Source: Candidatus Fermentimicrarchaeum limneticum (GTDB lineage Archaea > Micrarchaeota > Micrarchaeia > Burarchaeales > Fermentimicrarchaeaceae). Taken from it: a DNA stretch of 64,000 bases. Below are positions 1-64,000 of the stretch, in pieces. The notes beneath the pieces were generated by a model that was given only the letters and a program-made list of their open reading frames with translations, made no database searches and had not been told where the DNA came from. The DNA is taken from contig CP058998.1 of NCBI GenBank assembly GCA_013426015.1, forward strand, positions 724,071-788,070, in the 5' to 3' direction. The position numbers and the translations under genes are program-made. How positions within the stretch are numbered: position 1 is the first letter of the stretch; every line of letters starts with the position of its first letter.

Positions 1-677
1 CAGGTGAAATAATCAAGATAGCGCATGAGCGCGGTTCGCTGGTGATGCTTGACGGCGCGCAGTCAGCCCCGCACAAGCAGGTGGATGTAAGGAAGCTGGA
101 TGCGGACTTCTTCGCGTTTTCTGGCCACAAGATGCTCGGCCCGTCAGGGACTGGCGCCTTGTACGCAAAGTACGATCTGCTCGAGAGGATGAACCCATTT
201 ATGGTTGGGGGGGACACCGTACAGAATTCTACATATGAGTCGCACGTCCTGCTGAAACCTCCCGAGAAGTTTGAGGCTGGGCTGCAGAATTACGCCGGTT
301 GCATAGGGTTCGGTGAGGCTGCACGCTACCTTGACAGGATTGGTAGGGATAGGGTTGAGAAGCATGAGATTGATCTGAACAAGGTTATAAGCGAAAGGCT
401 CCTCCAGATTAAAGGAATGAGCATAATCGGGCCGGAGCAGCCTAAGCTGAGGGGCGGGATTATATCGTTTAATATCAAGGGGCTGGACCACCATGATGTT
501 GCGATAATGCTTGATGAGAAGGACATTATGGTGCGCTCGGGCCAGCACTGCGTGCACTCCTGGTTCAACGCCCATAAGATGCCGGGGTGCGTGAGAGCAT
601 CTTTATATTTGTACAACACAAAAGAGGAAGCAGAGAAATTCGTGGATGCAGTTGCAGAAATTTCAAAGCTGAGGTGA
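1..677 (+). CDS. Cysteine desulfurase / class V aminotransferase (SufS/NifS-like), C-terminal part; 5' end lies outside the window
   Basis: Frame open from window edge (GEIIKIAHERGSLVMLDGAQ...); FSGHKMLGP PLP-lysine motif; C-terminal HCVHSWF... typical of SufS/NifS. Confidence 0.8.
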   Translation, partial: GEIIKIAHERGSLVMLDGAQSAPHKQVDVRKLDADFFAFSGHKMLGPSGTGALYAKYDLLERMNPFMVGGDTVQNSTYESHVLLKPPEKFEAGLQNYAGCIGFGEAARYLDRIGRDRVEKHEIDLNKVISERLLQIKGMSIIGPEQPKLRGGIISFNIKGLDHHDVAIMLDEKDIMVRSGQHCVHSWFNAHKMPGCVRASLYLYNTKEEAEKFVDAVAEISKLR

Positions 678-681
678 TCTG

Positions 682-1341
682 ATGATTTTATGTCTGGTTG
701 CATTGGTAGTTTTCGGTATTCTCGGGATATTCTCGGCAAAATACAGAGAGCTGGCAAAGGAGGCTTTCGGCTGCTTCTTCAAGACAATCCAACTGAAGCC
801 ATGCGACAGCAAGCTGGACCAAAGGATCAAATCCAAGCTTGTGGCGAAGATCATGAAATTCTCCCCGAGGTTGGCCAAGCTGACGTATAAGAATTTCACG
901 GTCTTCTCGTGGGTTTTCACAATAATATTCTTTGCAAGCATGGGTTACTCCGCATATTCTGTATACAATCTTGTCGTTTACGGGACATGCAACCCGGGAG
1001 GCTTCTGCATATTCAACCCCGGAGGGACGAATGCGACGCAAGACAATGTCTGCAACATAACCGGCAGGTTTGTTGAGTTCTATGGCGAGGGATGCCCGCA
1101 CTGCAACAAGATGGTTCCGATAGTCGCGCAGGTTGAGAATAATACCGGAGTGCAGTTTGAAAAAATGGAGATATGGTATAACGATACAAACAAGGCATTC
1201 TATAGGGATTATCAGGACTACATAACAAGGGACTGTGGATTTCTTGGCGTGCCGACTTTCCTAAGCTTGAAAACAAATAGGTCGATTTGCGGAGAGAAAA
1301 GCGCTGACGAGCTGGAGAGGTTCATCATTGAGAACGGCTAG
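682..1341 (+). CDS. Membrane-anchored thioredoxin-fold thiol:disulfide oxidoreductase (DsbA-like CPHC active site)
   Basis: Two hydrophobic N-terminal helices followed by EFYGEGCPHCNKMVP thioredoxin-like motif; ATG start. Confidence 0.6.
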   Translation: MILCLVALVVFGILGIFSAKYRELAKEAFGCFFKTIQLKPCDSKLDQRIKSKLVAKIMKFSPRLAKLTYKNFTVFSWVFTIIFFASMGYSAYSVYNLVVYGTCNPGGFCIFNPGGTNATQDNVCNITGRFVEFYGEGCPHCNKMVPIVAQVENNTGVQFEKMEIWYNDTNKAFYRDYQDYITRDCGFLGVPTFLSLKTNRSICGEKSADELERFIIENG

Positions 1342-1784
1342 GTTTCAACCTTTCTTGACATTATGTAGATGCTCTCGCCGCTTTCCCCCCGTTCCTTGCT
1401 GAAGACAAATCCCTGCGTCTCATACATTTTTATAGCCCGGATATTGCTCTGTTTTACTTCTAGGTACACTGAATTTTTGCCCTGCGTCCTTGCAAACTCC
1501 AGTGCCTTGTTGAGAAGAGCGCTGCCGATTCCTCGCCCTTGGAACTCGTCCTCAACAACAAGCCCCATCAGTTTTGCCCTCCCCTCCCGTAACAGTATAT
1601 CCACAAACCCCACCACCGAACCATCGACAGTTGCGACGAAGTAGTAGAAGCCCTTGGAAAGCCTACGCGTTATCCTAGAGGCAGTCATGTCCATTTGAGG
1701 AAAATGCCGGTTGGTCATCTCCGCAACTGCTTCGAAATCTTTTTGCTCAATTCTTCTGATTAAAGGTTGTTGAAACTCATCCAT
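1338..1784 (-). CDS. GNAT family N-acetyltransferase
   Basis: C-terminal 148 aa of ORF 1338..2006 has GNAT motifs (LVVEDEFQGRGIGSALL); start set at internal ATG (MDEFQQ) because the upstream extension overlaps the VIT gene. Confidence 0.7.
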   Translation of the reverse strand: MDEFQQPLIRRIEQKDFEAVAEMTNRHFPQMDMTASRITRRLSKGFYYFVATVDGSVVGFVDILLREGRAKLMGLVVEDEFQGRGIGSALLNKALEFARTQGKNSVYLEVKQSNIRAIKMYETQGFVFSKERGESGESIYIMSRKVET

Positions 1785-1848
1785 GGGAAGATGCCCCCAG
1801 CAATAATCTTTTAAGGATGTACTTAAAAAGAATGGTAGTGGTCTGAGT

Positions 1849-2409
1849 ATGGAAATAAGAGATCTATTCCAAGGAATAGCAATGGGTTTAATGGATGGTC
1901 TGATTACTCTGCTCGGCATTATCGTTGGGGTTGGAACGGCAACAAATGATTCGAGGGTAGTTATAATCTCAGGTCTGATTGGAGGGATTTCGAACAGTTT
2001 TGGCACTTCAATAGGCTTTTACACTTCAGAGAATGCGGAGAGGGGGCAGCAGATAGCATTCTACAAAAATAAAAAAGGCACCCGAAAGGAAGGGAGGTAC
2101 ATCCACTCACATTCCGAGATAATCGGCAGCACGCTTTTGAGTTTCAGTGCCGGCGTCTTGGCTCTGGTCTTCCCCATCGTTCCGTTCTTCTTATCCGCGG
2201 ATATAACAGTAAGCATGGTTGGTTCGTTGATTGTTTGCACCGCTCTGCTATTCCTGCTGGGGTATTACATCGGTAAGATTAACGAAAGCGATAGGCTGAG
2301 AAGCGGAGTTAAATATGTTTTTTTGGGGATTATGAGCGCAGCCGTTGCCTTTGTTTTAGGGGGGCTACTCAAGCACATAATTATCGGGGGCACATTGGAG
2401 ATTCTTTAG
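1849..2409 (+). CDS. VIT1/CCC1-family membrane protein (putative Fe/Mn transporter)
   Basis: 186 aa, Gly-rich TM helices (GLMDGLITLLGIIVGVG...), family resemblance. Confidence 0.6.
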   Translation: MEIRDLFQGIAMGLMDGLITLLGIIVGVGTATNDSRVVIISGLIGGISNSFGTSIGFYTSENAERGQQIAFYKNKKGTRKEGRYIHSHSEIIGSTLLSFSAGVLALVFPIVPFFLSADITVSMVGSLIVCTALLFLLGYYIGKINESDRLRSGVKYVFLGIMSAAVAFVLGGLLKHIIIGGTLEIL

Positions 2410-2503
2410 AAATACGCAGCTGGCCTTTCTAGAATTTCTGCAGGCGGGGATTCCACAAGCTGCTTAACAATAAGTTTTTAATACGTATGCATAAAACTAT
2501 TGC

Positions 2504-3058
2504 ATGGAAAATTTTGTACCGAAAAAAATGTTTTTGACCAAAGGCGTTGGGAAGGACAGGGATCCTTTGTCCTCTTTTGAGCGTGCTTTGAAGGATGCTG
2601 GAATTGAAAAATGCAATCTGGTCAATGTCTCGAGCATACTTCCTCCCGGCTGCGAGATATTACCGAGAGATAAGGGAACCGGACTGCTTAAGCCAGGTCA
2701 GATAACCTTTGTTGTGATGAGCAGGAACTCCTCAAATGAATCGAACAGGCTCATCGCATCATCAATAGGGGTTGCAATTCCGGCGGACAAGTCGATGTAC
2801 GGCTACCTGAGCGAGTACCATTGTTTTGGCGAGACGGATGAGGAGGCTGGGGAGATGGCTGAGGATTTGGCCGCGTGCATGCTTGCATCGACATTGGGCA
2901 TAGACTTTGACGTTAACCAGAGCTGGGATGAGAAGGAGCAGCTCTTCAAGCTCAGCGGAAAGATAGTCAAGACGAGGAATGTAGCCCAGTCGGCGATTGT
3001 GGACAAGGATGGGATGTGGATGACGGTCATTGCGGCTGCAGTTCTGCTTCTTGAGTAA
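2504..3058 (+). CDS. pdaD: Pyruvoyl-dependent arginine decarboxylase
   Basis: [12 protein letters not shown]...[11 protein letters not shown] signature of PdaD proenzyme; 184 aa. Confidence 0.85.
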
Positions 3059-3061
3059 TAG

Positions 3062-4594
3062 TTATTTCCTGTTGAGGGAGGAGATTCCTATCATCTCTAT
3101 CGGGCAGAAGTCGTCCGTGAGAATTGGTTCTGACGACAGGTATACGGGCCTGTCGTAGTAGGATGAGGCGAAACTGATGGTTTCAGAATTGTTTGTCAAA
3201 TTACTTATCCTCTCCACGAATTTTTCTTTAGTTCCGTAGTCGACGTCTGTTGCAAGCAGCACAATGTTGGTAGACCTGCTGTAATTGCTGTCGTCAGATG
3301 GGAATACGTAGACGTTTTTGAACTGGCTTCTGTATGTACTGAATATGGCCTTGAACATCCCTGACCTGCTGCCCTCAAGGGCAGATCCGATATTCACAAA
3401 AACTATCCCTCCTGGATTCAGGTGCTTCCTCAATTCCTCAACAAACTCGTAAGTGGTGAGGTGGAAAGGAGGCAGAGGGATTATGTAAGCATCCACCACT
3501 ATATAGTCGTAAGTCTCCTTTGATTTTGAAAGGAAGAAACGCCCGTCGCCAGTCTCAACCCTCATCCTGGCATCCTCGGAGAAGTTGAAGAAATCTTTGG
3601 CAATCTGCACGACTGCGGGGTCTATCTCCACAATGGTTATATCCGCATCCGTTCTTTCATGCATGTTCCTGGGCATCGCCCCGCCTCCCAGCCCTATGAA
3701 CAGCGCTTTTCTGGCATCCGGCTTTAATAGGTATACCAATTCCTGGTATTGCGTATAGGTGGAAGTCAGATTAGTTGAATTCAAGAATATTTGAGTCTGA
3801 CCGCCCACCCCTGTTGAGAGAGTGCGCGTGCCATCTGCTCTGTCAATAACGCGCAGGTACTGGTAAGGCGAGTAGGTCTCGTATACAACTGCGTTTTTTG
3901 CAGATGATTTGAAGTTTGCCGGCTGAGGAACCGCGTAATTGAGGAGCAGGCAAGCCGCAACCAGCAATAACCCCTTTCTGCCGAGGAATAACGCTCCGTT
4001 TGCAGCCAGAACAATGCTAAGCGAGAATATTGCCGCTTTAACTCCCATGTTGGGTATTATCACGTAGCCTGTCAGCAACGTCCCGGCTATGCTGCCAACG
4101 GTTGACACCGCGTAGATATTGCCGGAAACCTCGCCCAGCCTGCTCAGCTTTTTCGAACTCCGCTTGACCAGGTATGGGGACACCATGGCTAGCAGTATGC
4201 TGGGAACCGAGAATAGGATTGCCGACGCAACAAAAGGACCGTACATTATGCCGAAGGAGGCCGAGAAGTTCAATACGTCGTAGGAGAACAGTGGGATGAG
4301 GGCTACTGAAACAGCTGAGAGGACGAAAATCCAGCCAATGTAGGTGTAACGCGGGTTCCTGTCAGCAATCCTGCCACCGAGGAAGTAGCCGAGGCTGAGG
4401 GAGATGAGCATCACGGACAGCACACCTATCCATGTGAAAATTGAGTTGGTGAGGAAAGGTTCGAGTATCCTTGTCGCGATTATCTCCAGCACCATGACCG
4501 CCGCACCGGCAACGAAGGCCGAGATGTAGTTTTCTAGAAGCGGAGAGTCTTCCCTTGCCATATAACTGACCTGGATATGTTTATCAGTATGCAT
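3062..4594 (-). CDS. Spermidine synthase-like aminopropyltransferase fused to an N-terminal multi-pass membrane domain
   Basis: N-terminal ~200 aa hydrophobic; C-terminal LFIGLGGGAMPRNM...IVEIDPAVV...YDYIVVDAY SAM/aminopropyltransferase motifs. Confidence 0.7.
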   Translation of the reverse strand: MHTDKHIQVSYMAREDSPLLENYISAFVAGAAVMVLEIIATRILEPFLTNSIFTWIGVLSVMLISLSLGYFLGGRIADRNPRYTYIGWIFVLSAVSVALIPLFSYDVLNFSASFGIMYGPFVASAILFSVPSILLAMVSPYLVKRSSKKLSRLGEVSGNIYAVSTVGSIAGTLLTGYVIIPNMGVKAAIFSLSIVLAANGALFLGRKGLLLVAACLLLNYAVPQPANFKSSAKNAVVYETYSPYQYLRVIDRADGTRTLSTGVGGQTQIFLNSTNLTSTYTQYQELVYLLKPDARKALFIGLGGGAMPRNMHERTDADITIVEIDPAVVQIAKDFFNFSEDARMRVETGDGRFFLSKSKETYDYIVVDAYIIPLPPFHLTTYEFVEELRKHLNPGGIVFVNIGSALEGSRSGMFKAIFSTYRSQFKNVYVFPSDDSNYSRSTNIVLLATDVDYGTKEKFVERISNLTNNSETISFASSYYDRPVYLSSEPILTDDFCPIEMIGISSLNRK

Positions 4595-4626
4595 CTGATT
4601 TAAAGGTTGCCATTCTGGGTGCGCGC

Positions 4627-6816
4627 CTAATCCATGAAGTCCTGCGGTGTGGGCGGCTCCTTCTTGTCCCCCTTCCTCTCCCTTATCTGCCCCACAATCT
4701 TGTCCTGCAGGTCCTTTGGAAGCCTCTCAAAACCAGCGTATTCGTAGTACCACAGCGCCCTGCCCTGCGTGGCTCCCCTTATGTCATCCGAGAAGCCGAA
4801 CATGTCCGCAACAGGGACCTTTGCGGTGAGCGTTACAATCTCCTCCTCCTGCTTTATGTCAAGAACCTGCCCTCTTCTAGCCTGAATCCTTGATATTATC
4901 GACCCCAGGTACTCCTGCGGAGCCTGCACAAGCAGCTTCTGCTTTGGCTCGAGCAGAACAGTTCCTGCAATGAGCATTGCAGCGTAGATAGGCCTCTTTA
5001 TCGCGGGTATTATCTGCGCAGGACCCCTGTGCACCGGGTCCTCATGGATCGTTGCATCAGTAATCTTCACCTTTACTCCGGTCACCTTCTCCTTTGCAAG
5101 CGGACCCAGATTGACAGCTTCCTCAAAACCCTGGATGAGCAACTCCATCACTTCATGCATGTACTGTATTCCCCTTGTCATGTCTATGAGAATGCACTTG
5201 TTGCACACATCCTTGACATTCTTCGCCTCATCTCTGTCCATGCCGCCTTCGATGAATACGTCAACAAGCTTCTTGCCCTTGGGCTTGCCATCGGGGATCT
5301 CCCCCTCAACCATCTTCTTGTATACACCTTCCTCAACTGGCTCGATGACAATCTTGAATTTGGTGTGCTTGTTGGGCGATTTTCCTTCGACGGGACCTAC
5401 TGAACCAGTTATTGTCTCCCTGTATACCACAATAGGCTTGGAAGTCTCTATCTCGATTTTGCCTTCCTTCAGAATCTTGTATTCGATTATCTCAAGATGC
5501 AGCTCTCCCATGCCTGAGATGAGATGCTCACCTGTCTCCTGGTTTATCTCCACTCTCATCGTCGGGTCCTCCTTTGCAAGCCTCCTGAGAACCTCGACAA
5601 GCTTCACCAGATCCTTAGTATTCTTACCCTCTATCGATTTTGTGACAACCGGCTCGGAATAGTGCTTAATCTGCTCGAACGGCTCTATCTTGTCTTCGCT
5701 TACCGTCTCCCCAACATACAAATCATGAAGCCCTACAATCGCGGCAATGTTTCCTGCCGGCACCTCCTCAACTATCACCCTGTCCGGCCCCATGTACACC
5801 CCGACCTGCTGAATTTTCTCCGTTTTGAGCGTCGAGGCGACTGTCACCTCAACCCCTTTCTTCACAGTTCCGGAGAAGAGCCTTCCAATGCCTACCTCTC
5901 CAGCATGCTCGTCCATGACGATCCCGAAAATAACCATGCACACCTTTGCCTTGGGGTCGCAGTTTATCATTCCCTTCCCAGTCGGGCTCTCAATATCACC
6001 CTTCCACAGAATTGGAACCCTGTATCTCTGCGCAACTGCAGGGTTTGGAAGATGACTCACAGCCATCTCGAGCAGAACCTCCTCAAGAGGCGCCTTCTCC
6101 ACGAGGGATTTGTGGTCCTCCACGCTGCAGTACTGGTATATATCCTTGAAAGTCATATTCGTCTTCTGTATGAACGGGAAGCTCAAACCCCACTTGTTGT
6201 AGGCAGAGCCGAAGGCTACATTGCCTTTCTCAACCTGTATCAGCCATTCCTCCTTGAACTCCTTGTAAGCATAACGGTGTATCAAATCATTTACAGACTT
6301 AATTATCTTCACCAGCCGCTCCTGCATGTCATCCGGCCCCAGCTTCAGCTCGTTTATCAGCCTGTCAATCTTGTTGATGAACAGGACGGGCTTCGCCTTC
6401 TCCTTCAGCGCCTGCCTAAGAACAGTTTCTGTCTGCGGCATCACTCCTTCAACCGAATCAATGACAAGCACAACTCCGTCAACCGCCCTCATTGCCCTTG
6501 TGACATGCCCTCCGAAGTCAATGTGTCCAGGAGTGTCTATCAGATTCACCAGGTAATCCTTCCCCCCATGGTGGAACCCGAGCGAAATGTCCGATGCCTT
6601 TATCGTCATGCTCCTCTGCTGCTCTATCTCCTCGCTGTCCATCACCTTCAGTTCGCCTGCGAGCTCCTTTGAGATCAAGCCCGCACCTGCAACCAATGTA
6701 TCCGTAAGAGTTGTCTTTCCATGGTCCACATGCGCGATTATCGCTATGTTCCTTATGTGCTCTGGCTGGTACATGAGCTTCTGCACTTCCGCAACGACAA
6801 ACTCCTTCTTAACCAT
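4627..6816 (-). CDS. fusA: Translation elongation factor 2 (aEF-2)
   Basis: AHVDHGKTTLTD G-domain; 729 aa; gene order EF-2/S7/S12. Confidence 0.95.
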   Translation of the reverse strand: MVKKEFVVAEVQKLMYQPEHIRNIAIIAHVDHGKTTLTDTLVAGAGLISKELAGELKVMDSEEIEQQRSMTIKASDISLGFHHGGKDYLVNLIDTPGHIDFGGHVTRAMRAVDGVVLVIDSVEGVMPQTETVLRQALKEKAKPVLFINKIDRLINELKLGPDDMQERLVKIIKSVNDLIHRYAYKEFKEEWLIQVEKGNVAFGSAYNKWGLSFPFIQKTNMTFKDIYQYCSVEDHKSLVEKAPLEEVLLEMAVSHLPNPAVAQRYRVPILWKGDIESPTGKGMINCDPKAKVCMVIFGIVMDEHAGEVGIGRLFSGTVKKGVEVTVASTLKTEKIQQVGVYMGPDRVIVEEVPAGNIAAIVGLHDLYVGETVSEDKIEPFEQIKHYSEPVVTKSIEGKNTKDLVKLVEVLRRLAKEDPTMRVEINQETGEHLISGMGELHLEIIEYKILKEGKIEIETSKPIVVYRETITGSVGPVEGKSPNKHTKFKIVIEPVEEGVYKKMVEGEIPDGKPKGKKLVDVFIEGGMDRDEAKNVKDVCNKCILIDMTRGIQYMHEVMELLIQGFEEAVNLGPLAKEKVTGVKVKITDATIHEDPVHRGPAQIIPAIKRPIYAAMLIAGTVLLEPKQKLLVQAPQEYLGSIISRIQARRGQVLDIKQEEEIVTLTAKVPVADMFGFSDDIRGATQGRALWYYEYAGFERLPKDLQDKIVGQIRERKGDKKEPPTPQDFMD

Positions 6817-6833
6817 CGAATCACCAAAAAGGA

Positions 6834-7436
6834 TTACCTCGCGCTTCTTGCCATTCTCTCCGTTTCATCCCTCTTCTTTATTGCGTAGCTGTTCGGGTCG
6901 TTCTTCGCGGCGAGCATAATCTCATCCGCCAAAGCCTGAGAAAGAGTCTTCTTCTTGTCAAACGCACCTATAATCGCAGCCAAGCCGATGTTCCTCAGCG
7001 CCATGTCCAGCCTCCTGCTGGCCGAGACGTCAACCGCAACCTGATAAGAAACTCCTCCATACTGAACCCGGGTTGTGTCCTCCCTGGGCGCAGTGTTCTG
7101 CAGCGCATCGACAAAAACCTGCAGCGGGTTCGCCTTCGTGCTCTTTGCTATTGAGTCAAAGGCTTCCTCCACAATCTTCATTGCCTTGAATTTCTTCCCC
7201 TGCAGCCTCCCGTGTGTTCTTATCACCTTGCCTGAGGTCTTCTCACCAGTCCCTCCTCTCATGAGCTTGTTCACAAGCCTCTCAACAATGTTCACTCTCA
7301 TCTTCTCAAACTGTTTTTTGCCGTGCCTTCCGTGTGAGTGCGGTATCGTGACAGGGCTGATGTCCAGATATTTCTTCAGGCTGGGGTCAGCTACTTGCAC
7401 TTCAGAGACATCATACCTGTCGAAAATCTTTTCCAT
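6834..7436 (-). CDS. rps7: 30S ribosomal protein S7
   Basis: Translation matches uS7; ATG at 7434-7436 (ORF track starts 3 nt upstream at TTG). Confidence 0.93.
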   Translation of the reverse strand: MEKIFDRYDVSEVQVADPSLKKYLDISPVTIPHSHGRHGKKQFEKMRVNIVERLVNKLMRGGTGEKTSGKVIRTHGRLQGKKFKAMKIVEEAFDSIAKSTKANPLQVFVDALQNTAPREDTTRVQYGGVSYQVAVDVSASRRLDMALRNIGLAAIIGAFDKKKTLSQALADEIMLAAKNDPNSYAIKKRDETERMARSAR

Positions 7437-7441
7437 CAAAA

Positions 7442-7870
7442 TTACCTCTTCGGCTTCTCCTTCTTGCCCACTCTAACATCCTCAAGCGGTACTCCGTTCA
7501 CTGCGACGACCTTGTGTCTAACCCCTGGGATTGAACCCATCTGCCCCCTCTGCGAGCCCCCCAGCCCCTCCACAGTTACCTCATCATGCTCGTCTATGAA
7601 GCTGATTGCACCGTCTTTCGGGGCGAATGCGGTTATAACAACGCCGTTCTTTATGAGCTGGACCCTGACGCACTTTATCAAACCTGAATGGGGTTGCTTC
7701 TGCTCCAATGCCTTCTTCTCAAGCACAATGCCCTTGCCCTGAGGTGCTCCTTCCAGAGGGTCGAACTTCTCCTTAAGCCTGAGTTTCTTCCTCTTCCATA
7801 GTTTCTTCAACCATCGCATCTTCTTTCTTCTCCTTTGCATATCCCTTCCGGCGAATTCTCCTCTTCCCAT
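7442..7870 (-). CDS. rps12: 30S ribosomal protein S12
   Basis: [16 protein letters not shown]...[19 protein letters not shown] uS12 signature. Confidence 0.95.
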
Positions 7871-7878
7871 ACAAGCAC

Positions 7879-8295
7879 CTAGAACAATTTCACGTCCATT
7901 TCAAAATATCTCTGCATGAGCATCCTGGCCATCTTCACCCTGTCGCCGTTCCTGCCTATTGCCATACCTCGGTCACGTGGGTCAACGGTGACATAGATGA
8001 CCTTCCCTCCCGGATTCTCATCAATTTTGAGGTTCTTTATTTCGACAGCGGAGAATATATTCCTTACGAATCTCTCCGGGTCTTCTGCATGCTCCACTAC
8101 CTCAATCCTCCTTCTGAATGCGTCCTTCACGCGCATTATCGCGCTTCCTCCTTTCCCAATCGCCCTTCCCAGCTCCCCTTCGCTCACAACGAAAACCGCG
8201 CTGTCCTTGTCTATCACGCAGTCCCTCACTGACGCGCCAGTAAGCTGCTGGAAAAGCGAGATGCACTTTATCTCATCATTGGTCAGCTTCACCAA
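7879..8295 (-). CDS. nusA: Transcription termination/antitermination factor NusA (archaeal KH-domain type)
   Basis: Two KH motifs ([18 protein letters not shown]); non-ATG start (TTG/GTG) in ORF track. Confidence 0.85.
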
Positions 8296-8299
8296 GCAA

Positions 8300-8599
8300 T
8301 CACTTCACAAGCTCCAGCACGTTTGAGTTCCCTGGGTCGTGTATGTTCAACGCAGAAACGGGAAACGGCTTTCCGCACAAAGAGCCTAACTCCATCGATG
8401 TCCCATCGAACTCATACACAATCGTTTTTGACAGGTTAGAATAATATGCAATATCCTGTTTAAATTTCTTTGGGCAGTTCTTTGAAACAACTATCAGCCT
8501 CACCTCCCCGCTACGCGCGAGGCGAAGCGCGCTCTTCGCTCCGAACTCCACCTTGCCGGTGTCCACGGCCATTCTTATTGCTTTGCCAATATCCGCCAT
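8300..8599 (-). CDS. rpl30e: 50S ribosomal protein L30e
   Basis: 99 aa, L30e-like sequence, conserved position next to nusA. Confidence 0.9.
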   Translation of the reverse strand: MADIGKAIRMAVDTGKVEFGAKSALRLARSGEVRLIVVSKNCPKKFKQDIAYYSNLSKTIVYEFDGTSMELGSLCGKPFPVSALNIHDPGNSNVLELVK

Positions 8600-8603
8600 A
8601 ACA

Positions 8604-12158
<3,555 letters not shown>

Positions 12159-12162
<4 letters not shown>

Positions 12163-13985
12163 GCCTTGTCCTTCAGCATTATTCTCGGGAACACGCCGAT
12201 TGCCTTTATCTCATCCAGCAGAAGCTTGAATGCGTAGCTTATCTCAATATGGTACAATTCGTCGGCTTCTCCGCACAGCGGGCAGTAGCTCTTGTTTCTT
12301 ATGTGGTCTGTGACTGCAACAGAACCGCACTTGGAGCAGATCAGCTCAGTAGTTTTATCGGACTCCTCCAGCATCCTTTCCTTCAAAAGCATGCTTGCCC
12401 CGTGTCCTATCAGACAGTCCCTTTCCATCTCTCCGAACCTGAGGCCTCCTTCCCTTGCCCTGCCCTCGGTTGGCTGGTGAGTGAGCAGCTGCACAGGGCC
12501 CCTGCTTCTCACATGCATCTTGTTTGAAACCAGATGATGCAGCTTCTGGTAGTAAACAACGCCTACAAATATCTCTGCTTCTATCGCCTCACCGCTTATT
12601 CCATCATACAATCTTTCCTTGCCATCGCTCTTGAAGCCGTAGCTTTCAAGTATTTTGGAGAAGGTCTCCTCCTTGTCGCCGTTGAAAGCCGTTCCGTCCA
12701 TTATTTTTCCGTGCATGGAAGCTGCCTTGCCGCCCAGCATCTCAAGGATGTGGCCGGCAGTCATTCTTGATGGGATTGCATGCGGGTTGATTATCAGGTC
12801 AGGCACGACACCGTGCTCTGTGAAAGGCAAGTCCTCCTGGTTTGCCAGCAGGCCTATAACCCCCTTCTGCCCGTGCCTTGAGGCGAATTTGTCACCAGTC
12901 TCCGGTATCTTGACGCTCCTCACCTTCACTTTTACAAGCTTGTTTCCCGATGGGCTTTCTGTGAGAAGAACAGAGTCAACAAAACCCTCCTCCCCCTCCT
13001 TCAGAACGCTTGAGTTCTCCCTCTTCTTCTCCTCAGCAATTCCGAAGCCGCTTACCTCCTCAAGGAACCTCGGGGGGGACGTCTTTCCGACAAGCACGTC
13101 CTTTGCCTGCACCTCTGCCTCCGGGAATATTATCCCATCCTCACCGAGCTTGGCGTACATCGCTTCCTCCCTGTAGCCGGCAACTGTTGGCTGCGGGATT
13201 TCGAACTTGTCCTTCTGCCCTCCGGGGTATCTCCTTTCCTCTGTTTCATAGGTTTTGTAGAATACGGACCTTGCAAGGGCCCGGTCAATCGCATTCCTGT
13301 TTATGACAATCGCGTCTCCCATGTTGTATCCGTAATAAGTGGCAACCGCGACAACAAAGTTCTGACCGCAGGGCCTCTTTGAGAATTTCAGAGTCCTGTA
13401 AGGCCTTGTCTGCACAAGCGGAACCTGCGGGTAGTAGAGAAGATGGGCTCTGGAGTCCATCCTTATGTTGAAGTTGCTTGCGTAATGGCCAAGGGACTGC
13501 TTGCTCATGGCGCATGCCATCGTGATCCTTGGAGAGGAGTTGTACTCTGGGAATGGCAGCTGCGCCACAGTAACCCCCACTATTGAGACTGGATCGATCT
13601 CGAGGTGAGTGTGTTCGTCAGTCAGCTCCTCCTCCCTTGTGGCAACGAATGCGTTCTCCTCCTCCTCGGCATCCAGATATTCGATTATTCCATTTGTGAT
13701 GAGGTAATCCCAAGAAACCTCCTTCTTCCTCAGCTTCTCGCCTACTTCAGGTGCGAGCCTGCTCTTGCCCTTATCAACAACAATGTACGGTCTCCTTGCC
13801 CTTCCGCTATCCGTGTTTATGTAAAGCGATCTCTCCCTTGGGAAGTAAGCGAAGTTGGACTGTCTGCTTATTATGCCGCTCCTCCTCTTCTCCCGTAGAG
13901 ATGCGGTAAGTGCACTTCCGTCCTCGTGGAACCCCACGAGCCTTCCGTTCAGATACACTGCGGTCTTTTCCTTTGACTTCTCCAT
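12159..13985 (-). CDS. rpoB1: DNA-directed RNA polymerase subunit B' (C-terminal half of split RpoB)
   Basis: GDKFASRHGQKGVIG motif; start set at ATG 13985 (MEKSKEK), 5 nt downstream of rpoB'' stop. Confidence 0.93.
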
Positions 13986-13990
13986 AAGAA

Positions 13991-15454
13991 TCACTCGATT
14001 TTGACATTCATCTTTTTCAGAATGTTCTCCATGTTTCCCTCGTTGTCGCCGGTGGATATGTCGCAGAGCAGCGCCATGTTCTTCACCAGTGCGCATGACG
14101 GGCCTTCTGGGGATTCGTTCGGACACAGCTTTCCCCAGTGTGTCCCATGCAGGTCCCTTGCCTTGAAGTGCGGGTGCCTCCTGCTGAGGGGGGAGATTAT
14201 CCTCCTCAGATGCGAGACGGTGGAAAGGTAGTTCGTCCTGTCAAGCAGCTGCGAGACACCTGTCTGGCCCGCAATCCAGTTGCCCGTTGCCATGGAATAC
14301 CTGATCCTCTCAGTCAAGGCATCTGGCCTGACCAACGTCTGAATCACAAGCTTCCTTCCCCTTGCAGAAGCCCTCTCAACCTGATAGGCAATATCCTTAA
14401 TCAGGAATTGGAATGCATACCTGAACAGCTCTTCCATCAGATTCCCCGCGAGCTTTATCCTCTTGTTGGCATAATGGTCCTTGTCATCTGAAACTGTCTT
14501 GTCATACGCAACGTCTATCGCCTTCTCAGTCATCTTGCAGAGGTAATACGCCTTTGCAAGCCTCAGGTTGGGATCAACTCCTATGTGGGGGAGTAGGTAG
14601 TTGTCCAGGAGTATTTCCGCTCTCTTCAACTGGTATACCTTAGCCTGGCCAACAGCTGCCTTCTTGCCAATTGCCTCCAGCGCATTCTGCGTGTTGGTCG
14701 TCTGGTCGATCTCCATGTTGAGGAGCAGGTCATTCTGCACTTCCAGTTCACTGGCGAATGAATTTAGTATTGTCTGGTTGGGATGCAGGCCAAGCGCCCT
14801 CAGGACAGTAATGAGGTTCAGATCCTTGGGAGCAGCCGGGAACACCACTCTCAGCTCGCCATTCGTGGTTCTCTCGACAACACACCTTGCCCTGAAACCG
14901 AAGCGCGTTGAGAACACTTTTGAAGTGACAAGCGCTCCGTCCTTCTCCTTTGATACCATTATCCTGTTGGGAGCAAGGTCCTCTATGCTTACTAGGACCC
15001 TCTCACTTCCGTTTATCACGAAGTAACCGCCGGGGTCATTCGGGTCCTCTCCTGCCTCAATCAGCTCATCATCTGTCATGTTATCCAGATGGCACAGTTT
15101 TGATTTCAACATTACCGGCAGCTCGCCTATGAATACTTCCTGTGGGTATCTCCTCTCCACCCCGCCGATTATCTGTATGAATTCAAGGAAGACCGGTGCG
15201 GCGTACGTAAGGTTCCTCAGCCTCGCCTCTGCAGGGAGTATCTGCCTCCTGGAACCGTCAGCTTCAACTATTGCGGGCTTGTCCAGCCTCACCGCACCGA
15301 ATTTCAGCTTGTAGTTCTCGACATTCGGCTCTATTGCACCTATGCTGTTTATTATGTTCTGAATTCCGGATTCAACGAACTTGTTATACGAGTCCAGGTG
15401 CTGCAGGACTAGTTTATTATCCCTGAAATACTCGTCTACCAAGTCCCATTTCAT
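13991..15454 (-). CDS. rpoB2: DNA-directed RNA polymerase subunit B'' (N-terminal half of split RpoB)
   Basis: 487 aa, RpoB N-terminal domains; immediately upstream of rpoB'. Confidence 0.93.
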   Translation of the reverse strand: MKWDLVDEYFRDNKLVLQHLDSYNKFVESGIQNIINSIGAIEPNVENYKLKFGAVRLDKPAIVEADGSRRQILPAEARLRNLTYAAPVFLEFIQIIGGVERRYPQEVFIGELPVMLKSKLCHLDNMTDDELIEAGEDPNDPGGYFVINGSERVLVSIEDLAPNRIMVSKEKDGALVTSKVFSTRFGFRARCVVERTTNGELRVVFPAAPKDLNLITVLRALGLHPNQTILNSFASELEVQNDLLLNMEIDQTTNTQNALEAIGKKAAVGQAKVYQLKRAEILLDNYLLPHIGVDPNLRLAKAYYLCKMTEKAIDVAYDKTVSDDKDHYANKRIKLAGNLMEELFRYAFQFLIKDIAYQVERASARGRKLVIQTLVRPDALTERIRYSMATGNWIAGQTGVSQLLDRTNYLSTVSHLRRIISPLSRRHPHFKARDLHGTHWGKLCPNESPEGPSCALVKNMALLCDISTGDNEGNMENILKKMNVKIE

Positions 15455-15470
15455 ATTATCCCTTCAAAAA

Positions 15471-15707
15471 CTACTTCACAACTAGGCGGTAGTAAGTGTT
15501 CTCCCTTGTGGGATCCTTCCTAGTTATCTTTATTATGTCACCCACTTTCGCATCAAGCAGCTTCACCTGCGGGTCTGTAATTTTTATCTTCGGAAGCTTG
15601 TTTTCGTCCACTCCGAGAGATGAGAGCAGTTCCTCACGTCTGGATTTTGCCAGAACGTCGTGCTTCGGAACAAGAAAATGAGATAGACGAAAATCGGCAA
15701 GACCCAA
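15471..15707 (-). CDS. rpoH: DNA-directed RNA polymerase subunit H
   Basis: 78 aa, ...HFLVPKH... Rpb5-like; first gene of rpoH-B-A cluster; non-ATG start in ORF track. Confidence 0.85.
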   Translation of the reverse strand: MGLADFRLSHFLVPKHDVLAKSRREELLSSLGVDENKLPKIKITDPQVKLLDAKVGDIIKITRKDPTRENTYYRLVVK

Positions 15708-16044
15708 TCTACCACCTAACCAGAGCAGAGTTAACCTAGTATTTAGGTCGCCAAGCTTTTTAAAGTTATCGTTAGAAAAGCTACGCTAACAGCACTCTAC
15801 GGAAAATGAACACCTTTTCTACTCAAGCTTCAACCTTTTGTTTTGGAGTTTAGTTGCTCCTTGTATGTGACATGCCCACTTTCGTAGGCTTCCTGCTTCA
15901 TTGACGCTGCCTCTGCAGTATCTCTCTCCGTTTCGGAATTGCAGGCGTTACTTCCCGAGTGCCCCTCGGTAGTGAGTGTGATTTGCTCGAGGATGTATTT
16001 AAAGATAACTACGATAGATGACGAGTGTTATTTTTTATAGCTGA

Positions 16045-16401
16045 GTGTCCACAATGAATGCGATGGAGAAAGAGATTAAGAAAGAGGATGCTGTCAATAC
16101 AAAAACCAACCGCTACTCATTTAAGGACGAGAGGTACTTCTACTATCTTGTAAAGAATAGGTTTCATGAGGAGGAGCTGGAAGCTTGGATGGAGATAGGG
16201 AAGGAGATTAAGGAGAAGGGAAGCATAAGCAGGGTTGACGCCGAATTGATATTTCTTGAAAAGGTTAAGGATGACCCTGAAACTCTGAAGAGGAACTTCC
16301 CGAAAAGAATGAAGTATCTGGCAGAGAATAATGCTTTAGAGGAAAAGCCTTCTTGGGAGATGATCCCGAAGAAGAAGCTGATGAAGCTCAGGCTGGACTG
16401 A
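16045..16401 (+). CDS. Hypothetical small charged protein
   Basis: 118-aa ORF (GTG at 16045, ATG at 16054), Lys/Glu-rich, no recognisable motif. Confidence 0.4.
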   Translation: MSTMNAMEKEIKKEDAVNTKTNRYSFKDERYFYYLVKNRFHEEELEAWMEIGKEIKEKGSISRVDAELIFLEKVKDDPETLKRNFPKRMKYLAENNALEEKPSWEMIPKKKLMKLRLD

Positions 16402-16409
16402 TTTTAAAA

Positions 16410-16527
16410 CGCCGGGGGCGGGATTCGAACCCACGAGGACCTTTTGGGCCCAACAGCTTAGCAGGCTGCCGCCATTTAGTGCCGTACTCCTTTTTTAGAA
16501 GTTAGGGAACCACTAGGCGACCCCGGC
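16410..16527 (-). tRNA. tRNA-Ser (anticodon GCU) with ~32-nt intron inside the D-loop region
   Basis: Hand-fold: acceptor GCCGGGG/CCCCGGC+G73, anticodon arm GCAGC-CTGCTAA-GCTGT, long variable arm (GGGCC/GGTCC), T-arm GTGGG-TTCGAAT-CCCGC; 118 nt. Confidence 0.7.
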
Positions 16528-16553
16528 AGGTTGCAATATTATTTGTGCGTTGT

Positions 16554-16566
16554 ATTTAAATAAAAT
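16554..16566 (-). promoter_or_regulatory. TATA-box-like element upstream of tRNA-Ser(GCU)
   Basis: TTTATTTAAATA ~27-35 bp upstream of tRNA 5' end. Confidence 0.35.
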
Positions 16567-16676
16567 GATGTGCATAAATTTAGTGGTGGAGAATGGAAGT
16601 CACTGTAAAGGAAGCAGAAGAATTTAAAGTGTCCAAAGCAGTGATAGACCGAAACTAGCCACTATTATACTATAGT

Positions 16677-16980
16677 GCGGTGAGCTTCACCGGAATTGAT
16701 GGGGGCCCTCTCGCCCGGTTGTTCAGACATGGGCTGGACTTTGTGGCTTGCTAGCATGGACAATTCCACCCAGAGAGCGGATGCTCCCGTGATTTGTGTT
16801 TAGGGTTGCTCCTTCCGGCCTGGCCCGGTTCCCACGACCTTCCATCCAGCAAGGCAAAGCTTCAACGCTTGCGCCTGAGCCGAAGTGAGATGGCTCGAAC
16901 CTCTTCCAGCTTTTCGGTCTCACCGTGAAGGGGGTTTGTGATTACAGGAGACCCCTAACCTCCCGACCTATCTCACCGCA
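16677..16980 (-). ncRNA. Signal recognition particle RNA (7S/SRP RNA)
   Basis: Minus-strand CAGGCCGGAAGGAGCAACCCUAA resembles the conserved SRP RNA helix-8 motif; 5' GCGGUGAG pairs with 3' CUCACCGC; ~300 nt; no ORF. Confidence 0.6.
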
Positions 16981-17001
16981 GTTAGTATTATTCCTCGGAA
17001 G

Positions 17002-17010
17002 TTTAAATAG
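17002..17010 (-). promoter_or_regulatory. TATA-box-like element upstream of SRP RNA
   Basis: CTATTTAAAC ~25 bp upstream of inferred SRP RNA 5' end. Confidence 0.35.
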
Positions 17011-17070
17011 CTATTCGAAAGAAAAATAAGTCTCAAGAACGACGGCAGAAGTTCAAAAATAGGGAAAGGC

Positions 17071-17079
17071 TTTTAAATA
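17071..17079 (+). promoter_or_regulatory. TATA-box-like element upstream of the L3 ribosomal protein operon
   Basis: TTTTAAATA ~80 bp upstream of rpl3 ATG. Confidence 0.3.
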
Positions 17080-17157
17080 TCTCCTGCATAAGATTATTCC
17101 ACTCTTTTCTATGACTGAAGTCTGGGGTTTCCCGGCCCCCGTTCTAGAGGTCTTATT

Positions 17158-18147
17158 ATGGGAAAAGTGATTAAGCCAAGAAGCGGGTCTCGCGCGTTCA
17201 GACCGAGGAAAAGGGCGAGCAGGCAAAACGCTCGCATCACTAGCTGGCCGGAGTTTGAGGAGACAAAGCTTCTGGGTTTTGCAGGCTTTAAGGCAGGCAT
17301 GACGCACATCATCATGGTTGACGATTACGAGGGTTCACCGACAAAGGGTCACGAGGTTTCTGTGCCTGTGACTGTGGTTGAGACCCCTTCTCTTCTTGTT
17401 CTTGGTCTGAGGGCTTATTCTTCTGATGTTTACGGCCTGAAGTCTTTTTCTGATGTCTACGCGAACAACATCGACAAAAAAATTGCGGAGAGAATAAACC
17501 TCAAGAAGAATAATTTTGATGAAGTGATGAAGAAGGTTGAGGGAACTATTGATGCAATAAAGGACGTGAGGGTTCTGGCGCTTACTTCTCCTGAGAGGAC
17601 TGGTTTTGGAAGGAAGAATCCTGATGTGGTTGAGATTGCGGTCGGTGGAAAAACTCCAAAAGAGAAGTGGGAGTTCTGCAAGAGCATTCTCGGCAAGGAA
17701 GTCAAAGTGAGTGAAGTTTTCAGCGATGGCGAGTATGTTGATGCAATAAGCGTGACAAAGGGAAAAGGATGGCAGGGGGCAGTGAAGAGATTCGGAGTTC
17801 ACCTGCAGAGAAGGAAGGCAACAGGGAGGAGGAGGCACGTCGGCACGCTAGGCCCGTGGCATCCTGCTAGGGTGATGTACACCACCCCGATGGCGGGGCA
17901 GATGGGCTACCACAAGAGGACCGAGCTCAACAAGAGGATATTGAAAATCGGCGGGAAGGACGAGGCAAACCCAAAGGGGGGCTTCCTGAACTATGGAGTT
18001 GTGATGAACGACTGCGTACTCATAAAGGGTTCTGTCGGAGGCCCTTGCAAGAGGATGATAAAGCTGAGGAAGAGTATAAGAAAGAGCGTGAAGCCGGCAA
18101 AGCTGGAGATAAAATACATCTCGAAGAATTCAAAACAGGGTGCTTGA
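17158..18147 (+). CDS. rpl3: 50S ribosomal protein L3
   Basis: FAGFKAGMTHI... uL3 signature. Confidence 0.95.
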   Translation: MGKVIKPRSGSRAFRPRKRASRQNARITSWPEFEETKLLGFAGFKAGMTHIIMVDDYEGSPTKGHEVSVPVTVVETPSLLVLGLRAYSSDVYGLKSFSDVYANNIDKKIAERINLKKNNFDEVMKKVEGTIDAIKDVRVLALTSPERTGFGRKNPDVVEIAVGGKTPKEKWEFCKSILGKEVKVSEVFSDGEYVDAISVTKGKGWQGAVKRFGVHLQRRKATGRRRHVGTLGPWHPARVMYTTPMAGQMGYHKRTELNKRILKIGGKDEANPKGGFLNYGVVMNDCVLIKGSVGGPCKRMIKLRKSIRKSVKPAKLEIKYISKNSKQGA

Positions 18148-18148
18148 A

Positions 18149-18943
18149 ATGAAAGCTCACGTTTACTCAATTGACGGCAATCAGATGGAGGAGATAGAAC
18201 TGCCGCAGCATTTCAGCGAGGAGATAAGGGAGGAAGTGATAAGGAGGGCTGTGCTTGCCGAGCAGAGCAGGAAGTACCAGCCAAAGGGAGCGTTCAAGCT
18301 TGCAGGTTTGCAGACCAGTGCGGAGTATAGAGGCAGGAAGGAGGCATATGGAACCATAAAGAATAAAGGTATCTCAAGGCTGCCCAGGGAGAAGTTTCCC
18401 AAAGGAAGGTTCGGCAGAGTGAGGATAGTGCCGTTCTCAGCAAAAGGAAGGAGGGCCCACCCGCCCAACCCGAATGAGGTTCTGGTTGAGAGGATAAACA
18501 AGAAGGAGTACGAGAAGGCGATGAGGAGCGCCATAGCCGCAACTGCAAGGAAGGAGATTGTTGAGGCAAGAGGCCACAGGGTGAAGGGAGTGAAGGAGGT
18601 TCCGCTCATCGTTGAGAACAGGTTTGAGGAGCTTGACAAGACCAAGAATGTTCTTGCATGCCTCAAAGCTCTTGGAGTTGAGGACGAGCTTGAGAGGGCG
18701 AGGAGAAAGAAGAAAGTGAGCGGCGTCAGGGAGGGAAGGAAAGGCGGAAACATCAGACCAAAATCACTGCTCATAGTTGTTGGAAATGGAAGCAAGGTTG
18801 CGAGGGCGGCAAGGAACCTTGCTGGTGTTGACGTGAGAGGAGTTAATGACTTGGATGTGAGTTCGCTTGCTCCAGGAACGCACATGGGAAGATTGACCCT
18901 GTGGAGCAAGAGGGCTATTGAGGAACTTGGGAAGGTGAAATGA
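18149..18943 (+). CDS. rpl4: 50S ribosomal protein L4
   Basis: uL4 (L1e-type); ATG at 18149 (ORF track starts at GTG 18140). Confidence 0.93.
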   Translation: MKAHVYSIDGNQMEEIELPQHFSEEIREEVIRRAVLAEQSRKYQPKGAFKLAGLQTSAEYRGRKEAYGTIKNKGISRLPREKFPKGRFGRVRIVPFSAKGRRAHPPNPNEVLVERINKKEYEKAMRSAIAATARKEIVEARGHRVKGVKEVPLIVENRFEELDKTKNVLACLKALGVEDELERARRKKKVSGVREGRKGGNIRPKSLLIVVGNGSKVARAARNLAGVDVRGVNDLDVSSLAPGTHMGRLTLWSKRAIEELGKVK

Positions 18944-19191
18944 TGGTTTTGATTCACCCGATTGCAACGGAAAAGGCAATTGCGCTGATAGAGAAGGAGA
19001 ACAAGATGGTTTTCATAGTTGAGAAGAATTCAACCAAGAAGGAAATTGCTGACGAGGTTGAGAAGTCCTACGGTGTCAAGGTTGAGAAAGTGAACGTCCT
19101 TGTAACCGCAGACGGGAGGAAGAAGGCGTACGTGAAGCTGCAGAAAGGCTTTTCTGCAGATGAGCTCGCAGCCAAGTTGAAGATTATTTAG
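18940..19191 (+). CDS. rpl23: 50S ribosomal protein L23
   Basis: 83 aa uL23; 4-nt overlap with rpl4. Confidence 0.93.
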   Translation: MMVLIHPIATEKAIALIEKENKMVFIVEKNSTKKEIADEVEKSYGVKVEKVNVLVTADGRKKAYVKLQKGFSADELAAKLKII

Positions 19192-19200
19192 GTGGGATGA

Positions 19201-19956
19201 ATGGGAAAGAAACTTATACAGCAGAGACTTGGAAAGGGCTCTCCCAGTTTCAGGAGGCCATCAAGCAGATGCAAGGCTGATGTCGAGTACAGAAGTCTTG
19301 ATGAGTTCGAGAAGAGCGGGAAATTGAGCGGAGAGGTAATAGGCTTTGTTGATGATCCTGCAAGAAGTGCATTGCTCATGGAAGTCAAATTTGAGAACAA
19401 CGAGAGCAACATGCTCATAGCGCCAGAGGGCGCCATGATTGGAGATAGGATAGAAGTTGGAGCAGTGGCAGAGGTGCGAGCTGGAAATGTTCTCCCCCTA
19501 AACTCAATTCCAGATGGAATGCCAGTTTACGACATTGAGATAACTCCTGGAGATGGAGGCAAACTCGTTAGGAGCAGCGGAACTACTGCATTTGTTGTTT
19601 CTCATGAGGAAAGGCTTGTAACGGTTAGACTTCCTTCAAAGAAGCTGAAGGTGCTTGATGGAAGGTGCAGAGCAGAGGTAGGGGTGATATGCGGAGGGGG
19701 CAGGCTGGAGAAACCTTTCCTGAAGGCCGGCAAGAGGTTCTATGCAATGGGTGCAATGAACAGAAGATGGCCCAATGTGAGAGGTGTTGCAATGAACCCA
19801 TACAACCATCCATTTGGAGGAAAGGAGCACCACAAGGGAAGACCTTCCCCGGTTTCAAGAAGCACTCCGCCAGGAAGAAAGGTTGGGCATCTAGCCTCAA
19901 GGAGGACTGGAAGGAGAAGGGGAAAGAGCAGCGAGGATAGAGGTACGGGTGAGTAG
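19201..19956 (+). CDS. rpl2: 50S ribosomal protein L2
   Basis: uL2 motifs (...GRNxxG..., NPYNHPFGGKEHH). Confidence 0.95.
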   Translation: MGKKLIQQRLGKGSPSFRRPSSRCKADVEYRSLDEFEKSGKLSGEVIGFVDDPARSALLMEVKFENNESNMLIAPEGAMIGDRIEVGAVAEVRAGNVLPLNSIPDGMPVYDIEITPGDGGKLVRSSGTTAFVVSHEERLVTVRLPSKKLKVLDGRCRAEVGVICGGGRLEKPFLKAGKRFYAMGAMNRRWPNVRGVAMNPYNHPFGGKEHHKGRPSPVSRSTPPGRKVGHLASRRTGRRRGKSSEDRGTGE

Positions 19957-20352
19957 ATGGCGAAGAAGGTTCAATACAGAGGAAAGACTCTTGAGGATTT
20001 GAGGCAACTGACTGCTGACGAATTCTCAAAGCTACTCAAGTCAAGGGCGAGGAGAGCGCTGCGAAGAGCTTCAGTGCGCTACAGGAATCTGCTTGAGAAG
20101 GTGAAGAAAGTCGGGGGAGGGGAGAAGAACGACAAGGTTATAAAGACGCACGTGAGAGACGCAGTCATCCTGCCGGACTGGGTTGGTTTGAAATTTGGAG
20201 TTCATAATGGTAAAGAATTCAAACCTGTGGAGATAAAGATGGAGATGATAGGGCACAGACTTGGTGAGTTCTCCCACACTACGGGAAGAGTTGCTCACTC
20301 AGGTCCAGGAGTGGGAGCAACAAGAGGTTCCAAGTTTATACCATTGAAGTAA
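19957..20352 (+). CDS. rps19: 30S ribosomal protein S19
   Basis: uS19 sequence and operon position. Confidence 0.93.
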   Translation: MAKKVQYRGKTLEDLRQLTADEFSKLLKSRARRALRRASVRYRNLLEKVKKVGGGEKNDKVIKTHVRDAVILPDWVGLKFGVHNGKEFKPVEIKMEMIGHRLGEFSHTTGRVAHSGPGVGATRGSKFIPLK

Positions 20353-20358
20353 GGTGCG

Positions 20359-20805
20359 ATGATGAAGTACAGTTACCAATTCAAGGAAGGGGTTCGTGCG
20401 GCTAGGGCACAGGGGCATGATGTTGATGCATCATTCAAAGACTTAAGCCAGGTGTGTAGGAGCATAAATGGCAAGGAAATCTCAAAAGCAGTGCAATTGC
20501 TTGAGAGCGCAAAGCTTGGCGAGATTCCAATACTGTTCAAAAAATTCAACAAGAAGTGCGGCCACAGGAAGGAGCTCGGCGGAAGGAGGGGAAGGTATCC
20601 CAAGAAGAGCGCAAGGTTGGTTCTTGAGGTGCTGAGGAATGCGATGGCAAACGCGCGCAATATCGGGCTTGGCGAGAAGCTCGTTGTGAGGCACGCTTCT
20701 GCAAACAAGCAGAACATCTACCCGAGGATTGCATCTAAGGGAAGGGCGATGCGGGCGAATTACGAAACAGCCAAACTGGAGATAGTGCTTGAGGAGTTGA
20801 AGTGA
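20359..20805 (+). CDS. rpl22: 50S ribosomal protein L22
   Basis: uL22 sequence and operon position. Confidence 0.93.
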   Translation: MMKYSYQFKEGVRAARAQGHDVDASFKDLSQVCRSINGKEISKAVQLLESAKLGEIPILFKKFNKKCGHRKELGGRRGRYPKKSARLVLEVLRNAMANARNIGLGEKLVVRHASANKQNIYPRIASKGRAMRANYETAKLEIVLEELK

Positions 20806-20806
20806 T

Positions 20807-21475
20807 ATGGCAGTTGAAAGAAAATTCATAGAGGATTCAATAAGCAGGTACAAGCTTGCCAAGTACCTGGAGAAGGAGCTGGACAGGGCAGGCTTCTCCA
20901 AGGTGGAGATACAGAGGACTCCGATGGTGACTAGGATAAACGTTGACGTGACAAAGCCGGGCAAGGTGATAGGCAGGAAAGGGAAGACAATAAAGGATCT
21001 GACGGAATTCATACAGAATAACTTCGGAGTGGATAATCCGCAGATAAGCGTCTCTGAAGTGACTAATGAAAACCTAGAGCCGAGGCTTGTTGCAAAGAGG
21101 GTTGTGAGGTCGATAGAGAGAGGAGGGAATGTCAGAAGAATACTGCACTTTACGCTCAAAACGATAATGGATACGGGCGCTATGGGAGCTGAGATAATCG
21201 CAAGTGGAAAAATTGCCGCAAAGGGAGCGAGGGCGAGGCGCCTCAGGGTGGGGGCAGGATACCTGCCCAAGTCCGGCGAGCCTTCAAGACTTGTGAGGGT
21301 TGCCCATGTTACCGCATACCCGAAATTCGGTGCGATTGGTGTGCGGGTGAAGATAGTTCCCCCGGGAACAGTATTCCCAGACAAGGAGAAGGCGAAGCCC
21401 GTGGAGCTTCCGAGAGTGATAAAGGAGGCTGCCGCGGAAGAGAGTGAGGTAGATGGCGGTAGTGAGAGTAAGTGA
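20807..21475 (+). CDS. rps3: 30S ribosomal protein S3
   Basis: KH domain GRKGKTIKDL; uS3. Confidence 0.95.
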   Translation: MAVERKFIEDSISRYKLAKYLEKELDRAGFSKVEIQRTPMVTRINVDVTKPGKVIGRKGKTIKDLTEFIQNNFGVDNPQISVSEVTNENLEPRLVAKRVVRSIERGGNVRRILHFTLKTIMDTGAMGAEIIASGKIAAKGARARRLRVGAGYLPKSGEPSRLVRVAHVTAYPKFGAIGVRVKIVPPGTVFPDKEKAKPVELPRVIKEAAAEESEVDGGSESK

Positions 21476-21659
21476 ACTTAGGCAGATGGACGCAGAAATG
21501 CTGAAGGGCAAGCTAGCTGAGCTAAGGAACGAGCTGAGGGTGGACAAGGGACATATTGCAGGAGGAGGTAAAGCTACAAACCCCGGCAGGATTAAGGAGA
21601 TGAGGAGAAGCATCGCGAGGATATTGACGATTCTTAAGGAGAAAGGAGTCAAAATTTGA
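21453..21659 (+). CDS. rpl29: 50S ribosomal protein L29
   Basis: 68 aa uL29, overlaps rps3 3' end. Confidence 0.9.
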   Translation: MAVVRVSELRQMDAEMLKGKLAELRNELRVDKGHIAGGGKATNPGRIKEMRRSIARILTILKEKGVKI

Positions 21660-21677
21660 TAGAGGTGAGAGATTAAG

Positions 21678-21983
21678 ATGGGAGAGATATGCCACAAGTG
21701 CGGGCTTCCGAAGGAGATATGCGCGTGCGAAGCCCTTGAGAGAGAGGGAGCTAAGAGGATAAAGGTCTACAGCACGAAGAAGAAGTTCGGCAAGCTTGTG
21801 ACATTAATCGAAGGGTTGGAGGAAAGCGAGCTGGACAAGATAACGAAAGAGCTGAAGAGGGGTCTTGCCTGCGGAGGAACGTCAAAGGATGGCATCATCT
21901 TCCTGCAGGGCGAGCACAGGGAAAAGATTAAGGGGTTGCTTAAGAGGATGGGATACCCGGAAGATAGTATAGATGTGGTATAA
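21678..21983 (+). CDS. Translation initiation factor SUI1 (aSUI1/eIF1 homologue)
   Basis: CxxC...CxC Zn-ribbon then SUI1 domain (LACGGTSKDGIIFLQGEHREKI). Confidence 0.9.
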   Translation: MGEICHKCGLPKEICACEALEREGAKRIKVYSTKKKFGKLVTLIEGLEESELDKITKELKRGLACGGTSKDGIIFLQGEHREKIKGLLKRMGYPEDSIDVV

Positions 21984-22273
21984 TGATTGACGCTAACAAC
22001 ATATTGATTCATGAATTCATTGGATTGGAAGTTGAGGTAGCAAAGAGTACATGCAAGAATCTTATAGGCAAGAAGGGAAAGGTTGTAGATGAGACAAAGA
22101 ATACGATTGAAATAGAGAGGGCAGGTGTCACAAAGGTAATTCCCAAGAGAATGAGCACGTTCAGATTCCATTTGCCAAGCGGGGGCAGCGTTGATGTTGA
22201 TGGAAAAACAATTGGATACAAACCTGAGGATAGACCCAGGAGATTGTTGAAATACGTCAAGAAGGTGGGATGA
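21983..22273 (+). CDS. rnp1: Ribonuclease P protein component 1 (Rpp29/Pop4)
   Basis: HEFIGLEVEV...GKKGKVVDETKNTIEI Rpp29 signature; conserved position between L29 and S17. Confidence 0.88.
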   Translation: MIDANNILIHEFIGLEVEVAKSTCKNLIGKKGKVVDETKNTIEIERAGVTKVIPKRMSTFRFHLPSGGSVDVDGKTIGYKPEDRPRRLLKYVKKVG

Positions 22274-22578
22274 TGGCCGAATGTAAGGATGAGAAATGTT
22301 TCAGGCATGGAAGTGTCAAAATCAGAGGAGGCACTCTGGAGGGATTGGTCGTGAGCGACAAAGGGAAGAGGACTGTAATAGTGGAGAGGCCTCTGACGAA
22401 ATTCATCCCGAAATACCAGAGATCCGCAAGGACACACTCCAAGGTTGCAGCACATAACCCGGACTGCATCGGTGCAAAGGAAGGGGATCTTGTGAGAATT
22501 GCTGAGTGCAGGAAGCTGAGCAGGACAAAGGCATGGAGCGTTGTTGAGGTAATAAAGAAAGCCGAGAGGGGTAGTTGA
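22270..22578 (+). CDS. rps17: 30S ribosomal protein S17
   Basis: uS17 sequence and position. Confidence 0.93.
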   Translation: MMAECKDEKCFRHGSVKIRGGTLEGLVVSDKGKRTVIVERPLTKFIPKYQRSARTHSKVAAHNPDCIGAKEGDLVRIAECRKLSRTKAWSVVEVIKKAERGS

Positions 22579-22579
22579 A

Positions 22580-22978
22580 ATGAGAGGGTTACAGAGCAGG
22601 GTAACAAAGGGGCTGACCATAGGCTCACGTATGCTGTGTGATGACAACAGCGGGGCGAAAATTGTTCAGATAATAGGAGTGAAGGGAAGTCATTCAAAGA
22701 GAACAAGGACTCCTTCGGTGGGAATAGGTGACATAGTGATAGTTGCAGTTAAGAAAGGTGTTCCGCAGATGAAGAAGAAGGTTGAGAAGGCAGTCATAAT
22801 ACGCCAGAGGAGAAGCTTCAGGAGGGCTGGCGGAACGAGGGTTGAATTTGAGGATAACGCAGCTGTGCTTATAGATGACCAGGGTCTTCCAAAAGGAACC
22901 GAGATAAAAGGTGCGATAGCGAGGGAAGTCGTTGACAGGTTTCCGAAAGTTGCTGGCATAGCCAGTGCGGTGGTATGA
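22580..22978 (+). CDS. rpl14: 50S ribosomal protein L14
   Basis: uL14 sequence. Confidence 0.95.
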   Translation: MRGLQSRVTKGLTIGSRMLCDDNSGAKIVQIIGVKGSHSKRTRTPSVGIGDIVIVAVKKGVPQMKKKVEKAVIIRQRRSFRRAGGTRVEFEDNAAVLIDDQGLPKGTEIKGAIAREVVDRFPKVAGIASAVV

Positions 22979-23358
22979 TGGGTCTCACCTCTTCAAAACA
23001 GCCAAGAAAGCAGAGAAAGGCTAGATATGAAGCTCCCATGCACATGAAGCAGCATTTCATGGCAGTCCACCTTGCAAAGGAGCTGAGGGAGAGGCTGAAA
23101 ACAAAAAGAAGAAGCCTGCTGGTGAGGGAAGGAGACAAAGTGAAAATCATGCGGGGGGAATTCGGCGGGCATAGTGGCAAAGTTGCAAGGGTTGATATGA
23201 AGAGGGGGAAGGTTTACGTTGAGGGAATTGTCAGGAAAAGGGGGAAGGGAGGGGAGTCCCTTGTTCCAATTGAACCTTCAAAGCTCTTGATGGTTGATGC
23301 TAACGTATCCGACAAGATGAGAGGAAGGATACTTGAGAGGTCAAAGAAGATTGAGTGA
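22975..23358 (+). CDS. rpl24: 50S ribosomal protein L24
   Basis: uL24 KOW domain. Confidence 0.93.
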   Translation: MMGLTSSKQPRKQRKARYEAPMHMKQHFMAVHLAKELRERLKTKRRSLLVREGDKVKIMRGEFGGHSGKVARVDMKRGKVYVEGIVRKRGKGGESLVPIEPSKLLMVDANVSDKMRGRILERSKKIE

Positions 23359-23368
23359 GGTAGGTCGA

Positions 23369-24079
23369 ATGGCTAAAAAAGGCGGTTCATCACACTTGAA
23401 GAGGATTGCTTCACCGAAGTACATTCCGGTAGCCAGGAAAGGGAAGAAGTGGTTGACAAAGCCATCTGCAGGGCCGCACGGTCTTGAACGTTCAATAGCT
23501 CTCGGGGTTGTCCTAAGAGATGAGCTTCACGTGGCGGACTCGCTGAGAGAGGTAAAGAAGATTCTCACTGATGGAAGCGTGCTTGTGGATGGTCGCTTCG
23601 TTAGGGAGAAGAAATTCCCCATCGGTCTCATGGACATAGTGAGCATACCAAAGCTCAAGAAGAGCTACTGGGTGGGGGTTGACACGAAAGGAAGGTTCAG
23701 AATGATTGAGGTTGATGCTGAGAAAGCGAAATCCAAGCTGTGCAGGGTTGAGGGAAAAAGAAGCATCCGAGGTGGGAAATTCCAGATCTCCCTACATGAC
23801 GGCAGGACGATGGTTGGGGGCAAGGAGTTCACAATCGGAGACACAGTCAGGATAACAGTACCTGAGCAGAAGGTCTTGTCGGTCATTAAGCTTGAGGCTA
23901 ATACGAATTGCTTGATAACAAGCGGCAGGCATGCAGGGGAGGTTGCAATCATTGATGAGCTGTACCACAAGAAGGGAGCAAGAAGGGCAGAGGCAAAGCT
24001 GCATTCCGATTCAGAGAGTTTCATAACAGTGAGGGATTACCTTTTCGTTGTTGGTGATGACGCGCAGGTGTTCAAATGA
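23369..24079 (+). CDS. rps4e: 30S ribosomal protein S4e
   Basis: eS4; ATG at 23369 (MAKKGGSSHLKR...), ORF track begins at TTG 23333. Confidence 0.93.
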   Translation: MAKKGGSSHLKRIASPKYIPVARKGKKWLTKPSAGPHGLERSIALGVVLRDELHVADSLREVKKILTDGSVLVDGRFVREKKFPIGLMDIVSIPKLKKSYWVGVDTKGRFRMIEVDAEKAKSKLCRVEGKRSIRGGKFQISLHDGRTMVGGKEFTIGDTVRITVPEQKVLSVIKLEANTNCLITSGRHAGEVAIIDELYHKKGARRAEAKLHSDSESFITVRDYLFVVGDDAQVFK

Positions 24080-24582
24080 ACAAGATGAGGGAGGTACAGA
24101 TAGAGAAAGTGACTGTGAACATAGGGCTAGGTGAGGGAGGGGAGAAGCTGCAGAGCTGCCTGAACCTGATAAGCAAGATGAGCGGGAGGAAGGCTGTCAA
24201 GACAGCTGCGAGAGTGAGGAACCTCGTCTTCAAGATAAAGAAGGGCGACCCTATAGGAGCTAAAGTCACGCTGAGAAAGAAGGATAGCGAGGAGTTTCTG
24301 AGGAAGGCCCTTGAGGCAGTTGACAAGAAAGTCAGCTCGGGAGCGTTTGACAGGTATGGAAACTTCTCATTCGGGGTGAGAGAGTACATAGATTTCCCGG
24401 GCATCAAGTACGACCCCAAGCTTGGAATTGTCGGATTTGACGTTTGCGTCACCCTAAAGAGGAGGGGATGGAGAGTCAAGGACAGGAGAAGGGGCAGGAA
24501 TAGGATTGGGAGGAAGCACAGAATAACAAAGGATGAAGGGATCGCATTTGCAAAGGATATTCTTGGAGTTGAAATAGGGTGA
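24076..24582 (+). CDS. rpl5: 50S ribosomal protein L5
   Basis: uL5 sequence. Confidence 0.95.
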   Translation: MNKMREVQIEKVTVNIGLGEGGEKLQSCLNLISKMSGRKAVKTAARVRNLVFKIKKGDPIGAKVTLRKKDSEEFLRKALEAVDKKVSSGAFDRYGNFSFGVREYIDFPGIKYDPKLGIVGFDVCVTLKRRGWRVKDRRRGRNRIGRKHRITKDEGIAFAKDILGVEIG

Positions 24583-24591
24583 GTTGGTTGA

Positions 24592-24768
24592 ATGGTTAGG
24601 AAGAAAGTTTCTGAAGAGAAAAAACTGAGGCTGAAGTTCAAGGGAAAGGGACTTAGGAAGTGCAGGTTCTGCGGAAACCCAAGAGGAGTGATAAGGTTGT
24701 ACAAGCTGTACATCTGTAGGAGGTGCTTCAGGGAAGTCGGCGAGAGCATAGGCTTCAGGAAGTTTTAG
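24592..24768 (+). CDS. rps14: 30S ribosomal protein S14 (zinc-binding type)
   Basis: 58-aa ORF below the ORF-track size cutoff: MVRKKVSEEKKLRLKFKGKGLRKCRFCGNPRGVIRLYKLYICRRCFREVGESIGFRKF; CxxC...CxxC; expected slot between rpl5 and rps8. Confidence 0.9.
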   Translation: MVRKKVSEEKKLRLKFKGKGLRKCRFCGNPRGVIRLYKLYICRRCFREVGESIGFRKF

Positions 24769-24776
24769 GTGATTTG

Positions 24777-25166
24777 ATGACGAACGACCCGCTTGCGGAT
24801 GCGGTTAACACGATAAAAACGCACGAGATGTTAGGAAGGTCATCGTGCGTCATAACGCCAGCCTCAAAGCTGATAAAAGAGGTTTTGATGATTTTCCAGC
24901 AGCATAAGTACATCGGAGAATTCGAGTACGTGGATGACGGGAAGTCAGGTTCATTCAAGGTTCAGCTGAACGGAAACATAAACGACTGCAAGGTTATAAA
25001 ACCCCGTTTTGCCGTGAAGAAGGATGAATGGGCGAAATGGGAGCAGAGGTACGTGCCAGGGCCGGATTTCGGCATACTGGTGGTTTCAACTCCCCAAGGA
25101 CTGATGACAAATGCTGACGCAAGGGGGAAAAAGATTGGGGGAAGGCTCGTAGCGTACATTTACTAG
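24777..25166 (+). CDS. rps8: 30S ribosomal protein S8
   Basis: uS8; start at ATG 24777 (MTNDPLADAVN...). Confidence 0.93.
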   Translation: MTNDPLADAVNTIKTHEMLGRSSCVITPASKLIKEVLMIFQQHKYIGEFEYVDDGKSGSFKVQLNGNINDCKVIKPRFAVKKDEWAKWEQRYVPGPDFGILVVSTPQGLMTNADARGKKIGGRLVAYIY

Positions 25167-25175
25167 AGTGATGTT

Positions 25176-25670
25176 ATGATGGAGATACCGAAGGACGTTG
25201 AGATTGAGGTGAACGGTAGCTCAATTGTGGTTAAAGGAAAGAATGGGAAGATCGAGAGAAGCTTCTCGGGAAGAGGTTTGAAGATTGAAAGGAAGGGGGA
25301 TAAGATTGAAGTGACTGGAGGAGATGGCGGGAACATGCTTGCGAGGACAGTTGAAGCGCACATCAAGAACATGTTCCGTGGAGTTACGGAAGGGTTCTCA
25401 CGGAAGCTCCAGGTCGTCCACTCGCACTTCCCGATAAGCGTTGAGGTAAAGGGAGACAAGGTGTTCATAAAGAACTTCATAGGGGAGAAGAGGCCGCGCG
25501 TTGCAAAGATAGTCAAGGACACCAAGGTTGAGGTGAAAGGCGTCGAAGTTTTTGTTTCCGGACCAGACAAGGAAGCTGTGGGGCAAACAGCTGCAAACAT
25601 ATACTCTGCAACCAAAATACGCGGCAAGGACTGCAGGGTATTCCAGGATGGGATATACTTGATTGAGTGA
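25176..25670 (+). CDS. rpl6: 50S ribosomal protein L6
   Basis: uL6 sequence. Confidence 0.95.
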   Translation: MMEIPKDVEIEVNGSSIVVKGKNGKIERSFSGRGLKIERKGDKIEVTGGDGGNMLARTVEAHIKNMFRGVTEGFSRKLQVVHSHFPISVEVKGDKVFIKNFIGEKRPRVAKIVKDTKVEVKGVEVFVSGPDKEAVGQTAANIYSATKIRGKDCRVFQDGIYLIE

Positions 25671-26020
25671 TGATTATGGTAAGAAAGAGGAAACACCCGA
25701 AATTCTTCAGGCAGAACTACGGCAGGACTGACATGAAAAGGATTGCCGAGGGATGGAAGAGGCCAAGGGGCCATGATAACAAGAAGAGGGCAAAGCACAG
25801 CTTCGCAGGTGCCGAGCCGAATATCGGGTGGAGGAATCCACATGCGTTGCGCGATTTGCATCCGTCCGGGGCAGCAGAGGCTCTGGTGAACAACGTGAAG
25901 GAAGTCGGGAATGTCAAAAAAGGCAGAGTGGTGAGGATAGCCAGAGGCGTTGGAAGAAAGAAGAGGAATGAGATTGTTGCTAAGGCAAAGGAAATGGGAT
26001 TGAGAGTTTTGAACGAGTGA
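25670..26020 (+). CDS. rpl32e: 50S ribosomal protein L32e
   Basis: eL32; ATG at 25670. Confidence 0.92.
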   Translation: MIMVRKRKHPKFFRQNYGRTDMKRIAEGWKRPRGHDNKKRAKHSFAGAEPNIGWRNPHALRDLHPSGAAEALVNNVKEVGNVKKGRVVRIARGVGRKKRNEIVAKAKEMGLRVLNE

Positions 26021-26024
26021 TACT

Positions 26025-26471
26025 ATGGGAATGGCAACTGTGAGAAGGATTGCTGCTGAACTGCTCGGTGTTGGCGAGAGCAGGGTTAGGATAGACCCCG
26101 CCAATTACAAGAAGGCCGAGGAGGCATTGACAAGGGATGATATCCGCTCGCTGATATCCCAGCACGTCATCTACGCGCTGAGGAAGAAGGGAGTTTCCAG
26201 AGCAAGAGGAAGGGAGAAGCAGAGAAAGAAGAAGGCAGGAAGAAGAAGGGGGACTGGAAGCAGGAAAGGCACGAAATACTCCATCATCCCGAGGAAGAGG
26301 ATATGGATAAATCGCGTGAGGGCGCAGAGAGCTCTGCTGAGGGAACTGGCACTTGAGAAGAAACTGCAGAAGGATGTTTATAGGAAGGTTTACAGGATGA
26401 TAAAGGGAGGGGCTTTCAAGAGTAGGGCAAACCTGCTCAGCCACCTGAAAGACAACGGAATGATGAAGTGA
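26025..26471 (+). CDS. rpl19e: 50S ribosomal protein L19e
   Basis: eL19 basic sequence. Confidence 0.93.
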   Translation: MGMATVRRIAAELLGVGESRVRIDPANYKKAEEALTRDDIRSLISQHVIYALRKKGVSRARGREKQRKKKAGRRRGTGSRKGTKYSIIPRKRIWINRVRAQRALLRELALEKKLQKDVYRKVYRMIKGGAFKSRANLLSHLKDNGMMK

Positions 26472-26475
26472 TTGT

Positions 26476-27057
26476 ATGGGAAAAGCAAACGGACCGACAT
26501 ATGTCGTTCCCTTCAGAAGAAGGAGGGAGAACCTCACTAACTACAGAAAGAGGCTGGCTTTGCTGAAGTCAATGAAATCTAGGATGGTTGTGAGGAGGAG
26601 CAACAGGAATGTCATTGTGCAGTTTATCAACTACTCCGAAAAAGGAGACGTGACAGTTGCTGCTGTGAACTCAAAAGAACTCGTGAAGATGGGCTGGCAG
26701 AGCAGGAGCAACACACCGACTGCATATCTCACCGCATTGCTGGCAGGAACCCGTGCTAAGGGGAAGGGGGTGAGCGAATTCGTGCTTGATATAGGCCTTG
26801 CAACGCCTTCAAAGGGTGCAATTATTTTCGCTGCAATTAAGGGAGCTGTTGATGCTGGCTTGAAGACGAAGTACGATGAAAGCATTGTGGGCGAGGGGAG
26901 GATAAAGGGGGAGCACATAGCCAAATACGCGGAGAGCCTGAAAGGCAAGCCGGAGCACGACAGAATTTTCTCTTCGTATATAAAGGCAAACGTTCAGCCG
27001 GAAAAGATTCCGGAGATTTTTGACAGAGTGAAGGAGGCAATAATCAAGAGCGGGTGA
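26476..27057 (+). CDS. rpl18: 50S ribosomal protein L18
   Basis: uL18 sequence. Confidence 0.93.
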   Translation: MGKANGPTYVVPFRRRRENLTNYRKRLALLKSMKSRMVVRRSNRNVIVQFINYSEKGDVTVAAVNSKELVKMGWQSRSNTPTAYLTALLAGTRAKGKGVSEFVLDIGLATPSKGAIIFAAIKGAVDAGLKTKYDESIVGEGRIKGEHIAKYAESLKGKPEHDRIFSSYIKANVQPEKIPEIFDRVKEAIIKSG

Positions 27058-27063
27058 TAATTG

Positions 27064-27780
27064 ATGGGTAGAGCTAGAAGACCGTTCAGGAGGGAGGAGA
27101 AGAGGGTATTCAACATTGACGAATGGAACCCCAAAAGTGATATTGGCAGGAAGGTTAAGAACAAGGAGATAACCTCCATAGAGCAGATATTTGAGATGGG
27201 CAAGCCTATTATTGAGGATGAGATTGTCGATGCGCTGCTCCCTGACCTGAGGGAGGAAGTGCTTAACATTTCCATGACGCAGAGGATGAGTGACAACGGA
27301 AGGAAGTCGCAGTTTAGGGCAATTGCCGTAGTCGGAGACAGCCATGGTCACATCGGGGTTGGCGCAGGAAAGGCTGAGGAGGCAAAGCCCTCGATAGAGA
27401 CAGCGGTGAAGGATGCGAAGAGGAACATAATAAGCGTTCCCCTGGGATGCGGTTCCTGGGAGTGCGGATGCAAGCAGAAGCACACGATTCCGATAAAGGT
27501 GGTGGGAAAGAACGGTGGCGTTATAGTCACTCTTAAACCTGCCCCGAGAGGAGTTGGAATTGCCGCTCACGAGGTTGTGAGGAAAGTGCTGGGCATGGCA
27601 GGAGTGAAGGACAGCTGGGGTTTTGCAAGGGGCAGAACAAGAAGTGTTTACAACACGGCAATGGCGTCATATGATGCGCTGAACAGCCTGAACAGGATGA
27701 AGTTCCACAAGGAGTGGGACACGCTGCTTGGAACGGAATGCAAGGAGGTTGAAAAGAATGAAAAGAGTGGCAGTAGTTAG
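27064..27780 (+). CDS. rps5: 30S ribosomal protein S5
   Basis: uS5; ATG 27064. Confidence 0.95.
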   Translation: MGRARRPFRREEKRVFNIDEWNPKSDIGRKVKNKEITSIEQIFEMGKPIIEDEIVDALLPDLREEVLNISMTQRMSDNGRKSQFRAIAVVGDSHGHIGVGAGKAEEAKPSIETAVKDAKRNIISVPLGCGSWECGCKQKHTIPIKVVGKNGGVIVTLKPAPRGVGIAAHEVVRKVLGMAGVKDSWGFARGRTRSVYNTAMASYDALNSLNRMKFHKEWDTLLGTECKEVEKNEKSGSS

Positions 27781-28219
27781 AGTGAGGGGCAAGGTTGGCA
27801 CAAGGGAACCGGTAGAGGAAACTATGAGAAAGCTCAGGCTGACAAGGGTTAACCACTGCGTTGTTATTGATGATTCTCCACAGAATATGGGCATGGTAAA
27901 GAAATGCTGTGATTATATTACGTGGGGTGAGATAGATGCCGGCACTCTTGCGCTTCTTGTGATGAAGAGGGGCAGGACGCCCGGCAACAGGAGAGTCGGG
28001 GAGGAGGAGCTTGGCGGGAGCGGTTTTGACTCGTTTGAAAGTTTCGCCGAGAAAGTCTTCAAGTTCGAATGCAAGCTTTCGGCTCTAAAGAATCTCAAGC
28101 CTGTTTTCAGGCTTCACCCACCCAGCGGAGGGCACAGACACATTAAGAAGCCCTACCCCGCGGGGGCGCTGGGTTACAGAGGGATTAAGATAAATGAACT
28201 TTTGAGAAGGATGGTGTGA
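27758..28219 (+). CDS. rpl30: 50S ribosomal protein L30
   Basis: uL30; ATG 27758 (MKRVAVVRVRG...). Confidence 0.9.
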   Translation: MKRVAVVRVRGKVGTREPVEETMRKLRLTRVNHCVVIDDSPQNMGMVKKCCDYITWGEIDAGTLALLVMKRGRTPGNRRVGEEELGGSGFDSFESFAEKVFKFECKLSALKNLKPVFRLHPPSGGHRHIKKPYPAGALGYRGIKINELLRRMV

Positions 28220-28221
28220 AC

Positions 28222-28638
28222 ATGGCGAGAAGGCACAGGAAGAAAAGCAAGAAGTACCTCGGTTCAAGGAGCTGGGGGGCTGGGAACATAAAGAACAGGA
28301 GGAACAAGGGAAGCAAGGGGGGAAAGGGTTACGCCGGTTCGCACAAGCACAAATGGTCCTACATAGTAAAGTACGAGCCGGATCATTTCGGAAAGAGCGG
28401 TTTCGTGCCTCCAAGAAGGGAGAGACTGAAAGAAATAAATCTCTGGGGGATAAACAAAATGATACAGGGCGGTAAATTCAGCAAGGACGGCTCGGGAAAA
28501 TTCGTAGTTGAACTGAAAGGATACAAGATCCTGGGAAGCGGTAAGCTTGACTTCCCGGCATTCATAAAGGCTAGCGCGTTCTCCAAGTGCGCTGCAGGGA
28601 AGATAAAGAGTTTTGGTGGTGATGCTAAGCTAGAGTGA
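28222..28638 (+). CDS. rpl15: 50S ribosomal protein L15
   Basis: uL15; ATG 28222. Confidence 0.93.
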   Translation: MARRHRKKSKKYLGSRSWGAGNIKNRRNKGSKGGKGYAGSHKHKWSYIVKYEPDHFGKSGFVPPRRERLKEINLWGINKMIQGGKFSKDGSGKFVVELKGYKILGSGKLDFPAFIKASAFSKCAAGKIKSFGGDAKLE

Positions 28639-28642
28639 TGCC

Positions 28643-30091
28643 ATGGCGTTGGAATTTCTGAAGCCAATAATCCGCCTCCTTCCTGAGGTGAAAGCGCCTG
28701 ACAGGGCGCCTCCACTAAGAGAGAAGATTTACTGGACTGCCGCGGTTCTGATAATATTCTTTGTAATGTACCACATCTATCCAATCGGCAGGTATCCCAT
28801 CCAAGAGGGGTTTAATTTCGTACAGATGATAACAGCAAGCAGGATTGGAAGCCTGATAACGGCAGGTATCGGCCCCATTGTGCTTGCCTCCATATTCCTT
28901 CAGCTATTCATTGGCTCAAAAATAATCGAGATGGATCTGAACGACAAGGAGCAGAAGAGGATTTTCCAAGGGGCCCAGAAGCTCCTGGCAATCATTCTTT
29001 CCTTCTTTGAGGCAGCCATTTATGTATACACCAAGGCCGTCCCAGTGATGGGGGTGGGCGTTCCCGCGGGGAATGTAATCCCCTTCTTTGGCAGCCTGTT
29101 CATGACAGAAATTTTTGTGATATTGCAGCTTGCCATGGGCTCGATAATACTTCTGTATCTTGACGAGATAGTCGCAAAATACGGAATCGGTTCGGGCATA
29201 AGCCTGTTCATAGCTGCCGGAGTATCGCTGGCAGTCGTGCAGGGTACGTTCGGAGTTCTCATCCCAAGCGCGATGGGCTACCTTGCCGAAGGAGGGGCAA
29301 CTGCAGTCCCACTAGCTATTCTGGCAATGCTGCCTCTTGCGTTCGCATTCATAGTGTTCATTACATGCTCCTACGCCGAAGGGATGAGGGTGGAGGTGCC
29401 GCTTGTTTTTGAGAGGGTGAGGGGGGTTGGGGGCAGGTACCCAATAAAATTTCTTTATGTCTCAAACATTCCAGTGATTCTTGCAGCTGCTCTCATGATG
29501 AACTTCCAGCTCATTGCAAGGACGATAGGCACCTCTTCATTTTATATCGGTGGTGTGAACATCGTCAGCTTCATAGCAGTTGTGGACAGCAGCGGGAGGC
29601 TTTCGGATGGACTGCTGTACTTCATGACGCCGAGCTTTCCCAACCCGGTCGTCGCAGGCTATGGGACGTATGTGGATTTCCTGCTTCATTCATCTACGCA
29701 GTTCTTTTACATACCGGAATTCTTCCATGTGATTGCATATATCCTTTCCATGGTCATCCTGTGCGTGATATTCGGAACATTTTGGATAGAGACTACGGGA
29801 ATGGGGGCGGCGGATATCGCGGCGCAGCTTAAGGATTCTGGGCTGCTCGTTCCTGGCTTCAGGAGGGACCCGAGAGTGATTGAGAAGGTGCTTGACAAAT
29901 ACATCCCGATGATAACAATACTCGGAAGCATATTTGTAGGACTTCTTGCTGCATTTGCGGATTTGACGGGCGCTCTGGGGACGGGGACGGGGATACTGCT
30001 TACTGTCAGCATACTGAACAACATGTACGAGACACTGAAGAGGGAGCAGATGTTTGAGACGTATCCTGCTCTGAGGAATCTCGTGGGTTGA
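28643..30091 (+). CDS. secY: Preprotein translocase subunit SecY
   Basis: 482 aa, ~10 TM helices, SecY sequence; follows rpl15. Confidence 0.95.
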   Translation: MALEFLKPIIRLLPEVKAPDRAPPLREKIYWTAAVLIIFFVMYHIYPIGRYPIQEGFNFVQMITASRIGSLITAGIGPIVLASIFLQLFIGSKIIEMDLNDKEQKRIFQGAQKLLAIILSFFEAAIYVYTKAVPVMGVGVPAGNVIPFFGSLFMTEIFVILQLAMGSIILLYLDEIVAKYGIGSGISLFIAAGVSLAVVQGTFGVLIPSAMGYLAEGGATAVPLAILAMLPLAFAFIVFITCSYAEGMRVEVPLVFERVRGVGGRYPIKFLYVSNIPVILAAALMMNFQLIARTIGTSSFYIGGVNIVSFIAVVDSSGRLSDGLLYFMTPSFPNPVVAGYGTYVDFLLHSSTQFFYIPEFFHVIAYILSMVILCVIFGTFWIETTGMGAADIAAQLKDSGLLVPGFRRDPRVIEKVLDKYIPMITILGSIFVGLLAAFADLTGALGTGTGILLTVSILNNMYETLKREQMFETYPALRNLVG

Positions 30092-30101
30092 TGGTGGTTA
30101 A

Positions 30102-30665
30102 ATGATAGTTGTTATGGGTTTGCCTGGCGCAGGGAAAACGACCGTGTTGCAAGGTGCTATGGCAGGAGCCAGCGGATGGAAAATCCTGAACTACGGTGAC
30201 TTGATGTTTGAGATAGCAAAAGGGGAGGGGCTTGTCAGCGACAGGGATGAGATGAGGAAGCTGCCTGTAAAGCAACAGAAGAGGGTTCAGGACGAGGTCG
30301 GCGATAAACTTGCTGGGATGAAGGGCAGGATAATTCTGGACACGCACTGCTCAGTCCACACCCCGACGGGCTACATGCCTGGTCTGCCGTTTGACCAGCT
30401 CAGAAAGCTTGATATTGATTATCTGGTGTTCGTGTCCGCGCCCGCCAAGGACATAGTGGGCAGGAGAAAGAGAGACGCGACAAGGAAAAGGGATAGTATC
30501 AGCATTGAGGAGATAGAGAGCGACAGCCGCGTGAATATCTCGTACCTTTGCGCGTATTCCGCCCTGAGCGGTGCAACAGCCAGCATAATAATGAATGCGG
30601 ACGGCAAACTGGAGGAAGCAGTTGGAAAGCTCAGGGAGATTATCAAAAAGGTAGAGGAGGCATGA
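30102..30665 (+). CDS. adkA: Adenylate kinase (archaeal type)
   Basis: P-loop GLPGAGKTT; archaeal AdkA-like; follows secY. Confidence 0.88.
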   Translation: MIVVMGLPGAGKTTVLQGAMAGASGWKILNYGDLMFEIAKGEGLVSDRDEMRKLPVKQQKRVQDEVGDKLAGMKGRIILDTHCSVHTPTGYMPGLPFDQLRKLDIDYLVFVSAPAKDIVGRRKRDATRKRDSISIEEIESDSRVNISYLCAYSALSGATASIIMNADGKLEEAVGKLREIIKKVEEA

Positions 30666-30666
30666 A

Positions 30667-31146
30667 ATGGAGGATCCCACTGTTGCGTTCTTTGTGATAA
30701 CTGTGACGGCATTGCTTTATTCCGCTATGTCGCTACACATAAGCAAAACAATAGGTAACAGGAGGAGGGTGAAGGAGATTCAGGATGAGATGAACAGGAT
30801 AAGCGCGAAGCTGAGGAAATTGGACCACAACAGCGAGTCGGGGAAGAAGGAAGCCGAGGCTGAGCAGGGCAAGATACCGGAACTTATGTCGGAGAGCATG
30901 ATGCTTCAGTTCAAGCCTCTTATAATAATGATCCCGATATTCCTGCTGCTGAGCTACGTGGTGAAGAATGTCTTCCCGAATTTCACAATAAAACTGGTAT
31001 TCGCACTTCCGATATTCATACAGAATCTGGACAGATTCCCAAACTGGAGGGATGAATTCGGGCCGTTGGGATGGTTCGTGCTGTGCCTCCTGTTGTCGGG
31101 GATAATGATGCAGTTCATAATCGACAAAACAACAAAAAAGAAGTGA
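30667..31146 (+). CDS. DUF106-family membrane protein (Oxa1/EMC3-like)
   Basis: 159 aa, 3 TM segments with charged loop; conserved slot between adk and cmk. Confidence 0.6.
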   Translation: MEDPTVAFFVITVTALLYSAMSLHISKTIGNRRRVKEIQDEMNRISAKLRKLDHNSESGKKEAEAEQGKIPELMSESMMLQFKPLIIMIPIFLLLSYVVKNVFPNFTIKLVFALPIFIQNLDRFPNWRDEFGPLGWFVLCLLLSGIMMQFIIDKTTKKK

Positions 31147-31679
31147 TGAAAATGATAATATGCATCTCGGGACTGGCAGGCTCTGGAAAGAACACTGTTG
31201 GCGAGATAGTCGCCAAGAAGCTGAATCTGAAAGAGGTGAAGCTGTCCTTCAAGGACGAAGCTGAAGAGGAGGGAGTTGAGCTCATGAAGGTGCAGAGGAA
31301 GGCCGACCAGAATGAGAGCTACGACAGGAAGCTGGATAGGGAGATAGCGAGAAGAGCCAAGAAGGGGGATTGCGTTGTCATGACATGGCTCGGCCCGTGG
31401 ATGGTGAAGAATGCTAATCTGAGGGTGTGGCTCAACGTCAGCGAGAAGGAGAGAGCAAGAAGAGTTGCGAAAAGGGATGGGATGATCCTGAAGAAAGCCC
31501 TCGCGCACATAAGGAAGAGGGACAGGGACAACATAAGAAGGTACAAGAAGTACTATGGGATAGACATCTGCGACCACAGCATATTTGACCTGGAGATAAA
31601 TTCCGATATTTTCAACCCCCAGCAGATAGCAGGAATAGTGCTGAAGGCTGCTGAGGCGAAGAGGGCTTCAAGGAGGTGA
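31146..31679 (+). CDS. cmk: Cytidylate kinase (archaeal type)
   Basis: P-loop ISGLAGSGKNTVG; start ATG 31146 overlapping the preceding stop. Confidence 0.88.
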   Translation: MKMIICISGLAGSGKNTVGEIVAKKLNLKEVKLSFKDEAEEEGVELMKVQRKADQNESYDRKLDREIARRAKKGDCVVMTWLGPWMVKNANLRVWLNVSEKERARRVAKRDGMILKKALAHIRKRDRDNIRRYKKYYGIDICDHSIFDLEINSDIFNPQQIAGIVLKAAEAKRASRR

Positions 31680-31683
31680 ACAC

Positions 31684-31908
31684 ATGGCTGCGATTGTTGT
31701 TGGCAGTGTCTGCAGGAAAAACCGCGGAAGGGATTCAAGGAAGAAATGCGTTGTCGTAAACCTTGTGGATGCTAACTACGTGGAGATCATCTGCATCGGC
31801 AGGAAGAAGAGGAGGAGATGCAACATTAAGCATCTGGAGCCTCTTGGCGGAAAGATTGAGCTGAAGGGAAGCGACGATGAGATTAGGAAGGCGCTTGAGA
31901 GTGCATGA
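31684..31908 (+). CDS. rpl14e: 50S ribosomal protein L14e
   Basis: 74-aa KOW-like basic protein in conserved position after cmk. Confidence 0.8.
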   Translation: MAAIVVGSVCRKNRGRDSRKKCVVVNLVDANYVEIICIGRKKRRRCNIKHLEPLGGKIELKGSDDEIRKALESA

Positions 31909-32861
31909 TTATGGGTTCCATGACGAAGTCTGAAGAGGAAACCGATTCGAAGTATGGAAAACTCCCTGAGGAGAGGAGCATTGCCGAGCTTATGGATTCG
32001 GGAGTCGTCATCGCGAACAAGCCGCAGGGCCCGTCCAGCCACGAGGTTACCTCCTGGGTGAAGAAGATGCTGGATGCGTCCAGAGCGGGCCATGCAGGCA
32101 CTTTGGATCCGAACGTGAGCGGAGTGCTTCCAATAGGGCTGAACAGAGCTACAAGAGTCATGGGATTGATGCTGAAAGGATCTAAGGAATATGTGGGGAT
32201 AGTGAAATTCCACTGCGATGTTGAGAAGGATGCTGTTGAAGGCATATTCCAAAAATTCACTGGTGAGGTGGAGCAGATTCCGCCCGTAAAATCCGCCGTG
32301 AAAAGGGCGTTGAGAAAGAGAAAGGTTTATTACCTTGAACCTATAGAATTTAATGGACGGGAGGTCCTCTTTAGAGTCGGATGCGAAGCGGGAACCTATA
32401 TCAGGAAGCTCTGCTTTGACATGGGGGAGGAATTAGGATGCGGAGCTAACATGCTCGAACTCAGGAGGACGAAAGCCGGGAAACTTGAGGAGGGCCGCGC
32501 ATCGAAGCTACAGGACGTCAAGGATGCATACTGGCTCTGGGAGCAGAAAGGTGATGAGAAGGAGCTCAGGAGAGTCATCCTGAACGTTGAAGATGCATTG
32601 GATTTGAAAAGGATATGGCTGAGGGATTCCGCAGTGGAGGCCGTGTGCTCCGGAGCTGTTCTGGCTGCGCCCGGCGTTGCAAGGCTGGATGAGGGAATCA
32701 TTGCTGGAGATACGGTTGCGCTCATGAGTCTGAAGGACGAGCTCGTCTCAGTTGCAGTTGCGGAGGCGAGCTCTGATGAGATAATGAAAATGGAAAGGGG
32801 TGTCGTTGCAAAAACAATGAGGGTGATGATGAAGAAAGGGACGTATCCAAAATGCTGGTGA
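31905..32861 (+). CDS. truB: tRNA/rRNA pseudouridine synthase Cbf5 (TruB family, with PUA domain)
   Basis: GHAGTLDP catalytic Asp motif; C-terminal PUA-like domain. Confidence 0.92.
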   Translation: MIMGSMTKSEEETDSKYGKLPEERSIAELMDSGVVIANKPQGPSSHEVTSWVKKMLDASRAGHAGTLDPNVSGVLPIGLNRATRVMGLMLKGSKEYVGIVKFHCDVEKDAVEGIFQKFTGEVEQIPPVKSAVKRALRKRKVYYLEPIEFNGREVLFRVGCEAGTYIRKLCFDMGEELGCGANMLELRRTKAGKLEEGRASKLQDVKDAYWLWEQKGDEKELRRVILNVEDALDLKRIWLRDSAVEAVCSGAVLAAPGVARLDEGIIAGDTVALMSLKDELVSVAVAEASSDEIMKMERGVVAKTMRVMMKKGTYPKCW

Positions 32862-32867
32862 TGAGAT

Positions 32868-32967
32868 GCCGGGGTGACGGAATCTGGTCAACGTGTACGC
32901 CTGGAATATCGTCCCGGCAAGCGTATGGCCTTTACGGGCCTTATGGGTTCAAATCCCATCCCCGGCG
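32868..32967 (+). tRNA. tRNA-Ser (anticodon GGA) with 13-nt intron at the canonical 37/38 position
   Basis: Hand-fold: acceptor GCCGGGG/CCCCGGC+G73, anticodon stem TACGC/GCGTA enclosing CTGGAA+intron+A, long variable arm, T-arm ATGGG-TTCAAAT-CCCAT; 100 nt. Confidence 0.75.
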
Positions 32968-32987
32968 TTTATCAAAAGAGTGGTGAT

Positions 32988-33608
32988 ATGAGCAGGAAGA
33001 CAGAAAAAGTTGAAGGAATGGCAGAGGTAGCTCCAACGAAGGAGATAAGGGGAATTGTCAGAATTGCGGGCAGGGACATAAAAGGTGAGACGAGGCTGCG
33101 CAAGGCACTGATACAGGTAAAAGGGATTGGAGTGACGCTTGACACTGTTCTGACAAAGATCATCTCAGCCAAGCTCGGCATCTCTAGGAATGCGATGATT
33201 GGGGAGCTGAGCGATGAGCAGATGGACATGCTTGACGATATAATAAACAATCCCCACAAATACGGGGTGCCCGAGAGGATGCTGAACAGGCAGAGGGATG
33301 CCGACACCAACCAGAGCATGCATATTATAGGAACCGACCTCACGTTCAGGGTGAAGCAGGATATAACAAACGCAAAGGATATGAACACCTGGAAGGGTTA
33401 CAGGCACACATACGGCCAAAAGGTGAGGGGCCAGAGAACCAGGACGACAGGAAGGACGGGCATGACTGTTGGAGTGCTGAGAAAAGTCATGCTTGCGAAA
33501 GCCGCTGCAGCAAGGGGGGCTGAGGCCAAGGGAGCAGCACCGGCCGCTACAGAGGAAAAGAAGTCTGCAGAGGAAAAGAAGCCTGTAGAGGAAGCGAAGA
33601 AGGAGTGA
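32988..33608 (+). CDS. rps13: 30S ribosomal protein S13
   Basis: uS13 (...IVRIAGRDIKG...); start set at ATG 32988 after the tRNA; ORF track starts upstream inside the tRNA. Confidence 0.9.
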   Translation: MSRKTEKVEGMAEVAPTKEIRGIVRIAGRDIKGETRLRKALIQVKGIGVTLDTVLTKIISAKLGISRNAMIGELSDEQMDMLDDIINNPHKYGVPERMLNRQRDADTNQSMHIIGTDLTFRVKQDITNAKDMNTWKGYRHTYGQKVRGQRTRTTGRTGMTVGVLRKVMLAKAAAARGAEAKGAAPAATEEKKSAEEKKPVEEAKKE

Positions 33609-33614
33609 TGAGCT

Positions 33615-34175
33615 ATGGGAGACCCGAAGAAACTCAAGAGGAAGTATGAGTCCCCTAGGAAAATCTGGGATAAGACAAGAATTGAGGAGGAGCAGAAACT
33701 TCTCACGGAATTTGGGCTTAAGAACATGCGGGAGCTCCGAGTCACGCAGATGGAGCTTAAGAGGATAAGAAGGGAGGCGAGGAGACTGCTGTCACTAGGT
33801 GATGTCGGCAAGGAGAGGGGAAAGCCACTGCTGGGCAAGGCGGTGAGGCTGGGAATAGCAAAGCCTGAAACTTCTCTTGAGGATTTGCTCTCTCTCACAA
33901 TCAGGGATGTTCTTGATAGGAGACTGCAGACAAGAGTTTTCAAAAAGGGGCTTGCCAGGTCGATGGAGCAGAGCAGGCAGCTCATTGCCCACGGACACAT
34001 AGCCGTGGACGGCAGGAGGATGTCCGCTCCGGGCTACCTGGTGCCTGTCAGTGAGGAGGACAAGGTAGGTTATTACAAGACTGTTGATTTCATTCCTATT
34101 GTCGTAAGCAAAGCAGAGGAGAAAATGGAGGGTGAGAAAGTTGGCGGAGAAGGAGGAAGTGGAAAAGAAGAGTGA
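33615..34175 (+). CDS. rps4: 30S ribosomal protein S4
   Basis: uS4 sequence. Confidence 0.93.
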
Positions 34176-34200
34176 AGCAGTTGCCGAGACAGAGGATAGG

Positions 34201-34599
34201 ATGAGAAGGAGGAAAGAAGAGATATGGGGAGTGGCACACATATACTCCTCCAAGAATGACACGATAATAACGATAACTGATGTGAGCGGCGCTGAAACAA
34301 TAGCCGTTGGAAGCGGTGGGATGATAGTGAAGGCTGACAGGGAGGAAGGTTCGCCCTATGCGGCAATGCAGGCGGCTTTCAGGGCTGCAGGCAAGGCGAA
34401 GGAGAGGGGGATAACCGCTGTTCACATACAGATACGCGCACCTGGTGGACACGGGAGCAAGACTCCTGGCCCGGGGGCACAGGCGGTTGTAAGGGCGCTT
34501 GCCAGATCCGGCCTGAGGATAGGCAGGATACAGGATGTGACACCAATTCCGACAGACACGACAAAGAGGCCGGGTGGAAGGAGAGGAAGAAGGGTATAG
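34201..34599 (+). CDS. rps11: 30S ribosomal protein S11
   Basis: uS11 (...WGVAHIYSS...); start placed at ATG 34201 to avoid 44-nt overlap; alternative start 34132. Confidence 0.9.
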
Positions 34600-34602
34600 A
34601 AG

Positions 34603-35190
34603 GTGATTCCCTTGAAAATTGAAGTGCTTAACTCAAAAGGGAATGAGATGGAGTTTGTGCTAAAGGATGCCACGGTTGGGTTTGCCAATGCGATAAGGAG
34701 GATGGGCATGTCGCAGGTTCCAGTGTTTGCTATAGACAAGGTGATATTCTATGAGAACAGCTCGGGGATATTCGACGAGTACATTGCAAACAGACTGGGA
34801 CTGGTTCCGCTGACAAGCGAGGGATCTCACAAGCCTGATGAAGAGGTGCTCTTCACACTTGATGAAAGTGAGCTCGGAGTGGTTTATTCCAAGAAGCTGA
34901 AGACTACCGACCCGAAGGTGAAGTGCGTTTACGATACGATACCAATCATAAAACTGGGTGAGAACAGGGAGATAAGGCTTGAAGCCAAGGCAAGGATAGG
35001 AAACGGAAGGGAGCACGCCAGATTCCAAGCGGGCATAATCTCATACGGATATGATAAGAATGACAAAAAGAATTTCAGGTTTAGGGTTGAGTCATTTGGA
35101 CAGGTAAGCCCTAGAACAATGCTGCTAAAGGCAGCAGGGGGATTGAAGGAGAAATGCGAGGAGATGAGCTCGCAGCTCAAAGAGGTATGA
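34603..35190 (+). CDS. rpoD: DNA-directed RNA polymerase subunit D (short form, no Fe-S domain)
   Basis: GFANAIRR motif; 195 aa with only 2 Cys; GTG start. Confidence 0.85.
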   Translation: MIPLKIEVLNSKGNEMEFVLKDATVGFANAIRRMGMSQVPVFAIDKVIFYENSSGIFDEYIANRLGLVPLTSEGSHKPDEEVLFTLDESELGVVYSKKLKTTDPKVKCVYDTIPIIKLGENREIRLEAKARIGNGREHARFQAGIISYGYDKNDKKNFRFRVESFGQVSPRTMLLKAAGGLKEKCEEMSSQLKEV

Positions 35191-35191
35191 C

Positions 35192-35297
35192 GCGGGGGTG
35201 GCAGAGTCAGGTCAAATGCGCAGGACTGAGGCTCCTGTGCCTTTAGTGGCTGCGTGGGTTCAAACCGAAAGGTTGCCCAAAAATCCCATCCCCCGCA
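35192..35297 (+). tRNA. tRNA-Leu (anticodon GAG) with ~19-nt intron inside the T-loop
   Basis: Hand-fold: acceptor GCGGGGG/CCCCCGC+A73, anticodon arm CAGGA-CTGAGGC-TCCTG, long variable arm, T-stem GTGGG...CCCAT with TTCAAA[insert]AT loop; 106 nt. Confidence 0.7.
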
Positions 35298-35311
35298 TTT
35301 TTGGTGATTGA

Positions 35312-35671
35312 ATGAAAAGAGGTCCGGAAAGCAAAAGAACATTGGAACTCATAAATCTGCTGAGGAAGAAGGCAGTGGAAAACGACGCGGGTATATGGAA
35401 GAAGGTTGCCGAGCGTCTCGGGCAGTCTGCGAGGAGGGGGGCTGAGGTGAACCTATACACAATAGACAGGAACAGCAAGGATGGCGAGGTAATTGTCGTC
35501 CCGGGAAAGGTTCTCTCAAGCGGTTCGATAAATCACAAGGTGACTGTTGCCGCGCACAGCTTCTCCGCAGCTGCAGCAGACAAGATAAGGAAGGCCGGCG
35601 GGAACTGCATGCGCCTAGATGAGGTTGTCGAGCACAACCCGAAAGGTAGCGGAATAATCTTGATGGAGTGA
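35312..35671 (+). CDS. rpl18e: 50S ribosomal protein L18e
   Basis: eL18 sequence. Confidence 0.9.
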   Translation: MKRGPESKRTLELINLLRKKAVENDAGIWKKVAERLGQSARRGAEVNLYTIDRNSKDGEVIVVPGKVLSSGSINHKVTVAAHSFSAAAADKIRKAGGNCMRLDEVVEHNPKGSGIILME

Positions 35672-35676
35672 GCAGG

Positions 35677-36105
35677 ATGAAACTCATAGACGGAACGAAT
35701 CTCTCGGTTGGAAGAGTAGGAGCAAAGGTTGCGAAATACCTTCTGAATGGAGAGGAAGTTGTAATTGTGAACGCGGAGAAGATGGCGATAGCTGGAAGGC
35801 TGGACAAGATTGTTGGGAAATACCACGAAAGAAGGACGAGGAAGGACAAGGCAACCCCGGAGAATTCGGCAAAGACTCCCAGAAGACCAGACCTGTTCGT
35901 GAAAAGAGTGGTAAGGGGCATGCTGCCATTCAAAAGCGGGAGGGGGAGGAGCGCTTTCAAGAGGCTGAGGGTGTACATGGGAGAACCTTCCCAGTTAAAG
36001 GATGCTGCAAGAGAGGATTTATCAAACCTGAGCTGCACAGTAAAGAGCAGGTATGTAAGCATCGGAAAAATCTGCGAGCGGCTGGGTTACAACAAAGGTG
36101 TTTAG
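35677..36105 (+). CDS. rpl13: 50S ribosomal protein L13
   Basis: uL13; ATG 35677. Confidence 0.93.
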   Translation: MKLIDGTNLSVGRVGAKVAKYLLNGEEVVIVNAEKMAIAGRLDKIVGKYHERRTRKDKATPENSAKTPRRPDLFVKRVVRGMLPFKSGRGRSAFKRLRVYMGEPSQLKDAAREDLSNLSCTVKSRYVSIGKICERLGYNKGV

Positions 36106-36573
36106 ATGGTGAAAGCCAAGACCACAAAGAAAAAAACTTCTAAGGCAAAGCAGAAGAAGCCTGCAGAGAAGAAGCTCAAGGTGATAGCTACCAGAGGAAA
36201 GAGGAAGGAGAGCATCGCGAGGGCATATGTGCATGAGGGCAAAGGAATTGTAAGGATAAACAGCATCTCGCTTGAAGGGATGCCCAATGGTTACTTGAAA
36301 AGCATAATAATGGAGCCTCTCCTTATGGCAGAGGACAAGGCTAAGAACCTGGACATAAGGGTGATTGTGAGGGGCGGCGGAGTCATGGGGCAGGCAGAGG
36401 CTGTCAGGACAGCAATCGCCCGGGGGATAGTTGATTTCACTGCCGACGAGAGTTTGAGAGAGAGTATGGACAAGAGGGACAGATTCATGCTTCTGGAGGA
36501 TTCAAGAAGAGTGGAGCCGAAGAAGTACAAGGGTCCTAAAGCAAGGGCCAGGTTCCAGAAGTCGTACAGGTGA
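36106..36573 (+). CDS. rps9: 30S ribosomal protein S9
   Basis: uS9, C-terminal ...KSYR. Confidence 0.93.
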
Positions 36574-36577
36574 TCGT

Positions 36578-36772
36578 ATGATGATTCCAGTAAGGTGTTT
36601 CACTTGCGGTGCAGTCATTGCACACAAGTACGATGATTATGTGAAAAAGGTGAAGGAGGGAGAGAACCCCGAGAAGGTGCTGGACAAGCTGGGGTTCAAG
36701 AGGTATTGCTGCAGGAGGATGTTCCTGAGCCATGTGGATACAATAGATGAGATAATAAAGTACGGAAGGTAG
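36578..36772 (+). CDS. rpoN: DNA-directed RNA polymerase subunit N
   Basis: 64 aa; [10 protein letters not shown]...YCCRRM Rpb10 Zn-bundle. Confidence 0.92.
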
Positions 36773-36779
36773 ACTTAGA

Positions 36780-36907
36780 GGGGCCGTGTGCTAGCCTGGC
36801 ATGCTTCCGGCTTCAGAGCAAAACTCTGCCGGAATGGGGTGCCGGCGACCCGAGGAGCTTCCTGAGTAACATCAGGTTGAATGGGAATTCAAATCTCGGC
36901 GGCCCCA
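36780..36907 (+). tRNA. Intron-containing tRNA, identity unresolved (best guess tRNA-Pro, anticodon GGG), apparently with two inserts
   Basis: Acceptor GGGGCCG/CGGCCCC+A73 and T-loop TTCAAAT + CTCGG are clear; ~33-nt insert between T-stem 5' strand CCGAG and T-loop; a second ~26-nt hairpin insert near the anticodon arm; 128 nt. Confidence 0.55.
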
Positions 36908-36927
36908 TTTTGCTAAGGGGGATTTGC

Positions 36928-37536
36928 ATGGGTGAACTTTTGATTCAGCAGGAAAAGTATTTGGAAGCTGGCATACATATCGGTACGAAGATAAAGACGC
37001 CCGACATGAACCAGTTCATATACAAAGCAAGGCAGGACAGGCTGTATGTGCTTGATTTGAAGAAAGTTGATGAGAGGATAAGAGTTGCTGCAAAATTCAT
37101 CCCTCACTACAAGCCCGAGGAAATGCTGATTGTTGCCTCAAGATTGTATGCGAGCAGCTCCGCCAAGAAGTTCTGCGAAGCGGTGGGATGCAGGGTTGTT
37201 GAAGGCAGGTTTATTCCAGGAATGCTGACAAACCCCGCAAGAGGGGATTACTGGGAACCGAAGCTGCTGTTCATATGCGACCCGAAGAATGAGAGGCAGG
37301 CAATAAAGGAAGCAAATTCGACAGGCATACCTGTGATTGCACTGTGCGACACGGACAACTCCACGAAATTCGTGGATTGGATAATCCCGTGCAACAACAA
37401 AGGCAGGAAGTCGCTTGCATTAATTTTCTATCTTCTTGCAAGGGAAATCAAGAAGCTTAAGGGAGATGAGGAGTTCAAGCTAAAGCCGGAGGACTTTGAA
37501 GGAATGAGAGACGAGGAGGAAGAGCCCTCAGCTTGA
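36928..37536 (+). CDS. rps2: 30S ribosomal protein S2
   Basis: uS2; start ATG 36928 ([19 protein letters not shown]...) just after the tRNA. Confidence 0.92.
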
Positions 37537-38781
37537 TTCCCTTATGCAGTTGTTCTTGACAAACGGGTCAGTTATGCTCTGGCATACTGTTGAGTTCTTG
37601 CTGTTTATTGCAAGCTGCTTGAAACATTCATCCTCCCAGTTCTGATGGATGATGGTCGCGCATGAGGAGAACGTGTAATTCTGGTTGTATATTATAGACG
37701 AGTAGCACGTGTTCATCGTGTAGGTGTTCTCTATTTTCGAGCAGAAGGACGGGTTGCTAGCGCTTTTTGCAATATTTAGATGGCACGAATCCTTCTTCAT
37801 AGGTTCGGATATCCTGTTGCATAGCGAGATGTTGCCCGTGACATTTGCAACGCCGTAATAGCAGTTATCCTTGTCCGTTATGCACTCGTAGCAGATTATC
37901 CTGGAGCATATGTCCGCATTCCTGCTTTTCACAGCTATGTTTGTGTAGCACTTGTCCTGGTAGAGGTGGGTGCTTATGTTCGAGCATAGCGAGTAGTTCG
38001 TGCTGTCGCTTGCAAAAACCTCAATGCACGAATCTATCTGCAGGTAATCCGGAAGTTCGTTGCAGAGAGAGTAATTTCCGGTGAGCTTCGTGAGGCACAG
38101 GTATTTCGTGTATAGATTGGAAATGCTGCTGCAGAGCGAGGAATTGCTGTTGAGATATGCAAAGTAGCGGTAGCAGTCGCCCCTCACCCCTGCTCCCGCA
38201 GGCAATGCGCATATGGAATAGTCATTCTTGTTCTTTGCAAATTCAACATAACACATGTCGGTAAGGGACTGGTTTTGGATTTCCGCACATATCGACTCAT
38301 TGTTTCTTGCCTTTGCCATGCAGAGATGGAAGTCGTAACCGTCAGTCATTTCCTCGCAGAGCACGGTATCGTCACCCAAGTCCAGGCGGCACTGCTTTCT
38401 CAGAATTGCATTCTCAATTTTTTTGCATGTGACAACTCCCACAACCGGTGCCAAGGTATGGTAGCAGTCGTCCCTCGTCTCCATGCTGAGTATTCTTCCG
38501 CAGAGTGTCGAGTCATTCAGATTTATTGCAAACCTGAGGTTGCAGGCATCCCTGAGAGAGTCTGAGAAGATGAACGAGCATGCGGTCAGGTTGTTCTTGG
38601 AGATTGCATCGTTGTAGTAGCATCTGTCTCCCTCTGCGCGGTCGGTTATTTCAGCGCACTGCAATTCCACAGGCGGCGGGGTTACTGTACCGTTATTTTT
38701 CGGTCCTTCAGGAAGCTGATATGAGACGCATCCAAAGAGCAATAAGAAAAATACCGTGAACAAGGCTATTTTGACGTTCAT
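37528..38781 (-). CDS. Cys-rich tandem-repeat lipoprotein (predicted secreted, N-glycosylated surface protein)
   Basis: Signal peptide plus lipobox-like [18 protein letters not shown]; ~15 repeats of ~26 aa with pattern C-x2-I-x5-7-[RD]-x-C-[YF]; ~30 Cys; many N-x-S/T sequons. Confidence 0.6.
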
Positions 38782-38886
38782 GAATAGATTTAAGCTGCAT
38801 CTATTTATTAACATTTCTTTAAGGTCAGCTTACCCTCTTGTCTTCATCTGGCTTTCGCCATCAGGAATACCTCGTATCATCACTAA

Positions 38887-38979
38887 TAGCCCCGGTCGGA
38901 TTCGAACCGACGTGAGCGGGTCCAAAGCCCGCTATCTTACCAGGTTTCACCAACCTCTTGGCCACTAGATGACGGGGCT
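38887..38979 (-). tRNA. tRNA-Gln (anticodon UUG) with ~19-nt intron in the D-arm
   Basis: Hand-fold: acceptor AGCCCCG/CGGGGCT+A73, anticodon arm GCGGG-CTTTGGA-CCCGC, T-arm GTCGG-TTCGAAT-CCGAC; D-stem ATCT/AGAT encloses 29 nt (loop + insert); 93 nt. Confidence 0.7.
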
Positions 38980-39004
38980 GCTTTTAAGAATTTGGATTTG
39001 ATGG

Positions 39005-40441
39005 TTAATATGCTTTGCCCACATAGACTTGTTGGCTGGCCTTCTTCCCGCACCGGATGCAGCTTCCCTTCGCCTTCTCCTCCTTCCCCAGAGGAGCGCC
39101 GCGTATGTTTCCGCCAAGAGTCTCCGCCTTTATGTGATCGGCGCATTCCGTGGAGCCGCACCAGCTGATTCTAACAAGCCCTCCCTTCTCGCTGAGAATC
39201 TGCTTGAGCTTGTCTATGCTGTCCGCTTCGGAAATGTGCTCCTTGAAGAATTTCTCAGCCCTTGCGACAAGATTTTGCTGTATCTCCTCCGACAATTTCC
39301 TGACTTTTTCCACTACCTCGTTCTCCTTCACTGTCATCTTCTCTCCGGTATCCCTTCTAACAAGCACTAGCTGTTTCTTCTCGATGTCCTTGGGACCAAC
39401 CTCAATTCTTACCGGAACTCCCTTCAGCTCCCAGTAGTTGTACTTCCAGCCGGGCGTGTGCTCCTTTCTCTCATCAACCTTTGCGGGTATGCAGCTGCTT
39501 TCAAGAAGCTCCTTTACTAAGCGTGCTTTTTTGATTACGGCTTTATCGGAGCCCTTGAAGTATACCGGAACTACTATGGCTGTAAGAGGTGCAATTGCAG
39601 GCGGTATTATCAGTCCCTTGTCATCCCCGTGGATTGCGACGAGCACACCGAAAATCCTCCAGACCGCAGGACCATAGCAGGTCTGCCAGCCGTATCTCTC
39701 CTTGCCCTCCCTATCCACGAACTTTATGTTGAATGCTTTTGAGAAGTTCTGCCCCAGGAAATGGGTTGAAGGCAGCTGTATCACCTTTCCGTCAGGCATT
39801 ATGCTGTCCGCTGCATAGGTGCTTACGGCACCTTTGAACTTGTCGTGCTCCGGCCTCTTGAAGAAGATGAACGGTATGGCGAACTGCTTCAGCACGTTTC
39901 CGGTGATCTCCATGTCCTCCTCAACCTGCTTCAGCGCCTCCTCCTCTGTCTCAAAAACATCGTGCGCCTCTGTCCAGTAGAACTCCCTTCCCCGTATGAA
40001 CGGCTTTGTTGACTTTCCTTCGAACCTCCACACCTGGCAGCTCTGGTATATCTTGTAAGGCAGGTCCCGCCATGTCCTGATCCACATGGAGAACATTGAA
40101 TACATCGCAGTTTCCGAGGTAGGCCTGAGGGCAAGCCTCTCTGAGAACTTTACATTGTCGCTTCCGCCCTCTGTAACCCAGAAGACGTCTGCCGAGAAAC
40201 CCTCTGCGTGCTCTGCTTCCTTCTTGAAGTATGATTCAGGGATGAGCGCAGGGAACCACGCCGGCTCATGACCTTTTTTTTCAAGCTCGGCTTCAAGGAT
40301 GCGGTACATATTCTTCATAGTTCTGACGGACCACGGCATGTGCGCCAGAAATCCCTTCACATTGTACCGTATGTCCGCTAGCTCCGCTTCCTGTATGACT
40401 TCAGTGTACCATTCTGAGAACTTGTTTTTCGGGTTTTTCAT
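39005..40441 (-). CDS. proS: Prolyl-tRNA synthetase (archaeal/eukaryotic type)
   Basis: Class II aaRS motifs; C-terminal Zn-binding CGSTEC...CIRCG; start at ATG 40441 (ORF track start 40477). Confidence 0.92.
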   Translation of the reverse strand: MKNPKNKFSEWYTEVIQEAELADIRYNVKGFLAHMPWSVRTMKNMYRILEAELEKKGHEPAWFPALIPESYFKKEAEHAEGFSADVFWVTEGGSDNVKFSERLALRPTSETAMYSMFSMWIRTWRDLPYKIYQSCQVWRFEGKSTKPFIRGREFYWTEAHDVFETEEEALKQVEEDMEITGNVLKQFAIPFIFFKRPEHDKFKGAVSTYAADSIMPDGKVIQLPSTHFLGQNFSKAFNIKFVDREGKERYGWQTCYGPAVWRIFGVLVAIHGDDKGLIIPPAIAPLTAIVVPVYFKGSDKAVIKKARLVKELLESSCIPAKVDERKEHTPGWKYNYWELKGVPVRIEVGPKDIEKKQLVLVRRDTGEKMTVKENEVVEKVRKLSEEIQQNLVARAEKFFKEHISEADSIDKLKQILSEKGGLVRISWCGSTECADHIKAETLGGNIRGAPLGKEEKAKGSCIRCGKKASQQVYVGKAY

Positions 40442-40537
40442 TGAATCACTCTTATCCCACTGCAGGATAATAAACATTTCTATATTTTGAGAAAGGATTT
40501 TATATAGCGTAAGGGAAAGGCTATAGGGGCTGTCGGT

Positions 40538-41143
40538 ATGCCGGTATTCATAGACTCAAGGATTTGCGATAATCAGGATGTATGCGACGTTAAGAAGATC
40601 TGCCCGAGTAATGCAGTCTCGCTTGACAAAAAGGAAGGGATGATAATTGACAGTGCGAAATGCACAGGGTGCCTGCTCTGCCTGAAGGCTTGCCCTTACC
40701 TTGCCGTGAAGCTTGCCAAGGATGAGAATGAGCTTGCTGAGTTCAGGAAGAAGCTGAAAAGAGCCAAGCTGGACAGAAGGGCGCATATCGCAAAAATCTA
40801 CGGGACAAAGCTCGGCAGGGTCGGGAGGGTACAGCTTAAAGATTCTAATTTCAGGAAGAAGGTTGACTCGAAAGTGCCAACGTTGGTCGTTTTCTGGGGG
40901 GCCCATAGCGGGGTCATGGCTCCTCTGCTGAGGGAGGCTGGCAGAAGGCACAGGAACAAGCTGAGGGTAGCATACGTAAAATTTGCTGACAACCCAAAAA
41001 CTAGCAAGAAATACGCAATAGCCACCACCCCCACCCTTGTGCTTTTCAGGGAGGGGAAGGAGATCGGAAGGCTGGATGGGATAAGACACCGGGAGACTCT
41101 GAGGGTGTGGATTGAGACGAAACTGAAGCCTAGTCCTTCTTGA
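40538..41143 (+). CDS. 4Fe-4S ferredoxin domain fused to a thioredoxin-fold domain lacking the CxxC active site
   Basis: N-terminal CTGCLLCLKACP motif; C-terminal thioredoxin-like region with WGAHSG in place of WCxxC. Confidence 0.55.
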   Translation: MPVFIDSRICDNQDVCDVKKICPSNAVSLDKKEGMIIDSAKCTGCLLCLKACPYLAVKLAKDENELAEFRKKLKRAKLDRRAHIAKIYGTKLGRVGRVQLKDSNFRKKVDSKVPTLVVFWGAHSGVMAPLLREAGRRHRNKLRVAYVKFADNPKTSKKYAIATTPTLVLFREGKEIGRLDGIRHRETLRVWIETKLKPSPS

Positions 41144-42083
41144 ATCTCTTGCGCAGCTTTGACGCAACAATGAGGAGCAGTATAAGCACTACTGTTACAA
41201 GCGCGGACTGTTCTATTCTGAACGACTTTTCAAAACCCAGAAGTATAGCAAGTATGAGCACCGGGTAGTTTAGCACAAATACCAACAGGGCGGACTTCCC
41301 AAAATCCTCAAGGATGCCTGAGGAGATTCCTTTTAGCTCAACGACCCAGTAAACCAGGACAAGGAATAGGACGCAGAATCCTGATGAGAGCAGCACATAA
41401 GGCAGCGTGCCTACGTTTCGGTCATACTCAATAAATCTGCTGAGCAGGAATCCTGCTAGCGTGAGGAGGATGCCCAGCTTGGCGAAGGATGGCAGGGCGT
41501 TCTTCTTCCTCTTCATAAAATACTCCCCGCTCATATAGCCTATGAGCACGATGGAGCTGAGCGAGATTGAACCCAAAAGACCTCCGTTGGGGAAAGAAGA
41601 GAGGAGGGCATACGCCGCAGGGATGGAAGTCAGATACGAATAGCACAGCCCCACTACTAGTATCGCAAGTATTTTCATATTATCTGAAAAGCAGATGAAG
41701 AACATTGCAAAGAGTCCAGACATGCTTATTGCTTCCAACACCCACCAGATCCTTTGCACAGAAGCTATGAGCACTATGTCAAGCAAAAAACCAAGGGCAA
41801 AAATCTTTGAGTACCTGATTAGGACATGCTTTATTGCATCCTCCTCGCTGACCCCTCCCTTTTTTCTGTTGTAGATTGATACGCAGATGGATACTCCTGA
41901 GATGAACAAGAACAACGCAATGGCCATATCTCCTATTGAGATAACACTTCTTACACTGTATACGAGAAGCGGAAGCGGGTCTGAGGGGAAGATGTTCACA
42001 AAAAAGTGAAGTAGGACCATGAAAAGGACCGCTATGCCTCTGTAGACATCAACCCAGCGGTATCTCATGAGGATGATAGGCAT
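41130..42083 (-). CDS. Multi-pass membrane protein of unknown function
   Basis: 317 aa, ~9 hydrophobic segments; family assignment uncertain. Confidence 0.5.
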   Translation of the reverse strand: MPIILMRYRWVDVYRGIAVLFMVLLHFFVNIFPSDPLPLLVYSVRSVISIGDMAIALFLFISGVSICVSIYNRKKGGVSEEDAIKHVLIRYSKIFALGFLLDIVLIASVQRIWWVLEAISMSGLFAMFFICFSDNMKILAILVVGLCYSYLTSIPAAYALLSSFPNGGLLGSISLSSIVLIGYMSGEYFMKRKKNALPSFAKLGILLTLAGFLLSRFIEYDRNVGTLPYVLLSSGFCVLFLVLVYWVVELKGISSGILEDFGKSALLVFVLNYPVLILAILLGFEKSFRIEQSALVTVVLILLLIVASKLRKRFKKD

Positions 42084-42102
42084 TGCAGGTTATTAATATT
42101 TG

Positions 42103-42150
42103 ATGGGGCCAGAGTGCATTAAACTTCAAGTTTTTGGATTGGGCCATAGG
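42103..42150. repeat. att-like repeat A: partial copy of the tRNA-Trp 3' end plus shared ~45-bp motif
   Basis: ATGGGGCCAGAG 12-mer identical to the plus-strand image of the tRNA-Trp 3' end at 45555-45566; ~85% identical to repeat B. Confidence 0.6.
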
Positions 42151-42232
42151 ATTTTTAAGAAATTAATAAGAAAGTAATTAATTCTAAGACAAGCTCCTTC
42201 TGGCTATTCTAGTCCTGTCAAGTAGATGACAA

Positions 42233-44743
42233 CTATTTTATTACAAAAACAGTTGCAGTCTTCTCATCCTCATCTGGCAGAGCATCTGAGTAAATCTCTC
42301 CCTTAAAAGTATGAATTTTTAAAAGCTCAACATTTCCTTTTTCGAACTTTTCTTCTGCGTATGGAGTTGCATCACTATAGGTGGTTCCCAGAATGACTTT
42401 CTTGAAGCCAGCCTTCTCTGCTAAATCCTTGACAAAACCGATCGAGGCTTCGTATATCTCATTCGTATTCTTGTAAGAGCTTGTTATGTTTATGGAATCT
42501 ATTATCAGAGTGGATTCACCCCCGATCTTGCCTGCGAAGAGCCATGCCTGCCCGATTCTCTGTTCTTTTCCTTCTTTTGTTATGGATATCTCGGCTATTT
42601 GAGTCGCAGCATCCATCATGTAGATAGGTAGAGTCCACCTGTTACCTCCATTAAAAGCAACACAGCAACCCGAATCGTTCCCGTTTGTCAAGGCAGTCAA
42701 CGGGTTTTTATCACTCAATTTCACCGAGATTATAATCTCCCCTGCTTCGCCTTTCATCGGCTTCACAGGCATGCCGAGCAATCTTTCAATCTCCTGAACA
42801 TGGAATAGGGCAGTTCTAGCCTCGCCTTTAATCTCCTCTGAGTCTACTACCATCGAACCAGGCGTTCCTGTGGTCTTTAGATACTTCTCAAGCACCGACA
42901 CTGCTTCCTTTGACCATTTTTTATCATTTGACAGCATCATCTCAATTATTGCCTTTGCTCTCTCCTCTGGGGTTTTGTAGTCCCGTGCATCAAGAGAGGT
43001 CAGTTCCGCAAATACCTTTCCCGGCTTCTTGAAAACCTCCCCTTTCGGGTTGCTGAAAAGCTGCATCACCACATCCTGGAACGTATCATTGATGTGCTCC
43101 TCTCCTGCCTCCAGCTTCTCAATTCCTGTTAATGTTTTCTTGAAGACTACTTTGTCAATCCCCTTGTAGTAGACGTAGACATCGGTATTTATTCCAAGCT
43201 TGTTCATTTCTGTGAGTGCTTGCTTATTCTCTTCTAGTGAGTCGTAGTACTTTTGGAAGGTGTTTTCAAGCCCGTACTTTATGAGTATCCTTACTTCCTC
43301 GTTTTTTTCAATAAAATCTAAACCAGATATCATTTTGATAAGATATTCCTTCTGGTCTTGGGCTATTTTTTCAAATGGGAATTTCACATCTTCCGCTATT
43401 TTCTTAGCGCCTAGGTCAATAAGCTGTGCAGAGAAGTCCTGCAGCTTGAGCCGGGAGAGCTCTTCTTTTGAGAAATTGGGTATATAACTAATAAGACGGG
43501 GATTTTTCAACAGACTAGTCACAGCAGAACTTAAATCTTGCATTGTTAATCTTTTTCCCTCTGTTTGTGTTAACAGCGCACCTAACACCTTTTCTCTCTC
43601 TCCCCAAGATTCAATAAACCCCTCCTCTTTTAGTTTTTCGTTTAACAAGTCTTCTAATTTTTTAATTTCTGATATCCACCCACTCATTTCTTCTTTGGTT
43701 TTTATGATTCCCTCCATTGCTAGATTTACAAGATTCCCTCTAATTTCAAAATCATAAAAGATATCGCAGGCTACATCTGCCACCTTTGCCCTTTTTTCAA
43801 TCTCTGGCACCCAGTCTCTCAGTTCCTCAACGGTTTTTGCCACTCCTGTTTTTACTAGTGAATCCAAATACTTCGAGCCTATTTGCCGCGTGGATGAATT
43901 AGCAGAAATAAGTTTGAAGTCTAACTCATCGTATACGCGGTCTAATCTTTTTATATGGCGTACGTCGGATTCATATAATTTCACTAGTTTTTTAAGGTCT
44001 TCTGAGGATTTTACCATGTCTTTTTTTACCAATTCGGGTAGATGGTTGCGGCATACGTACTTACCCCATAAATCATTAAACTTGAAGTCTCTCAATAGGT
44101 CTGCTTTTGCTAGGTTTGGGAAAACAAAGGATATGGGCAACCCACCGAGCTCTCTTCCATGATATTCTGCGTCCCGTGTTAATTCATGTAGTTTGACTAT
44201 TGCGTGTAAGTCATTCGGGGATTTTATCACTCCCTTATCCAACATAAGTTGTAGACTGTCTCCCCACATGATATTGCTGATAGTGATTAGTTCTAAACCG
44301 CAGCACCCTAAGTCATTCGGGGATTTTATCACTTCTTTCTTTCCTAGTTTCGAAATAAATTCATCCAGATCTATCGGTCCAACTGAGATTCCTTGATGCT
44401 CGGAAAGATATTTATGCAATCCGATCAGCTTTTTTCCATACCTTTCCAAATCTTCCGTGTCTTTTATCAGACCACTCTCTCCAAGCAGTAGGAAACCTCT
44501 TTCGAAATTCATCCAGTAACGTCCAGGTTCTGATAACTCGTATAATTTATGCAGGGCTGTAATGTTTTCAGGTGTGACCTTAAGGCGCATTCCTTTCAGT
44601 ATTCTCTCGTGAATCTCTCTTTCATAGGAGGGGATTTTCGCCAGCTCCCTCTTCATTCTCTGCTCAGGGATTTCAGGCTTTATGCGCTCTGTTTCTACTG
44701 GCTGCTCGGCAGGCGCTTCAATGGGTTTCAGCTTCTCTGGCAT
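42233..44743 (-). CDS. Large hypothetical protein (836 aa) with internal tandem repeat
   Basis: No recognisable catalytic motif; 105-bp direct DNA repeat (~44207 and ~44312) encodes duplicated (V)IKSPNDL segment; no signal peptide. Confidence 0.5.
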   Translation of the reverse strand: MPEKLKPIEAPAEQPVETERIKPEIPEQRMKRELAKIPSYEREIHERILKGMRLKVTPENITALHKLYELSEPGRYWMNFERGFLLLGESGLIKDTEDLERYGKKLIGLHKYLSEHQGISVGPIDLDEFISKLGKKEVIKSPNDLGCCGLELITISNIMWGDSLQLMLDKGVIKSPNDLHAIVKLHELTRDAEYHGRELGGLPISFVFPNLAKADLLRDFKFNDLWGKYVCRNHLPELVKKDMVKSSEDLKKLVKLYESDVRHIKRLDRVYDELDFKLISANSSTRQIGSKYLDSLVKTGVAKTVEELRDWVPEIEKRAKVADVACDIFYDFEIRGNLVNLAMEGIIKTKEEMSGWISEIKKLEDLLNEKLKEEGFIESWGEREKVLGALLTQTEGKRLTMQDLSSAVTSLLKNPRLISYIPNFSKEELSRLKLQDFSAQLIDLGAKKIAEDVKFPFEKIAQDQKEYLIKMISGLDFIEKNEEVRILIKYGLENTFQKYYDSLEENKQALTEMNKLGINTDVYVYYKGIDKVVFKKTLTGIEKLEAGEEHINDTFQDVVMQLFSNPKGEVFKKPGKVFAELTSLDARDYKTPEERAKAIIEMMLSNDKKWSKEAVSVLEKYLKTTGTPGSMVVDSEEIKGEARTALFHVQEIERLLGMPVKPMKGEAGEIIISVKLSDKNPLTALTNGNDSGCCVAFNGGNRWTLPIYMMDAATQIAEISITKEGKEQRIGQAWLFAGKIGGESTLIIDSINITSSYKNTNEIYEASIGFVKDLAEKAGFKKVILGTTYSDATPYAEEKFEKGNVELLKIHTFKGEIYSDALPDEDEKTATVFVIK

Positions 44744-44791
44744 GGTTGAATTATGCCCTTTCTAGCTATTAAAATTATGCTAAAATCAGGA

Positions 44792-44840
44792 GTGGGGCCA
44801 GAGCCGATTAAATTTCAGGTTTTTCATTTGGGCCCATAAA
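44792..44840. repeat. att-like repeat B: partial copy of the tRNA-Trp 3' end plus shared motif
   Basis: TGGGGCCAGAG 11-mer identical to tRNA-Trp 3' end; ~85% identical to repeat A. Confidence 0.6.
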
Positions 44841-44877
44841 TTCCCGCTTTGAGGTATGCAAAATAAAAAAAATTAGA

Positions 44878-45477
44878 CTACTGGCAGCAGTGGAAAGGTT
44901 TGCTGGTGTAGGATGGATCGGCAACTCTATTTGCACCACACTCGTCTGGCAGGTTTTGGACTACAATTGGCATTATTTGACCGCCAGGACTAAGCCACTC
45001 GTTGGACCACTCGCCTCCGGTTGGGATGGTGATTGCTCCAGCATGGCATGCGCCATAAAGTTGCGGTATGTCACACAAAGTCTTGTTTTCACTCTGGCAT
45101 TGCGCCATAGAATCATCTATTGACTTTGCACTATTTGAAGAGGTGTCTATGCAGAAAGCTCCTGCCCTTGTCATATCAGTAGGACATGGAAGTTGGGCTA
45201 TAGTTACTGCTGGACCAGGATTTCCTTGGGATCCTTGCGGTCCGGCTGGCCCAGTATCTCCTTCTGGACCTTGGGGTCCCACCGAACCTGTATCGCCTTT
45301 AGATCCCTGAGGTCCTACATCACCTCTTGAACCTTGGGGTCCTATTGGACCAGTATCGCCCTTCGGACCCTGCTGTCCGGTATCACCCTTCGCTCCTTGC
45401 GGTCCTGCGGGACCTACCTGTGTGCAACCGGCAAAAAACAGCGCTACAATCAATAAGACAATTAAGAGCCTTCTCAT
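44878..45477 (-). CDS. Collagen-like (Gly-X-Y repeat) lipoprotein with Cys-rich C-terminal domain
   Basis: Signal peptide plus lipobox-like [18 protein letters not shown]; ~25 uninterrupted G-X-Y triplets; C-terminal ~110 aa with 8 Cys. Confidence 0.65.
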
Positions 45478-45555
45478 TACCTTCACCCCCAATTATTTAG
45501 TTAGGGCTTTTTAATATATGCATTAGTCAAGATAATCCTTTATAAGATAAATGTA

Positions 45556-45722
45556 TGGGGCCAGAGGGATTTGAACCCTCATTAACAGGTGTCTCATAAA
45601 GCATCTCATCCTTTGTCAATGCTCCAATTCTAAATCATCCCCGAAGGTCATTCCACCTGTAACAATGCTCCTCTACAAAAGGAACTGGAGCCTGTTGTTC
45701 TGCCAAGTTATACCATGGCCCC
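45556..45722 (-). tRNA. tRNA-Trp (anticodon CCA) with ~90-nt intron at or near the canonical position
   Basis: Hand-fold: acceptor GGGGCCA/TGGCCCC+A73, anticodon stem ACAGG/CCTGT with loop CTCCAG..., T-arm GAGGG-TTCAAAT-CCCTC; 167 nt precursor. Confidence 0.7.
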
Positions 45723-45753
45723 TTGCAGAGTTATTTTGAAAAATCAGATTTAA

Positions 45754-46911
45754 TTACTTTGCTATCTTTTCCACTTTCTTGACTATCTCCTCCAGAACCA
45801 TCTTGTCAAATCCCTGATTCACTCTCAGCCCGGCAGCTACGTCATGCCCTCCTCCGCTGTCAATCGCACCTTTCATCTCGCTTTTCAACTCTGAGATAAG
45901 CTGGTTTGCATTGAATCCTGCTTCCTTCGCTTTTCTGTTCGCCCTAAAGTGCATCATCCGCTCCCCGTATCCGACAGTAACAAGCGGCGCATTTAATTTC
46001 TTGTCAAAGTCATCGTGGACCTCGCCGGTTATCTTGCCCCTTCCAGGAAACTCGCCAGACCTGAACTTGTCAAGCCTAAGCAGCACCAGCTTGAAACCAT
46101 TATCGAATTCCTTCAGCTTCGAGTATCTGGCCGCATCCTTCTTCACACGCTCTATCTTCTTCATTGCTCGTTTGTAGATTGACTCCATCTTATTCTGGTC
46201 CTTGAGTATTGAATAGTATAACTCAAGGCTCTCCGCAAAATCCGAGCTTGATGCTACAAAATCAAGCACAAGTGCTTTGTGGTTCAGCTCACCTTCTGGC
46301 AGCTGGATGAGCCTGCTCTTGTCACCTATCAGGGCGATTTTCTGGAACTCTTCAAGTTCGGAGGAGTAATCAATCTTCTTGGCTATCTCCCCCGCAATAA
46401 AGCCGGCGGAATAGTCTGAATTGCCGCCGTGCAGCCATGGCGATACAAGCAGGTCCGCTGCCCGGGTGACTTCTTCCTGCAGCGGGTGATGGTCTGCTAT
46501 GAGCAGCTTGAAGTTGGAGTTCTTCAACGCCTTCATCGAGTCTAGGCTCTCGGAGTTCACAGAGAAATCCAGCAGAATCGCCAGCGGAGGCTGTGAAGGT
46601 TGCATATTCCTTATGAGCTCTATATCATCCACAACAGCACCAAGCCCGTATATGGCGGAGGGATTTTTGAAAATGAGCGTCCGTCTCCTCTGTCCCTCCC
46701 AAGCCTTGTTGCCGACCAGCCCCTTAATTGAGAAGTAGATGGACAGCGCGGCGCATATCCCATCGCAATCCCCGTGGTATCTCATAAGAATGGGGCTTGC
46801 TGCGTTCACTGCGGTCTTTATAATCTCTGCAGCACTTTCAAAATCCGTTCTCATCCTATTCAGGACTTCGTCTGAGTTGATAAAGGCGGCTATGTCATCT
46901 GTGTTGGGCAT
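45754..46911 (-). CDS. DHH-family phosphoesterase (RecJ-like / NrnA-like)
   Basis: HGDCDG and DHH motifs; DHHA1-like GGGH near C-terminus; ATG at 46911. Confidence 0.75.
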   Translation of the reverse strand: MPNTDDIAAFINSDEVLNRMRTDFESAAEIIKTAVNAASPILMRYHGDCDGICAALSIYFSIKGLVGNKAWEGQRRRTLIFKNPSAIYGLGAVVDDIELIRNMQPSQPPLAILLDFSVNSESLDSMKALKNSNFKLLIADHHPLQEEVTRAADLLVSPWLHGGNSDYSAGFIAGEIAKKIDYSSELEEFQKIALIGDKSRLIQLPEGELNHKALVLDFVASSSDFAESLELYYSILKDQNKMESIYKRAMKKIERVKKDAARYSKLKEFDNGFKLVLLRLDKFRSGEFPGRGKITGEVHDDFDKKLNAPLVTVGYGERMMHFRANRKAKEAGFNANQLISELKSEMKGAIDSGGGHDVAAGLRVNQGFDKMVLEEIVKKVEKIAK

Positions 46912-46969
46912 GATATGATTACGCAAAGGGATATTAATATTTGAGGAGTAATGGTTTAAGGTGATTGAG

Positions 46970-47227
46970 ATGGATGCGAGGGTAGTAAACTACAGGAGGG
47001 GTAAGCACAACGAATACACCAACCAGTATGTAGTTGCCATAGACGGCATGACAAGCAAGGATGAGGCCCTCAAGTATGTTGGCAAGAAAGTCGTATGGAA
47101 GACACCAAGCGGAAATGAGATAGTTGGCAAGATCACAAACACCCATGGGAATGGCGGGGCCATGCTTGCGAGGTTTGGTAAGGGGCTGCCCGGCCAGGTA
47201 TTGGGAAGCATTTTGAGTGTGGAGTGA
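46970..47227 (+). CDS. rpl35ae: 50S ribosomal protein L35Ae
   Basis: ~85 aa, eL33/L35Ae-like; ATG 46970. Confidence 0.75.
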   Translation: MDARVVNYRRGKHNEYTNQYVVAIDGMTSKDEALKYVGKKVVWKTPSGNEIVGKITNTHGNGGAMLARFGKGLPGQVLGSILSVE

Positions 47228-47230
47228 GGG

Positions 47231-47587
47231 ATGTTGATGGAGGCACCTGCCAAACCCGAAGTGATTAGGGACATGGCGGAGAAGCTCAAGGATACCCACA
47301 GATTGATGGCGATATCCGGGATTGACGAGGGCGGCAGCATAACGCTCTGCTATCATTTCTGGAGCATCTCCAGCAATGAGATAATGAACTTGAGAGTAAA
47401 GCTTGGAAAGAGCAATATACGAACCATATCGGACATCATACCAAACGCTCTGTATTACGAGAGGGAAATCCACGATTTGCTGGGAGTTGAGTTCGGAGGA
47501 GCAAAGCTGCACCCGCTGCTCGTCCCTAAGGGGTATAAGAAATATCCCCTGAGAAAGGCTCTTGAGGGGAAGAAGCTCAGCCCTTGA
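47231..47587 (+). CDS. NuoC-like (30-kDa subunit family) component of a [NiFe] hydrogenase / complex I-like module
   Basis: YYEREIHDLLGVEF motif characteristic of NuoC/EchD-type subunits; 118 aa. Confidence 0.65.
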   Translation: MLMEAPAKPEVIRDMAEKLKDTHRLMAISGIDEGGSITLCYHFWSISSNEIMNLRVKLGKSNIRTISDIIPNALYYEREIHDLLGVEFGGAKLHPLLVPKGYKKYPLRKALEGKKLSP

Positions 47588-48431
47588 CTATCTGCATACA
47601 CTGGTCCCTCAAGAGTTCTGTTGCGATGTATGTGCACAGAGTAGGGTTATTCGTGTCCTTTGCTACCTGCGTGTAGCAGCTGTCCCTCAGTGATGCAGAC
47701 GGCAGGTTTTTGCATGCATCGGGGTTCTTGGAGTATACCGCAGCCACATACAGGCAGGCCTGCTTGCCTTGCGATTCAGTTATCTGGTTGCACAAGGCAG
47801 GATCTATGCTTCCTGTCTTGCATAGGTCTTTTGAGAATGGGTTTACTATCTGGTTGCAGAGCGTCGTATCATTGAGCTCCTCTGCCACTGAGAATACGCA
47901 CCTGTCCACGGCATCCTGCTGCGATTCTGGGTTATCGGTCACAATCAGCTTGCAGAAAGCAGTATCCCTGTTCTGTATGGCAAGGTTGGGGTATATCTGG
48001 TTCTTGCAGGTATTCCTTGATATGTTGAGGGATATGCCGTCGCAGATTTCGGGCCTTTCCATAGCAATCGCTATTCCTGAGAGGCAGCTGTCCCGCTGGT
48101 AGCTGGAGTTGATACGCATGCACATGGAAGTGTCATTGCTGCTTGCAGCCAGCCTGCCAAAACACTCGTCCATCAAGTTGCCGGACAGTTTGGCGCACGT
48201 TGAAGAGTTTACGGGGAGATCTGCACCTATGAGCAGCGCATAGCACTTCTCTGAAAGGCTGCTCACAGTTATCTCATCGCATTTTGACATGTTCTTTGTT
48301 TCGACTGCAACTAAGACAAGGCAGTTGTCCTTCTGTGACGGATCCCAGAGGTGGTAACATCTGTCAGGGGACCTATTCTCTAGAATACAGCCAGAGAGAA
48401 ACACAAGCAGTAGCAGCAGCTGTTTCCTCAT
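47577..48431 (-). CDS. Cys-rich tandem-repeat lipoprotein, paralogue of the 37528..38781 protein
   Basis: MRKQLLLLLVFLSGC signal/lipobox; same ~26-aa Cys-pair repeat architecture and N-x-S/T sequons; embedded antisense within the hydrogenase gene cluster. Confidence 0.6.
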   Translation of the reverse strand: MRKQLLLLLVFLSGCILENRSPDRCYHLWDPSQKDNCLVLVAVETKNMSKCDEITVSSLSEKCYALLIGADLPVNSSTCAKLSGNLMDECFGRLAASSNDTSMCMRINSSYQRDSCLSGIAIAMERPEICDGISLNISRNTCKNQIYPNLAIQNRDTAFCKLIVTDNPESQQDAVDRCVFSVAEELNDTTLCNQIVNPFSKDLCKTGSIDPALCNQITESQGKQACLYVAAVYSKNPDACKNLPSASLRDSCYTQVAKDTNNPTLCTYIATELLRDQCMQIVKG

Positions 48432-48522
48432 ATAAGTGATTTATATACGTTACGCAATATAAATTTTTCTAGGAAGCAGCTTTACATAGCCACTTTATGA
48501 GGGTTTACCAAGCGGTGGAACA

Positions 48523-49653
48523 ATGCATGATTCGAAATTGGTAATTGGCCCCTCCCATCCGATGCTAGTTGAGCCTGCAAGACTGGTATTCGGAATCAAG
48601 GATGGGAGAATCAAAAGCGTCGATATTGACCTAGGCTACACCCACAAGGGGATAGAAAAAATGCTTGAGACGAAGAACTACACCCAAGCAGTGCCATTCG
48701 TTGAAAGAATATGCGGGATATGCTCGCACTGCCACGCCTCTAATTTCTGCTACGCTGTTGAGAAGCTCAGTGGGATTGAGATTCCAGAAAGGGCTAAGTA
48801 CATAAGGACGATTGCTGCCGAGCTTGAGAGGGTACACAGTCACCTGCTGGTTCTCTCCCTGACCATGGAGGATATAGGGCAGAGGAAGCTTATGCTGGAA
48901 ACACTGGACAGAAGAGAGAGGATAGTCGATGCATTTGAGGAGTTCACCGGAGGCAGAGTGCACCACTCTATAAATGTAATAGGGGGAACGCGACTGGATA
49001 TTGACAAGGATGCGGCTGGGATGATACGGACTGCCGTAGACGAGGCTACGGAGTACTCCAAGAAGCTTGCCGAAACGATACTCAAAAACGATTCTGTAAG
49101 GAAGCAACTGGAGGGAAATGGCGTGCTGAGCAGAGAGAAGGCAAAGCAACTGGGCGTCGTAGGCCCTGTTGGCAGAGGCTCCGGCATAGATTACGATGTC
49201 AGGAAGGCGAAATCGTATGGAAAGTATTCTGAGATGGACTTTAGCATACCCTTGCACGATGAGGGAGATAGCCTGGCGAGGACACTTGTGAGGGTTGAGG
49301 AGATACCAGAGTCCGCCAGGATAATAAAGGAATGCTTCAGCAGGATGCAGCCAGGGGAGTTGAGGGTGAGATGGGACGGCAAGCCACCTGCCGGTGAGCA
49401 GATACACCTGGTAGAGGCTCCTCGAGGGGAGAATCTGCACTACGTAATTTCAAGGGGAGAGAGGACCCCCTACAGGGTCAGGATAAGGCCGCCCTCTTTT
49501 GCAAACCTGCAATGCGCTGCTACGATATTGGAAGGTGCAAGCGTGTCCGATATACCGGCAGCAGTGATAAGCCTTGACCCATGCATAAGCTGTACCGAGA
49601 GGACCGCGTATATCGACAGGGGAGGCATAGTATATGTTGAGTACAGGGGCTGA
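48523..49653 (+). CDS. [NiFe] hydrogenase large (catalytic) subunit, group-4 (Ech/Mbh-like)
   Basis: N-terminal RICGICSHCH (RxCGxCxxxH-type) and C-terminal DPCISCTER (DPCxxCxxR-type) motifs; 376 aa. Confidence 0.8.
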   Translation: MHDSKLVIGPSHPMLVEPARLVFGIKDGRIKSVDIDLGYTHKGIEKMLETKNYTQAVPFVERICGICSHCHASNFCYAVEKLSGIEIPERAKYIRTIAAELERVHSHLLVLSLTMEDIGQRKLMLETLDRRERIVDAFEEFTGGRVHHSINVIGGTRLDIDKDAAGMIRTAVDEATEYSKKLAETILKNDSVRKQLEGNGVLSREKAKQLGVVGPVGRGSGIDYDVRKAKSYGKYSEMDFSIPLHDEGDSLARTLVRVEEIPESARIIKECFSRMQPGELRVRWDGKPPAGEQIHLVEAPRGENLHYVISRGERTPYRVRIRPPSFANLQCAATILEGASVSDIPAAVISLDPCISCTERTAYIDRGGIVYVEYRG

Positions 49654-50317
49654 GGACACTGTCAAAAAATTCCCAAAGGTCTATCCGCTGGCACTAGCAG
49701 GCTGCAATGGATGCGACATAGAGATAATCGCAACGCTTGGCCCAAGATTCGACCAGGATAGACTCGGGATAGAGGTTGTGAATTCTCCGAAGGATGCACA
49801 TATACTCATGGTTAATGGAACGGTCAACAGGAAGCTCAAGAAGCATCTGAATGGCATATACAAGCAGATGGCCGACCCGAGGATTGTTGTTGCGGTCGGT
49901 TCCTGCGCGATATCAAATGGGCCTTTTAGGGAATGCTACAATATGTGCTGCAGGGTTGATGAGGTTGTGCCCGTTTCAGTTTACATACCGGGCTGCCCCC
50001 CGAGACCGCGAGCTATATTGTACGGGCTGAGGAGGACTCTTGAAAAGTGCCCACCGAATCTCGCTCCCGCTCCACTGAAGACAAGGTCGCGCCTCACCAG
50101 GGACAGGAAGATATGCATAAACTGTGGGGCATGCACGCTGGTATGCCCGTCAAAGGCGTGTTACTTCGTGCAGGACAAGGAGAAGAGGAGGGTGGATTTC
50201 AACCTGGCTTACTGCACATTCTGCGGGCAGTGCGTTGAGGTGTGCCCTGTCAAATGCCTGAAGATGGTGAATGAGTATGAGCTGGCTACGTCCAACAAGG
50301 ATGAGCTAATGATTTGA
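49634..50317 (+). CDS. Hydrogenase small subunit (NuoB-like) fused to a 2x[4Fe-4S] ferredoxin domain
   Basis: NuoB-type Cys (AGCNGCD...GSCAISNGPF...GCPPRP) followed by two CxxCxxCxxxCP motifs. Confidence 0.8.
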   Translation: MLSTGAEDTVKKFPKVYPLALAGCNGCDIEIIATLGPRFDQDRLGIEVVNSPKDAHILMVNGTVNRKLKKHLNGIYKQMADPRIVVAVGSCAISNGPFRECYNMCCRVDEVVPVSVYIPGCPPRPRAILYGLRRTLEKCPPNLAPAPLKTRSRLTRDRKICINCGACTLVCPSKACYFVQDKEKRRVDFNLAYCTFCGQCVEVCPVKCLKMVNEYELATSNKDELMI

Positions 50318-50862
50318 TGAAACTTGTAAAAGACCGTGGAATTGTCCTGATAAGCGTATTCTTCCTTCTCTTGGGAGCATACAACATCATCTACGCGAAG
50401 ATTCTGCTCACGGCATTAAATGAAGTTTCCTGTTTTGGAATGGACTGCATGACACTAGGATTCCTGAGGATGATGGCTTGGATTCTGGGAGCTATAGGCG
50501 TATGCTATATTATAACCGCAATTGTGATACGCCTGCATGAAGTGGGTTGCTATCTTGCAATTGTTGCATCGTGCTTCAACATACTGCTGATGGTAGCATA
50601 CCTGACAAAACTTTCAGTGATGCCAATCTGGATGACCTTCATCCTCCCAGTGAGGATTATTCTCACACAAAGCATCAGCTACTCTCCCTCGCAGGCAAGG
50701 GATCTCCCCTCGATTATGGGAAGTTCTCTGGAAATTCTGATCATCCTGCTCAACATTGGGATTATAGCGTATCTTTTCAAATGTCTTAGAAGAGATGCGT
50801 GGGGTCCAGCGGATAGAAAGCCTAAGCTAGGCGGGTTGGATGAAGAAGAAATAGAGGAATAG
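50317..50862 (+). CDS. Small integral membrane protein, possible anchor of the hydrogenase module
   Basis: ~180 aa, 5 hydrophobic segments, acidic C-terminus; translationally coupled to the small-subunit gene. Confidence 0.45.
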   Translation: MKLVKDRGIVLISVFFLLLGAYNIIYAKILLTALNEVSCFGMDCMTLGFLRMMAWILGAIGVCYIITAIVIRLHEVGCYLAIVASCFNILLMVAYLTKLSVMPIWMTFILPVRIILTQSISYSPSQARDLPSIMGSSLEILIILLNIGIIAYLFKCLRRDAWGPADRKPKLGGLDEEEIEE

Positions 50863-50929
50863 CCGAGCCTGAGTGGGTGGTGGATTTAATTAGAAGGCCC
50901 GGCCATTCGAACGTGAATTGATAATGGCC

Positions 50930-53900
50930 GTGAGTTTTGGAAAGGCTACAGCTCCTTTTAGCAAGTGCAGAGAAGGCTGTTAGTAGTGGACGGGCTCACG
51001 GATCGCTTACGCTTTCCATCTACACCCCCACTCTATCAACAGGATCTGCTATCCTGGCCTTGAACTGCCTCGTTTTGAGAATGGTTTCGACCTTAGATGC
51101 TTTCAGGTCTTATCCTTTGGCGCGTGGCTGCCCGGCGATGCTTGACACAACCGGTATACTAGAGGCGCCGGTTCCCCGTTCCTCTCGTACTCGGGGAGCC
51201 ATACTCTCAAGCAGTCAACACTCCTAGGAGATACTACCGAACTGTCTCGCGACGTTCTGAACCCAGCTCGTGTAAGTCTTTAATGGATGAACAACCCAAC
51301 CCTTGGTGGCTCCTGCACCACCAGGATGACTTAGGCCGACAGCGATGTACCAAACCGCAAGGTCGATATGTACTCTCGCCTGCGACGAGCCTGTTACCCC
51401 CGGGGTAGCTTGTCTGTCAGCTTGGACCCTCAACAAAAGGGATTCCAAGGTTCGTTAAGCCCCTCTTTCGAGTCTGAATCCCACGCTTTTAAGGATTCAG
51501 TCAGCCATGCATTTGTCTTTAACCCTTACCAGCGGATTTCTGACCCGCTTAAGCATAGCATTGGGCGCCCTTGTTTCCTTATCGAGGGCGTACCGCCCCA
51601 GCCAAACTATCCATCTGCCGATGTTCCCTTACAGGTGAGGAACACAGCAACTGAAGAGCAGTGTTTCACTTTCGCATTCATACCCCCCGCAAGGGGCATT
51701 TCGACGCTCCTGCTTACGCTGTGCAACAACCACCGTATTCCAACGACAGACTATAGTAAAGCTCCACGGGGTCTTCGTTTCCCCCTAGAAGTCCTCGGCA
51801 TCTTCACCGAGTAGTGAGTTCACCAGGTCCCAGGTAGGGACAGCGGGACGCTCGTTATGCCATTCATGCAAGCCACCAATTAAGCGGCGAGGTATTACGC
51901 TACCTTAAGAGGGTCAGAGTTACCCCCGCTCTTTGCTGGTGCTTTGCTCCATTGAACTGGAGTTTGACATACCAGTAGTGAGCAGGCATCGCCCCCTATA
52001 CTAAGCCTTTCGACTTTGCAGGGAGCTGTGTTTTTGATATACAGTCGACGTCCCCTTGTCACTGCGACCTGCGATTGCAGCTTGCGCCACAATTGCAGGC
52101 ATGGCTTCTTCCTAAGTTACGCCACTGGATTGCCGAGTTCCCTTACCTGAGTTTTCCTGACACGCCTTGGCTTTCTCTGCCAGCAGCACCTGTACTAGTT
52201 CTAGGTACGATCTCGCGGAATCGCTGCCAGCTTCCTTTTCACGGGCTCAAGGAATCAACGGAACCACCTTGCGGCGGCCTTCCCAGAGTTAGACTGCTTC
52301 TCCTCATAACGAGTCTCTGCAGTCCTGCAGAGGTTAGATGAGCTCTCGCTCACTCCACCTATCCCCAAGCGTCAGAAGTGGCCTTGTGTCACCACGTCTA
52401 CCCACGAGGCACTGGGATCTTAACCAGTTTCCCGTTTGCTCTCGAGTAATTAGCTGAGAGCTTAGGATCGGCTTACTCTTAACTGACGAACATTGTTAAG
52501 AAAACCGTGTGCTATCCGGCGTCCAGGATTCTCACCTGGATTCGCTGTTACTAACACCAAGATATTTATTTCTGACAGGTCCATTGGAGCTCACGCCCCA
52601 ACTTCTACCCAGCCAGAACACCCCCCTACCAGATGATGCTTGTGGCATCCTCCGGGGTCTCGGCACCTGACTTAGCCCCGGTAATCTTCGGAGCCTGCAC
52701 TCTCGACTGGTCCGCTGTTACGCGTTGTTTAAAGGATGGCTGCTTCTGAGCCTACCTTCCAGCTGTTTAAGAATGGGGACTCCTTTGTGATTAGCACTCA
52801 GTCAGGATTTAGGGGCCTTAACCTCGGTCTCGGTCGTTCCCGTCCCGGCACACCAGCTTACCCGGTGCGCCCGACTCCCATCTTCTATGGTGATTATGAA
52901 TTCGGAGTTTGAGAAGACAGTGGAGCCTTTCGGCTCCGTTCTGCCTGATCAGTGCTCTACCTCATAATCAACCTCTGATGGGGCTATCCTACAGGATACT
53001 TCGGGGGGGACCCGCTATCGCCAAGTTCGATAGGACTATCACCCCTACACGCAAGTCACCCGAGCAGATATACTAGCACCGGTTGCGGGCCTCCACCAAT
53101 CGGAGGATCGGCTTCGCCCTGCTCGCGTGTAGATCACATTGGCTTCGGGTCTGCAGGAAGTGATTCATGGCACTTTCGTACCACCTGCCTCACACCTTGC
53201 GGTGCTGCGCAGTCTCGCTTTCGCTCAGCCTTTCGGCTCACCACTTCCAGCAACTCCTTGGCTCTTGCTTCAAGAAGAACGATACAACCCTGCTCAATCT
53301 CCCGTCGCTTTATATATTTCTACATATCGCTTCTGGGAGACCGCATTCCTTTCGGGCTGTACCCTCTGTAGCCACTCAGTTTCAGGTTCTTTTAACTCCC
53401 CTTTCGGGGTGCTTTTCAGCGTTCGCTCGCGCTACTTTACGCTATCGGTCTCAGGTTATATTTAGAGTTGGGAGTTGTTGCTCCCGTGTTCGCGCCCAAT
53501 ACTCGATGGACGCTACTCTGCACATCCCCTCACCCTCCGCTTTTCGCATACGAGGCTGTCACTCTCTTTGGCAGCGCTTTCCAGTGCACTTCAGCTAGAC
53601 GGAAGGAGAATGGAATGAATCACATCTCCTGCAAGTTGCCCTGCAGGATTCGAATTGCCTCTGTGGGGCGTTCAATCGCCTTTACTGACCCCATACCAGT
53701 TGGTTTCTTTTCCTGGGGGTACTAAGATGTTTCAATTCCCCCCGTGCTCCTTCGCCTCTTTTGGAGGTGAATTATTCGGCAATCCCAGGTTCAATGGCTG
53801 CCTGCGCCTACCCTGGGCTTATCGCAGCTTGCTACGGCCTTCATCGCTACCTGAGCCAAGCCATCCCCTGAATGGCATACTCACTGCACTCGTTTTTGCC
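50930..53900 (-). rRNA. 23S ribosomal RNA (boundaries approximate, +/-50 nt)
   Basis: Minus strand contains AGUACGAGAGGAAC sarcin-ricin loop, CUGAAAGCAUCUAAG near 3' end, and 5'-region GGAUGGCUUGGC...GAUGAAGGCCGUAGCAAGCUGCGAUAAGCC. Confidence 0.9.
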
Positions 53901-53991
53901 AGGAACTATAGCTTCTATTCCACTCACGGCCTCATCAATATCAGCCACTTCATTCAGGAAATTTTCCTGAATTGCATATGACGTACGGAAA

Positions 53992-54086
53992 TGGACTCGG
54001 CGAGATGTTCAGCAGTTTGGAAACTACTTTTGAACTCGCGGCCTCCTCCTCGCAAAGGAGGCGCTCTACCACTGAGCTACGAGCCC
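53992..54086 (-). tRNA. tRNA-Ala (anticodon UGC) in the 16S-23S spacer, with ~23-nt intron in the T-loop
   Basis: Hand-fold: acceptor GGGCUCG/CGAGUCC+A73, D-arm GCUC-AGUGGUA-GAGC, anticodon arm CCUCC-UUUGCGA-GGAGG, T-stem GCGAG...CUCGC with TTCAAA[insert]T loop; 95 nt. Confidence 0.75.
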
Positions 54087-54595
54087 ATCGGCTTCAAGAA
54101 CTATTAGGAGTGAGCGTATTGATGTTCGCTTACCTTGCACTCACACTTTTTCATTCTCGTATCATGGAACGAAAATTTAAGGAGGTGATCTATCCGCAGG
54201 TTCCCCTACGGATACCTTGTTACGACTTAGCCCCTCTCATGACGAATTAGCTCGACGAGATCCGAAGGGATCCCGCCTCACTAAAACTTCATTTGAGTGA
54301 CTTGACGGGCGGTGTGTGCAAGGAGCGGGGACGTATTCACCGCTCGATGTTGACAAGCGATTACTAGGGATTCCAGCTTCATGAGGGCGAGTTTCAGCCC
54401 TCAATCCGAACCTAGGCCGAGTTTGGGGATTAGCTCCTCCTCTCGGAGTGGCAACCCATTGTCTCGACCATTGTATGCCACGTGTAGCCCGGGAGATTCA
54501 GGGCATACTGACCTACCGTTGCCGTCTCCTTCCTCCTGTTTAACACAGGCAGTCCCAACAGAGTGCTTCATCTCCGGAGAGATGAATAGCAACTG

Positions 54596-55105
54596 TCAGC
54601 GACGGTCTCGCTCGTTTCCGGACCGCATGAGTGCTTTTTTTACTTCGGAGTGCTTCATAGAATCCTTGACAAAAACAATGAATTCCCTTGGAGTCATTAT
54701 TGCCAGCCTTCCTTTGATGAATCTGGTTCTGAAGCCCAGAAGCTCAAGTAGCATCTGGTCCTTGTACGAAGCACGCGCCAGGTAAGGCGTGTCCCCCTCT
54801 ACCCCGCCGCAGGAATCGAACATCCCTGCAACGTATGAGGAGGAGTATCTGTTCCTTTTCCTGAAAACATCTATTTGATTCTTCTCAGCTCCCTCAAAGA
54901 ATGTCCTGTACGCTGAATGATAGAAGTACACGTCCCTGTCAGTCATCTGTATCTTCTCTGGAGGAATCTTCAGCGTCTTCATTATTTCTTTCAGGAAAAT
55001 CTCCCTGATCTCTCCGCTGCCTCGTATTCCGATTCCACTGGGAACCCTCCTTCCTTTCCATAAACCTATTAGGTATGCCAGTTCAGGCGTCATTTTAATT
55101 CTCAT
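54596..55105 (-). CDS. LAGLIDADG-like homing endonuclease ORF encoded in the 16S rRNA intron (motif 1 degenerate)
   Basis: Two LAGLIDADG-type motifs (LAYLIGLWKG lacking acidic residues; YVAGMFDSCGGV); ORF 3' end runs ~22 nt into the downstream exon. Confidence 0.6.
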   Translation of the reverse strand: MRIKMTPELAYLIGLWKGRRVPSGIGIRGSGEIREIFLKEIMKTLKIPPEKIQMTDRDVYFYHSAYRTFFEGAEKNQIDVFRKRNRYSSSYVAGMFDSCGGVEGDTPYLARASYKDQMLLELLGFRTRFIKGRLAIMTPREFIVFVKDSMKHSEVKKALMRSGNERDRR

Positions 55106-55147
55106 TCTCTCACTCCAAAACGGATGCACTCATGCGATTTACCGGAC
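54618..55147 (-). mobile_element. 16S rRNA intron (archaeal bulge-helix-bulge type) carrying an endonuclease-like ORF
   Basis: Insertion between GGUUAAGUCCGG and AACGAGCGAGACC; flanks GCAUGAGUGC / GCACUCAUGC can pair; GUCCGG duplicated at both junctions. Confidence 0.8.
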
Positions 55148-55287
55148 TTAACCGGACACTTCACAGCACGAGCTGACGATGGCCATGCACCACCTCTCGG
55201 CTCGTCAGGTAAGATCTTCAGTCTGACCTTCATACTGCCGTCGCTCCCGGTGATATTCCCGGCGTTGAATCCAATTAAACCGCAGCA

Positions 55288-55330
<43 letters not shown>

Positions 55331-56415
55331 ACCTTGCGGCCGTACTCCCCAGGCGGCAGACTTAACACTTACGCTACGGCACTGCCACAGCACTAAGCTA
55401 TGGCAACACCACAGTCTGCATAATTTACTGCTAGGGCTACTCGGGTATCTAATCCGATTCGTTCTCCTAGCCTTCGTCCCTCACTGTCGGACGCGTTTTG
55501 GCCAAGCGCCTTCGCCACTGGGAGTCCTCACAGGATTAACGGATTTTACCCCTACCCCGTGAGTACTCTTGGCCTCCCCCGCTCCCAAGCCCGTCAGTAT
55601 TCTCTGCACTCCTTCAAGTTGAGCTTGAAGATTTCACAGAGAACTTAGCGGGCCAGCTACGGACTCTTTAAGCCCAATATTCGTGGATACCACTCGAGCT
55701 GCCGGTGTTACCGCGGCGGCTGTCACCGGTCTTGCCCAGCTCTTATTCCGCAAGCTCCTTAAGCTTACGAAAAGATGCTCGCGTGGAGCATCACTCAGAA
55801 TCCCCTCGTCACGCTTTCGCGCATTGCGAAGGTTTCGCGCCTGCTGCATCCCGTAGGACTGGAGCCCTTGTCTCAGTGCTCCTCTGGGGGCGCCAACTCC
55901 CATTGCCCCCACCGATTATCGGCTTGGTGGGCCGTTACCCCACCAACTACCTAATCGGAAGCAGTCTCATCCTAAGGCAGACATGGCTGCATTTCGCCAC
56001 GCTGTTTGGGCTATGAAGCTTTCCAGCATCCATAACCTATGTGGTATTAGCCTCAGTTTCCCGAGGTTATCCCCCTCCTTAGGGCAGATTGACCACTCGC
56101 TACTCAGCCGTATGCCACCCCTCCTTGCAGAAGGGGTAGACTTGCATGGCTTAGTCGAATTCTGATAGCAGTACCCTCCAGCAGGATCAACTGGAATTAG
56201 AGCACACTATTCTTCCGCAAGTTCGGCGAAAAGACACCACTATCGCTCACTTCTCCTGTTCTTGAAGCCAGAGTCAAATCCAAACAAGCTTGGATTTCCA
56301 TCGATATTATGCGCTATAGAGGAAGGGTATATCTCACAGCACGAAATAGAATTCGCGCTCCATTTACGCCGTAATCTACAGCGTCCGCACGGCGAAAGAA
56401 GATTATGCACTCTCT

Positions 56416-56425
56416 TATTTAAATA
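56416..56425 (-). promoter_or_regulatory. TATA-box-like element upstream of the rRNA operon
   Basis: TATTTAAATA ~220 bp upstream of 16S 5' end, consistent with a processed leader. Confidence 0.3.
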
Positions 56426-56501
56426 CTTTACGGTAGAAACACCGACGGAAAGATTCCTGGAATTTCCATGTAGTTTTGGTTTTTTTTATTTATGAATATT
56501 C

Positions 56502-56882
56502 CTACAGATTACCGACGAGCATGTATTTGAATTCTCCCCCTTTACTGCATCTGTATGCCCCGTAGAGCGCATATAGGGAGAGGAGTGTGTACACAACAAA
56601 CTCGATTTCCTTTACTAGCAAATCGTCAACTTTCTGCACTCTTCCATCTGCAGCCGGGGAGAGCAGAATTATAAATTCTCCTCCGAATGAAATGACAAGA
56701 ATGAGAAGCAAAGCAAATATCTGGTAGTATGTTGCCTGTCTTGCCTGCCCCTCCGAGTATTTGGAATGCTTCATGGTTTTCCAGATAAGCAAAGGGAGAA
56801 TGAAAGAGTAGCGGAAGAAGAAGCCAACCAGTATGCTGGCATGCGCGATTAAAGAAATCTGAACGGAGCGTCTGTCAACCAT
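56502..56882 (-). CDS. Hypothetical membrane protein
   Basis: 126 aa, 3 hydrophobic segments, ATG start. Confidence 0.45.
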   Translation of the reverse strand: MVDRRSVQISLIAHASILVGFFFRYSFILPLLIWKTMKHSKYSEGQARQATYYQIFALLLILVISFGGEFIILLSPAADGRVQKVDDLLVKEIEFVVYTLLSLYALYGAYRCSKGGEFKYMLVGNL

Positions 56883-56890
56883 CCTCTCAG

Positions 56891-57277
56891 CTACAGGTAA
56901 TCCTTGAGGATTTCAACCGCCTTGTCTGGTTTGTTCACCTTTACGGCGAAGAGACCCTTGCTTTCCTCCTTCCTCAGGAAGAGGACGCTTCTTATGTTCA
57001 CCCCTGCCTCGGCAAGGGTCAGCGCCACTTTGGCAAGCTCTCCGGGCTGGTCGTCTATTTTCAGAACAATCACATCAGAAGCAGTCACCTTGAAGCCTGC
57101 ATCCTCAAGCAGCTTGGTGGCCTCATTCTCTCTGGATGCAACCAGATGTATTATCGCATCCTTCCCAAGAGTTTCAACTGAGACAGAATCTATGTTTATG
57201 TTCTTGTCACCTAGAATCTTTGATATCTGGGCTAGAAGGCCAACGCGGTCCTTCGCGACTACTATAAGTTCCCTCAT
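56891..57277 (-). CDS. ACT-domain protein (tandem ACT, putative small-molecule sensor)
   Basis: Two repeats of the ACT-like pattern (GLLAQISKILGDKNINI..., GELAKVALTLAEAGVNI...). Confidence 0.65.
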   Translation of the reverse strand: MRELIVVAKDRVGLLAQISKILGDKNINIDSVSVETLGKDAIIHLVASRENEATKLLEDAGFKVTASDVIVLKIDDQPGELAKVALTLAEAGVNIRSVLFLRKEESKGLFAVKVNKPDKAVEILKDYL

Positions 57278-57330
57278 TATTCCACCAGAAGCAGATTTGT
57301 GAGGGGAGGTTTATAAAATATGTGGAGTGA

Positions 57331-57402
57331 AGCCCCAGGCGAGGATTGAACTCGCGGCCTTTTGCTTACCATGCAAACGCTCTACCACTGAGCTACTGGG
57401 GC
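57331..57402 (-). tRNA. tRNA-Thr (anticodon GGU), no intron
   Basis: Hand-fold: acceptor GCCCCAG/CTGGGGC, D-arm GCTC-AGTGGTA-GAGC, anticodon arm TTTGC-ATGGTAA-GCAAA, T-arm GCGAG-TTCAATC-CTCGC; 72 nt. Confidence 0.8.
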
Positions 57403-57409
57403 GTGCAGT

Positions 57410-58738
<1,329 letters not shown>

Positions 58739-58743
58739 TTATT

Positions 58744-58878
58744 CCCTTTAAATTAAAATAGTGGTGGTTGCTAATAGTGGTGGTTGCTTCTTCTTAGTAT
58801 GTTAAGGGAGGGAAGCAATTCTCTTCATAACCTATCATGTTTACGAGAATTGGGATAAAAGTTGCAACCACTATTAAA
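58744..58878. repeat. Short inverted-repeat element (~19-bp arms with an adjacent tandem copy) upstream of purA
   Basis: TTAAAATAGTGGTGGTTGC at 58744-58762, tandem ATAGTGGTGGTTGC at 58771-58785, inverted copy GCAACCACTATTAAAAT at 58862-58878. Confidence 0.5.
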
Positions 58879-59202
58879 ATCACTCCTGCAATAAGAAGTG
58901 TTATAGCCCAGAATTGAATTTTATCTCTCGTTTTAGAAGTAAATTTTAAACTGCCTAAGTATACCAAAACGGCAAGAAACTAGTATACAAGAGCAACTGT
59001 TGGGAAAATTCCGGAAAAAATAATTCTGAAACAGGTTAATTTGAAGGTGAAGGCGGTTAAAATCCAGAGGTATACAATACCCAAGACTACGCCGATTATC
59101 GCAAGCATAGAGCTTGCAAGCATAACTTTTGCATATTCTACAATCTTGTTGTTCATAATTTGAGGATATAGATCGTGGTGTATATTAAGATTGTCATAGC
59201 TA

Positions 59203-59817
59203 ATGAAATCTGAAGCAATAATAAACTATTACTTCCAAAATGAATCAGGTGGTTTGTTGAGGTTTCCGCCCATAATGCGCAATTTGAAGAGAGGTCCGCA
59301 GGTTGTGCTACCGAAGGATTTCGGGATGGTTGCCGCTTTCACAGGAATTGGCAAGAAAAGCACTGTTGTGGATGCAGGCACAGGAAGCGGGTTCCTTGCA
59401 ATAGCGCTTGGTAATATAGTAAAGAGCGTTGTCACCTATGAGAAGAGGGAGGACTTTGTGAAGCTTGCGGAGAGGAACATCAAGGCAAGCGGGTTGAGGA
59501 ATGTCAAAATAAAAAGGAAAGATGTCTTCAAGGGAATAAGTGAAAGGGATGTGGATTTGGTGACGCTGGACTTGGCAGATTCCGAGAAGGCCATCAGACA
59601 TGCAAAGAGAGCATTGAAGGATGGGGGGTATGCTGTTGGCTTCCTGCCAAACATGGAGCAGGTGAAGGAGTTTGTGAGGGAGCTGGAGAAGAACAAATTC
59701 TCAGAAGTTTTCACGATGGAATGCATAACAAGAGAAATTCTTGTCAGGGAACAGGGAGTGAGACCTGAGAACATGGGGCTGATGCACACGGTGTATCTTA
59801 CTTTCGGGAGAAAGTAG
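59203..59817 (+). CDS. trmI: SAM-dependent tRNA methyltransferase, TrmI-like (tRNA m1A)
   Basis: VVDAGTGSGFLAIAL SAM-binding motif; C-terminal ...RPENMGLMHTVYLTFGRK resembles TrmI/Gcd14. Confidence 0.65.
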   Translation: MKSEAIINYYFQNESGGLLRFPPIMRNLKRGPQVVLPKDFGMVAAFTGIGKKSTVVDAGTGSGFLAIALGNIVKSVVTYEKREDFVKLAERNIKASGLRNVKIKRKDVFKGISERDVDLVTLDLADSEKAIRHAKRALKDGGYAVGFLPNMEQVKEFVRELEKNKFSEVFTMECITREILVREQGVRPENMGLMHTVYLTFGRK

Positions 59818-60351
59818 TCAGATAAGCTTCTTCTCATAGACATTCTCATAAACCGGTCCTTTGGGAGTCAGGGTGCTCTTCTTGAGAAGAATCCTGTCAA
59901 CCGTGCAGTCTCCGAGTTCAGTCTCGGCGTTCGTCTCAAGGAATTCAATCAGCTTTGTTTTGTCTTTCAGGAATTTCACCCTCGCCAGCGTTATATGGGG
60001 CGAGAAATCTTCTTTCTTGAAACCAAGCCTTGCAAGCTCCCCTCCAAGTTGGTCGTGGATACTCTTCAGCTCAGGTGCGTCAACACCGACCCAGATAACT
60101 CGTATGTAATTCCTGTTGGGGAATGCCCCGGCACAGTTGCAGCTCATCTCAAACTTTCTGCAGTTCACCTTTTCCATTGCCTGGGTTACCTTGCCCTTCA
60201 TGGTGTCGTCTATCTCTCCTAGGAAGTGCATGGTTAGATGCAGGTTCTCCTTCTCAACAAGCTTCACTCCGTCAATGGAGAGCTGCTTCTGCAGTTCTGC
60301 CATCTTCTCCCTTAGCCGTTCGTCCACTTCAACTGCAATGAAAGTTCGCAT
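59818..60351 (-). CDS. thpR: RNA 2',3'-cyclic phosphodiesterase (2H phosphoesterase, ThpR/LigT family)
   Basis: Two H-x-T-x motifs (HLTMHFLG, PHITLARV); 177 aa from ATG 60351. Confidence 0.8.
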   Translation of the reverse strand: MRTFIAVEVDERLREKMAELQKQLSIDGVKLVEKENLHLTMHFLGEIDDTMKGKVTQAMEKVNCRKFEMSCNCAGAFPNRNYIRVIWVGVDAPELKSIHDQLGGELARLGFKKEDFSPHITLARVKFLKDKTKLIEFLETNAETELGDCTVDRILLKKSTLTPKGPVYENVYEKKLI

Positions 60352-60363
60352 ATGGTAATTTAA

Positions 60364-60939
60364 ATGAAAGCCAGATATAAGAGTTTTATGATTGTGATTG
60401 GCGTTGCAGGGCTGAGAGCAGCTGGCAAGAGCATTGCCAACGAAGTTGCAAAGGAGTTTGGGGTTAATTCGGTAGAAATGAGAAGCATAGTAGTTGACAT
60501 GATGAAGGAGAAGAGGATCGCGGTAACCAACAGGAGCCTTAGGGAATTCGCAGACGAATTGAGGAAGAAGGAAGGTTATGATGTTGTTGCGAGAAAGGTT
60601 ATTGAGAAGATCAAGAAGATGAATGAGAAGGCGCTTGTAGTGAACGGAATAAGAGGTTATGAGGAACTGAAGCGTTTCAGGGAGGCTTTCGGCGACAAGT
60701 TTATCCTCATAGGAGTTTTCGCTCCTCAGAAAATGAGATTTGAGAGGGTGATTAAGAGGAATCTGCCGGAGGATCCGAAGAGCTGGGAGGAGTTCGTGTG
60801 GGCTGACGAGAAGGAGCTGGGGTGGGGCACAGCGGACTCCTTCGCGTTCTCTGATCACATAATTGTGAATGCGGAGACGAAGGAGGAGATGAGGGAAGAG
60901 GTGCAAAAACTGCTGAAGAAGCTGCTTGCAAAAGGATAG
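60364..60939 (+). CDS. P-loop nucleotide kinase-like protein (archaeal dephospho-CoA kinase/UPF0200-like)
   Basis: Walker A GLRAAGKS; 191 aa; family assignment tentative. Confidence 0.55.
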   Translation: MKARYKSFMIVIGVAGLRAAGKSIANEVAKEFGVNSVEMRSIVVDMMKEKRIAVTNRSLREFADELRKKEGYDVVARKVIEKIKKMNEKALVVNGIRGYEELKRFREAFGDKFILIGVFAPQKMRFERVIKRNLPEDPKSWEEFVWADEKELGWGTADSFAFSDHIIVNAETKEEMREEVQKLLKKLLAKG

Positions 60940-60976
60940 ATTTTTATTGAACTTCTGAGATATCTGTGTGGTTAGA

Positions 60977-61816
60977 ATGAGAAAATTGTTTTGGGTGCTC
61001 ATCTTTGCGGCAGTGGCAGTTAACGCCACATACGTGAACATAAAGGAGCCCTTCCCATCAAGCGGTTTGGTTGAGAACAGCAGCATCTACATGGGCAAGG
61101 CGGCTCCTGGGCAGACGGTTTATATAGTTGCCGAGAGAGCAACGATAGACGCGGCTGGCGGGAGTATGATCTACATGGGGTGGGACAAGCTGGCGATTGA
61201 GGATTTGCCGGAAGGCTGGACCGCGGAGGACAGCCCGTGGTATGAGACCCCCATGAAGGCTAAGATAAGGATATCCCCTGACGCGAAGAACGGTACGAGA
61301 TATTATTTCAAGGCCAAGGCTGTGGATGAGGGGAACCTCAACGGCCTGGGAAATCTGACGATAAACGTTTCCATTGACGTGAGCGATGATGTTTTCAAGA
61401 TAGATGTCAGCCCGCCGGAAGTTGAAACGGGGGTTGGACAGCCGGCAATTTATTACATAGACATAGAGAACGAGGGGGCTGCAAGCGATACGTTCAGCAT
61501 CACCTCAAGAGGAGTGCCGGCATGGAAATTCAAGAAGGACGTATTCGTGCCGCATGCGATTGACGTCACTCTGCAGGCAAAGAAGACTGTTCCCTATGAG
61601 GTCGTGAGCAACGAGCAGAATGAGATGGACATATACATAAACGTTACATCCCTCTCAAGCGACCAGATAAGCAGGGAGGTTAGGGTGACGCTTAAAGCGA
61701 GACCCTCCCTGATTTCGGATTACAGGGCAACCGGCCATGGTTTGCTGGTGTTCCCGCTCATAGAGAGCCCTATATACTCGCTCATAGCGTTCTTCTCAAA
61801 TTCCTTCTTTAGGTAG
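60977..61816 (+). CDS. Secreted/cell-surface protein of unknown function with C-terminal membrane anchor
   Basis: N-terminal signal peptide (MRKLFWVLIFAAVAVNA), several N-x-S/T sequons, C-terminal hydrophobic segment. Confidence 0.5.
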   Translation: MRKLFWVLIFAAVAVNATYVNIKEPFPSSGLVENSSIYMGKAAPGQTVYIVAERATIDAAGGSMIYMGWDKLAIEDLPEGWTAEDSPWYETPMKAKIRISPDAKNGTRYYFKAKAVDEGNLNGLGNLTINVSIDVSDDVFKIDVSPPEVETGVGQPAIYYIDIENEGAASDTFSITSRGVPAWKFKKDVFVPHAIDVTLQAKKTVPYEVVSNEQNEMDIYINVTSLSSDQISREVRVTLKARPSLISDYRATGHGLLVFPLIESPIYSLIAFFSNSFFR

Positions 61817-61821
61817 AATGA

Positions 61822-63408
61822 ATGAAAAAACAAAACATGAGCGATAGTATTGAGAAGGCTAGCGAGGAGGTTGCACAACTCATTCTCAAAGACAGGATAA
61901 GAAACAGGATGGGGCTGTGGGATGCAAAGATTCGCGCCAGCGAGAAATACGGTATTGCTGGTGTGATACGAAATTCTGACGTACTGCGGTGCATACCTGA
62001 GGGAAAAAGGAGAAAGTTCGCTGAGCTTCTTAGAATACGACCGATGAGGACGATTTCTGGCGTGAATGTGATAGCAGTTATGACAAGGGGCGAGTGCCCT
62101 GGCAGGTGCATATACTGCCCGAGAGGGGAGAATGCGCCTAAGAGCTACACTGGCAGGGAGCCGGCTGCCATGAGGGCGATACAGAACGAGTATGATCCTT
62201 TGAGGCAGGTGGATTCCAGAGTGAGGCAACTCGAGGAGATAGGGCACAAGGTGAGCAAGTGCGAGCTCATCATAATGGGCGGGACGTTCAACTCCATGCC
62301 GCAGGAGTACCAGCAGTGGTTTGTCAAGAGATGTTTTGACGCACTGAACGGGGTTGAGTCAAAAACTCTTGAGGAAGCGCAGCTTGCAAACGAGAACGCC
62401 GTGAGGAGGATGGTCGGGCTGACGATAGAGACGAGGCCGGACTGGGCCGGAAGGAAGGAGGTTGACGAACTGCTGCGCTACGGAACAACAAGGATTGAGC
62501 TGGGTGTGCAGACGCTTGACGATGAGGTTTACAGGAAGGTGAAGAGAGGACACGGAGTGAAGGAGGTCGCTGAGGCGACAAGAGTATGCAAGGATTCCCT
62601 CCTGAAAGTCTTATACCACATGATGCCTGGCTTGTTTGCGGAGAAGAAGGACGATATTAGGAATTTCAAAACTCTTTTTGAGGATAGAAGGTTCATGCCT
62701 GACATGCTGAAGATATATCCCTGCCTTGTCATGGAGGGAACCGAGCTGCACAGACTGTGGAGGGATGGGAAGTTCAAACCATATTCAACAGAGGAAGCGG
62801 CGGAGGTAATTGCGGAAGCAATGAAATTCGTGCCACGCTATGTGAGAGTTATGAGGGTGCAGAGGGACATTCCCTCCCATCTGATTGCTGATGGAGTGAG
62901 GAAGAGCAACCTGAGACAACTGGTTGAACAGAAGCTGGTTAAGGATGGAAGAAGGTGCGAGTGCATACGCTGCAGGGAGATAGGCTACAGGATTATGAAG
63001 GATGGGATAGAACCTGAGTTGGACAGCATCAAGCTGAACAGGATGGATTACGATGCTTCCGAAGGGAAGGAAATCTTCCTAAGCTTTGATGAGATGAAGC
63101 ATGATGCGCTGCTGGGGTTACTGAGGCTGAGGATTCCGTCTGAGAAGACTCACAGGAAGGAACTGAAGGGAGCCGCAGGTGTTAGGGAGCTGCACGTTTA
63201 CGGGGAGATGCTGCCCGTTGGTGAGAAAAGGGTTAAGGAGTTCCAGCACATGGGTCTGGGAACGAAATTGCTGAAGGAAGCTGAAAAAATAGCAAAAGAG
63301 GAGTTCGACTGCAGGAAGCTTGCAGTCATAAGTGGAGTTGGGGCTAGGGAATACTACTTCAAGCTCGGGTATAAAAGGGATGGTCCCTACGTTTCAAAAA
63401 TGCTATAG
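61822..63408 (+). CDS. elp3: Elongator protein 3 homologue (radical-SAM + GNAT tRNA-modifying enzyme)
   Basis: Radical SAM CPGRCIYCP cluster motif; C-terminal GNAT domain; 528 aa. Confidence 0.9.
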   Translation: MKKQNMSDSIEKASEEVAQLILKDRIRNRMGLWDAKIRASEKYGIAGVIRNSDVLRCIPEGKRRKFAELLRIRPMRTISGVNVIAVMTRGECPGRCIYCPRGENAPKSYTGREPAAMRAIQNEYDPLRQVDSRVRQLEEIGHKVSKCELIIMGGTFNSMPQEYQQWFVKRCFDALNGVESKTLEEAQLANENAVRRMVGLTIETRPDWAGRKEVDELLRYGTTRIELGVQTLDDEVYRKVKRGHGVKEVAEATRVCKDSLLKVLYHMMPGLFAEKKDDIRNFKTLFEDRRFMPDMLKIYPCLVMEGTELHRLWRDGKFKPYSTEEAAEVIAEAMKFVPRYVRVMRVQRDIPSHLIADGVRKSNLRQLVEQKLVKDGRRCECIRCREIGYRIMKDGIEPELDSIKLNRMDYDASEGKEIFLSFDEMKHDALLGLLRLRIPSEKTHRKELKGAAGVRELHVYGEMLPVGEKRVKEFQHMGLGTKLLKEAEKIAKEEFDCRKLAVISGVGAREYYFKLGYKRDGPYVSKML

Positions 63409-64000
63409 GTCATAGACCACTCCCGGTACTTTGGGGAAGAGCTGTGTTTCCCCCAAATGCTGCACTCCTGCTATCCAGCCTACAAGTCTTTCAATTCCAA
63501 TCCCTGCCCCCGCTGATGGCTTCATTCTGCGTTCCTTGGCCAGTTTCAGCAATAGGGCGTAGTTCTCCTTCTTTATGCCGTTGTCTCTCTCCATTTTTCT
63601 TATTATTTTATCGTGCTCCCACTCCCTCCTTGCACCGGAGAGCACCTCTCCGTATTGGGGCAGGAAAAGGTCATAGTTATCCCACACACCAGTTTCAAAA
63701 TCCTCAAAGTCGTAGAACTCGCGGGGTATGTCTGTAACCCACACCGGGTCGCGTATTTCAGATACCAAGCGGCGCTCCCAGCCAGTCCCGTATTTTTTTT
63801 CAAGCTCCCTCCTTGGATATTCCCTGAATGGCATCTTGGGTACTCTCAGGGAGTGGTACCTTCCAAGATAGGTGAGCTCCTCCCTCAGCTCTCTCTTCAG
63901 GTTACCAATCAGTCCAGAAAGCACTGTCTCAACAAGTCTTCTGATCTCTTTTGAGGTTGCGTCCCTGACTTCAAAATCCAGCTGGGTGAACTCGTAGACA
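63403..64000 (-). CDS. Class II aminoacyl-tRNA synthetase-like catalytic domain (AsnA/AsxRS-type), C-terminal part; 5' end lies outside the window
   Basis: Frame open to window edge (…VYEFTQLDFEVRD… motif-2-like); motif 3 GAGIGIERLV. Confidence 0.6.
   Translation of the reverse strand, partial: VYEFTQLDFEVRDATSKEIRRLVETVLSGLIGNLKRELREELTYLGRYHSLRVPKMPFREYPRRELEKKYGTGWERRLVSEIRDPVWVTDIPREFYDFEDFETGVWDNYDLFLPQYGEVLSGARREWEHDKIIRKMERDNGIKKENYALLLKLAKERRMKPSAGAGIGIERLVGWIAGVQHLGETQLFPKVPGVVYDL

Follow-up and report, generated by a model that had tools for sequence, protein, structure and literature searches.

We describe here a small gene of Candidatus Fermentimicrarchaeum limneticum, an uncultivated archaeon, whose product we take to be a lipid-anchored surface adhesin of a DPANN archaeon, with the shape of a trimeric 'lollipop' and encoded on a self-contained cassette. 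We infer this function, with a probability of about 0.6, because the gene is accessory, mobile and mosaic and because the solved relatives of the protein are adhesive. The predicted protein consists of a signal peptide with a lipobox, an uninterrupted collagen-like tract and a C-terminal head with eight cysteines (Table 1). Its reading frame runs on the minus strand from an ATG at position 45477 to a stop codon at 44878-44880 of the window, by which we mean the whole stretch of 64,000 nucleotides that was analysed. The 199 encoded residues are 100% identical to QLJ53035.1 (UniRef100_A0A7D6BH44) of the same organism. The automatic GenBank label of this entry is 'Phage tail fiber protein', and that of the orthologue MCX6775498.1 is 'hypothetical protein'. 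The first of these labels stems from the similarity of the collagen repeat and is a misleading annotation.

Table 1. Coordinates in the window of the collagen-like gene, its parts and the neighbouring elements
Feature	Position	Strand	Remarks
Complete CDS, collagen-like lipoprotein with C-type-lectin head	44878..45477	-	199 aa plus stop; GenBank QLJ53035.1
Signal peptide and lipobox, residues 1-18	45424..45477	-	pattern match; Cys18 is the predicted lipidation site
Collagen-like tract, residues 22-90	45208..45414	-	23 uninterrupted Gly-X-Y triplets
C-terminal 8-Cys C-type-lectin-like head, residues 91-199	44881..45207	-	Bd2740-type; no Pfam family
Region between tRNA 3' end and ATG	45478..45555	-	read from the sequence and the alignment; putative function
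Oligo-T run (T8, then T4) just past the stop codon	44860..44872	-	read from the sequence; putative terminator
tRNA-Trp(CCA) with 94-nt intron	45556..45722	-	3' end (CTCTGGCCCCA) is the left junction of the cassette
46-nt element, copy 2 (TATGGGCCC..AAAAACCTGAAATTTAATCGG-CTCTGGCCCCA)	44793..44838	-	closes the collagen cassette
836-aa ORF, neighbouring cassette, no family matched	42233..44743	-	GC 0.416
45-nt element, copy 1	42104..42148	-	closes the 836-aa cassette; ends in the CTCTGGCCCCA core

The window holds archaeal small- and large-subunit rRNA genes and encodes RNA polymerase subunit A', a split B'/B'', aEF-2, SecY and ribosomal proteins. Its aEF-2 is 88 to 91% identical to that of several Candidatus Micrarchaeota metagenome-assembled genomes (MAGs). 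The rRNA, RNA polymerase (A', B' and B'') and aEF-2 genes bear out the archaeal origin that had been proposed from the letters alone. The hint that the protein be compared with surface proteins of DPANN hosts was half right, as the organism itself is a DPANN archaeon of the Micrarchaeota. The 16S rRNA gene (54180-56197, minus strand) is 2,018 nt long against 1,478 nt for the model, and it carries an insertion of about 515 nt at about 54618-55131. An ORF of 177 aa at this insertion (54596-55129, minus strand) shows LAGLIDADG-like motifs by eye (LAYLIGLWKG and YVAGMFDSCGG) and has no Pfam match. The universal 515F primer site in the 16S rRNA gene reads GTGACAGCC. In the 16S-23S spacer, ARAGORN predicts a tRNA-Ala of 83 nt (54004-54086, minus strand), of which the full tRNA model of Rfam aligns 54031-54086 only.

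Close relatives of the head are rare. The first k-mer search found three of them among 5.8 billion protein clusters, and further searches added more. The orthologues are P0037, from a Micrarchaeota MAG of Lac Pavin (its locus is L023), L022 (a JGI contig), L004 (the full-length version of P0002), P0001 and P0003. The frame, the lipobox cysteine and all eight cysteines of the head are conserved in six genomes, the heads of the orthologues show 95% amino acid conservation and no hypervariable patch, and dN/dS of the gene is below 1. This degree of head conservation is as compatible with a fixed ligand, or with a role that is structural alone, as with host recognition.

The N terminus of the protein has a charged, basic n-region, a 12-residue hydrophobic core and the lipobox FFAG/C18, leaving a mature protein of 182 residues. 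The lipobox was called by pattern matching and not by a trained predictor. FFAG/C18 matches the PROSITE-type lipobox pattern, [LVI/F][ASTVI][GAS]C with the cysteine at +1. As LF[FL]AGC, the lipobox is kept in six orthologues, along with the Gly-X-Y tract and the 8-Cys head. The lipobox-like FAGC after a signal peptide, with which the original prediction began, was thus well seen, both in the fit at Cys18 and in its conservation. Lipoproteins and AliA are reported to be prevalent in DPANN archaea, AliA 'with some gaps' (PMC12462473). The window encodes two further predicted lipobox proteins, at 37528-38781 and 47577-48431 (both on the minus strand, with …LLLFGC and …VFLSGC, respectively). They belong to no Pfam family, and both have homologues at matching positions in L023, based on synteny and nucleotide matches. 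Upstream of the collagen-like gene, an AT-rich, TATA-like box (ATATATTAAAAA) lies at 45508-45519 and a GGTGA Shine-Dalgarno sequence, as read from the DNA, at 45483-45487. In alignments with L023 and L022 this upstream region is 93 to 97% conserved. The oligo-T run after the stop codon, also found in L004 and L001, is read as a putative terminator signal of the archaeal type.

The collagen-like tract had been estimated at about 75 residues of uninterrupted Gly-X-Y. The uninterrupted tract is there, and its length is 69 residues, that is, 23 in-register triplets. Apart from this length, and from the strand, which it leaves out, the original description is accurate. It matches the Pfam family Collagen (PF01391) with an E value of 1.9e-15 and 56.8 bits against a cut-off of 27.2, and by this sequence threshold the protein is a prokaryotic collagen-like protein. 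At the glycine frequency of the window (0.07), the chance of 23 in-register glycines is about 3e-27. Proline occupies the X position in 11 of the 23 triplets, whereas Y is glutamine in seven and threonine in four, and the tract contains three KGD triplets and one RGD. The underlying DNA is made up of repeat units of 27, 36 and 63 nt. If triple-helical, the tract would be about 20 nm long. Five orthologues have 23, 23, 23, 15 and 11 triplets.

The head has 109 residues and exactly eight cysteines (98, 109, 127, 135, 144, 180, 197 and 198), which agrees with the domain of about 110 residues and eight cysteines that had been noticed originally. It is acidic (pI 4.46), and when searched alone it falls into no Pfam family. 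When 1.84 billion representatives were scanned exhaustively with HMMER, 34 remote relatives emerged at an E value of at most 1e-3. In most of these the domain lies at, or a few residues from, the C terminus; the exceptions are P0006, P0016 and P0019, in which it occurs twice in tandem, and the truncated P0011 and P0029. The family shares the motif CP..M..G.FCID...W..A..C...GKRLC..EW..AC...C...FRCC, and in alignment A3 five cysteine columns are invariant and three are conserved in at least 90%. Among the relatives, the collagen-repeat lipoproteins P0020, P0028 and P0046 have the same 'GPLVTRDQLPCP' junction. Other stalks that the head caps include coiled coils, beta-rich N-domains and giant, fibre-like proteins of 2,500 to 2,850 aa. 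Two remote homologues, P0031 and P0038, have one N-terminal transmembrane segment in place of collagen (L024-L026); P0031 comes from small-cell filter fractions (0.1-0.2 um) of Hainich groundwater and adjoins AAA_14/DUF4143 ATPase genes. P0028 (L027 2834-3812, JGI 3300037479), which combines lipobox, collagen and 8-Cys head, lies directly beside a Transposase_mut gene. This is a hint that mobile DNA carries such proteins in other organisms as well.

Both profile and structure comparisons place the head among the C-type-lectin-like domains (CTLDs). Against the PDB, the profile of A3 (30 members) matched chain 8oks_B with an E value of 9.5e-7 over profile positions 4-110 of 111. Formylglycine-generating enzymes and the CTLDs of mannose receptors matched more weakly, and 8q4e, from Lcl of Legionella, was absent among the sequence matches of this profile. 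AF2 gave a pLDDT of 39 on a four-sequence alignment of orthologues and a head model of high confidence when remote homologues were added. [quoted passage not shown] Judged from its model, the head has a C-type-lectin-like fold. Based on profile homology over the whole domain, the cysteine pattern and the terminal CC, we assign it to the Bd2740-type tip family, with an identity of 22% to the Bd2740 tip itself. The comparison with C1q-like families that the original prediction recommended led elsewhere: a C1q-like or TNF-like head was rejected because the fold searches returned CTLDs only. Residues 91-199 contain none of the Ca-sugar motifs EPN, QPD and WND, and sugar binding of the Ca-dependent, collectin type is unlikely.

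The architecture as a whole recalls several known systems, each of which differs from it. Lcl of Legionella pneumophila was shown experimentally to be a trimeric 'lollipop' whose N terminus binds the membrane, whose collagen stalk is polymorphic and whose trimeric head is CTLD-like, and this head may nucleate the collagen helix (PMC11162425). Our protein shares with Lcl (PDB 8Q4E) the collagen stalk of variable length, whereas the heads are similar at the fold level only. The Lcl head is a DUF1566 domain (PF07603) that lacks disulfides and binds GAGs through a basic face, in contrast to the eight conserved cysteines and the pI of 4.5 found here. In addition, Lcl is secreted by the T2SS and attached through an amphipathic helix at its N terminus, whereas the window protein has a lipobox signal peptide. 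Since PF07603 did not match the head at E values up to 10, nor any of 30 family members, the protein does not belong to the Lcl/DUF1566 family. The structure 8OKS is the C-terminal tip of Bd2740 of Bdellovibrio bacteriovorus, a Ca-independent, trimeric C-type-lectin fold from a 'mosaic adhesive trimer' (MAT) involved in prey recognition (PMC10769870). Bd2740 is a fibre of about 627 aa with a non-collagen stalk, whereas our protein is an archaeal lipoprotein of 199 aa with a collagen stalk. MAT fibres are large (about 1000 aa), with a meandering trimeric stalk that is not collagen, and we do not file the protein as a MAT because it has only the tip in common with them. Animal collectins (MBL, SP-A/SP-D and CL-K1) have an alpha-helical coiled-coil neck, whereas the Gly-X-Y tract of our protein abuts the head directly. 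They also have EPN/QPD and WND motifs, an N-terminal Cys-rich oligomerisation region and a hydroxyproline system, none of which is found here, and we regard the resemblance to collectins as an analogy of architecture and not as membership. With Bacillus BclA, Streptococcus Scl1/2 and the collagen-repeat fibres of phages the protein has in common a Gly-X-Y stalk and a globular domain, trimerising in those proteins and predicted to do so here, and both BclA (weakly) and the phage fibres match it via the repeat. However, BclA has a C1q/TNF-like head, Scl proteins carry a V domain at the N terminus and are anchored by LPXTG, the phage fibres lack signal peptides, and the head described here is present in none of them.

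The gene has a history different from that of its surroundings. Between the window and L023 it shows 97% nucleotide identity, with a dN of 0.025 and a dS of 0.051. The corresponding values for the core genes nearby are 64%, 0.31 and 3.0 for the DHH phosphoesterase, 65%, 0.28 and 2.0 for the acyltransferase, 69%, 0.24 and 1.8 for the thioredoxin and 79%, 0.10 and 1.6 for ProRS. The block of high identity ends right after the stop codon of the collagen-like gene. The core genes of L022 and L023 are 94% identical, whereas the collagen-like gene of L023 is 97% identical to that of the window and 92.5% to that of L022; in these comparisons the gene tree is incongruent with the core genome. Within the gene, L003 and L004 agree at 95% of nucleotides over the N-terminal part and stalk and at 82% over the head, whereas L003 and the window agree at 73% and 96%, respectively, which marks the gene, at sequence level, as a mosaic of stalk and head modules. 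Taken together, the dS contrast, the incongruent gene tree and the mosaicism show at sequence level that the cassette and the modules inside it moved or recombined recently between divergent lineages of Micrarchaeota.

This exchange took place at a tRNA-linked island of variable content. Along the minus strand, the DHH phosphoesterase gene (46926-45754) is followed by tRNA-Trp, the collagen-like gene, the 46-nt element, the ORF of 836 aa and the 45-nt element, past which the conserved core genes for the acyltransferase, thioredoxin and ProRS resume. The 46-nt element ends in an 11-nt core, CTCTGGCCCCA, common to the 3' end of tRNA-Trp, and the 64 kb contain no copies of the elements other than these two. 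We conclude from the sequences that the direct repeats derive from the tRNA 3' end and bound inserted DNA. The description of the gene as cargo next to an att-like repeat was apt on both counts: the 46-nt and 45-nt direct repeats share their core with the tRNA-Trp 3' end, and the gene beside them behaves as laterally moving cargo by its dS contrast and mosaicism. In L001/L002 (L001 2988-3033 and 3648-3693) and L004 (509-554 and 1272-1317) the element flanks the collagen-like gene on both sides, in L022 (1450-1487) it lies upstream only, and in the window the tRNA stands on one side and an element copy on the other; L023 has no copy. As RNA, the element would form a 5-bp GGGCC/GGCCC stem only, with no covariation and no Rfam family. 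The 836-aa protein has no signal peptide, contains internal repeats of about 34 aa (a period of 102 nt in the DNA) and matches no Pfam, PHROG, PDB or PADLOC family; the islands orthologous to this one in L022, L023 and L001 lack it. The PADLOC defence models gave nothing for either cassette protein, apart from an AbiEii blip at 0.0055. Other islands carry other genes: a NosD-like beta-helix protein alongside the collagen-like gene in L001, a PEMT/ICMT methyltransferase in L023, L003 and L004, and a 255-aa ORF and a C11 peptidase in L022. In the window, L022 and L023, neither the island nor its flanks encode an integrase or recombinase, and the 64-kb window has no transposase or reverse transcriptase (RT) near the island. 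Intron included, the tRNA-Trp gene and its counterpart in L023 are about 93% identical though the flanking genes are saturated, and the intron holds a 25-nt internal direct repeat. A C/D-box guide RNA sits in the pre-tRNA-Trp introns of euryarchaea, which the intron found here recalls.

The original prediction had favoured a fibre or adhesin derived from a virus or mobile element, and the gene could in principle be the remnant of a tail-fibre gene from an archaeal virus that integrated at tRNA-Trp. PHROG tail-fibre families match the protein at E values down to 3e-21, the direct repeats adjacent to the tRNA resemble att sites, the cassette moved laterally, and a myoviral terminase homologue is present somewhere in the Sv326 genome (PMC9230969). 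However, the PHROG matches listed lie within residues 19-124, that is, in the Gly-X-Y tract and at most the first 30 or so residues of the head, and the head alone gave no match among PHROGs, among GenBank phages (tblastn) or among IMG/VR contigs. Its matches in BFVD are almost all lectins of eukaryotic viruses, with one weak DUF1566 match from an uncultured Caudovirales phage (E value 0.048). Moreover, a lipobox combined with a Sec signal peptide marks proteins of the cell envelope and not virion fibres, and at none of five loci does the island or its flanks contain a capsid, terminase, integrase or other viral gene, its neighbours being core genes or other surface or enzymatic cassettes. We therefore consider a viral origin improbable, and this part of the proposal is not supported. 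The part about a fibre or adhesin stands as the best reading, since the head is homologous to the adhesive tip of Bd2740 and similar in fold to the Lcl head. The variable proteins of diversity-generating retroelements (DGRs) use C-type-lectin folds and are common in DPANN archaea, but it is very hard to see the gene as one of them: the 64-kb window contains no template repeat of the 3' region, a crude regex scan of its ORFs of at least 150 aa found no RT-like Y[AVILMC]DD motif, and the conserved orthologous heads have no adenine-patterned hypervariable patch. Within the window, these absences rule out a DGR target. The possibility of a wrong gene call, or of a low-complexity Gly-X-Y tract that is never translated, is raised by overlapping ORFs on the opposite strand and is refuted by the comparative data. 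Five orthologues share the signal peptide, the lipobox, the 8-Cys domain and the tract, whose length varies among them, so that the tract is not the unconserved low-complexity artefact that would have spoken against the original prediction. The conserved frame and cysteines, the dN/dS value, the conservation of the upstream region and the oligo-T run and the high confidence of the head model argue against an artefact as well.

A structural role in the envelope deserves more weight, even though we find it the less convincing role for the protein. It might link the membrane to the S-layer as a tether or keep the two apart as a spacer, or it might serve self-aggregation and biofilm formation, and a predicted lipid anchor followed by a rigid rod of about 20 nm would suit such a task. 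Lcl is also a driver of auto-aggregation and of biofilms (PMC11162425; PMC6460258). The strong conservation of the head among orthologues makes the structural role a serious alternative. On the other hand, the gene is accessory, lies in a variable island and is exchanged laterally as a mosaic of stalk and head modules, and the nearest relative of the head with a solved structure forms the tip of a fibre for recognising foreign cells. Nor does the protein belong to the core envelope proteins of the phylum, since the 5.8 billion protein clusters include no more than a few close homologues.

If the protein is indeed an adhesin, its assembly and action could be as follows. Judging from the sequence pattern, the Sec signal peptide would export the chain, and an AliA/AliB-type pathway would lipidate Cys18, so that the mature N terminus stays anchored in the membrane. 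By homology to Bd2740, at 22% identity, three chains would join via the disulfide-rich, C-type-lectin-like heads, which may then nucleate the zippering of the 23 Gly-X-Y triplets from the C to the N terminus into a triple helix of some 20 nm. This helix would be stabilised by proline at the X position and by KGD/RGD salt bridges instead of hydroxyproline; X-position proline and KGD salt bridges are known stabilisers of the collagen triple helix (PMC11923368). The rod would hold the trimeric head off the membrane, where its target may be a glycan or protein, either of a matrix or of another cell, the host or partner of the episymbiont being the most plausible one. Sequence comparison further shows that the gene sits in the hypervariable tRNA-Trp island as a cassette with its own AT-rich box, Shine-Dalgarno sequence and oligo-T run.

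A more speculative extension, which we put forward with considerable doubt, is that the lipoprotein is a mobile and modular determinant of host range, one of several single-gene surface cassettes that are shuffled into an array linked to tRNA-Trp. The cassettes would be the adhesin, the beta-helix protein, the C11 peptidase and the 836-aa protein, the 46-nt element would be a recombination site that mimics the tRNA and is served by a recombinase encoded elsewhere, and stalk and head modules would be swapped between lineages. If this is true, archaea would have an integron-like system of cassettes, by which the range of partner cells that a symbiont can grip is tuned.

Bulk surveys include counts of archaeal collagen-like proteins (PMC4565658; PMC11923368), and in the literature we found no paper on such a protein in DPANN archaea or Micrarchaeota, or on one with a lectin-fold head. 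The design itself is familiar, and what sets this case apart is its occurrence in an episymbiotic archaeon and the recent exchange of the cassette. The collagen-stalk and lectin-head design is thus used in Archaea too, with a predicted lipid anchor of the archaeal type. The dS contrast (0.05 versus >1.6) and the mosaicism document that the gene of a surface protein has recently passed between lineages of Micrarchaeota. How DPANN archaea recognise and hold their hosts has been described as unknown (PMC11329633), and the gene described here offers a plausible candidate for host attachment that is small, concrete and experimentally tractable.

Follow-up and report, generated by a model that had tools for sequence, protein, structure and literature searches.

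The self-targeting tRNA-Trp intron is the textbook functional intron of archaeal tRNAs, and most descriptions of it concern Euryarchaeota. The locus considered here, in Candidatus Fermentimicrarchaeum limneticum, raises the question of whether an intron in the tRNA-Trp gene of a DPANN archaeon, one with box C-like strings and no CUGA, is such a guide as well. The whole 64,000-nucleotide stretch of DNA that was analysed is referred to below as the window. Judged from its sequence, the intron is, with a probability of about 0.65, a guide RNA of the box C/D type that directs 2'-O-methylation of the tRNA carrying it, with its elements in a permuted gene order. So read, it is by function and descent the known tRNA-Trp intron guide, from which it deviates in its boxes and in their order.

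The tRNA-Trp gene and its genomic setting

The gene and the features that surround it are listed here; throughout, intron nucleotide i corresponds to window coordinate 45685 - i, and sequences are given in the RNA sense.

45685-45722, minus strand: 5' exon of tRNA-Trp(CCA), 38 nt, ending ...ACAGG-CUCCAG (G37); Rfam and ARAGORN
45591-45684, minus strand: intron, 94 nt, at the canonical 37/38 site (G37/A38); Rfam and ARAGORN
45556-45590, minus strand: 3' exon, 35 nt (A38 CCUGU ... A73); Rfam and ARAGORN
45748-45756, minus strand: TATA-like A/T-rich element UAAUUAAAU, lying about 26-34 nt before tRNA position 1
42104-45566, no strand assigned: integration hotspot at the tRNA 3' end, from repeats and cargo comparison
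44878-45492: collagen-repeat ORF, within the tRNA-proximal inserted segment
42233-44743: 836-aa ORF, within the second inserted segment

The Rfam tRNA model matches positions 45556-45722 of the minus strand with 43.6 bits (E = 5.7e-6 for the whole window), and the match carries a 98-nt insertion in the anticodon loop. With introns allowed, ARAGORN calls tRNA-Trp(cca) with an intron given as i(39,94). Once this is removed, the remaining 73 nt fold into an ordinary tRNA-Trp(CCA), whose CCA end is not encoded in the gene; an intron of about 90 nt had been predicted, and it is confirmed, at 94 nt. Run without the intron option, ARAGORN does not call the tRNA-Trp gene at 45556-45722. Upstream lies a DHH/RecJ-like gene whose stop codon is overlapped by the TATA-like element, a putative promoter, and the sequence AGTAATTAAATCTGATTTTTCAAAATAA upstream of the tRNA is kept in relatives.

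The DHH/RecJ-like neighbour has homologues in metagenomes and in MAGs that bear the labels Candidatus Micrarchaeia and Micrarchaeota. In nine related contigs, with DHH homologues of 59-95% identity, a tRNA-Trp with a homologous 89-97-nt intron stands after the DHH gene, and further genome and metagenome contigs also carry tRNA-Trp with a homologous intron; synteny with the tRNA is lost in L010-L012, which have distant DHH homologues. Because the arrangement is syntenic in nine related contigs and the tRNA-Trp with its intron recurs in further ones, gene and intron are neither a product of chance nor an assembly artefact, and the gene at 45556-45722 is confirmed as a real tRNA-Trp(CCA) gene with a 94-nt intron.

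A wider survey used a general pattern (anticodon, TGA-N8-TGGAG-NN-YTGA and T-loop) on one genome per species and found at least 120 stretches. All of the matches listed are archaeal tRNA-Trp genes, from Methanobacteriales, Archaeoglobi, Thermoplasmatota, Poseidoniia, Halobacteriales and Ignisphaera, from single contigs labelled Bathyarchaeota and Nitrososphaeria, and from two Micrarchaeota. A lineage-specific pattern run on metagenomes added 11 more loci. Two intron types are found in Micrarchaeota: type A, which resembles that of the window and has 89-97 nt, with 15 distinct sequences, and type B, of about 64 nt and in a different tRNA body, with four (L109, L134, L135 and L137). A literature search on tRNA-Trp introns or fibrillarin in Micrarchaeota or DPANN archaea gave no relevant report.

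The original prediction also took this tRNA as the integration target of a downstream island. An 11-bp repeat, CTCTGGCCCCA (in the tRNA sense, the last 11 nt of the gene), occurs at 45556-45566, 44793-44803 and 42104-42114, and its copies bracket two inserted segments; GC content is 0.41-0.45 in the hotspot and about 0.50 elsewhere. In relative L001 the tRNA is followed directly by the sequence that stands here after the second copy; the sequence after the third resembles the one following the tRNA in L004, and the arms ahead of these two copies are homologous to one another. The tRNA-proximal 0.75-kb segment is 96.6% identical to L027, although the flanking acyltransferase of L027 reaches only 64% protein identity. 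Cargo downstream of tRNA-Trp varies between relatives, one of which (L002) has at the same place an integrase-bearing island of about 8.5 kb that ends in the same arm and whose integrase adjoins the tRNA. In the window itself, searches with PHROGs and Pfam found no integrase, and the ORFs of the island and of a 16S insert gave collagen-repeat matches only. The repeats, the differing cargo and the integrase of that one relative support the view that the 3' end of tRNA-Trp is an integration target.

Probable guides for positions 34 and 39 and their boxes

The elements of the intron, in order from its 5' end, are the following.

45668-45684, minus strand: hairpin HP1, UUCCUUU-UGU-AGAGGAG, intron nt 1-17; RNAalifold and single-sequence folds
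45654-45660, minus strand: core of guide 39, ACAGGUG, intron nt 25-31, a 7-bp run
45648-45651, minus strand: D'-like box AUGA, intron nt 34-37, in the position and register of D' of canonical introns
45640-45647, minus strand: hairpin CC-UUCG-GG, intron nt 38-45, between D' and C' (K-turn C-stem); it covaries
45632-45638, minus strand: C'-like box AUGAUUU, intron nt 47-53, invariant in all type A introns
45620-45631, minus strand: guide 34, 12 nt, AGAAUUGGAGCA, intron nt 54-65, between C' and D
45616-45619, minus strand: D-like box UUGA, intron nt 66-69, invariant in the Micrarchaeota sequences compared
45610-45615, minus strand: linker CAAAGG, 6 nt, purine-rich, intron nt 70-75, variable in sequence
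45603-45609, minus strand: C-like box AUGAGAU, intron nt 76-82, 3' of D, its GAUGA invariant
45591-45602, minus strand: 3' tail GCUUUAUGAGAC, intron nt 83-94, read from the sequence

Archaeal C/D guides are 10-12 nt long and act by the N+5 rule (PMC7994747), and the arrangement in the intron follows these rules. Guide 34 pairs over 10 bp with G31-G37 and intron nt 1-3, across the 5' exon-intron junction, and in this duplex the wobble base C34 faces the fifth nucleotide upstream of D. Guide 39 pairs over 7 bp with A38-U43 and the intron nucleotide just before them, across the 3' junction, and here C39 faces the fifth nucleotide upstream of D'. A search for antisense to positions 34 and 39 had been proposed as a check on guide function; both elements are present, in N+5 register and upstream of xUGA boxes. 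When the intron was shuffled 200,000 times, any NUGA being taken as a box, the guide 34 match arose in 55 shuffles (2.8e-4), the guide 39 match in 2,241 (1.1e-2) and the two jointly in none of the 200,000.

The spacing from C' to D is exactly 12 nt in 9 of 9 synteny-derived relatives, and intron nt 1-3 change together with their partner in guide 34: type A has UUC/GAA, type B AU/AU and Archaeoglobus CGG/CCG, the pair at intron nt 1 being U-A, A-U and C-G, respectively. The helix of guide 39 is predicted in cis by RNAalifold. Its register is shifted by +/-1 in four relatives (L005, L008, L009 and L141) and type B introns lack it, so that a function at position 39 is less secure. It is possible, although we think it doubtful, that the RNA has a single guide, in which only the C'-12 nt-D unit works, for Cm34, and the position-39 element is a relic or a helix that shapes the precursor. 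The invariance of guide 34, C' and D would fit such an RNA, as would the drift of guide 39, its mismatch in L008, its absence from type B, a chance rate of 1.1%, and the lack of complementarity to position 39 in most Methanobacteriales introns among the matches listed as well. The window and most type A introns nevertheless share the exact register of the canonical introns that have guide 39, and the substitutions found in guide 39 preserve pairing (A to G opposite U, and G.U opposite the last intron nucleotide), which speaks against a single guide.

All four boxes keep a UGA core and none of the four matches the consensus fully. The original prediction saw no CUGA box D and left guide function uncertain for that reason; CUGA is indeed absent from the entire 94-nt intron, UUGA and AUGA take its place, and guide function is supported. 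The strings GGAUGAU and GGAUGAG that it singled out as near-matches to box C are present at intron nt 45-51 and 74-80, where they correspond to the C' and C-like strands of the putative K-turns, in the best register AUGAUUU and AUGAGAU. In the first of these, position L3 is U, GA is available for the sheared pairs and U5 for a U.U pair, and U6 is Watson-Crick with A1 of AUGA in place of the consensus G6-C1. The alternative register GGGAUGA was rejected because L005, L008, L009 and L027 have A in place of the G that would form the sheared pair. The stem between D' and C' covaries (CC/GG, CUC/GAG, GC/GC, GCGC/GCGC), with 100% of cells paired and 3 of 3 pairs changing on both sides, against 37-53% for slid controls.

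For the other end of the intron, AUGAGAU is proposed as the K-loop partner of UUGA, through G.A, A.G and G.U pairs and A6-U1; A6 is Watson-Crick with U1 of UUGA, here too in place of the consensus C-G, and L004 has G at this point, giving U.G. RNAalifold pairs UGGAGCAUU with GAUGCUUUA, the flanks of UUGA and AUGAGAU, in K-turn register, and this pairing continues the non-canonical stem and leaves GA...GA opposed across an 8-nt loop. The linker takes the forms CAAAGG, GGAAAG, GAAAGG, UGAGGG, AAAAAG, AGAAAG and AAAAGG. Taken with the covarying hairpin, these features suggest two K-turn-type motifs in the intron that would bind L7Ae. Single-sequence minimum free energy folds, linear and circular, do not model K-turns and are uninformative on the boxes.

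Standard descriptions of the family do not capture the intron. The suggested covariance-model scan for C/D sRNAs went against the guide, since a permissive scan of the intron with Rfam C/D models gave only insignificant matches at chance level (SNORD26, E 0.63; sR33, E 7.7), and a strict C-12-D'-C'-12-D regular expression had no match in the window or the Micrarchaeota loci. The Rfam result, with the non-consensus boxes, would be expected if the intron were a descendant of a C/D intron that has lost guide function, with complementarities that fold the precursor for splicing and boxes that are remnants. The Sulfolobus intron, too, has no consensus boxes (PMC3326292), and Haloferax can grow without the intron or its methylations (PMC11408192, citing Joardar 2008). 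A loss of guide function is improbable all the same: the UGA core and the 12-nt spacing never vary, although loops and linkers do, the D'-C' hairpin covaries, the guide duplexes compete with the bulge-helix-bulge instead of forming it, and an intron of 64-97 nt has been kept in the reduced genomes of two divergent lineages.

Box order and the splicing signal

Read as a guide, the intron has the gene order guide39-D'-C'-guide34-D-C, where the canonical order is C-guide39-D'-C'-guide34-D. In this reading the intron would be circularly permuted, and AUGAGAU is apparently box C, moved 3' of D. Box D precedes the C-like box in type A and also in type B, which has no guide 39. In type B an AUGAU box follows UUGA by 3-4 nt; three of its four sequences were found by a pattern that demanded ATGA after TTGA, an ascertainment bias, and the fourth, L109, was found without that demand and has the box too. 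Only 12-14 nt lie ahead of D' in type B, and a 5' box C with normal spacing would therefore not fit. No RUGAUGA-like box occurs in the first 20 nt of the window intron, and among the matches listed none of the sequences from Micrarchaeota or Ignisphaera has one before guide 39, whereas most CUGA-type introns among them, which are mainly euryarchaeal, do have a box C there. The combination of RUGAUGA near the 5' end, CUGA near the 3' end and a terminal stem is thus not found in the window intron. As for spacers of 10-12 nt, that from C' to D has 12 nt, and in the permuted order the path from box C to D' runs for 45 nt through the intron ends instead of 12.

The same function might be served in the canonical, unpermuted order if AGGAGCA (intron nt 12-18), upstream of guide 39, were box C in a degenerate form, with a terminal stem between UCCUUU(U) and the purine linker (AAAGGA) and with GAUGAG in a 3' extension that has another role. 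The linker is purine-rich in every type A intron and could form 4-6 bp with UUCCUUUU, and AGGAGCA contains GA and lies 14 nt before AUGA. Yet this sole candidate for a 5' box C agrees with RUGAUGA at only 4 of 7 positions, the would-be stem lies 7 nt from GA instead of 3, HP1 is predicted to tie up the pyrimidine tract, and the stem shows no covariation, because its 5' strand is invariant. Type B, moreover, lacks such an element in its 12-14 nt before D' and still has AUGAU after UUGA, and both the 4n-4b compensation and the RNAalifold helix fit a D/C K-loop. An unpermuted order is accordingly unlikely, and the permuted one is preferred.

The remaining parts of the intron are its two ends. HP1 begins directly at the 5' splice site, and its changes in relatives are one-sided only; GGAGCAUUG (intron nt 14-22) repeats the 3' part of guide 34 and the start of box D. 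At the other end, GAG of the 3' tail pairs with C32-C34 to form helix H of a relaxed bulge-helix-bulge, in which AC/A (the slash marking the splice site) is the 3-nt bulge at the 3' splice site, adjoining the anticodon stem, and a C.U mismatch stands at the fourth pair of the central helix. The splice register was checked on a Thermoplasmata intron with a perfect GGAG-AG/A, and Methanobacteriales introns have a similar mismatch in the central helix. Micrarchaeum (ARMAN-2) has an epsilon2 endonuclease that cuts relaxed motifs (PMC3239211). In the naked RNA, RNAalifold predicts 9 of the 12 nucleotides of guide 34 to be paired with the 3' tail, and AUGCUUUA of that tail is able to pair with either copy of GGAGCAU.

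From these elements the following course of events may be proposed. L7Ae would bind two local D-loop-C motifs, AUGA-CCUUCGGG-(G)AUGAUUU and UUGA-CAAAGG-AUGAGAU, and Nop5-fibrillarin would be recruited to them; guide 34 would then place C34 at the fifth position from its box, giving Cm34, and in type A guide 39 would do the same for C39, giving Cm39. The substrate would be the unspliced pre-tRNA, because intron nucleotides take part in both duplexes, which compete with the helix at the splice site and with the anticodon stem; methylation would precede splicing, as in Haloferax, and would probably occur in trans. The tRNA-Trp intron of Haloferax guides Cm34 and Um39 in trans (PMC4090602, PMC11408192), and in both Haloferax and Sulfolobus the excised intron forms a stable circle (PMC3326292). 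Cleavage of the relaxed bulge-helix-bulge by the splicing endonuclease would free the intron, which would presumably be circularised, and the canonical order of boxes would be restored only in that circle, or by the tRNA body holding the intron ends together.

A more specific version is put forward tentatively. The intron would be a permuted box C/D RNA that attains canonical order only once the splicing endonuclease and RNA ligase have excised and circularised it; both K-motifs would be of the hairpin type, assembly of the guide RNP would thus be coupled to splicing, and the duplicated GGAGCAUUG would compete for the 3' tail and thereby release guide 34 from it.

Known guide introns and the C/D machinery

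The original prediction drew its comparison with the guide-type intron of several Euryarchaeota. That layout is shared here, but the host is a DPANN archaeon of the Micrarchaeota and no euryarchaeote. In common with the guides of Haloferax volcanii and Pyrococcus (Clouet d'Orval 2001 and Singh 2004, summarised in PMC4090602, PMC11408192 and PMC3326292) are the tRNA and its 37/38 site, the order guide39-D'-C'-guide34-D, the N+5 registers for 34 and 39, the duplexes that span the junctions and the 12-nt spacer before D. The window intron differs in having UUGA as D, AUGA as D' and AUGAUUU as C', with a C-like box 6 nt after D; it lacks a box C before guide 39 and a terminal C/D stem, it has an extra 5' hairpin and a 3' tail, and position 39 is C, not U. 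The Archaeoglobus intron L021 (CGGUA-GAUGAUGA-UAAACGGGUCUG-CUGA-ACA-GUGAUGA-CCCGUUGGAGCG-CUGA-CCCGAAGAG/, the slash again being the splice site) has registers identical to those of the window; there, box C precedes UAAACGGGUCUG and D' is CUGA.

Non-consensus boxes are known elsewhere. The Ignisphaera introns (L025, L058 and L111) have, like the window, UUGA as D, AUGA or UUGA as D' (AUGA in L058) and a D'-hairpin-C' unit, and they too keep complementarity to 34 and 39 with non-consensus boxes; unlike the window intron, they lack a C-like box both before and after that unit, and they stop 7-11 nt past UUGA. The intron of Sulfolobus solfataricus, likened here from its published description, combines non-consensus boxes and 34/39 complementarity with a very stable circle (PMC3326292). 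For the order of boxes the likeness is to sRNA24 and sRNA26 of Nanoarchaeum equitans, another DPANN archaeon, in which, by description, box D lies upstream of box C (PMC3491384) and the correct order is proposed only for the circular RNA (PMC3491384). The Nanoarchaeum sRNAs, however, are free-standing genes with no defined mechanism of circularisation, whereas circularisation of an intron would come with splicing. The closest precedents for the deviations are the Sulfolobus intron for the boxes and the permuted Nanoarchaeum sRNAs for their order (PMC3326292, PMC3491384). Excision and ligation also restore the order of elements in permuted archaeal non-coding RNAs, namely permuted tRNAs and the SRP RNA of Thermoproteus (PMC4731332), as is proposed here; those belong to another class of RNA, and the permuted RNA is the product there and a by-product, the intron, here.

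As to the proteins, a Pfam scan of 24 ORFs of the window found no L7Ae, Nop5 or fibrillarin among them. A relaxed half-mer scan did find one free-standing RNA with consensus boxes.

38883-38825, minus strand: consensus C/D sRNA

Its structure is GUGAUGA-12 nt-CUGA-UGGC GAAA GCCA-G-AUGAAGA-12 nt-CUGA. It matches the 23S rRNA encoded in the window itself over 11 bp, anchored at N+5, and it is conserved, with covariation in its hairpin, in L004 and L133. Its match to Rfam sR2 (E = 0.09) is weak and below the family threshold and is therefore not counted as support. Since a consensus C/D sRNA is conserved in the lineage, C/D RNPs are probably in use there, and since this free-standing sRNA of the same genome uses consensus boxes, the odd boxes are specific to the intron.

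For annotation, the consequence is that this tRNA-Trp gene is overlooked by standard tRNA and C/D finders. For the family, a probable guide intron is placed in genome-reduced DPANN archaea, and the survey adds Thermoproteota-like genomes; its presence in both argues that the partnership of intron and guide is ancient and has been kept even in shrinking genomes. The arrangement suggests that a C/D RNP may be built from two local D-loop-C motifs and completed by circularisation coupled to splicing. If this is true, the assembly of a methylation-guide RNP would be mechanically coupled to tRNA splicing.

Sequence elements in and around tRNA-Trp

The 94-nt intron of tRNA-Trp(CCA) carries the element GGAGCAUU(G) twice, at window positions 45664-45671 (intron nt 14-21) and 45618-45625 (intron nt 60-67), and its 3' tail, GAUGCUUUA (45597-45605), is able to pair with either copy. 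The 5' copy is included in HP1, the hairpin at the 5' end of the intron. The repeated element could serve as a conformational switch for the release of guide 34, the antisense element to tRNA position 34, or be left over from a duplication event behind the proposed circular permutation of the box order.

The tRNA-Trp introns of the Ignisphaera MAGs L025, L058 and L111 are ordered as guide 39 (antisense to tRNA position 39), a D' box (AUGA, UUGA or UCGA), a hairpin, a C' box (GAUGARA), guide 34 and UUGA, and end 7-11 nt past the UUGA. Box C was not found on either side of this unit, leaving the D box without a visible K-turn partner. In L089, a 1.1-kb contig labelled Nitrososphaeria, both tRNA-Trp and its intron are of Archaeoglobi type and near-identical to the Archaeoglobaceae matches. 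The contig may be mis-binned, in which case its label would not stand for a true occurrence in Nitrososphaeria. In the related contig L008, a GC-rich insert of ~330 nt (3374-3708) separates the upstream DHH/RecJ-like gene from the conserved putative promoter region of tRNA-Trp.

The 3' end of tRNA-Trp in the window is the site of two insertions in tandem (42104-45566), which lie between CTCTGGCCCCA repeats, have a reduced GC content of 0.41-0.45, and each contain an ORF:

44878-45492, collagen-repeat ORF of one insertion
42233-44743, 836-aa ORF of the other insertion

The segment with the collagen-repeat ORF is 96.6% identical to the related contig L027, whereas the flanking genes are divergent. 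The 836-aa ORF has no family match, and an integrase was not found within the window.

Genes for RNA modification and RNA repair are clustered at 59203-63408, ~14 kb from tRNA-Trp:

59203-59817, GCD14/Trm61-like methyltransferase
59818-61086, minus strand, 422-aa protein carrying a LigT/2H phosphoesterase domain
61822-63408, Elp3-like radical SAM/GNAT protein

A free-standing box C/D sRNA

The window also holds a consensus box C/D sRNA:

38825-38883, minus strand, GUGAUGA-UACGAGGUAUUC-CUGA-UGGCGAAAGCCAG-AUGAAGA-CAAGAGGGUAAG-CUGA

[quoted passage not shown] The sRNA is kept, with a covarying hairpin, in the related contigs L004 (from 15555) and L133 (minus strand, from 7281), where, unlike in the window, it is not linked to a tRNA.

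Insertions in rRNA and tRNA genes

Insertions, definite or suspected, interrupt further RNA genes of the window:

54180-56197, minus strand, 16S rRNA gene
54596-55129, minus strand, 177-aa ORF in the 16S insertion
38887-38979, minus strand, tRNA-Gln(UUG)-like gene reading AGCCCCG...CGGGGCU-A, with CUUUGGA as its anticodon loop
53992-54086, minus strand, tRNA-Ala(UGC) of the 16S-23S spacer

The 16S rRNA gene contains a single 525-nt insertion (~54622-55146), after model position ~1033 (GUUAAG|), that is probably an rRNA intron. Its ORF has no match in Pfam or PHROG, and a homing-endonuclease domain is not recognisable in it.

The tRNA-Gln(UUG)-like gene was not called by ARAGORN and scores 28.4 bits with the Rfam tRNA model (threshold 29); its D-loop of ~29 nt suggests a non-canonical intron. 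Given as truncated or odd by both ARAGORN and Rfam, tRNA-Ala(UGC) has a T-loop insertion of ~23 nt near position 59/60 (roughly 54006-54028), the same non-canonical site as that described for the pre-tRNA-Cys of ARMAN-2 (PMC3239211).

Follow-up and report, generated by a model that had tools for sequence, protein, structure and literature searches.

The hydrogenase locus in a 64-kb stretch of DNA (the window) from Candidatus Fermentimicrarchaeum limneticum, a member of the Micrarchaeota (DPANN) with a genome of 1.18 Mb, is best explained as a non-pumping, ferredoxin-linked, H2-evolving group 4 hydrogenase derived by deletion of its membrane arm, a reading to which we assign a probability of roughly 0.6. 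Of an Ech/Mbh-type enzyme (group 4), the locus encodes the peripheral arm alone, namely a NuoC-like subunit, the large subunit, and a NuoB::NuoI fusion. It descends from a complete membrane-bound operon that lost an antiporter-like (nuoL-like) gene, a gene for a 272-aa membrane protein (X), and the gene for the NuoH-like anchor. The initial annotation had suggested a stripped-down ferredoxin-linked group 4 hydrogenase; neither of the two outcomes named as fatal to this idea was found, and syntenic relatives with full operons display the deletion. Such a loss of the membrane arm appears not to have been described before. All five ORFs attributed to the locus were recovered at the same coordinates, and the subunits are already annotated in GenBank, where the small membrane protein Y (QLJ53042.1) is a "putative membrane protein". 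The features of the locus and its surroundings are as follows.

46961-47227, ribosomal protein L35Ae, upstream border of the operon
47231-47587, plus strand, NuoC-like subunit, 118 aa (PF00329 Complex1_30kDa, E 4e-22)
47577-48431, minus strand, Cys-rich lipoprotein, 284 aa with 21 Cys, N-terminal LLLLLVFLSGC lipobox-like signal
48432-48522, spacer between divergent genes, with two TATA-like elements and the nuoL deletion scar
48523-49653, plus strand, [NiFe] large subunit of group 4 type, 376 aa (PF00346 and PF00374)
49634-50317, plus strand, NuoB::NuoI fusion, 227 aa (PF01058 and a 2x[4Fe-4S] domain)
50314/50317-50862, plus strand, membrane protein Y, 181-182 aa, 4-5 hydrophobic segments
48480-50090, mosaic core, from sliding-window DNA identity to the full-operon locus L167
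50962-53892, minus strand, 23S rRNA, directly downstream of the hydrogenase operon
54180-56197, minus strand, 16S rRNA, in the rRNA operon downstream of the hydrogenase operon

The 23S and 16S rRNA genes lie directly downstream on the minus strand, in agreement with the reported adjacency to the rRNA operon. With L35Ae as the upstream border and the 23S rRNA gene as the downstream border, no part of the operon lies outside the window, which removes the concern that the missing genes are encoded immediately beyond it. The NuoC-like ORF begins 3 nt past the L35Ae stop codon, and the two genes are therefore probably carried on one transcript; their adjacency is preserved in related loci L003, L005, L166, and L169.

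Both Ni-binding motifs reported for the large subunit were upheld by alignment. The L1 motif RICGICSHCH occupies residues 62-71 (nucleotides 48706-48735) and the L2 motif DPCISCTER residues 352-360 (49576-49602), and their four [NiFe] cysteines align with C241, C244, C531, and C534 of HycE. Among solved structures, MbhL gave the best match (6cfw_L, E 8e-66). An identity as a NuoD-like non-hydrogenase was ruled out, because all four Ni-Fe cysteines are kept and the protein groups with hydrogenases; the NuoD-type match 8e9g_D has residues other than cysteine at the positions aligned to the L1 and L2 cysteines. Identity amounts to 40-42% with Ech and 43-45% with bacterial complex-I-like group 4 enzymes, and neighbor-joining trees of NuoB and the large subunit, built with few outgroups, place the Micrarchaeota clade as sister to three Ech references. 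Past the L2 motif, a 16-aa C-terminal extension (49603-49650) is conserved in all Micrarchaeota forms, and R360 aligns with R537, the cleavage-site residue of HycE. This alignment implies that an endopeptidase is needed; none was found in the window, which counts against the preferred reading.

The search for membrane and maturation genes agreed with the initial annotation, which had listed neither NuoH/NuoL-like nor hyp genes. Homologues of NuoH, NuoL, NuoJ/K, HycI, and HypB-F were not detected in the 64-kb window by tblastn (E<=0.1) or by Pfam scans of the other ORFs, and as a positive control the NuoL and NuoH queries matched full-operon relatives. Stretches of ~20 kb around the relatives likewise yielded no hyp maturation or endopeptidase genes, and both scans of the collection returned only Ech loci, ~40% identical. 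The locus possesses the catalytic core of group 4, an L1/L2-bearing NuoD-like large subunit with a four-Cys NuoB-type small subunit. The energy-converting class is characterized by a NuoH-like anchor together with one or more NuoL/Mrp antiporter-like subunits, and these were found neither within the operon nor in the 64 kb.

Complete operons occupy the same syntenic site in relatives whose large subunits are 72-75% identical to that of the window. These full loci (L003/L004, L005, and L167/L168) have the order NuoC, antisense gene, NuoL (547 aa), large subunit, X (272 aa), NuoB, NuoH (281 aa), NuoI, and Y. Loci L003-L005 share the full upstream synteny of the window (ProRS, Fer4-thioredoxin, HGSNAT, DHH, and L35Ae), and the L167/L168 contigs begin at the NuoC-like or nuoL gene and extend into the 23S rRNA. 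The reduced loci, comprising the window, L001/L002, L166, L169, and L177-179, are without nuoL, X, and nuoH. Full operons in syntenic relatives directly demonstrate that the window state is derived by deletion, and by this comparison it is the outcome of clean deletions of all three genes from a complete operon.

Aligned with the full loci, the intergenic region at 48432-48522 is the scar of the nuoL deletion. Two TATA-like elements between the divergent genes (TTTATATA at 48440-48447 and AATATAAATTTTTCT at 48456-48470) belong to a block that is unchanged across seven loci. Full loci carry a 1644-nt nuoL gene between this block and the large-subunit ATG, with the end ...GAGGTGAAATGATG, and in reduced loci nothing but (G)AGGTG(A/G)A is left ahead of the ATG. 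In the window, the last ~10 nt of nuoL (GGTGGAAC, 48514-48521) remain as the ribosome-binding site of the large-subunit gene.

Deletion of nuoH joined NuoB to NuoI. The fusion uses the start codon that belongs to gene X in the full loci, which lies 20 nt within the large-subunit gene, and contains a NuoB domain (PF01058, residues 24-133) that runs to about 50047, a junction at 50036-50086 (TLEK followed by CPPNLAPAP), and a 2x[4Fe-4S] domain (residues 155-211) with two CxxCxxCxxxCP motifs (50114-50149 and 50213-50248). The reported fusion was confirmed; the second domain, initially described as a ferredoxin, is the NuoI subunit itself, NuoI/HycF-like by NCBIfam and missing its first ~22 residues. 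An AF2 model of the fusion reached a pLDDT of 81 and a pTM of 0.80, with residues 1-11 disordered. The reduced loci share both the start site and the NuoB-NuoI junction (..ALEK[CF]P..APAP.KTR). A different arrangement is found in L174/L175, where nuoB retains its native end (EMVK-stop) and the ATG of nuoH, also retained, runs straight into nuoI at PDAPEKTR. Since neither junction could have arisen from the other, the second represents an independent event, and nuoH was lost at least twice.

Alternatively, the module might still be energy-converting, its arm docking on NuoH-like and antiporter-like (or Mrp-type) subunits whose genes were relocated elsewhere. There is precedent for such separation in Thermoprofundales subgroup E, where peripheral-arm and membrane-arm genes of Mbh reside at separate loci (PMC9585477). 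The surfaces that would bind NuoH, however, have changed. Residues 69-80 of HycG (GIKVVPSPRHAD) form the "NDUFS7 loop", which is among the four loops where soluble and membrane domains meet (PMC9474812). In the window the loop reads SPKDAH instead of SPRHAD (49784-49801), and in all reduced forms PRHAD is replaced by PKDAH, PKNAH, LENAH, PQNAN, or SKGAN. The H and D are 87-100% kept in full forms and 144 outgroup sequences, and the R is present in every aligned full form. Among the aligned Micrarchaeota forms, the SPRHAD coupling loop of NuoB is degraded, and the NuoI N-terminus deleted, only in the reduced ones; a similar loop change, PEEAS, occurs in L172, an unrelated membrane-less module. 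Relocation would also have to coincide with two different nuoH deletions, and for L167, a locus with flanks near-identical to those of the window, the NuoL, X, and NuoH proteins fall in 90%-identity clusters without any NCBI member. Taken together, these observations make relocation improbable.

The catalytic parts have stayed under constraint. Within the reduced clade, dN/dS is 0.06-0.11 for the large subunit, 0.09-0.13 for NuoB, and 0.02-0.10 for NuoI, the same as in full forms, values that are approximate because dS is saturated in most comparisons; the NuoC-like gene gives 0.03-0.12. Judged by these rates, purifying selection continued after the membrane genes were lost. A decaying, functionless remnant in a shrinking genome would fit the stepwise reduction, in which nuoL, X, and nuoH disappeared and then Y in some lineages, and the genome reduction typical of DPANN archaea. 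It would not account for frames that are intact in at least nine diverged clusters (the fusion is present in at least nine at 90% identity), for 0.09-0.15 non-synonymous (pN) versus 0.55-0.72 synonymous (pS) differences per site, or for deletions that all preserve reading frames, start sites, and a ribosome-binding site. Every cofactor ligand is also kept in the reduced clade (four Ni-Fe, four NuoB, and eight NuoI cysteines), and the NuoB cysteines for the proximal [4Fe-4S] cluster (GCNGC, GSCA, GCPP) are invariant in all forms and the 144 outgroup sequences. Of 92 outgroup-conserved large-subunit columns, the window retains 83, reduced forms 79-83, and full forms 83-84. We regard a functionless remnant as very improbable.

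Comparison of the window with full-operon locus L167 revealed a mosaic. At the DNA level the core (48480-50090) is 55-80% identical, whereas the flanks (47260-48480 and 50100-51100) are 92-100% identical, and dS is 0.19 for the antisense gene and 0.15 for Y versus 1.95 for the large subunit and 1.69 for NuoB. This pattern shows that the cassette was exchanged by recombination.

The antisense lipoprotein gene, initially seen as splitting the module, is placed as described but did not arise by interrupting the module. Loci L001-L005, L166, L167, and L169 have a 280-284-aa gene in the corresponding place, with a partial copy in L177/L178, as scored in every locus reaching far enough upstream (L174/L175 and L179 do not). 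Its presence at one site in all full and reduced loci that reach it identifies it as an ancestral neighbor rather than an insertion. It is convergent with the NuoC-like gene, the 3' ends overlapping by 11 nt, and divergent from the hydrogenase core genes, and evolves with a dN/dS of 0.06-0.17. The lipoprotein has no Pfam or NCBIfam match; a single-sequence AF2 model (pLDDT 80) predicts an all-alpha helical repeat, for which no PDB match was obtained at E<0.001.

Membrane protein Y, whose start overlaps the stop codon of the fusion gene, matched no family, and a search of 1.84 billion proteins gave only three representative clusters at E<=1e-10. It follows NuoI in both full and reduced loci and is missing in L166 and L177/L178. 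Y is clade-specific and only in part conserved next to such modules. Because full operons have it too and two reduced lineages have lost it, it does not qualify as a required replacement anchor.

Based on these data, we infer from sequence the electron donor, reaction direction, soluble location, and catalytic competence of the module. Reduced ferredoxin from fermentation would donate electrons to the two NuoI-type clusters, from which they would pass via the proximal cluster to the [NiFe] site, where protons would be reduced to H2. With no ion-moving part left, the enzyme would be an uncoupled electron vent and not an energy-converting pump. The module could instead have been repurposed for H2 uptake or sensing, for example reducing ferredoxin with host-derived H2, or for another redox partner. 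Without coupling, the ferredoxin/H2 couple is near equilibrium and reversible, and L172, a membrane-less group-4-type module among HdrA/MvhD/HdrB-like genes, illustrates that other wiring is possible. Yet no partner genes are adjacent in any reduced locus, the NuoI-type input subunit is shared with the full ferredoxin-linked operon (80-87% identical), and characterized group 4 enzymes evolve H2 (PMC9356269). Repurposing is accordingly considered unlikely.

Among known systems, Ech (group 4e; EchABCDEF of Methanosarcina, Caldanaerobacter, and Desulfovibrio) is 40-42% identical in the large subunit, 45-55% in NuoB, and 30-35% in NuoI, and its electron-input subunit is of the ferredoxin type, as in the window. 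To our knowledge, Ech always occurs with EchA (NuoL-like) and EchB (NuoH-like), whereas both counterparts are deleted in the window. Ech loci L006, L016, L026, L040, and L053 have the order A-B-C-(D)-E-F; the full Micrarchaeota operon reads L-D-X-B-H-I-Y with C apart, includes two additional membrane proteins, X and Y, and has a PF00329 NuoC-like subunit without a tblastn match in the Ech loci. The Ech large subunit ends at the L2 motif and is not known to have a C-terminal extension or an endopeptidase step. In the Ech loci the large-subunit match stops at query residue 360, with the NuoI-like one following ~20 nt on, whereas Micrarchaeota add 16 aa.

The hydrophilic subunits MbhJ/K/L/N of Pyrococcus furiosus Mbh (group 4d) correspond to NuoB/C/D/I (PMC8165549), and their counterparts are exactly what the window retains. 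The natural Mbh enzyme has 14 subunits and its MbhJKLN subcomplex was made in the laboratory, whereas in Micrarchaeota the loss happened in nature, more than once, and is inherited and under selection; NuoB and NuoI moreover form one polypeptide in the window. The engineered P. furiosus cytoplasmic subcomplex is reportedly "catalytically active", in the words of a 2015 title by McTernan et al. Formate hydrogenlyase of E. coli (group 4a) without HycC/HycD is likewise a group 4 soluble domain without NuoL-/NuoH-like subunits, and HycE, like the window large subunit, has a C-terminal extension after the L2-motif Arg. In the hycCD deletion the soluble domain assembled, but only about 5% of Hyd-3 activity was left and none in vivo (PMC5061711), which indicates that loss of the membrane arm is not automatically tolerated. 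The Micrarchaeota forms differ from this mutant in their changed NDUFS7-loop residues, their maintenance by selection, and the lack of a formate dehydrogenase partner. The split Mbh of Thermoprofundales subgroup E also uncouples peripheral-arm from membrane-arm genes, and the study describing it speculates that four peripheral subunits may be enough by themselves to produce H2 (PMC9585477). There, however, the membrane genes lie elsewhere in the genome, whereas in the window they were deleted from the locus and interface residues decayed.

More generally, we tentatively propose, at somewhat less than even odds, that in this Micrarchaeota clade the pumping arm of an Ech-like hydrogenase was repeatedly excised under selection, nuoH on at least two occasions and Y later, and that pumping and non-pumping cassettes were exchanged between lineages by homologous recombination. 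Near-identical backgrounds would in this way come to carry either form, and whether H2 production is coupled to energy conservation would be polymorphic and open to switching. The mosaic pattern itself shows that alleles of a bioenergetic locus are exchanged in DPANN archaea. The locus would also correct the metabolic picture of this organism, whose enzyme is cited in a later paper as group 4e, "membrane-bound, respiratory-type" (PMC8561730), a label implying an ion gradient that the genes present at the locus cannot deliver. The E. coli enzyme is crippled when its membrane arm is removed in the laboratory (PMC5061711), whereas in Micrarchaeota the arm was removed at least twice naturally and purifying selection has kept what remains.

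Respiratory complex I has its closest living relatives in the group 4 hydrogenases, and the locus bears on the question of how peripheral-arm chemistry drives ion movement in the membrane arm. Residues changed only in the arm-less forms, first of all the PRHAD/NDUFS7 loop and the NuoI N-terminus, may mark positions that serve coupling alone in the complex I superfamily. With just three proteins, the module is also a candidate for a compact, soluble H2 catalyst driven by ferredoxin, and sister lineages with the full operon at the same locus provide a natural side-by-side test of the purpose of the pump.

The five open reading frames that the initial annotation assigned to a hydrogenase locus are all real. 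They lie in a neighborhood of housekeeping genes (RNA polymerase, a ribosomal-protein cluster, EF-2, ProRS), and the large subunit matches, at 100% identity, the NCBI protein recorded for Ca. F. limneticum (Micrarchaeota, DPANN) on a 1.18-Mb contig.

Hydrogenase locus of the window and the adjoining rRNA operon
47231-47587, + strand: NuoC-like protein, 118 aa (PF00329)
47577-48431, - strand: convergent lipoprotein gene, 284 aa, 21 Cys, no family match
48523-49653, + strand: large subunit, 376 aa (PF00346/PF00374), with RICGICSHCH and DPCISCTER
49634-50317, + strand: NuoB-type small subunit joined to a NuoI/HycF-type 2x[4Fe-4S] domain, 227 aa
50317-50862, + strand: Y, membrane protein, 181 aa
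50962-56197, - strand: archaeal rRNA operon

The NuoC-like gene starts 3 nt past that of ribosomal protein L35Ae, and the end of Y is separated from the 23S gene by 100 nt; the hydrogenase unit is therefore complete inside the window, with no missing genes of the same operon just beyond its edges. A search with positive controls detected no homologues of NuoH, NuoL, NuoJ/K, HycI, or HypB-F in the whole 64 kb, so that the claimed absence of NuoH/NuoL and hyp genes holds across the window.

Several other features of the region were recorded. A gene at 40538-41143 (+) encodes a Fer4 domain, with one or two [4Fe-4S] motifs, joined to a thioredoxin-fold domain; it gives a weak HyaE-like match (PF07449, E 0.003) and keeps its syntenic place, some 7 kb ahead of the hydrogenase genes, in the related loci L003/L004 and L005. 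The segment 42233-45722 (~3.5 kb) has no counterpart between HGSNAT and DHH in L003 and L005 and has a lower G+C content (0.41 versus ~0.50); it is a possible insertion, encoding an 836-aa protein without a Pfam match, a lipoprotein-like protein of 204 aa that bears collagen triple-helix repeats (PF01391, E 5e-14), and a tRNA with an intron (45556-45722). The 16S rRNA gene (54180-56197) is 2018 nt long where the model has 1478 positions, and it therefore carries an insertion of ~540 nt, which encodes a 177-aa ORF (54596-55129, -) with no Pfam match at 1e-4. LAGLIDADG-type ORFs occur in or beside rRNA genes of relatives (L003, 14353-15045; L174, 1708-2457), and the 23S gene of L168 has a ~760-nt insertion. 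For the antisense Cys-rich lipoprotein, a fold search with a single-sequence structure model gave generic helical-repeat matches. A 414-aa protein encoded upstream in L003 (1-1060, -) and L005 (1-1056, -) is a distant paralogue, 25-28% identical over repeated segments, which places the lipoprotein in a small repeat family of these genomes.

Relatives of the large subunit form a tight family at 71-83% identity, with all others at or below 45%; the matches listed in scans of genome and metagenome contigs with the large subunit were Ech-type loci, ~40% identical. Comparison of the DNA surrounding eight of the 71-83% identical relatives revealed full and reduced forms of the operon. The full form, found in three lineages (L003/L004, L005, and L167/L168), has the order NuoC-like, antisense lipoprotein, NuoL-like (547 aa, PF00361), large subunit, X, NuoB (134 aa), NuoH-like (281 aa, PF00146), NuoI (108 aa), and Y. 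X is a 272-aa protein with 7-8 hydrophobic segments and no family, and profile searches of PDB and Pfam with X and Y returned no match. The reduced form lacks NuoL, X, and NuoH and is found in the window, L001/L002, L166, L169, and L177-L179. Upstream, the window and L003-L005 have ProRS, Fer4-thioredoxin, HGSNAT, DHH, and L35Ae in common. Membrane subunits of these types are present in all outgroups, namely the Ech loci of Methanosarcina, Caldanaerobacter, and Nitratidesulfovibrio and the bacterial complex-I-like loci L170/L171. Because of this distribution, and of the scars that the reduced loci retain, the reduced form is derived, by loss. In L001, the closest reduced-form relative, an IS605 OrfB/TnpB-type gene (3552-4694, -; PF01385, PF07282), missing from the window, separates Y from the 23S rRNA gene.

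The scars define three deletions. In full loci, nuoL starts about 15-20 nt past an invariant TATA block and ends in GAGGTGAAATGATG, which overlaps the start of the large-subunit gene; only (G)AGGTG(A/G)A remains in reduced loci, where it is the present ribosome-binding site of the large-subunit gene. The second deletion, that of X, removes everything from the large-subunit stop codon to the nuoB start, and the reduced small-subunit gene uses the start codon of X, 20 nt within the large-subunit gene and in frame with nuoB. The third extends from the last three nuoB codons to about codon 22 of nuoI, removing nuoH and joining ..ALE to K[CF]P..APAP.KTR in a NuoB::NuoI fusion. This junction is common to all fused sequences, and these form at least nine clusters at 90% identity. 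AlphaFold models the fusion with confidence (pLDDT 81, pTM 0.80), with the N-terminal 11 residues as the only disordered part and lower scores in the linker. A Fer4-NuoB fusion of opposite domain order occurs in an anammox contig of Candidatus Brocadia type (L173, 1007-8792), within an otherwise ordinary operon for a membrane-bound group 4 enzyme, whose large subunit is a NuoC-NuoD fusion; a small-subunit/ferredoxin fusion is by itself no sign of membrane-arm loss.

Reduction has been repeated in part. The loci L174/L175 are without X and NuoH, yet their NuoB and NuoI are unfused: the native nuoB terminus (EMVK-stop) is still in place, as is the nuoH ATG that overlaps it, at which a truncated NuoI (MPDAPEKTR...) now begins. 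In the fused junction these nuoB codons are gone, but nuoI codons that are missing in L174 are present, so that neither junction is derivable from the other and nuoH was therefore deleted at least twice. A wholly independent reduction of L174 was rejected, since its NuoB falls inside the reduced clade (98% bootstrap in the NuoB tree) and the deletion from large-subunit stop to nuoB start is common to L174 and the fused forms; its independence is limited to the nuoH deletion. Loss also extends to Y, which is missing in L166 and L177/L178, where the sequence that follows the stop codon of Y in the window begins ~40 nt past the fusion stop. Because L166 and L177 do without Y, the idea that Y is an obligatory replacement membrane anchor of the reduced enzyme was rejected. 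With only three representative clusters at E<=1e-10 among 1.84 billion proteins, Y is a clade-specific accessory protein.

Several changes in the remaining subunits point to decay of the interface with the membrane arm. The structure of FHL describes four loops at the soluble/membrane interface, among them the NDUFS7 loop, HycG residues 69-80 (PMC9474812), which in translated E. coli hycG read GIKVVPSPRHAD. The NuoB motif SPRHAD is kept by the full Micrarchaeota forms, and its H and D are 87-100% conserved among 144 outgroup NuoB sequences; in every reduced form it is replaced, by SPKDAH, SPKNAH, SLENAH, HPQNAN, SSKGAN, or SHKNAN. The otherwise near-universal N-terminal KSPW of NuoB is also lost, two reduced lineages have Asp in place of the beta1-beta2-loop His (HycE H188, window H12), and NuoI has its N-terminal ~22 residues deleted, which by analogy with complex I structures would contact NuoH. 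This interface decay is consistent with true loss of the anchor.

A second, unrelated membrane-less module of group 4 type, with PEEAS at the SPRHAD position, lies in L172 (NCBI GCA_975901545.1, contig CDLKFB010000028.1, 4807-8909). Its genes are ordered Fer4, NuoC-like, HdrB-like CCG, large subunit (RVCGICSMAH, DPCFSCTDR, 23-aa C-terminal extension), and NuoB-Fer4 fusion (302 aa), flanked on both sides by HdrA-like, MvhD(FlpD)-like, and CCG genes; neither NuoH nor NuoL is encoded within 8 kb. The arrangement resembles a group-4-like hydrogenase connected to proteins of the heterodisulfide reductase type.

The window locus is a mosaic when aligned with the full-form locus L167.

Identity of the window to L167 by segment
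47260-48480, NuoC-like gene, lipoprotein gene, and promoter block: DNA 92-100%, dS 0.19 (lipoprotein gene)
48523-50090, large subunit and NuoB part: DNA 55-80%, dS 1.95 and 1.69
50100-51100, 3' part of nuoI, Y, and 23S end: DNA 92-100%, dS 0.15 (Y)

The breakpoints bracket exactly the stretch of the three deletions. The 3' breakpoint is the same in L174, and in L177 the small subunit is fused and the large subunit stands closer to the full clade; diverged lineages have therefore swapped the core cassette by homologous recombination. The reduced cassette may have entered the window lineage, or the full one the L167 lineage; flank-gene identities and 23S segments gave no clear species tree for the direction of the swap.

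The reduced genes are very unlikely to be decaying remnants. In the reduced clade the large subunit has a dN/dS of 0.06-0.11, NuoB one of 0.09-0.13, and NuoI one of 0.02-0.10, the same range as in full forms; dS is mostly saturated, and pN is 0.09-0.15 versus a pS of 0.55-0.72. All 16 of 16 cofactor cysteines are kept, and among the 92 large-subunit columns that reach 90% conservation or more across 108 outgroup sequences, 79-83 are preserved in reduced forms versus 83-84 in full forms. Together these values rule out a pseudogene reading of the reduced locus.

In GenBank the proteins already carry the names 'NiFe hydrogenase, large/small subunit'. The large subunit shares 40-42% identity with bona fide Ech E subunits and 43-45% with complex-I-like enzymes of group 4 from bacteria, its best solved match is MbhL, and small NJ trees place the Micrarchaeota clade as sister to Ech. 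In contrast to Ech, the clade has a different gene order, an additional PF00329 subunit, X, and Y, and a conserved 16-aa C-terminal extension of the large subunit, which aligns with the HycE cleavage site. A later paper cites the genome paper for a group 4e enzyme and calls group 4e membrane-bound (PMC8561730). No account of the absent membrane arm was found in the literature searched, the genome paper itself lying outside that search.

Experimental context for activity without a membrane arm, drawn from analogous enzymes, cuts both ways. Going by its title, the study of McTernan et al. 2015 reports an engineered cytoplasmic subcomplex of Pyrococcus Mbh as 'catalytically active'. When HycC/HycD are missing, E. 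coli FHL still assembles but is nearly inactive (PMC5061711). On the sequence evidence, the best-supported reading is that the reduced enzyme would be a non-pumping, ferredoxin-linked, H2-evolving hydrogenase.

Follow-up and report, generated by a model that had tools for sequence, protein, structure and literature searches.

A relaxed bulge-helix-bulge intron in a Micrarchaeota 16S rRNA gene carries the gene for a putative non-cleaving LAGLIDADG protein

Introns of the bulge-helix-bulge (BHB) class that carry LAGLIDADG genes have long been known from archaeal rRNA genes, with I-DmoI from the 23S rRNA gene of Desulfurococcus and I-Tsp061I and I-PogI from 16S rRNA genes of Thermoproteales as examples. 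These introns are selfish elements, which invade, become fixed, decay and vanish. BHB introns have already been noted in the rRNA genes of Micrarchaeota (PMC6125680), and a comparison with known archaeal 16S introns, as suggested by an initial annotation of the DNA studied here, gives locus 1093 of Thermoproteales and Desulfurococcales as the nearest catalogued insertion site (PMC4496867). LAGLIDADG enzymes depend on an acidic residue in the penultimate position of each motif, for instance D21 and E117 of I-DmoI (PMC3384342). Members of the fold that have departed from this scheme include T. maritima WhiA, which has Arg and Gly at the metal-binding positions and is not a nuclease (PMC3384342), and the yeast group I LAGLIDADG maturases bI2 and bI3, which have lost their endonuclease activity (cited in PMC3384342).

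Here we describe a 16S rRNA intron in a 64,000-nt stretch of DNA, hereafter the window, from Candidatus Fermentimicrarchaeum limneticum. Like other archaeal rRNA BHB introns, it is defined by pairing between its exon-intron junctions, and like the introns at locus 1093 it is inserted in the helix-35 loop region (PMC4496867). Unlike the latter, its junction falls after position 1101 and its host belongs to the Micrarchaeota (DPANN). It also differs from the known archaeal LAGLIDADG rRNA introns in that its splicing motif is relaxed, with the outer helix absent, and in that its protein family is without both catalytic acids, appears to be inherited vertically and is also found outside introns.

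An Rfam search of the window identified an archaeal rRNA operon, 16S - tRNA-Ala - 23S, with the 16S as first gene (54180..56197, intron included), tRNA-Ala(UGC) at 54004..54086 and the 23S at 50962..53892; these and all features below are on the minus strand. The 16S gene matched RF01959 with 1417.5 bits over model positions 1-1478, and the cmscan alignment was unbroken except past model position 1033, where a block of 525 nt remained unaligned. Since this block takes the place of one consensus position, the net insert is 524 nt, which confirms the interruption of ~524 nt reported initially. Using the cmscan alignment together with the structure-based cuts and the numbering of E. coli K-12 rrsH, we assigned exon 1 to 55140..56197, ending ...GUUAAGUCCGGUA at E. 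coli position 1101, the intron to 54616..55139, and exon 2 to 54180..54615, beginning ACGAGCGAGACC. The junction is 1101|1102 in E. coli numbering, directly 3' of helix 35, and the earlier placement of an rRNA intron near position 1090 is borne out, the region being 1090-1100. In the RNA sense the region reads ...GUGUCCGGUUAAGUCCGGUAAAUCGCAUGAGUGCAUCC...(ORF)...AAAAAGCACUCAUGCGGUCCGGAAACGAGCGAGACC..., and the GC content of the intron is 46%, compared to 55% in the exons.

In-silico removal of 55139..54616 gives GUUAAGUCCGGUAACGAGCG, exactly the sequence found in L026 and L057, two Micrarchaeota 16S genes without the intron, and the predicted spliced 16S has the length of the Rfam consensus. 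As befits a BHB intron, precise removal restores the conserved mature rRNA sequence; the intron-less target is GTTAAGTCCGGTAACGAGCGAGACC with its flanks. All strings quoted in the initial annotation are present on the minus strand, namely GGUUAAGUCCGG and AACGAGCGAGACC bordering the interruption, GCAUGAGUGC / GCACUCAUGC at the junctions, and LAYLIGLWKG and YVAGMFDSCGGV in the encoded protein. Taken literally, the boundaries drawn there would make the intron 525 nt long and leave the product one nucleotide shorter than the consensus. With respect to other introns, the tRNA-Ala gene of the same operon has its own intron at 59/60 with a strict BHB motif, and a C/D-box search of the long intron of a putative tRNA-Trp gave no significant match.

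Because UCCGG is present at both junctions, the boundaries are not fixable by alignment alone. Six splice positions within the repeated UCCGG are compatible with the alignment and, checked by hand, none of the six fits a strict BHB register. In archaeal splicing, cleavage falls after bulge nucleotide 2 on each strand, as known from pre-tRNA. The register that does fit takes CCGG as the central helix and sets the cuts two nucleotides further 3'. The 5' strand of this central helix H is the exonic CCGG at 55142..55145, which the mature rRNA uses as the 3' strand of helix 35, and its partner, found both in the covariation alignment and by RNAfold, is the intronic CCGG at 54618..54621. Next to it is the 5' bulge UAA at 55139..55141, with the predicted cut 55140|55139; all relatives have a 3-nt bulge YAA here. 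The inner helix h' consists of 13 bp between AUCGCAUGAGUGC (55126..55138), within the 5' UTR of the intron, and GCACUCAUGCGGU (54622..54634), which doubles as codons for the ORF residues ..ALMRS. On the 3' side, an unpaired AAA at 54615..54617, invariant in relatives, contains the predicted cut 54616|54615 and has no canonical outer helix.

The junction structure was examined for covariation in an alignment of 16 distinct junction constructs from related introns. Over all 17 pairs, standard pairing was found in 96.7% of the cells, compared to merely 26-36% when the partners were slid by 1-3 columns as a control, and none of 500 shuffles matched the observed pairing values. Compensatory two-sided changes occur at 9 of the 13 pairs of h', showing that the junction helices are kept by compensatory changes in relatives, and the central CCGG/CCGG pairing is invariant in all 16 related introns except for one G-U. 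Folding with RNAfold gave -36.1 kcal/mol for the junction construct of the window (87 nt) versus -19.5 +/- 3.1 kcal/mol for shuffles (z = -5.4), with the central helix part of the minimum-energy structure. The junction pairing proposed initially is real, but its 10 bp belong to the 13-bp helix, both strands of which are intronic. Other introns agree: in L058 and L069, where the register is shifted by one nucleotide, the predicted product is again correct (GUCCGGCAA|CGAGCG), and in L079-L081, carried by far more distant 16S genes, the predicted product is still of correct length.

The geometry of the motif is only half canonical. Its 5' half conforms to the strict hBHBh' arrangement, whereas the 3' AAA lies opposite unpaired nucleotides, forming in RNAfold a 3x3 internal loop beside a weak, interrupted exon-exon helix. 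Since the 3' cut site is without an enclosing canonical outer helix, the motif is of the relaxed HBh' class described in PMC3239211 and not of the strict type. As judged from its predicted and covarying junction structure, the insert is an archaeal intron of the BHB class, of the relaxed HBh' kind; the expectation that the junctions would fold into a BHB motif holds for the class, but not in the canonical form.

The sole long ORF of this region, 55105..54596, starts with ATG and encodes 169 aa plus stop. It continues through the 3' end of the intron, so that 20 nt at its end, stop codon included, belong to exon 2, and not ~22 nt as first estimated. Just 34 nt of the intron, before the start codon, are outside the ORF, and the Shine-Dalgarno-like sequence GGAGUGA (55110..55116), which ends 4 nt before the AUG, is kept in the closest related introns. 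The product matches, with 100% identity, the protein Sv326_0870, encoded on a 1.18-Mb contig of the public genome of Candidatus Fermentimicrarchaeum limneticum (Micrarchaeota, DPANN) and annotated as hypothetical. Proteins of the family are basic, with a mean pI of about 9.

Single-sequence searches with the ORF protein against Pfam, NCBIfam and the PDB (phmmer) found no match, and the link to the curated LAGLIDADG_1/2/3 and Hom_end models is only transitive, with no direct match. An AlphaFold2 prediction based on 35 homologues reached a pLDDT of 93.1 and a pTM of 0.88, and Foldseek matched this model to PI-PfuI (E 2e-6) and I-DmoI (E about 5e-5). Because the structure searches return LAGLIDADG proteins alone, the modelled protein can be taken as having an established two-domain LAGLIDADG fold. 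The family profile matched the PDB weakly (E about 0.5), yet its two top matches were LAGLIDADG enzymes aligned on motif 2, and it retrieved members of Pfam LAGLIDADG_3 (PF14528) at E 1e-13 to 1e-4. A profile search of 1.84 billion proteins returned 118 clusters at E < 1e-10; the weaker matches of the profile carry GLWKADR...DGDG and match Pfam LAGLIDADG_3. These canonical relatives, whose cluster names read 'intein/homing endonuclease' only, aligned with the acid-less group at an hhalign probability of 99.5%; phmmer against the PDB, with one of these relatives as query, gave no informative match. The description of the ORF as LAGLIDADG-like is therefore settled by the fold and the PF14528 profile links, although the single-sequence searches were empty.

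We then turned to the catalytic motifs. Motif 1 (LAYLIGLWKGRR, residues 9-20, 55046..55081) has Arg19 at the catalytic Asp position, and motif 2 (YVAGMFDSCGG, residues 91-101, 54803..54835) has Cys99 at the catalytic Asp/Glu position. In the hhalign comparison with the GLWKADR relatives, Arg19 is opposite the first catalytic Asp and Cys99 opposite the second D of DGDG. The alignment of AGlFDgcG of the family profile with AGLFDAEG of PI-PfuI gives the same register, with Asp97 at position 6 and Cys99 penultimate. A residue survey of 49 distinct locus-derived proteins plus 151 aligned homologues and cluster representatives showed Arg at the motif-1 acid position, replaced in rare cases by C, A, N or V, and C, V, N, A, I, S, T or K at the motif-2 acid position; neither motif has an acidic metal-binding penultimate residue, in the window protein or family-wide. 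Conserved in the family are W16, K/R17, R19, G24, G26, F61, H63, Y66, R67, N85, D97 and D116, of which Asp97 is invariant and Asp116 nearly so. Opposite the Lys of the STAKG loop in the canonical relatives, a residue that may be the conserved catalytic Lys, stands Ile or Gly.

These results alter the picture of both motifs. The first had been called degenerate for its lack of acidic residues; the acidic residue is absent, but the motif is a strongly conserved variant, AYxxGLW[K/R]xRR, and not one in decay. The second had been called good, a label that fails where it matters, because its invariant Asp97 sits at position 6 and the catalytic penultimate position is held by Cys99, which is variable in the family. 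With both metal-binding carboxylates replaced, DNA cleavage via the known LAGLIDADG mechanism would not be expected, and the residues at these positions make an active endonuclease improbable, in agreement with the earlier suggestion that it may be inactive. Some other nuclease activity would still be possible without the canonical acids, and Asp97 and Asp116 are conserved.

Clear homologues of the window ORF are found in the canonical LAGLIDADG_3 intron ORFs of uncultured archaea (P0182, P0189, P0195; L079-L081). The 16S genes of P0182, P0189 and P0195 are about 70-85% identical to that of the window and are interrupted at the same insertion site, and the L079-L081 introns share with the window intron its site, the 4-bp helix, the 13-bp inner helix and the 5' UAAAUCGC, with the AAA bulge present in L079-L081. 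The canonical relatives keep GLWKADR and DGDG, and hence Asp twice, and match Pfam, whereas the window protein has Arg and Cys and is without a Pfam match. Since canonical relatives with the same layout occupy the same site, we conclude that the acid-less family derives from endonucleases of that site.

To describe the distribution of the family, we collected 23 genome loci and 47 metagenome loci. The genome loci are labelled Micrarchaeota/Micrarchaeia, except for one Bilamarchaeaceae MAG and one 'uncultured archaeon', and each of the 23 assemblies contains exactly one locus, as counted with a single degenerate peptide pattern in incomplete assemblies. In about 30 loci, the ORF is at the same 16S site as in the window. 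A neighbour-joining tree resolved three groups: a large intron-borne clade, a post-16S clade, and a large free-standing clade. In the post-16S clade (L004, L026, L057, L076), the gene follows a 16S gene without this intron at a distance of 177-856 nt, and the intron-borne L058 and L069 group within this clade in the same tree. The free-standing copies have one and the same conserved partner gene of roughly 150 aa directly upstream in about 25 loci and a threonyl-tRNA-synthetase-like gene downstream in several. The upstream partner has no significant Pfam match, and no copy of it is present in the 64,000-nt window.

Among the intron-borne copies, dN/dS was 0.10-0.34 over 148-152 codons, with the RNA-constrained tail left out, and the intron ORF is under purifying selection. 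A dN/dS below 1 is also expected of an active homing endonuclease. Distances between the ORFs correlated with those between the flanking exons (Mantel r 0.48, p 0.0008; ~226 nt of flanking exon, with L002 distorted by a neighbouring intron), and no visibly degraded copies were seen among those examined. Taken together, these data portray the ORF as a host-like gene, conserved and single-copy, and not as a selfish nuclease in decay; purifying selection and the free-standing syntenic homologues do not fit the decay implied by the initial annotation.

On this evidence, we consider it likely that the window contains a fixed, vertically inherited relaxed-HBh' 16S intron carrying a domesticated gene for a basic, putative non-cleaving nucleic-acid-binding protein. 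Its gene would descend from canonical LAGLIDADG homing endonucleases of the same 16S site in other archaea; both carboxylates would have been lost in the lineage (Arg19, Cys99), with the gene kept intact and inherited vertically with the 16S, and the intron would now be a fixed carrier of the gene. The protein would not cleave DNA and would serve the host as a non-cleaving nucleic-acid binder. The homing target is disrupted in intron-bearing genomes, the intron RNA is absent from intron-less ones, and the same residues are kept in both, which makes homing-site binding or an intron-specific maturase role alone unlikely.

Two known cases of nuclease loss are instructive for this reading. Like WhiA/DUF199, a bacterial regulator and domesticated LAGLIDADG protein, the window protein has its acids replaced, here by Arg and Cys, and is encoded by a conserved host gene. 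Unlike WhiA/DUF199, it is archaeal and encoded in an rRNA intron, with no detectable sequence relationship; at 169 aa, without the extra domain and without a Pfam match, it is not a member of that family, and the resemblance is structural only. Like the bI2/bI3 maturases, it is an intron-encoded LAGLIDADG protein kept after nuclease function was lost or weakened. Unlike in bI2/bI3, the intron is spliced by protein and is not a ribozyme, and homologues persist without the intron.

The comparison with the nuclease-dead group I LAGLIDADG maturases raises the alternative that the protein acts by analogy as an RNA chaperone, binding the pre-rRNA and aiding the distant junction pairing against the native helix-35 hairpin, which would give the splicing endonuclease its substrate. 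The exon CCGG indeed has two competing partners, the helix-35 strand and the intron CCGG 520 nt off, the protein is basic, the gene is linked to 16S in two of its three contexts, and maturases that have lost endonuclease activity provide a precedent (PMC3384342). We nevertheless regard this role as unlikely, because homologues with the same conserved residues lie beside 16S genes without the intron (L026, L057, L004) and others are far from any rRNA gene. In addition, a requirement for maturases is not known for BHB introns.

Also at odds with the preferred reading, that of a domesticated and non-cleaving host protein, would be a still-mobile intron, its ORF encoding a homing endonuclease or nickase with a non-canonical active site, or one inactivated very recently and heading to decay. 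An intact ORF with a conserved Shine-Dalgarno-like site, the close canonical relatives at the same 16S site, the invariant Asp97 and nearly invariant Asp116, and a dN/dS < 1, compatible with selection for homing, would all fit such an element. However, acidic residues are missing from both metal-binding positions in essentially all of the family, one of these positions varies freely (C/V/N/A/I/S/T/K), the STAKG-loop Lys position is Ile or Gly, the copies co-diverge with their own 16S, and no degradation is visible in the copies examined. Single-copy, syntenic free-standing homologues are likewise unexpected for a selfish nuclease, and we judge a mobile intron improbable.

Removal of the intron could proceed as follows. 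Within the precursor, the intron CCGG would pair with the exon CCGG that lies 520 nt upstream and is the future 3' strand of helix 35, and the 13-bp intron helix would stack beside this CCGG/CCGG pairing. Cuts by the tRNA-splicing endonuclease of the host would fall two nucleotides to the 3' side of the 4-bp helix on both strands (55140|55139 and 54616|54615), and an RNA ligase would join the exons to give GUCCGGUA-ACGAGCG. The freed 524-nt intron would probably be circularised, with the circle junction ...GGUCCGGAA|AAUCGCAUG. Relaxed motifs demand a splicing endonuclease of broad specificity. ARMAN-2, a member of the Micrarchaeota whose tRNAs include introns at 59/60 like that of the tRNA-Ala here, has an epsilon2 endonuclease that accepts strict as well as relaxed motifs (PMC3239211), and by analogy the window intron may be cleaved by a broad-specificity host endonuclease.

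A different fate of the insert, either retention in the mature rRNA or excision without ligation to leave a fragmented 16S, is very unlikely. Fragmented rRNA arising from intervening sequences occurs in some bacteria, and the 3' site is non-canonical, but cutting at the two predicted sites would restore a universally conserved sequence exactly, which holds for both registers and for several diverged lineages, and the insertion point is in the conserved core formed by helices 35-36. A self-splicing group I or group II intron can be dismissed: group I introns are on record in Micrarchaeota rRNA at LSU 1923, 1931 and 2593 and SSU 1498 (PMC6125680), but here the junction geometry is of the BHB type and covarying, the ORF fills the intron except for 34 nt at the 5' end and so leaves no space for a ribozyme core, and a covariance-model search of 54500..55250 gave no Rfam group I/II match even at E <= 10.

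The position of the stop codon bears on how the protein could be made. Since the annotated stop is 20 nt into exon 2, the complete ORF needs the unspliced precursor, from which the C-terminal peptide reads ...MRSGNERDRR. In the predicted circular intron, the frame would instead continue as ...MRSG|KSHECIRFGVRE (C-terminal peptide ...MRSGKSHECIRFGVRE) and stop at a UGA overlapping the AUG. L043, L058 and L069, whose ORFs end inside the intron, share the UGA in UGACAGUUGC (3 intron-less relatives compared). Because it occurs in relatives of this kind, the exon-located UGA may be a clade feature.

Beyond the window, the three genomic contexts suggest a history that we put forward tentatively. A helix-35 homing endonuclease, once disarmed, may have become a conserved cellular factor of a Micrarchaeota clade. 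In one branch its gene would have stayed intron-borne, the 16S precursor supplying a messenger that is possibly circular; in others it would have moved to a post-16S position or into a conserved two-gene cassette at another locus. The intron would be kept for the sake of the host gene. A literature search for the insertion site in Micrarchaeota, for family-wide loss of both acids and for an intron/post-16S/free-standing series did not find them.

The family offers a natural series that begins with an active endonuclease, passes through a disarmed gene carried by the intron and ends with a free-standing host gene. It may represent an archaeal counterpart of WhiA or of the organellar maturases, with ancestor-like canonical forms still at the same site for comparison. 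The 524-nt lengthening of a conserved 16S stretch could plausibly affect the recovery, binning and annotation of Micrarchaeota 16S genes. The finding would be of greater interest if the protein proved to serve the host and to be translated from the rRNA precursor: synthesis from that precursor, or from the excised circle, would tie the output of a host protein to ribosome synthesis.

At the helix-35 insertion site, the 16S rRNA genes of three more distant archaeal loci (L079, positions 2217-4149; L080, 779-4143; and L081, 792-2442) carry a canonical (DGDG) LAGLIDADG_3 ORF, in an intron layout that matches that of the window intron. Other introns of these loci encode additional LAGLIDADG_3 ORFs, and the best-scoring model for the 23S gene of L079 was the bacterial LSU. 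In contrast to related 16S genes that contain up to five or six introns and exceed 3 kb in length (L002, positions 1103-4861; L034; and L080), the window 16S gene contains a single intron, and the window 23S gene contains none.

Homologues of the acid-less LAGLIDADG gene also occur outside introns. In four lineages, a 16S gene without the intron is followed 177-856 nt downstream by a homologue (L057, positions 596-2200; L004, 2332-2983; L076, 55-950; and L026, 523-1528), with TATA-like boxes upstream in at least three of the four (L004, L026 and L057). The L057 homologue is placed within the rRNA operon spacer, with the 16S gene on one side and tRNA-Ala on the other. Further homologues are free-standing (L006-L014, L024, L048-L056 and L062-L074) and form a conserved two-gene cassette, in which an uncharacterised gene of ~150 aa directly precedes the acid-less LAGLIDADG gene in ~25 loci. 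A Pfam search with this partner gave no significant match. Several of these cassettes are followed by a threonyl-tRNA-synthetase-like gene.

In the tRNA-Ala(UGC) gene of the 16S-23S spacer (54004-54086, minus strand), the T-loop is interrupted by a 23-nt intron at position 59/60, a position shared with ARMAN-2, whose tRNAs likewise carry introns there (PMC3239211). The splicing motif of the tRNA-Ala intron is a strict hBHBh', comprising the T-stem GCGAG/CUCGC, the helix UUCA/UGAA and the bulges AAA and CAU. Rfam identified a putative 167-nt tRNA-Trp with an apparent CCA anticodon (45556-45722, minus strand) and an insert of ~98 nt in the anticodon loop, whereas ARAGORN made no call for this gene; a C/D-box RNA search with the putative intron returned no significant match.

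Upstream of the rRNA operon lies a neighbourhood of RNA-modification and RNA-repair genes (59203-63408), among them those for a GCD14-like tRNA methyltransferase (59203-59817, plus strand), a 422-aa protein that combines a LigT-like 2H phosphoesterase domain with an N-terminal half of ~250 aa that is uncharacterised (59818-61086, minus strand), and an ELP3-like radical-SAM/GNAT protein (61822-63408, plus strand).

Finally, we compared the end of the intron ORF in exon 2 (54596-54615, minus strand) with the equivalent positions in relatives. In every intron copy sharing the window's cut register, the ORF stops at exon-2 nucleotides 18-20, with UGA in UGACAGUUGC. UGA or UAA also occupies these nucleotides in relatives whose ORF stops within the intron, and is missing from the three intron-less relatives compared. 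Conservation of the exon-2 stop codon may reflect either selection or clade history.
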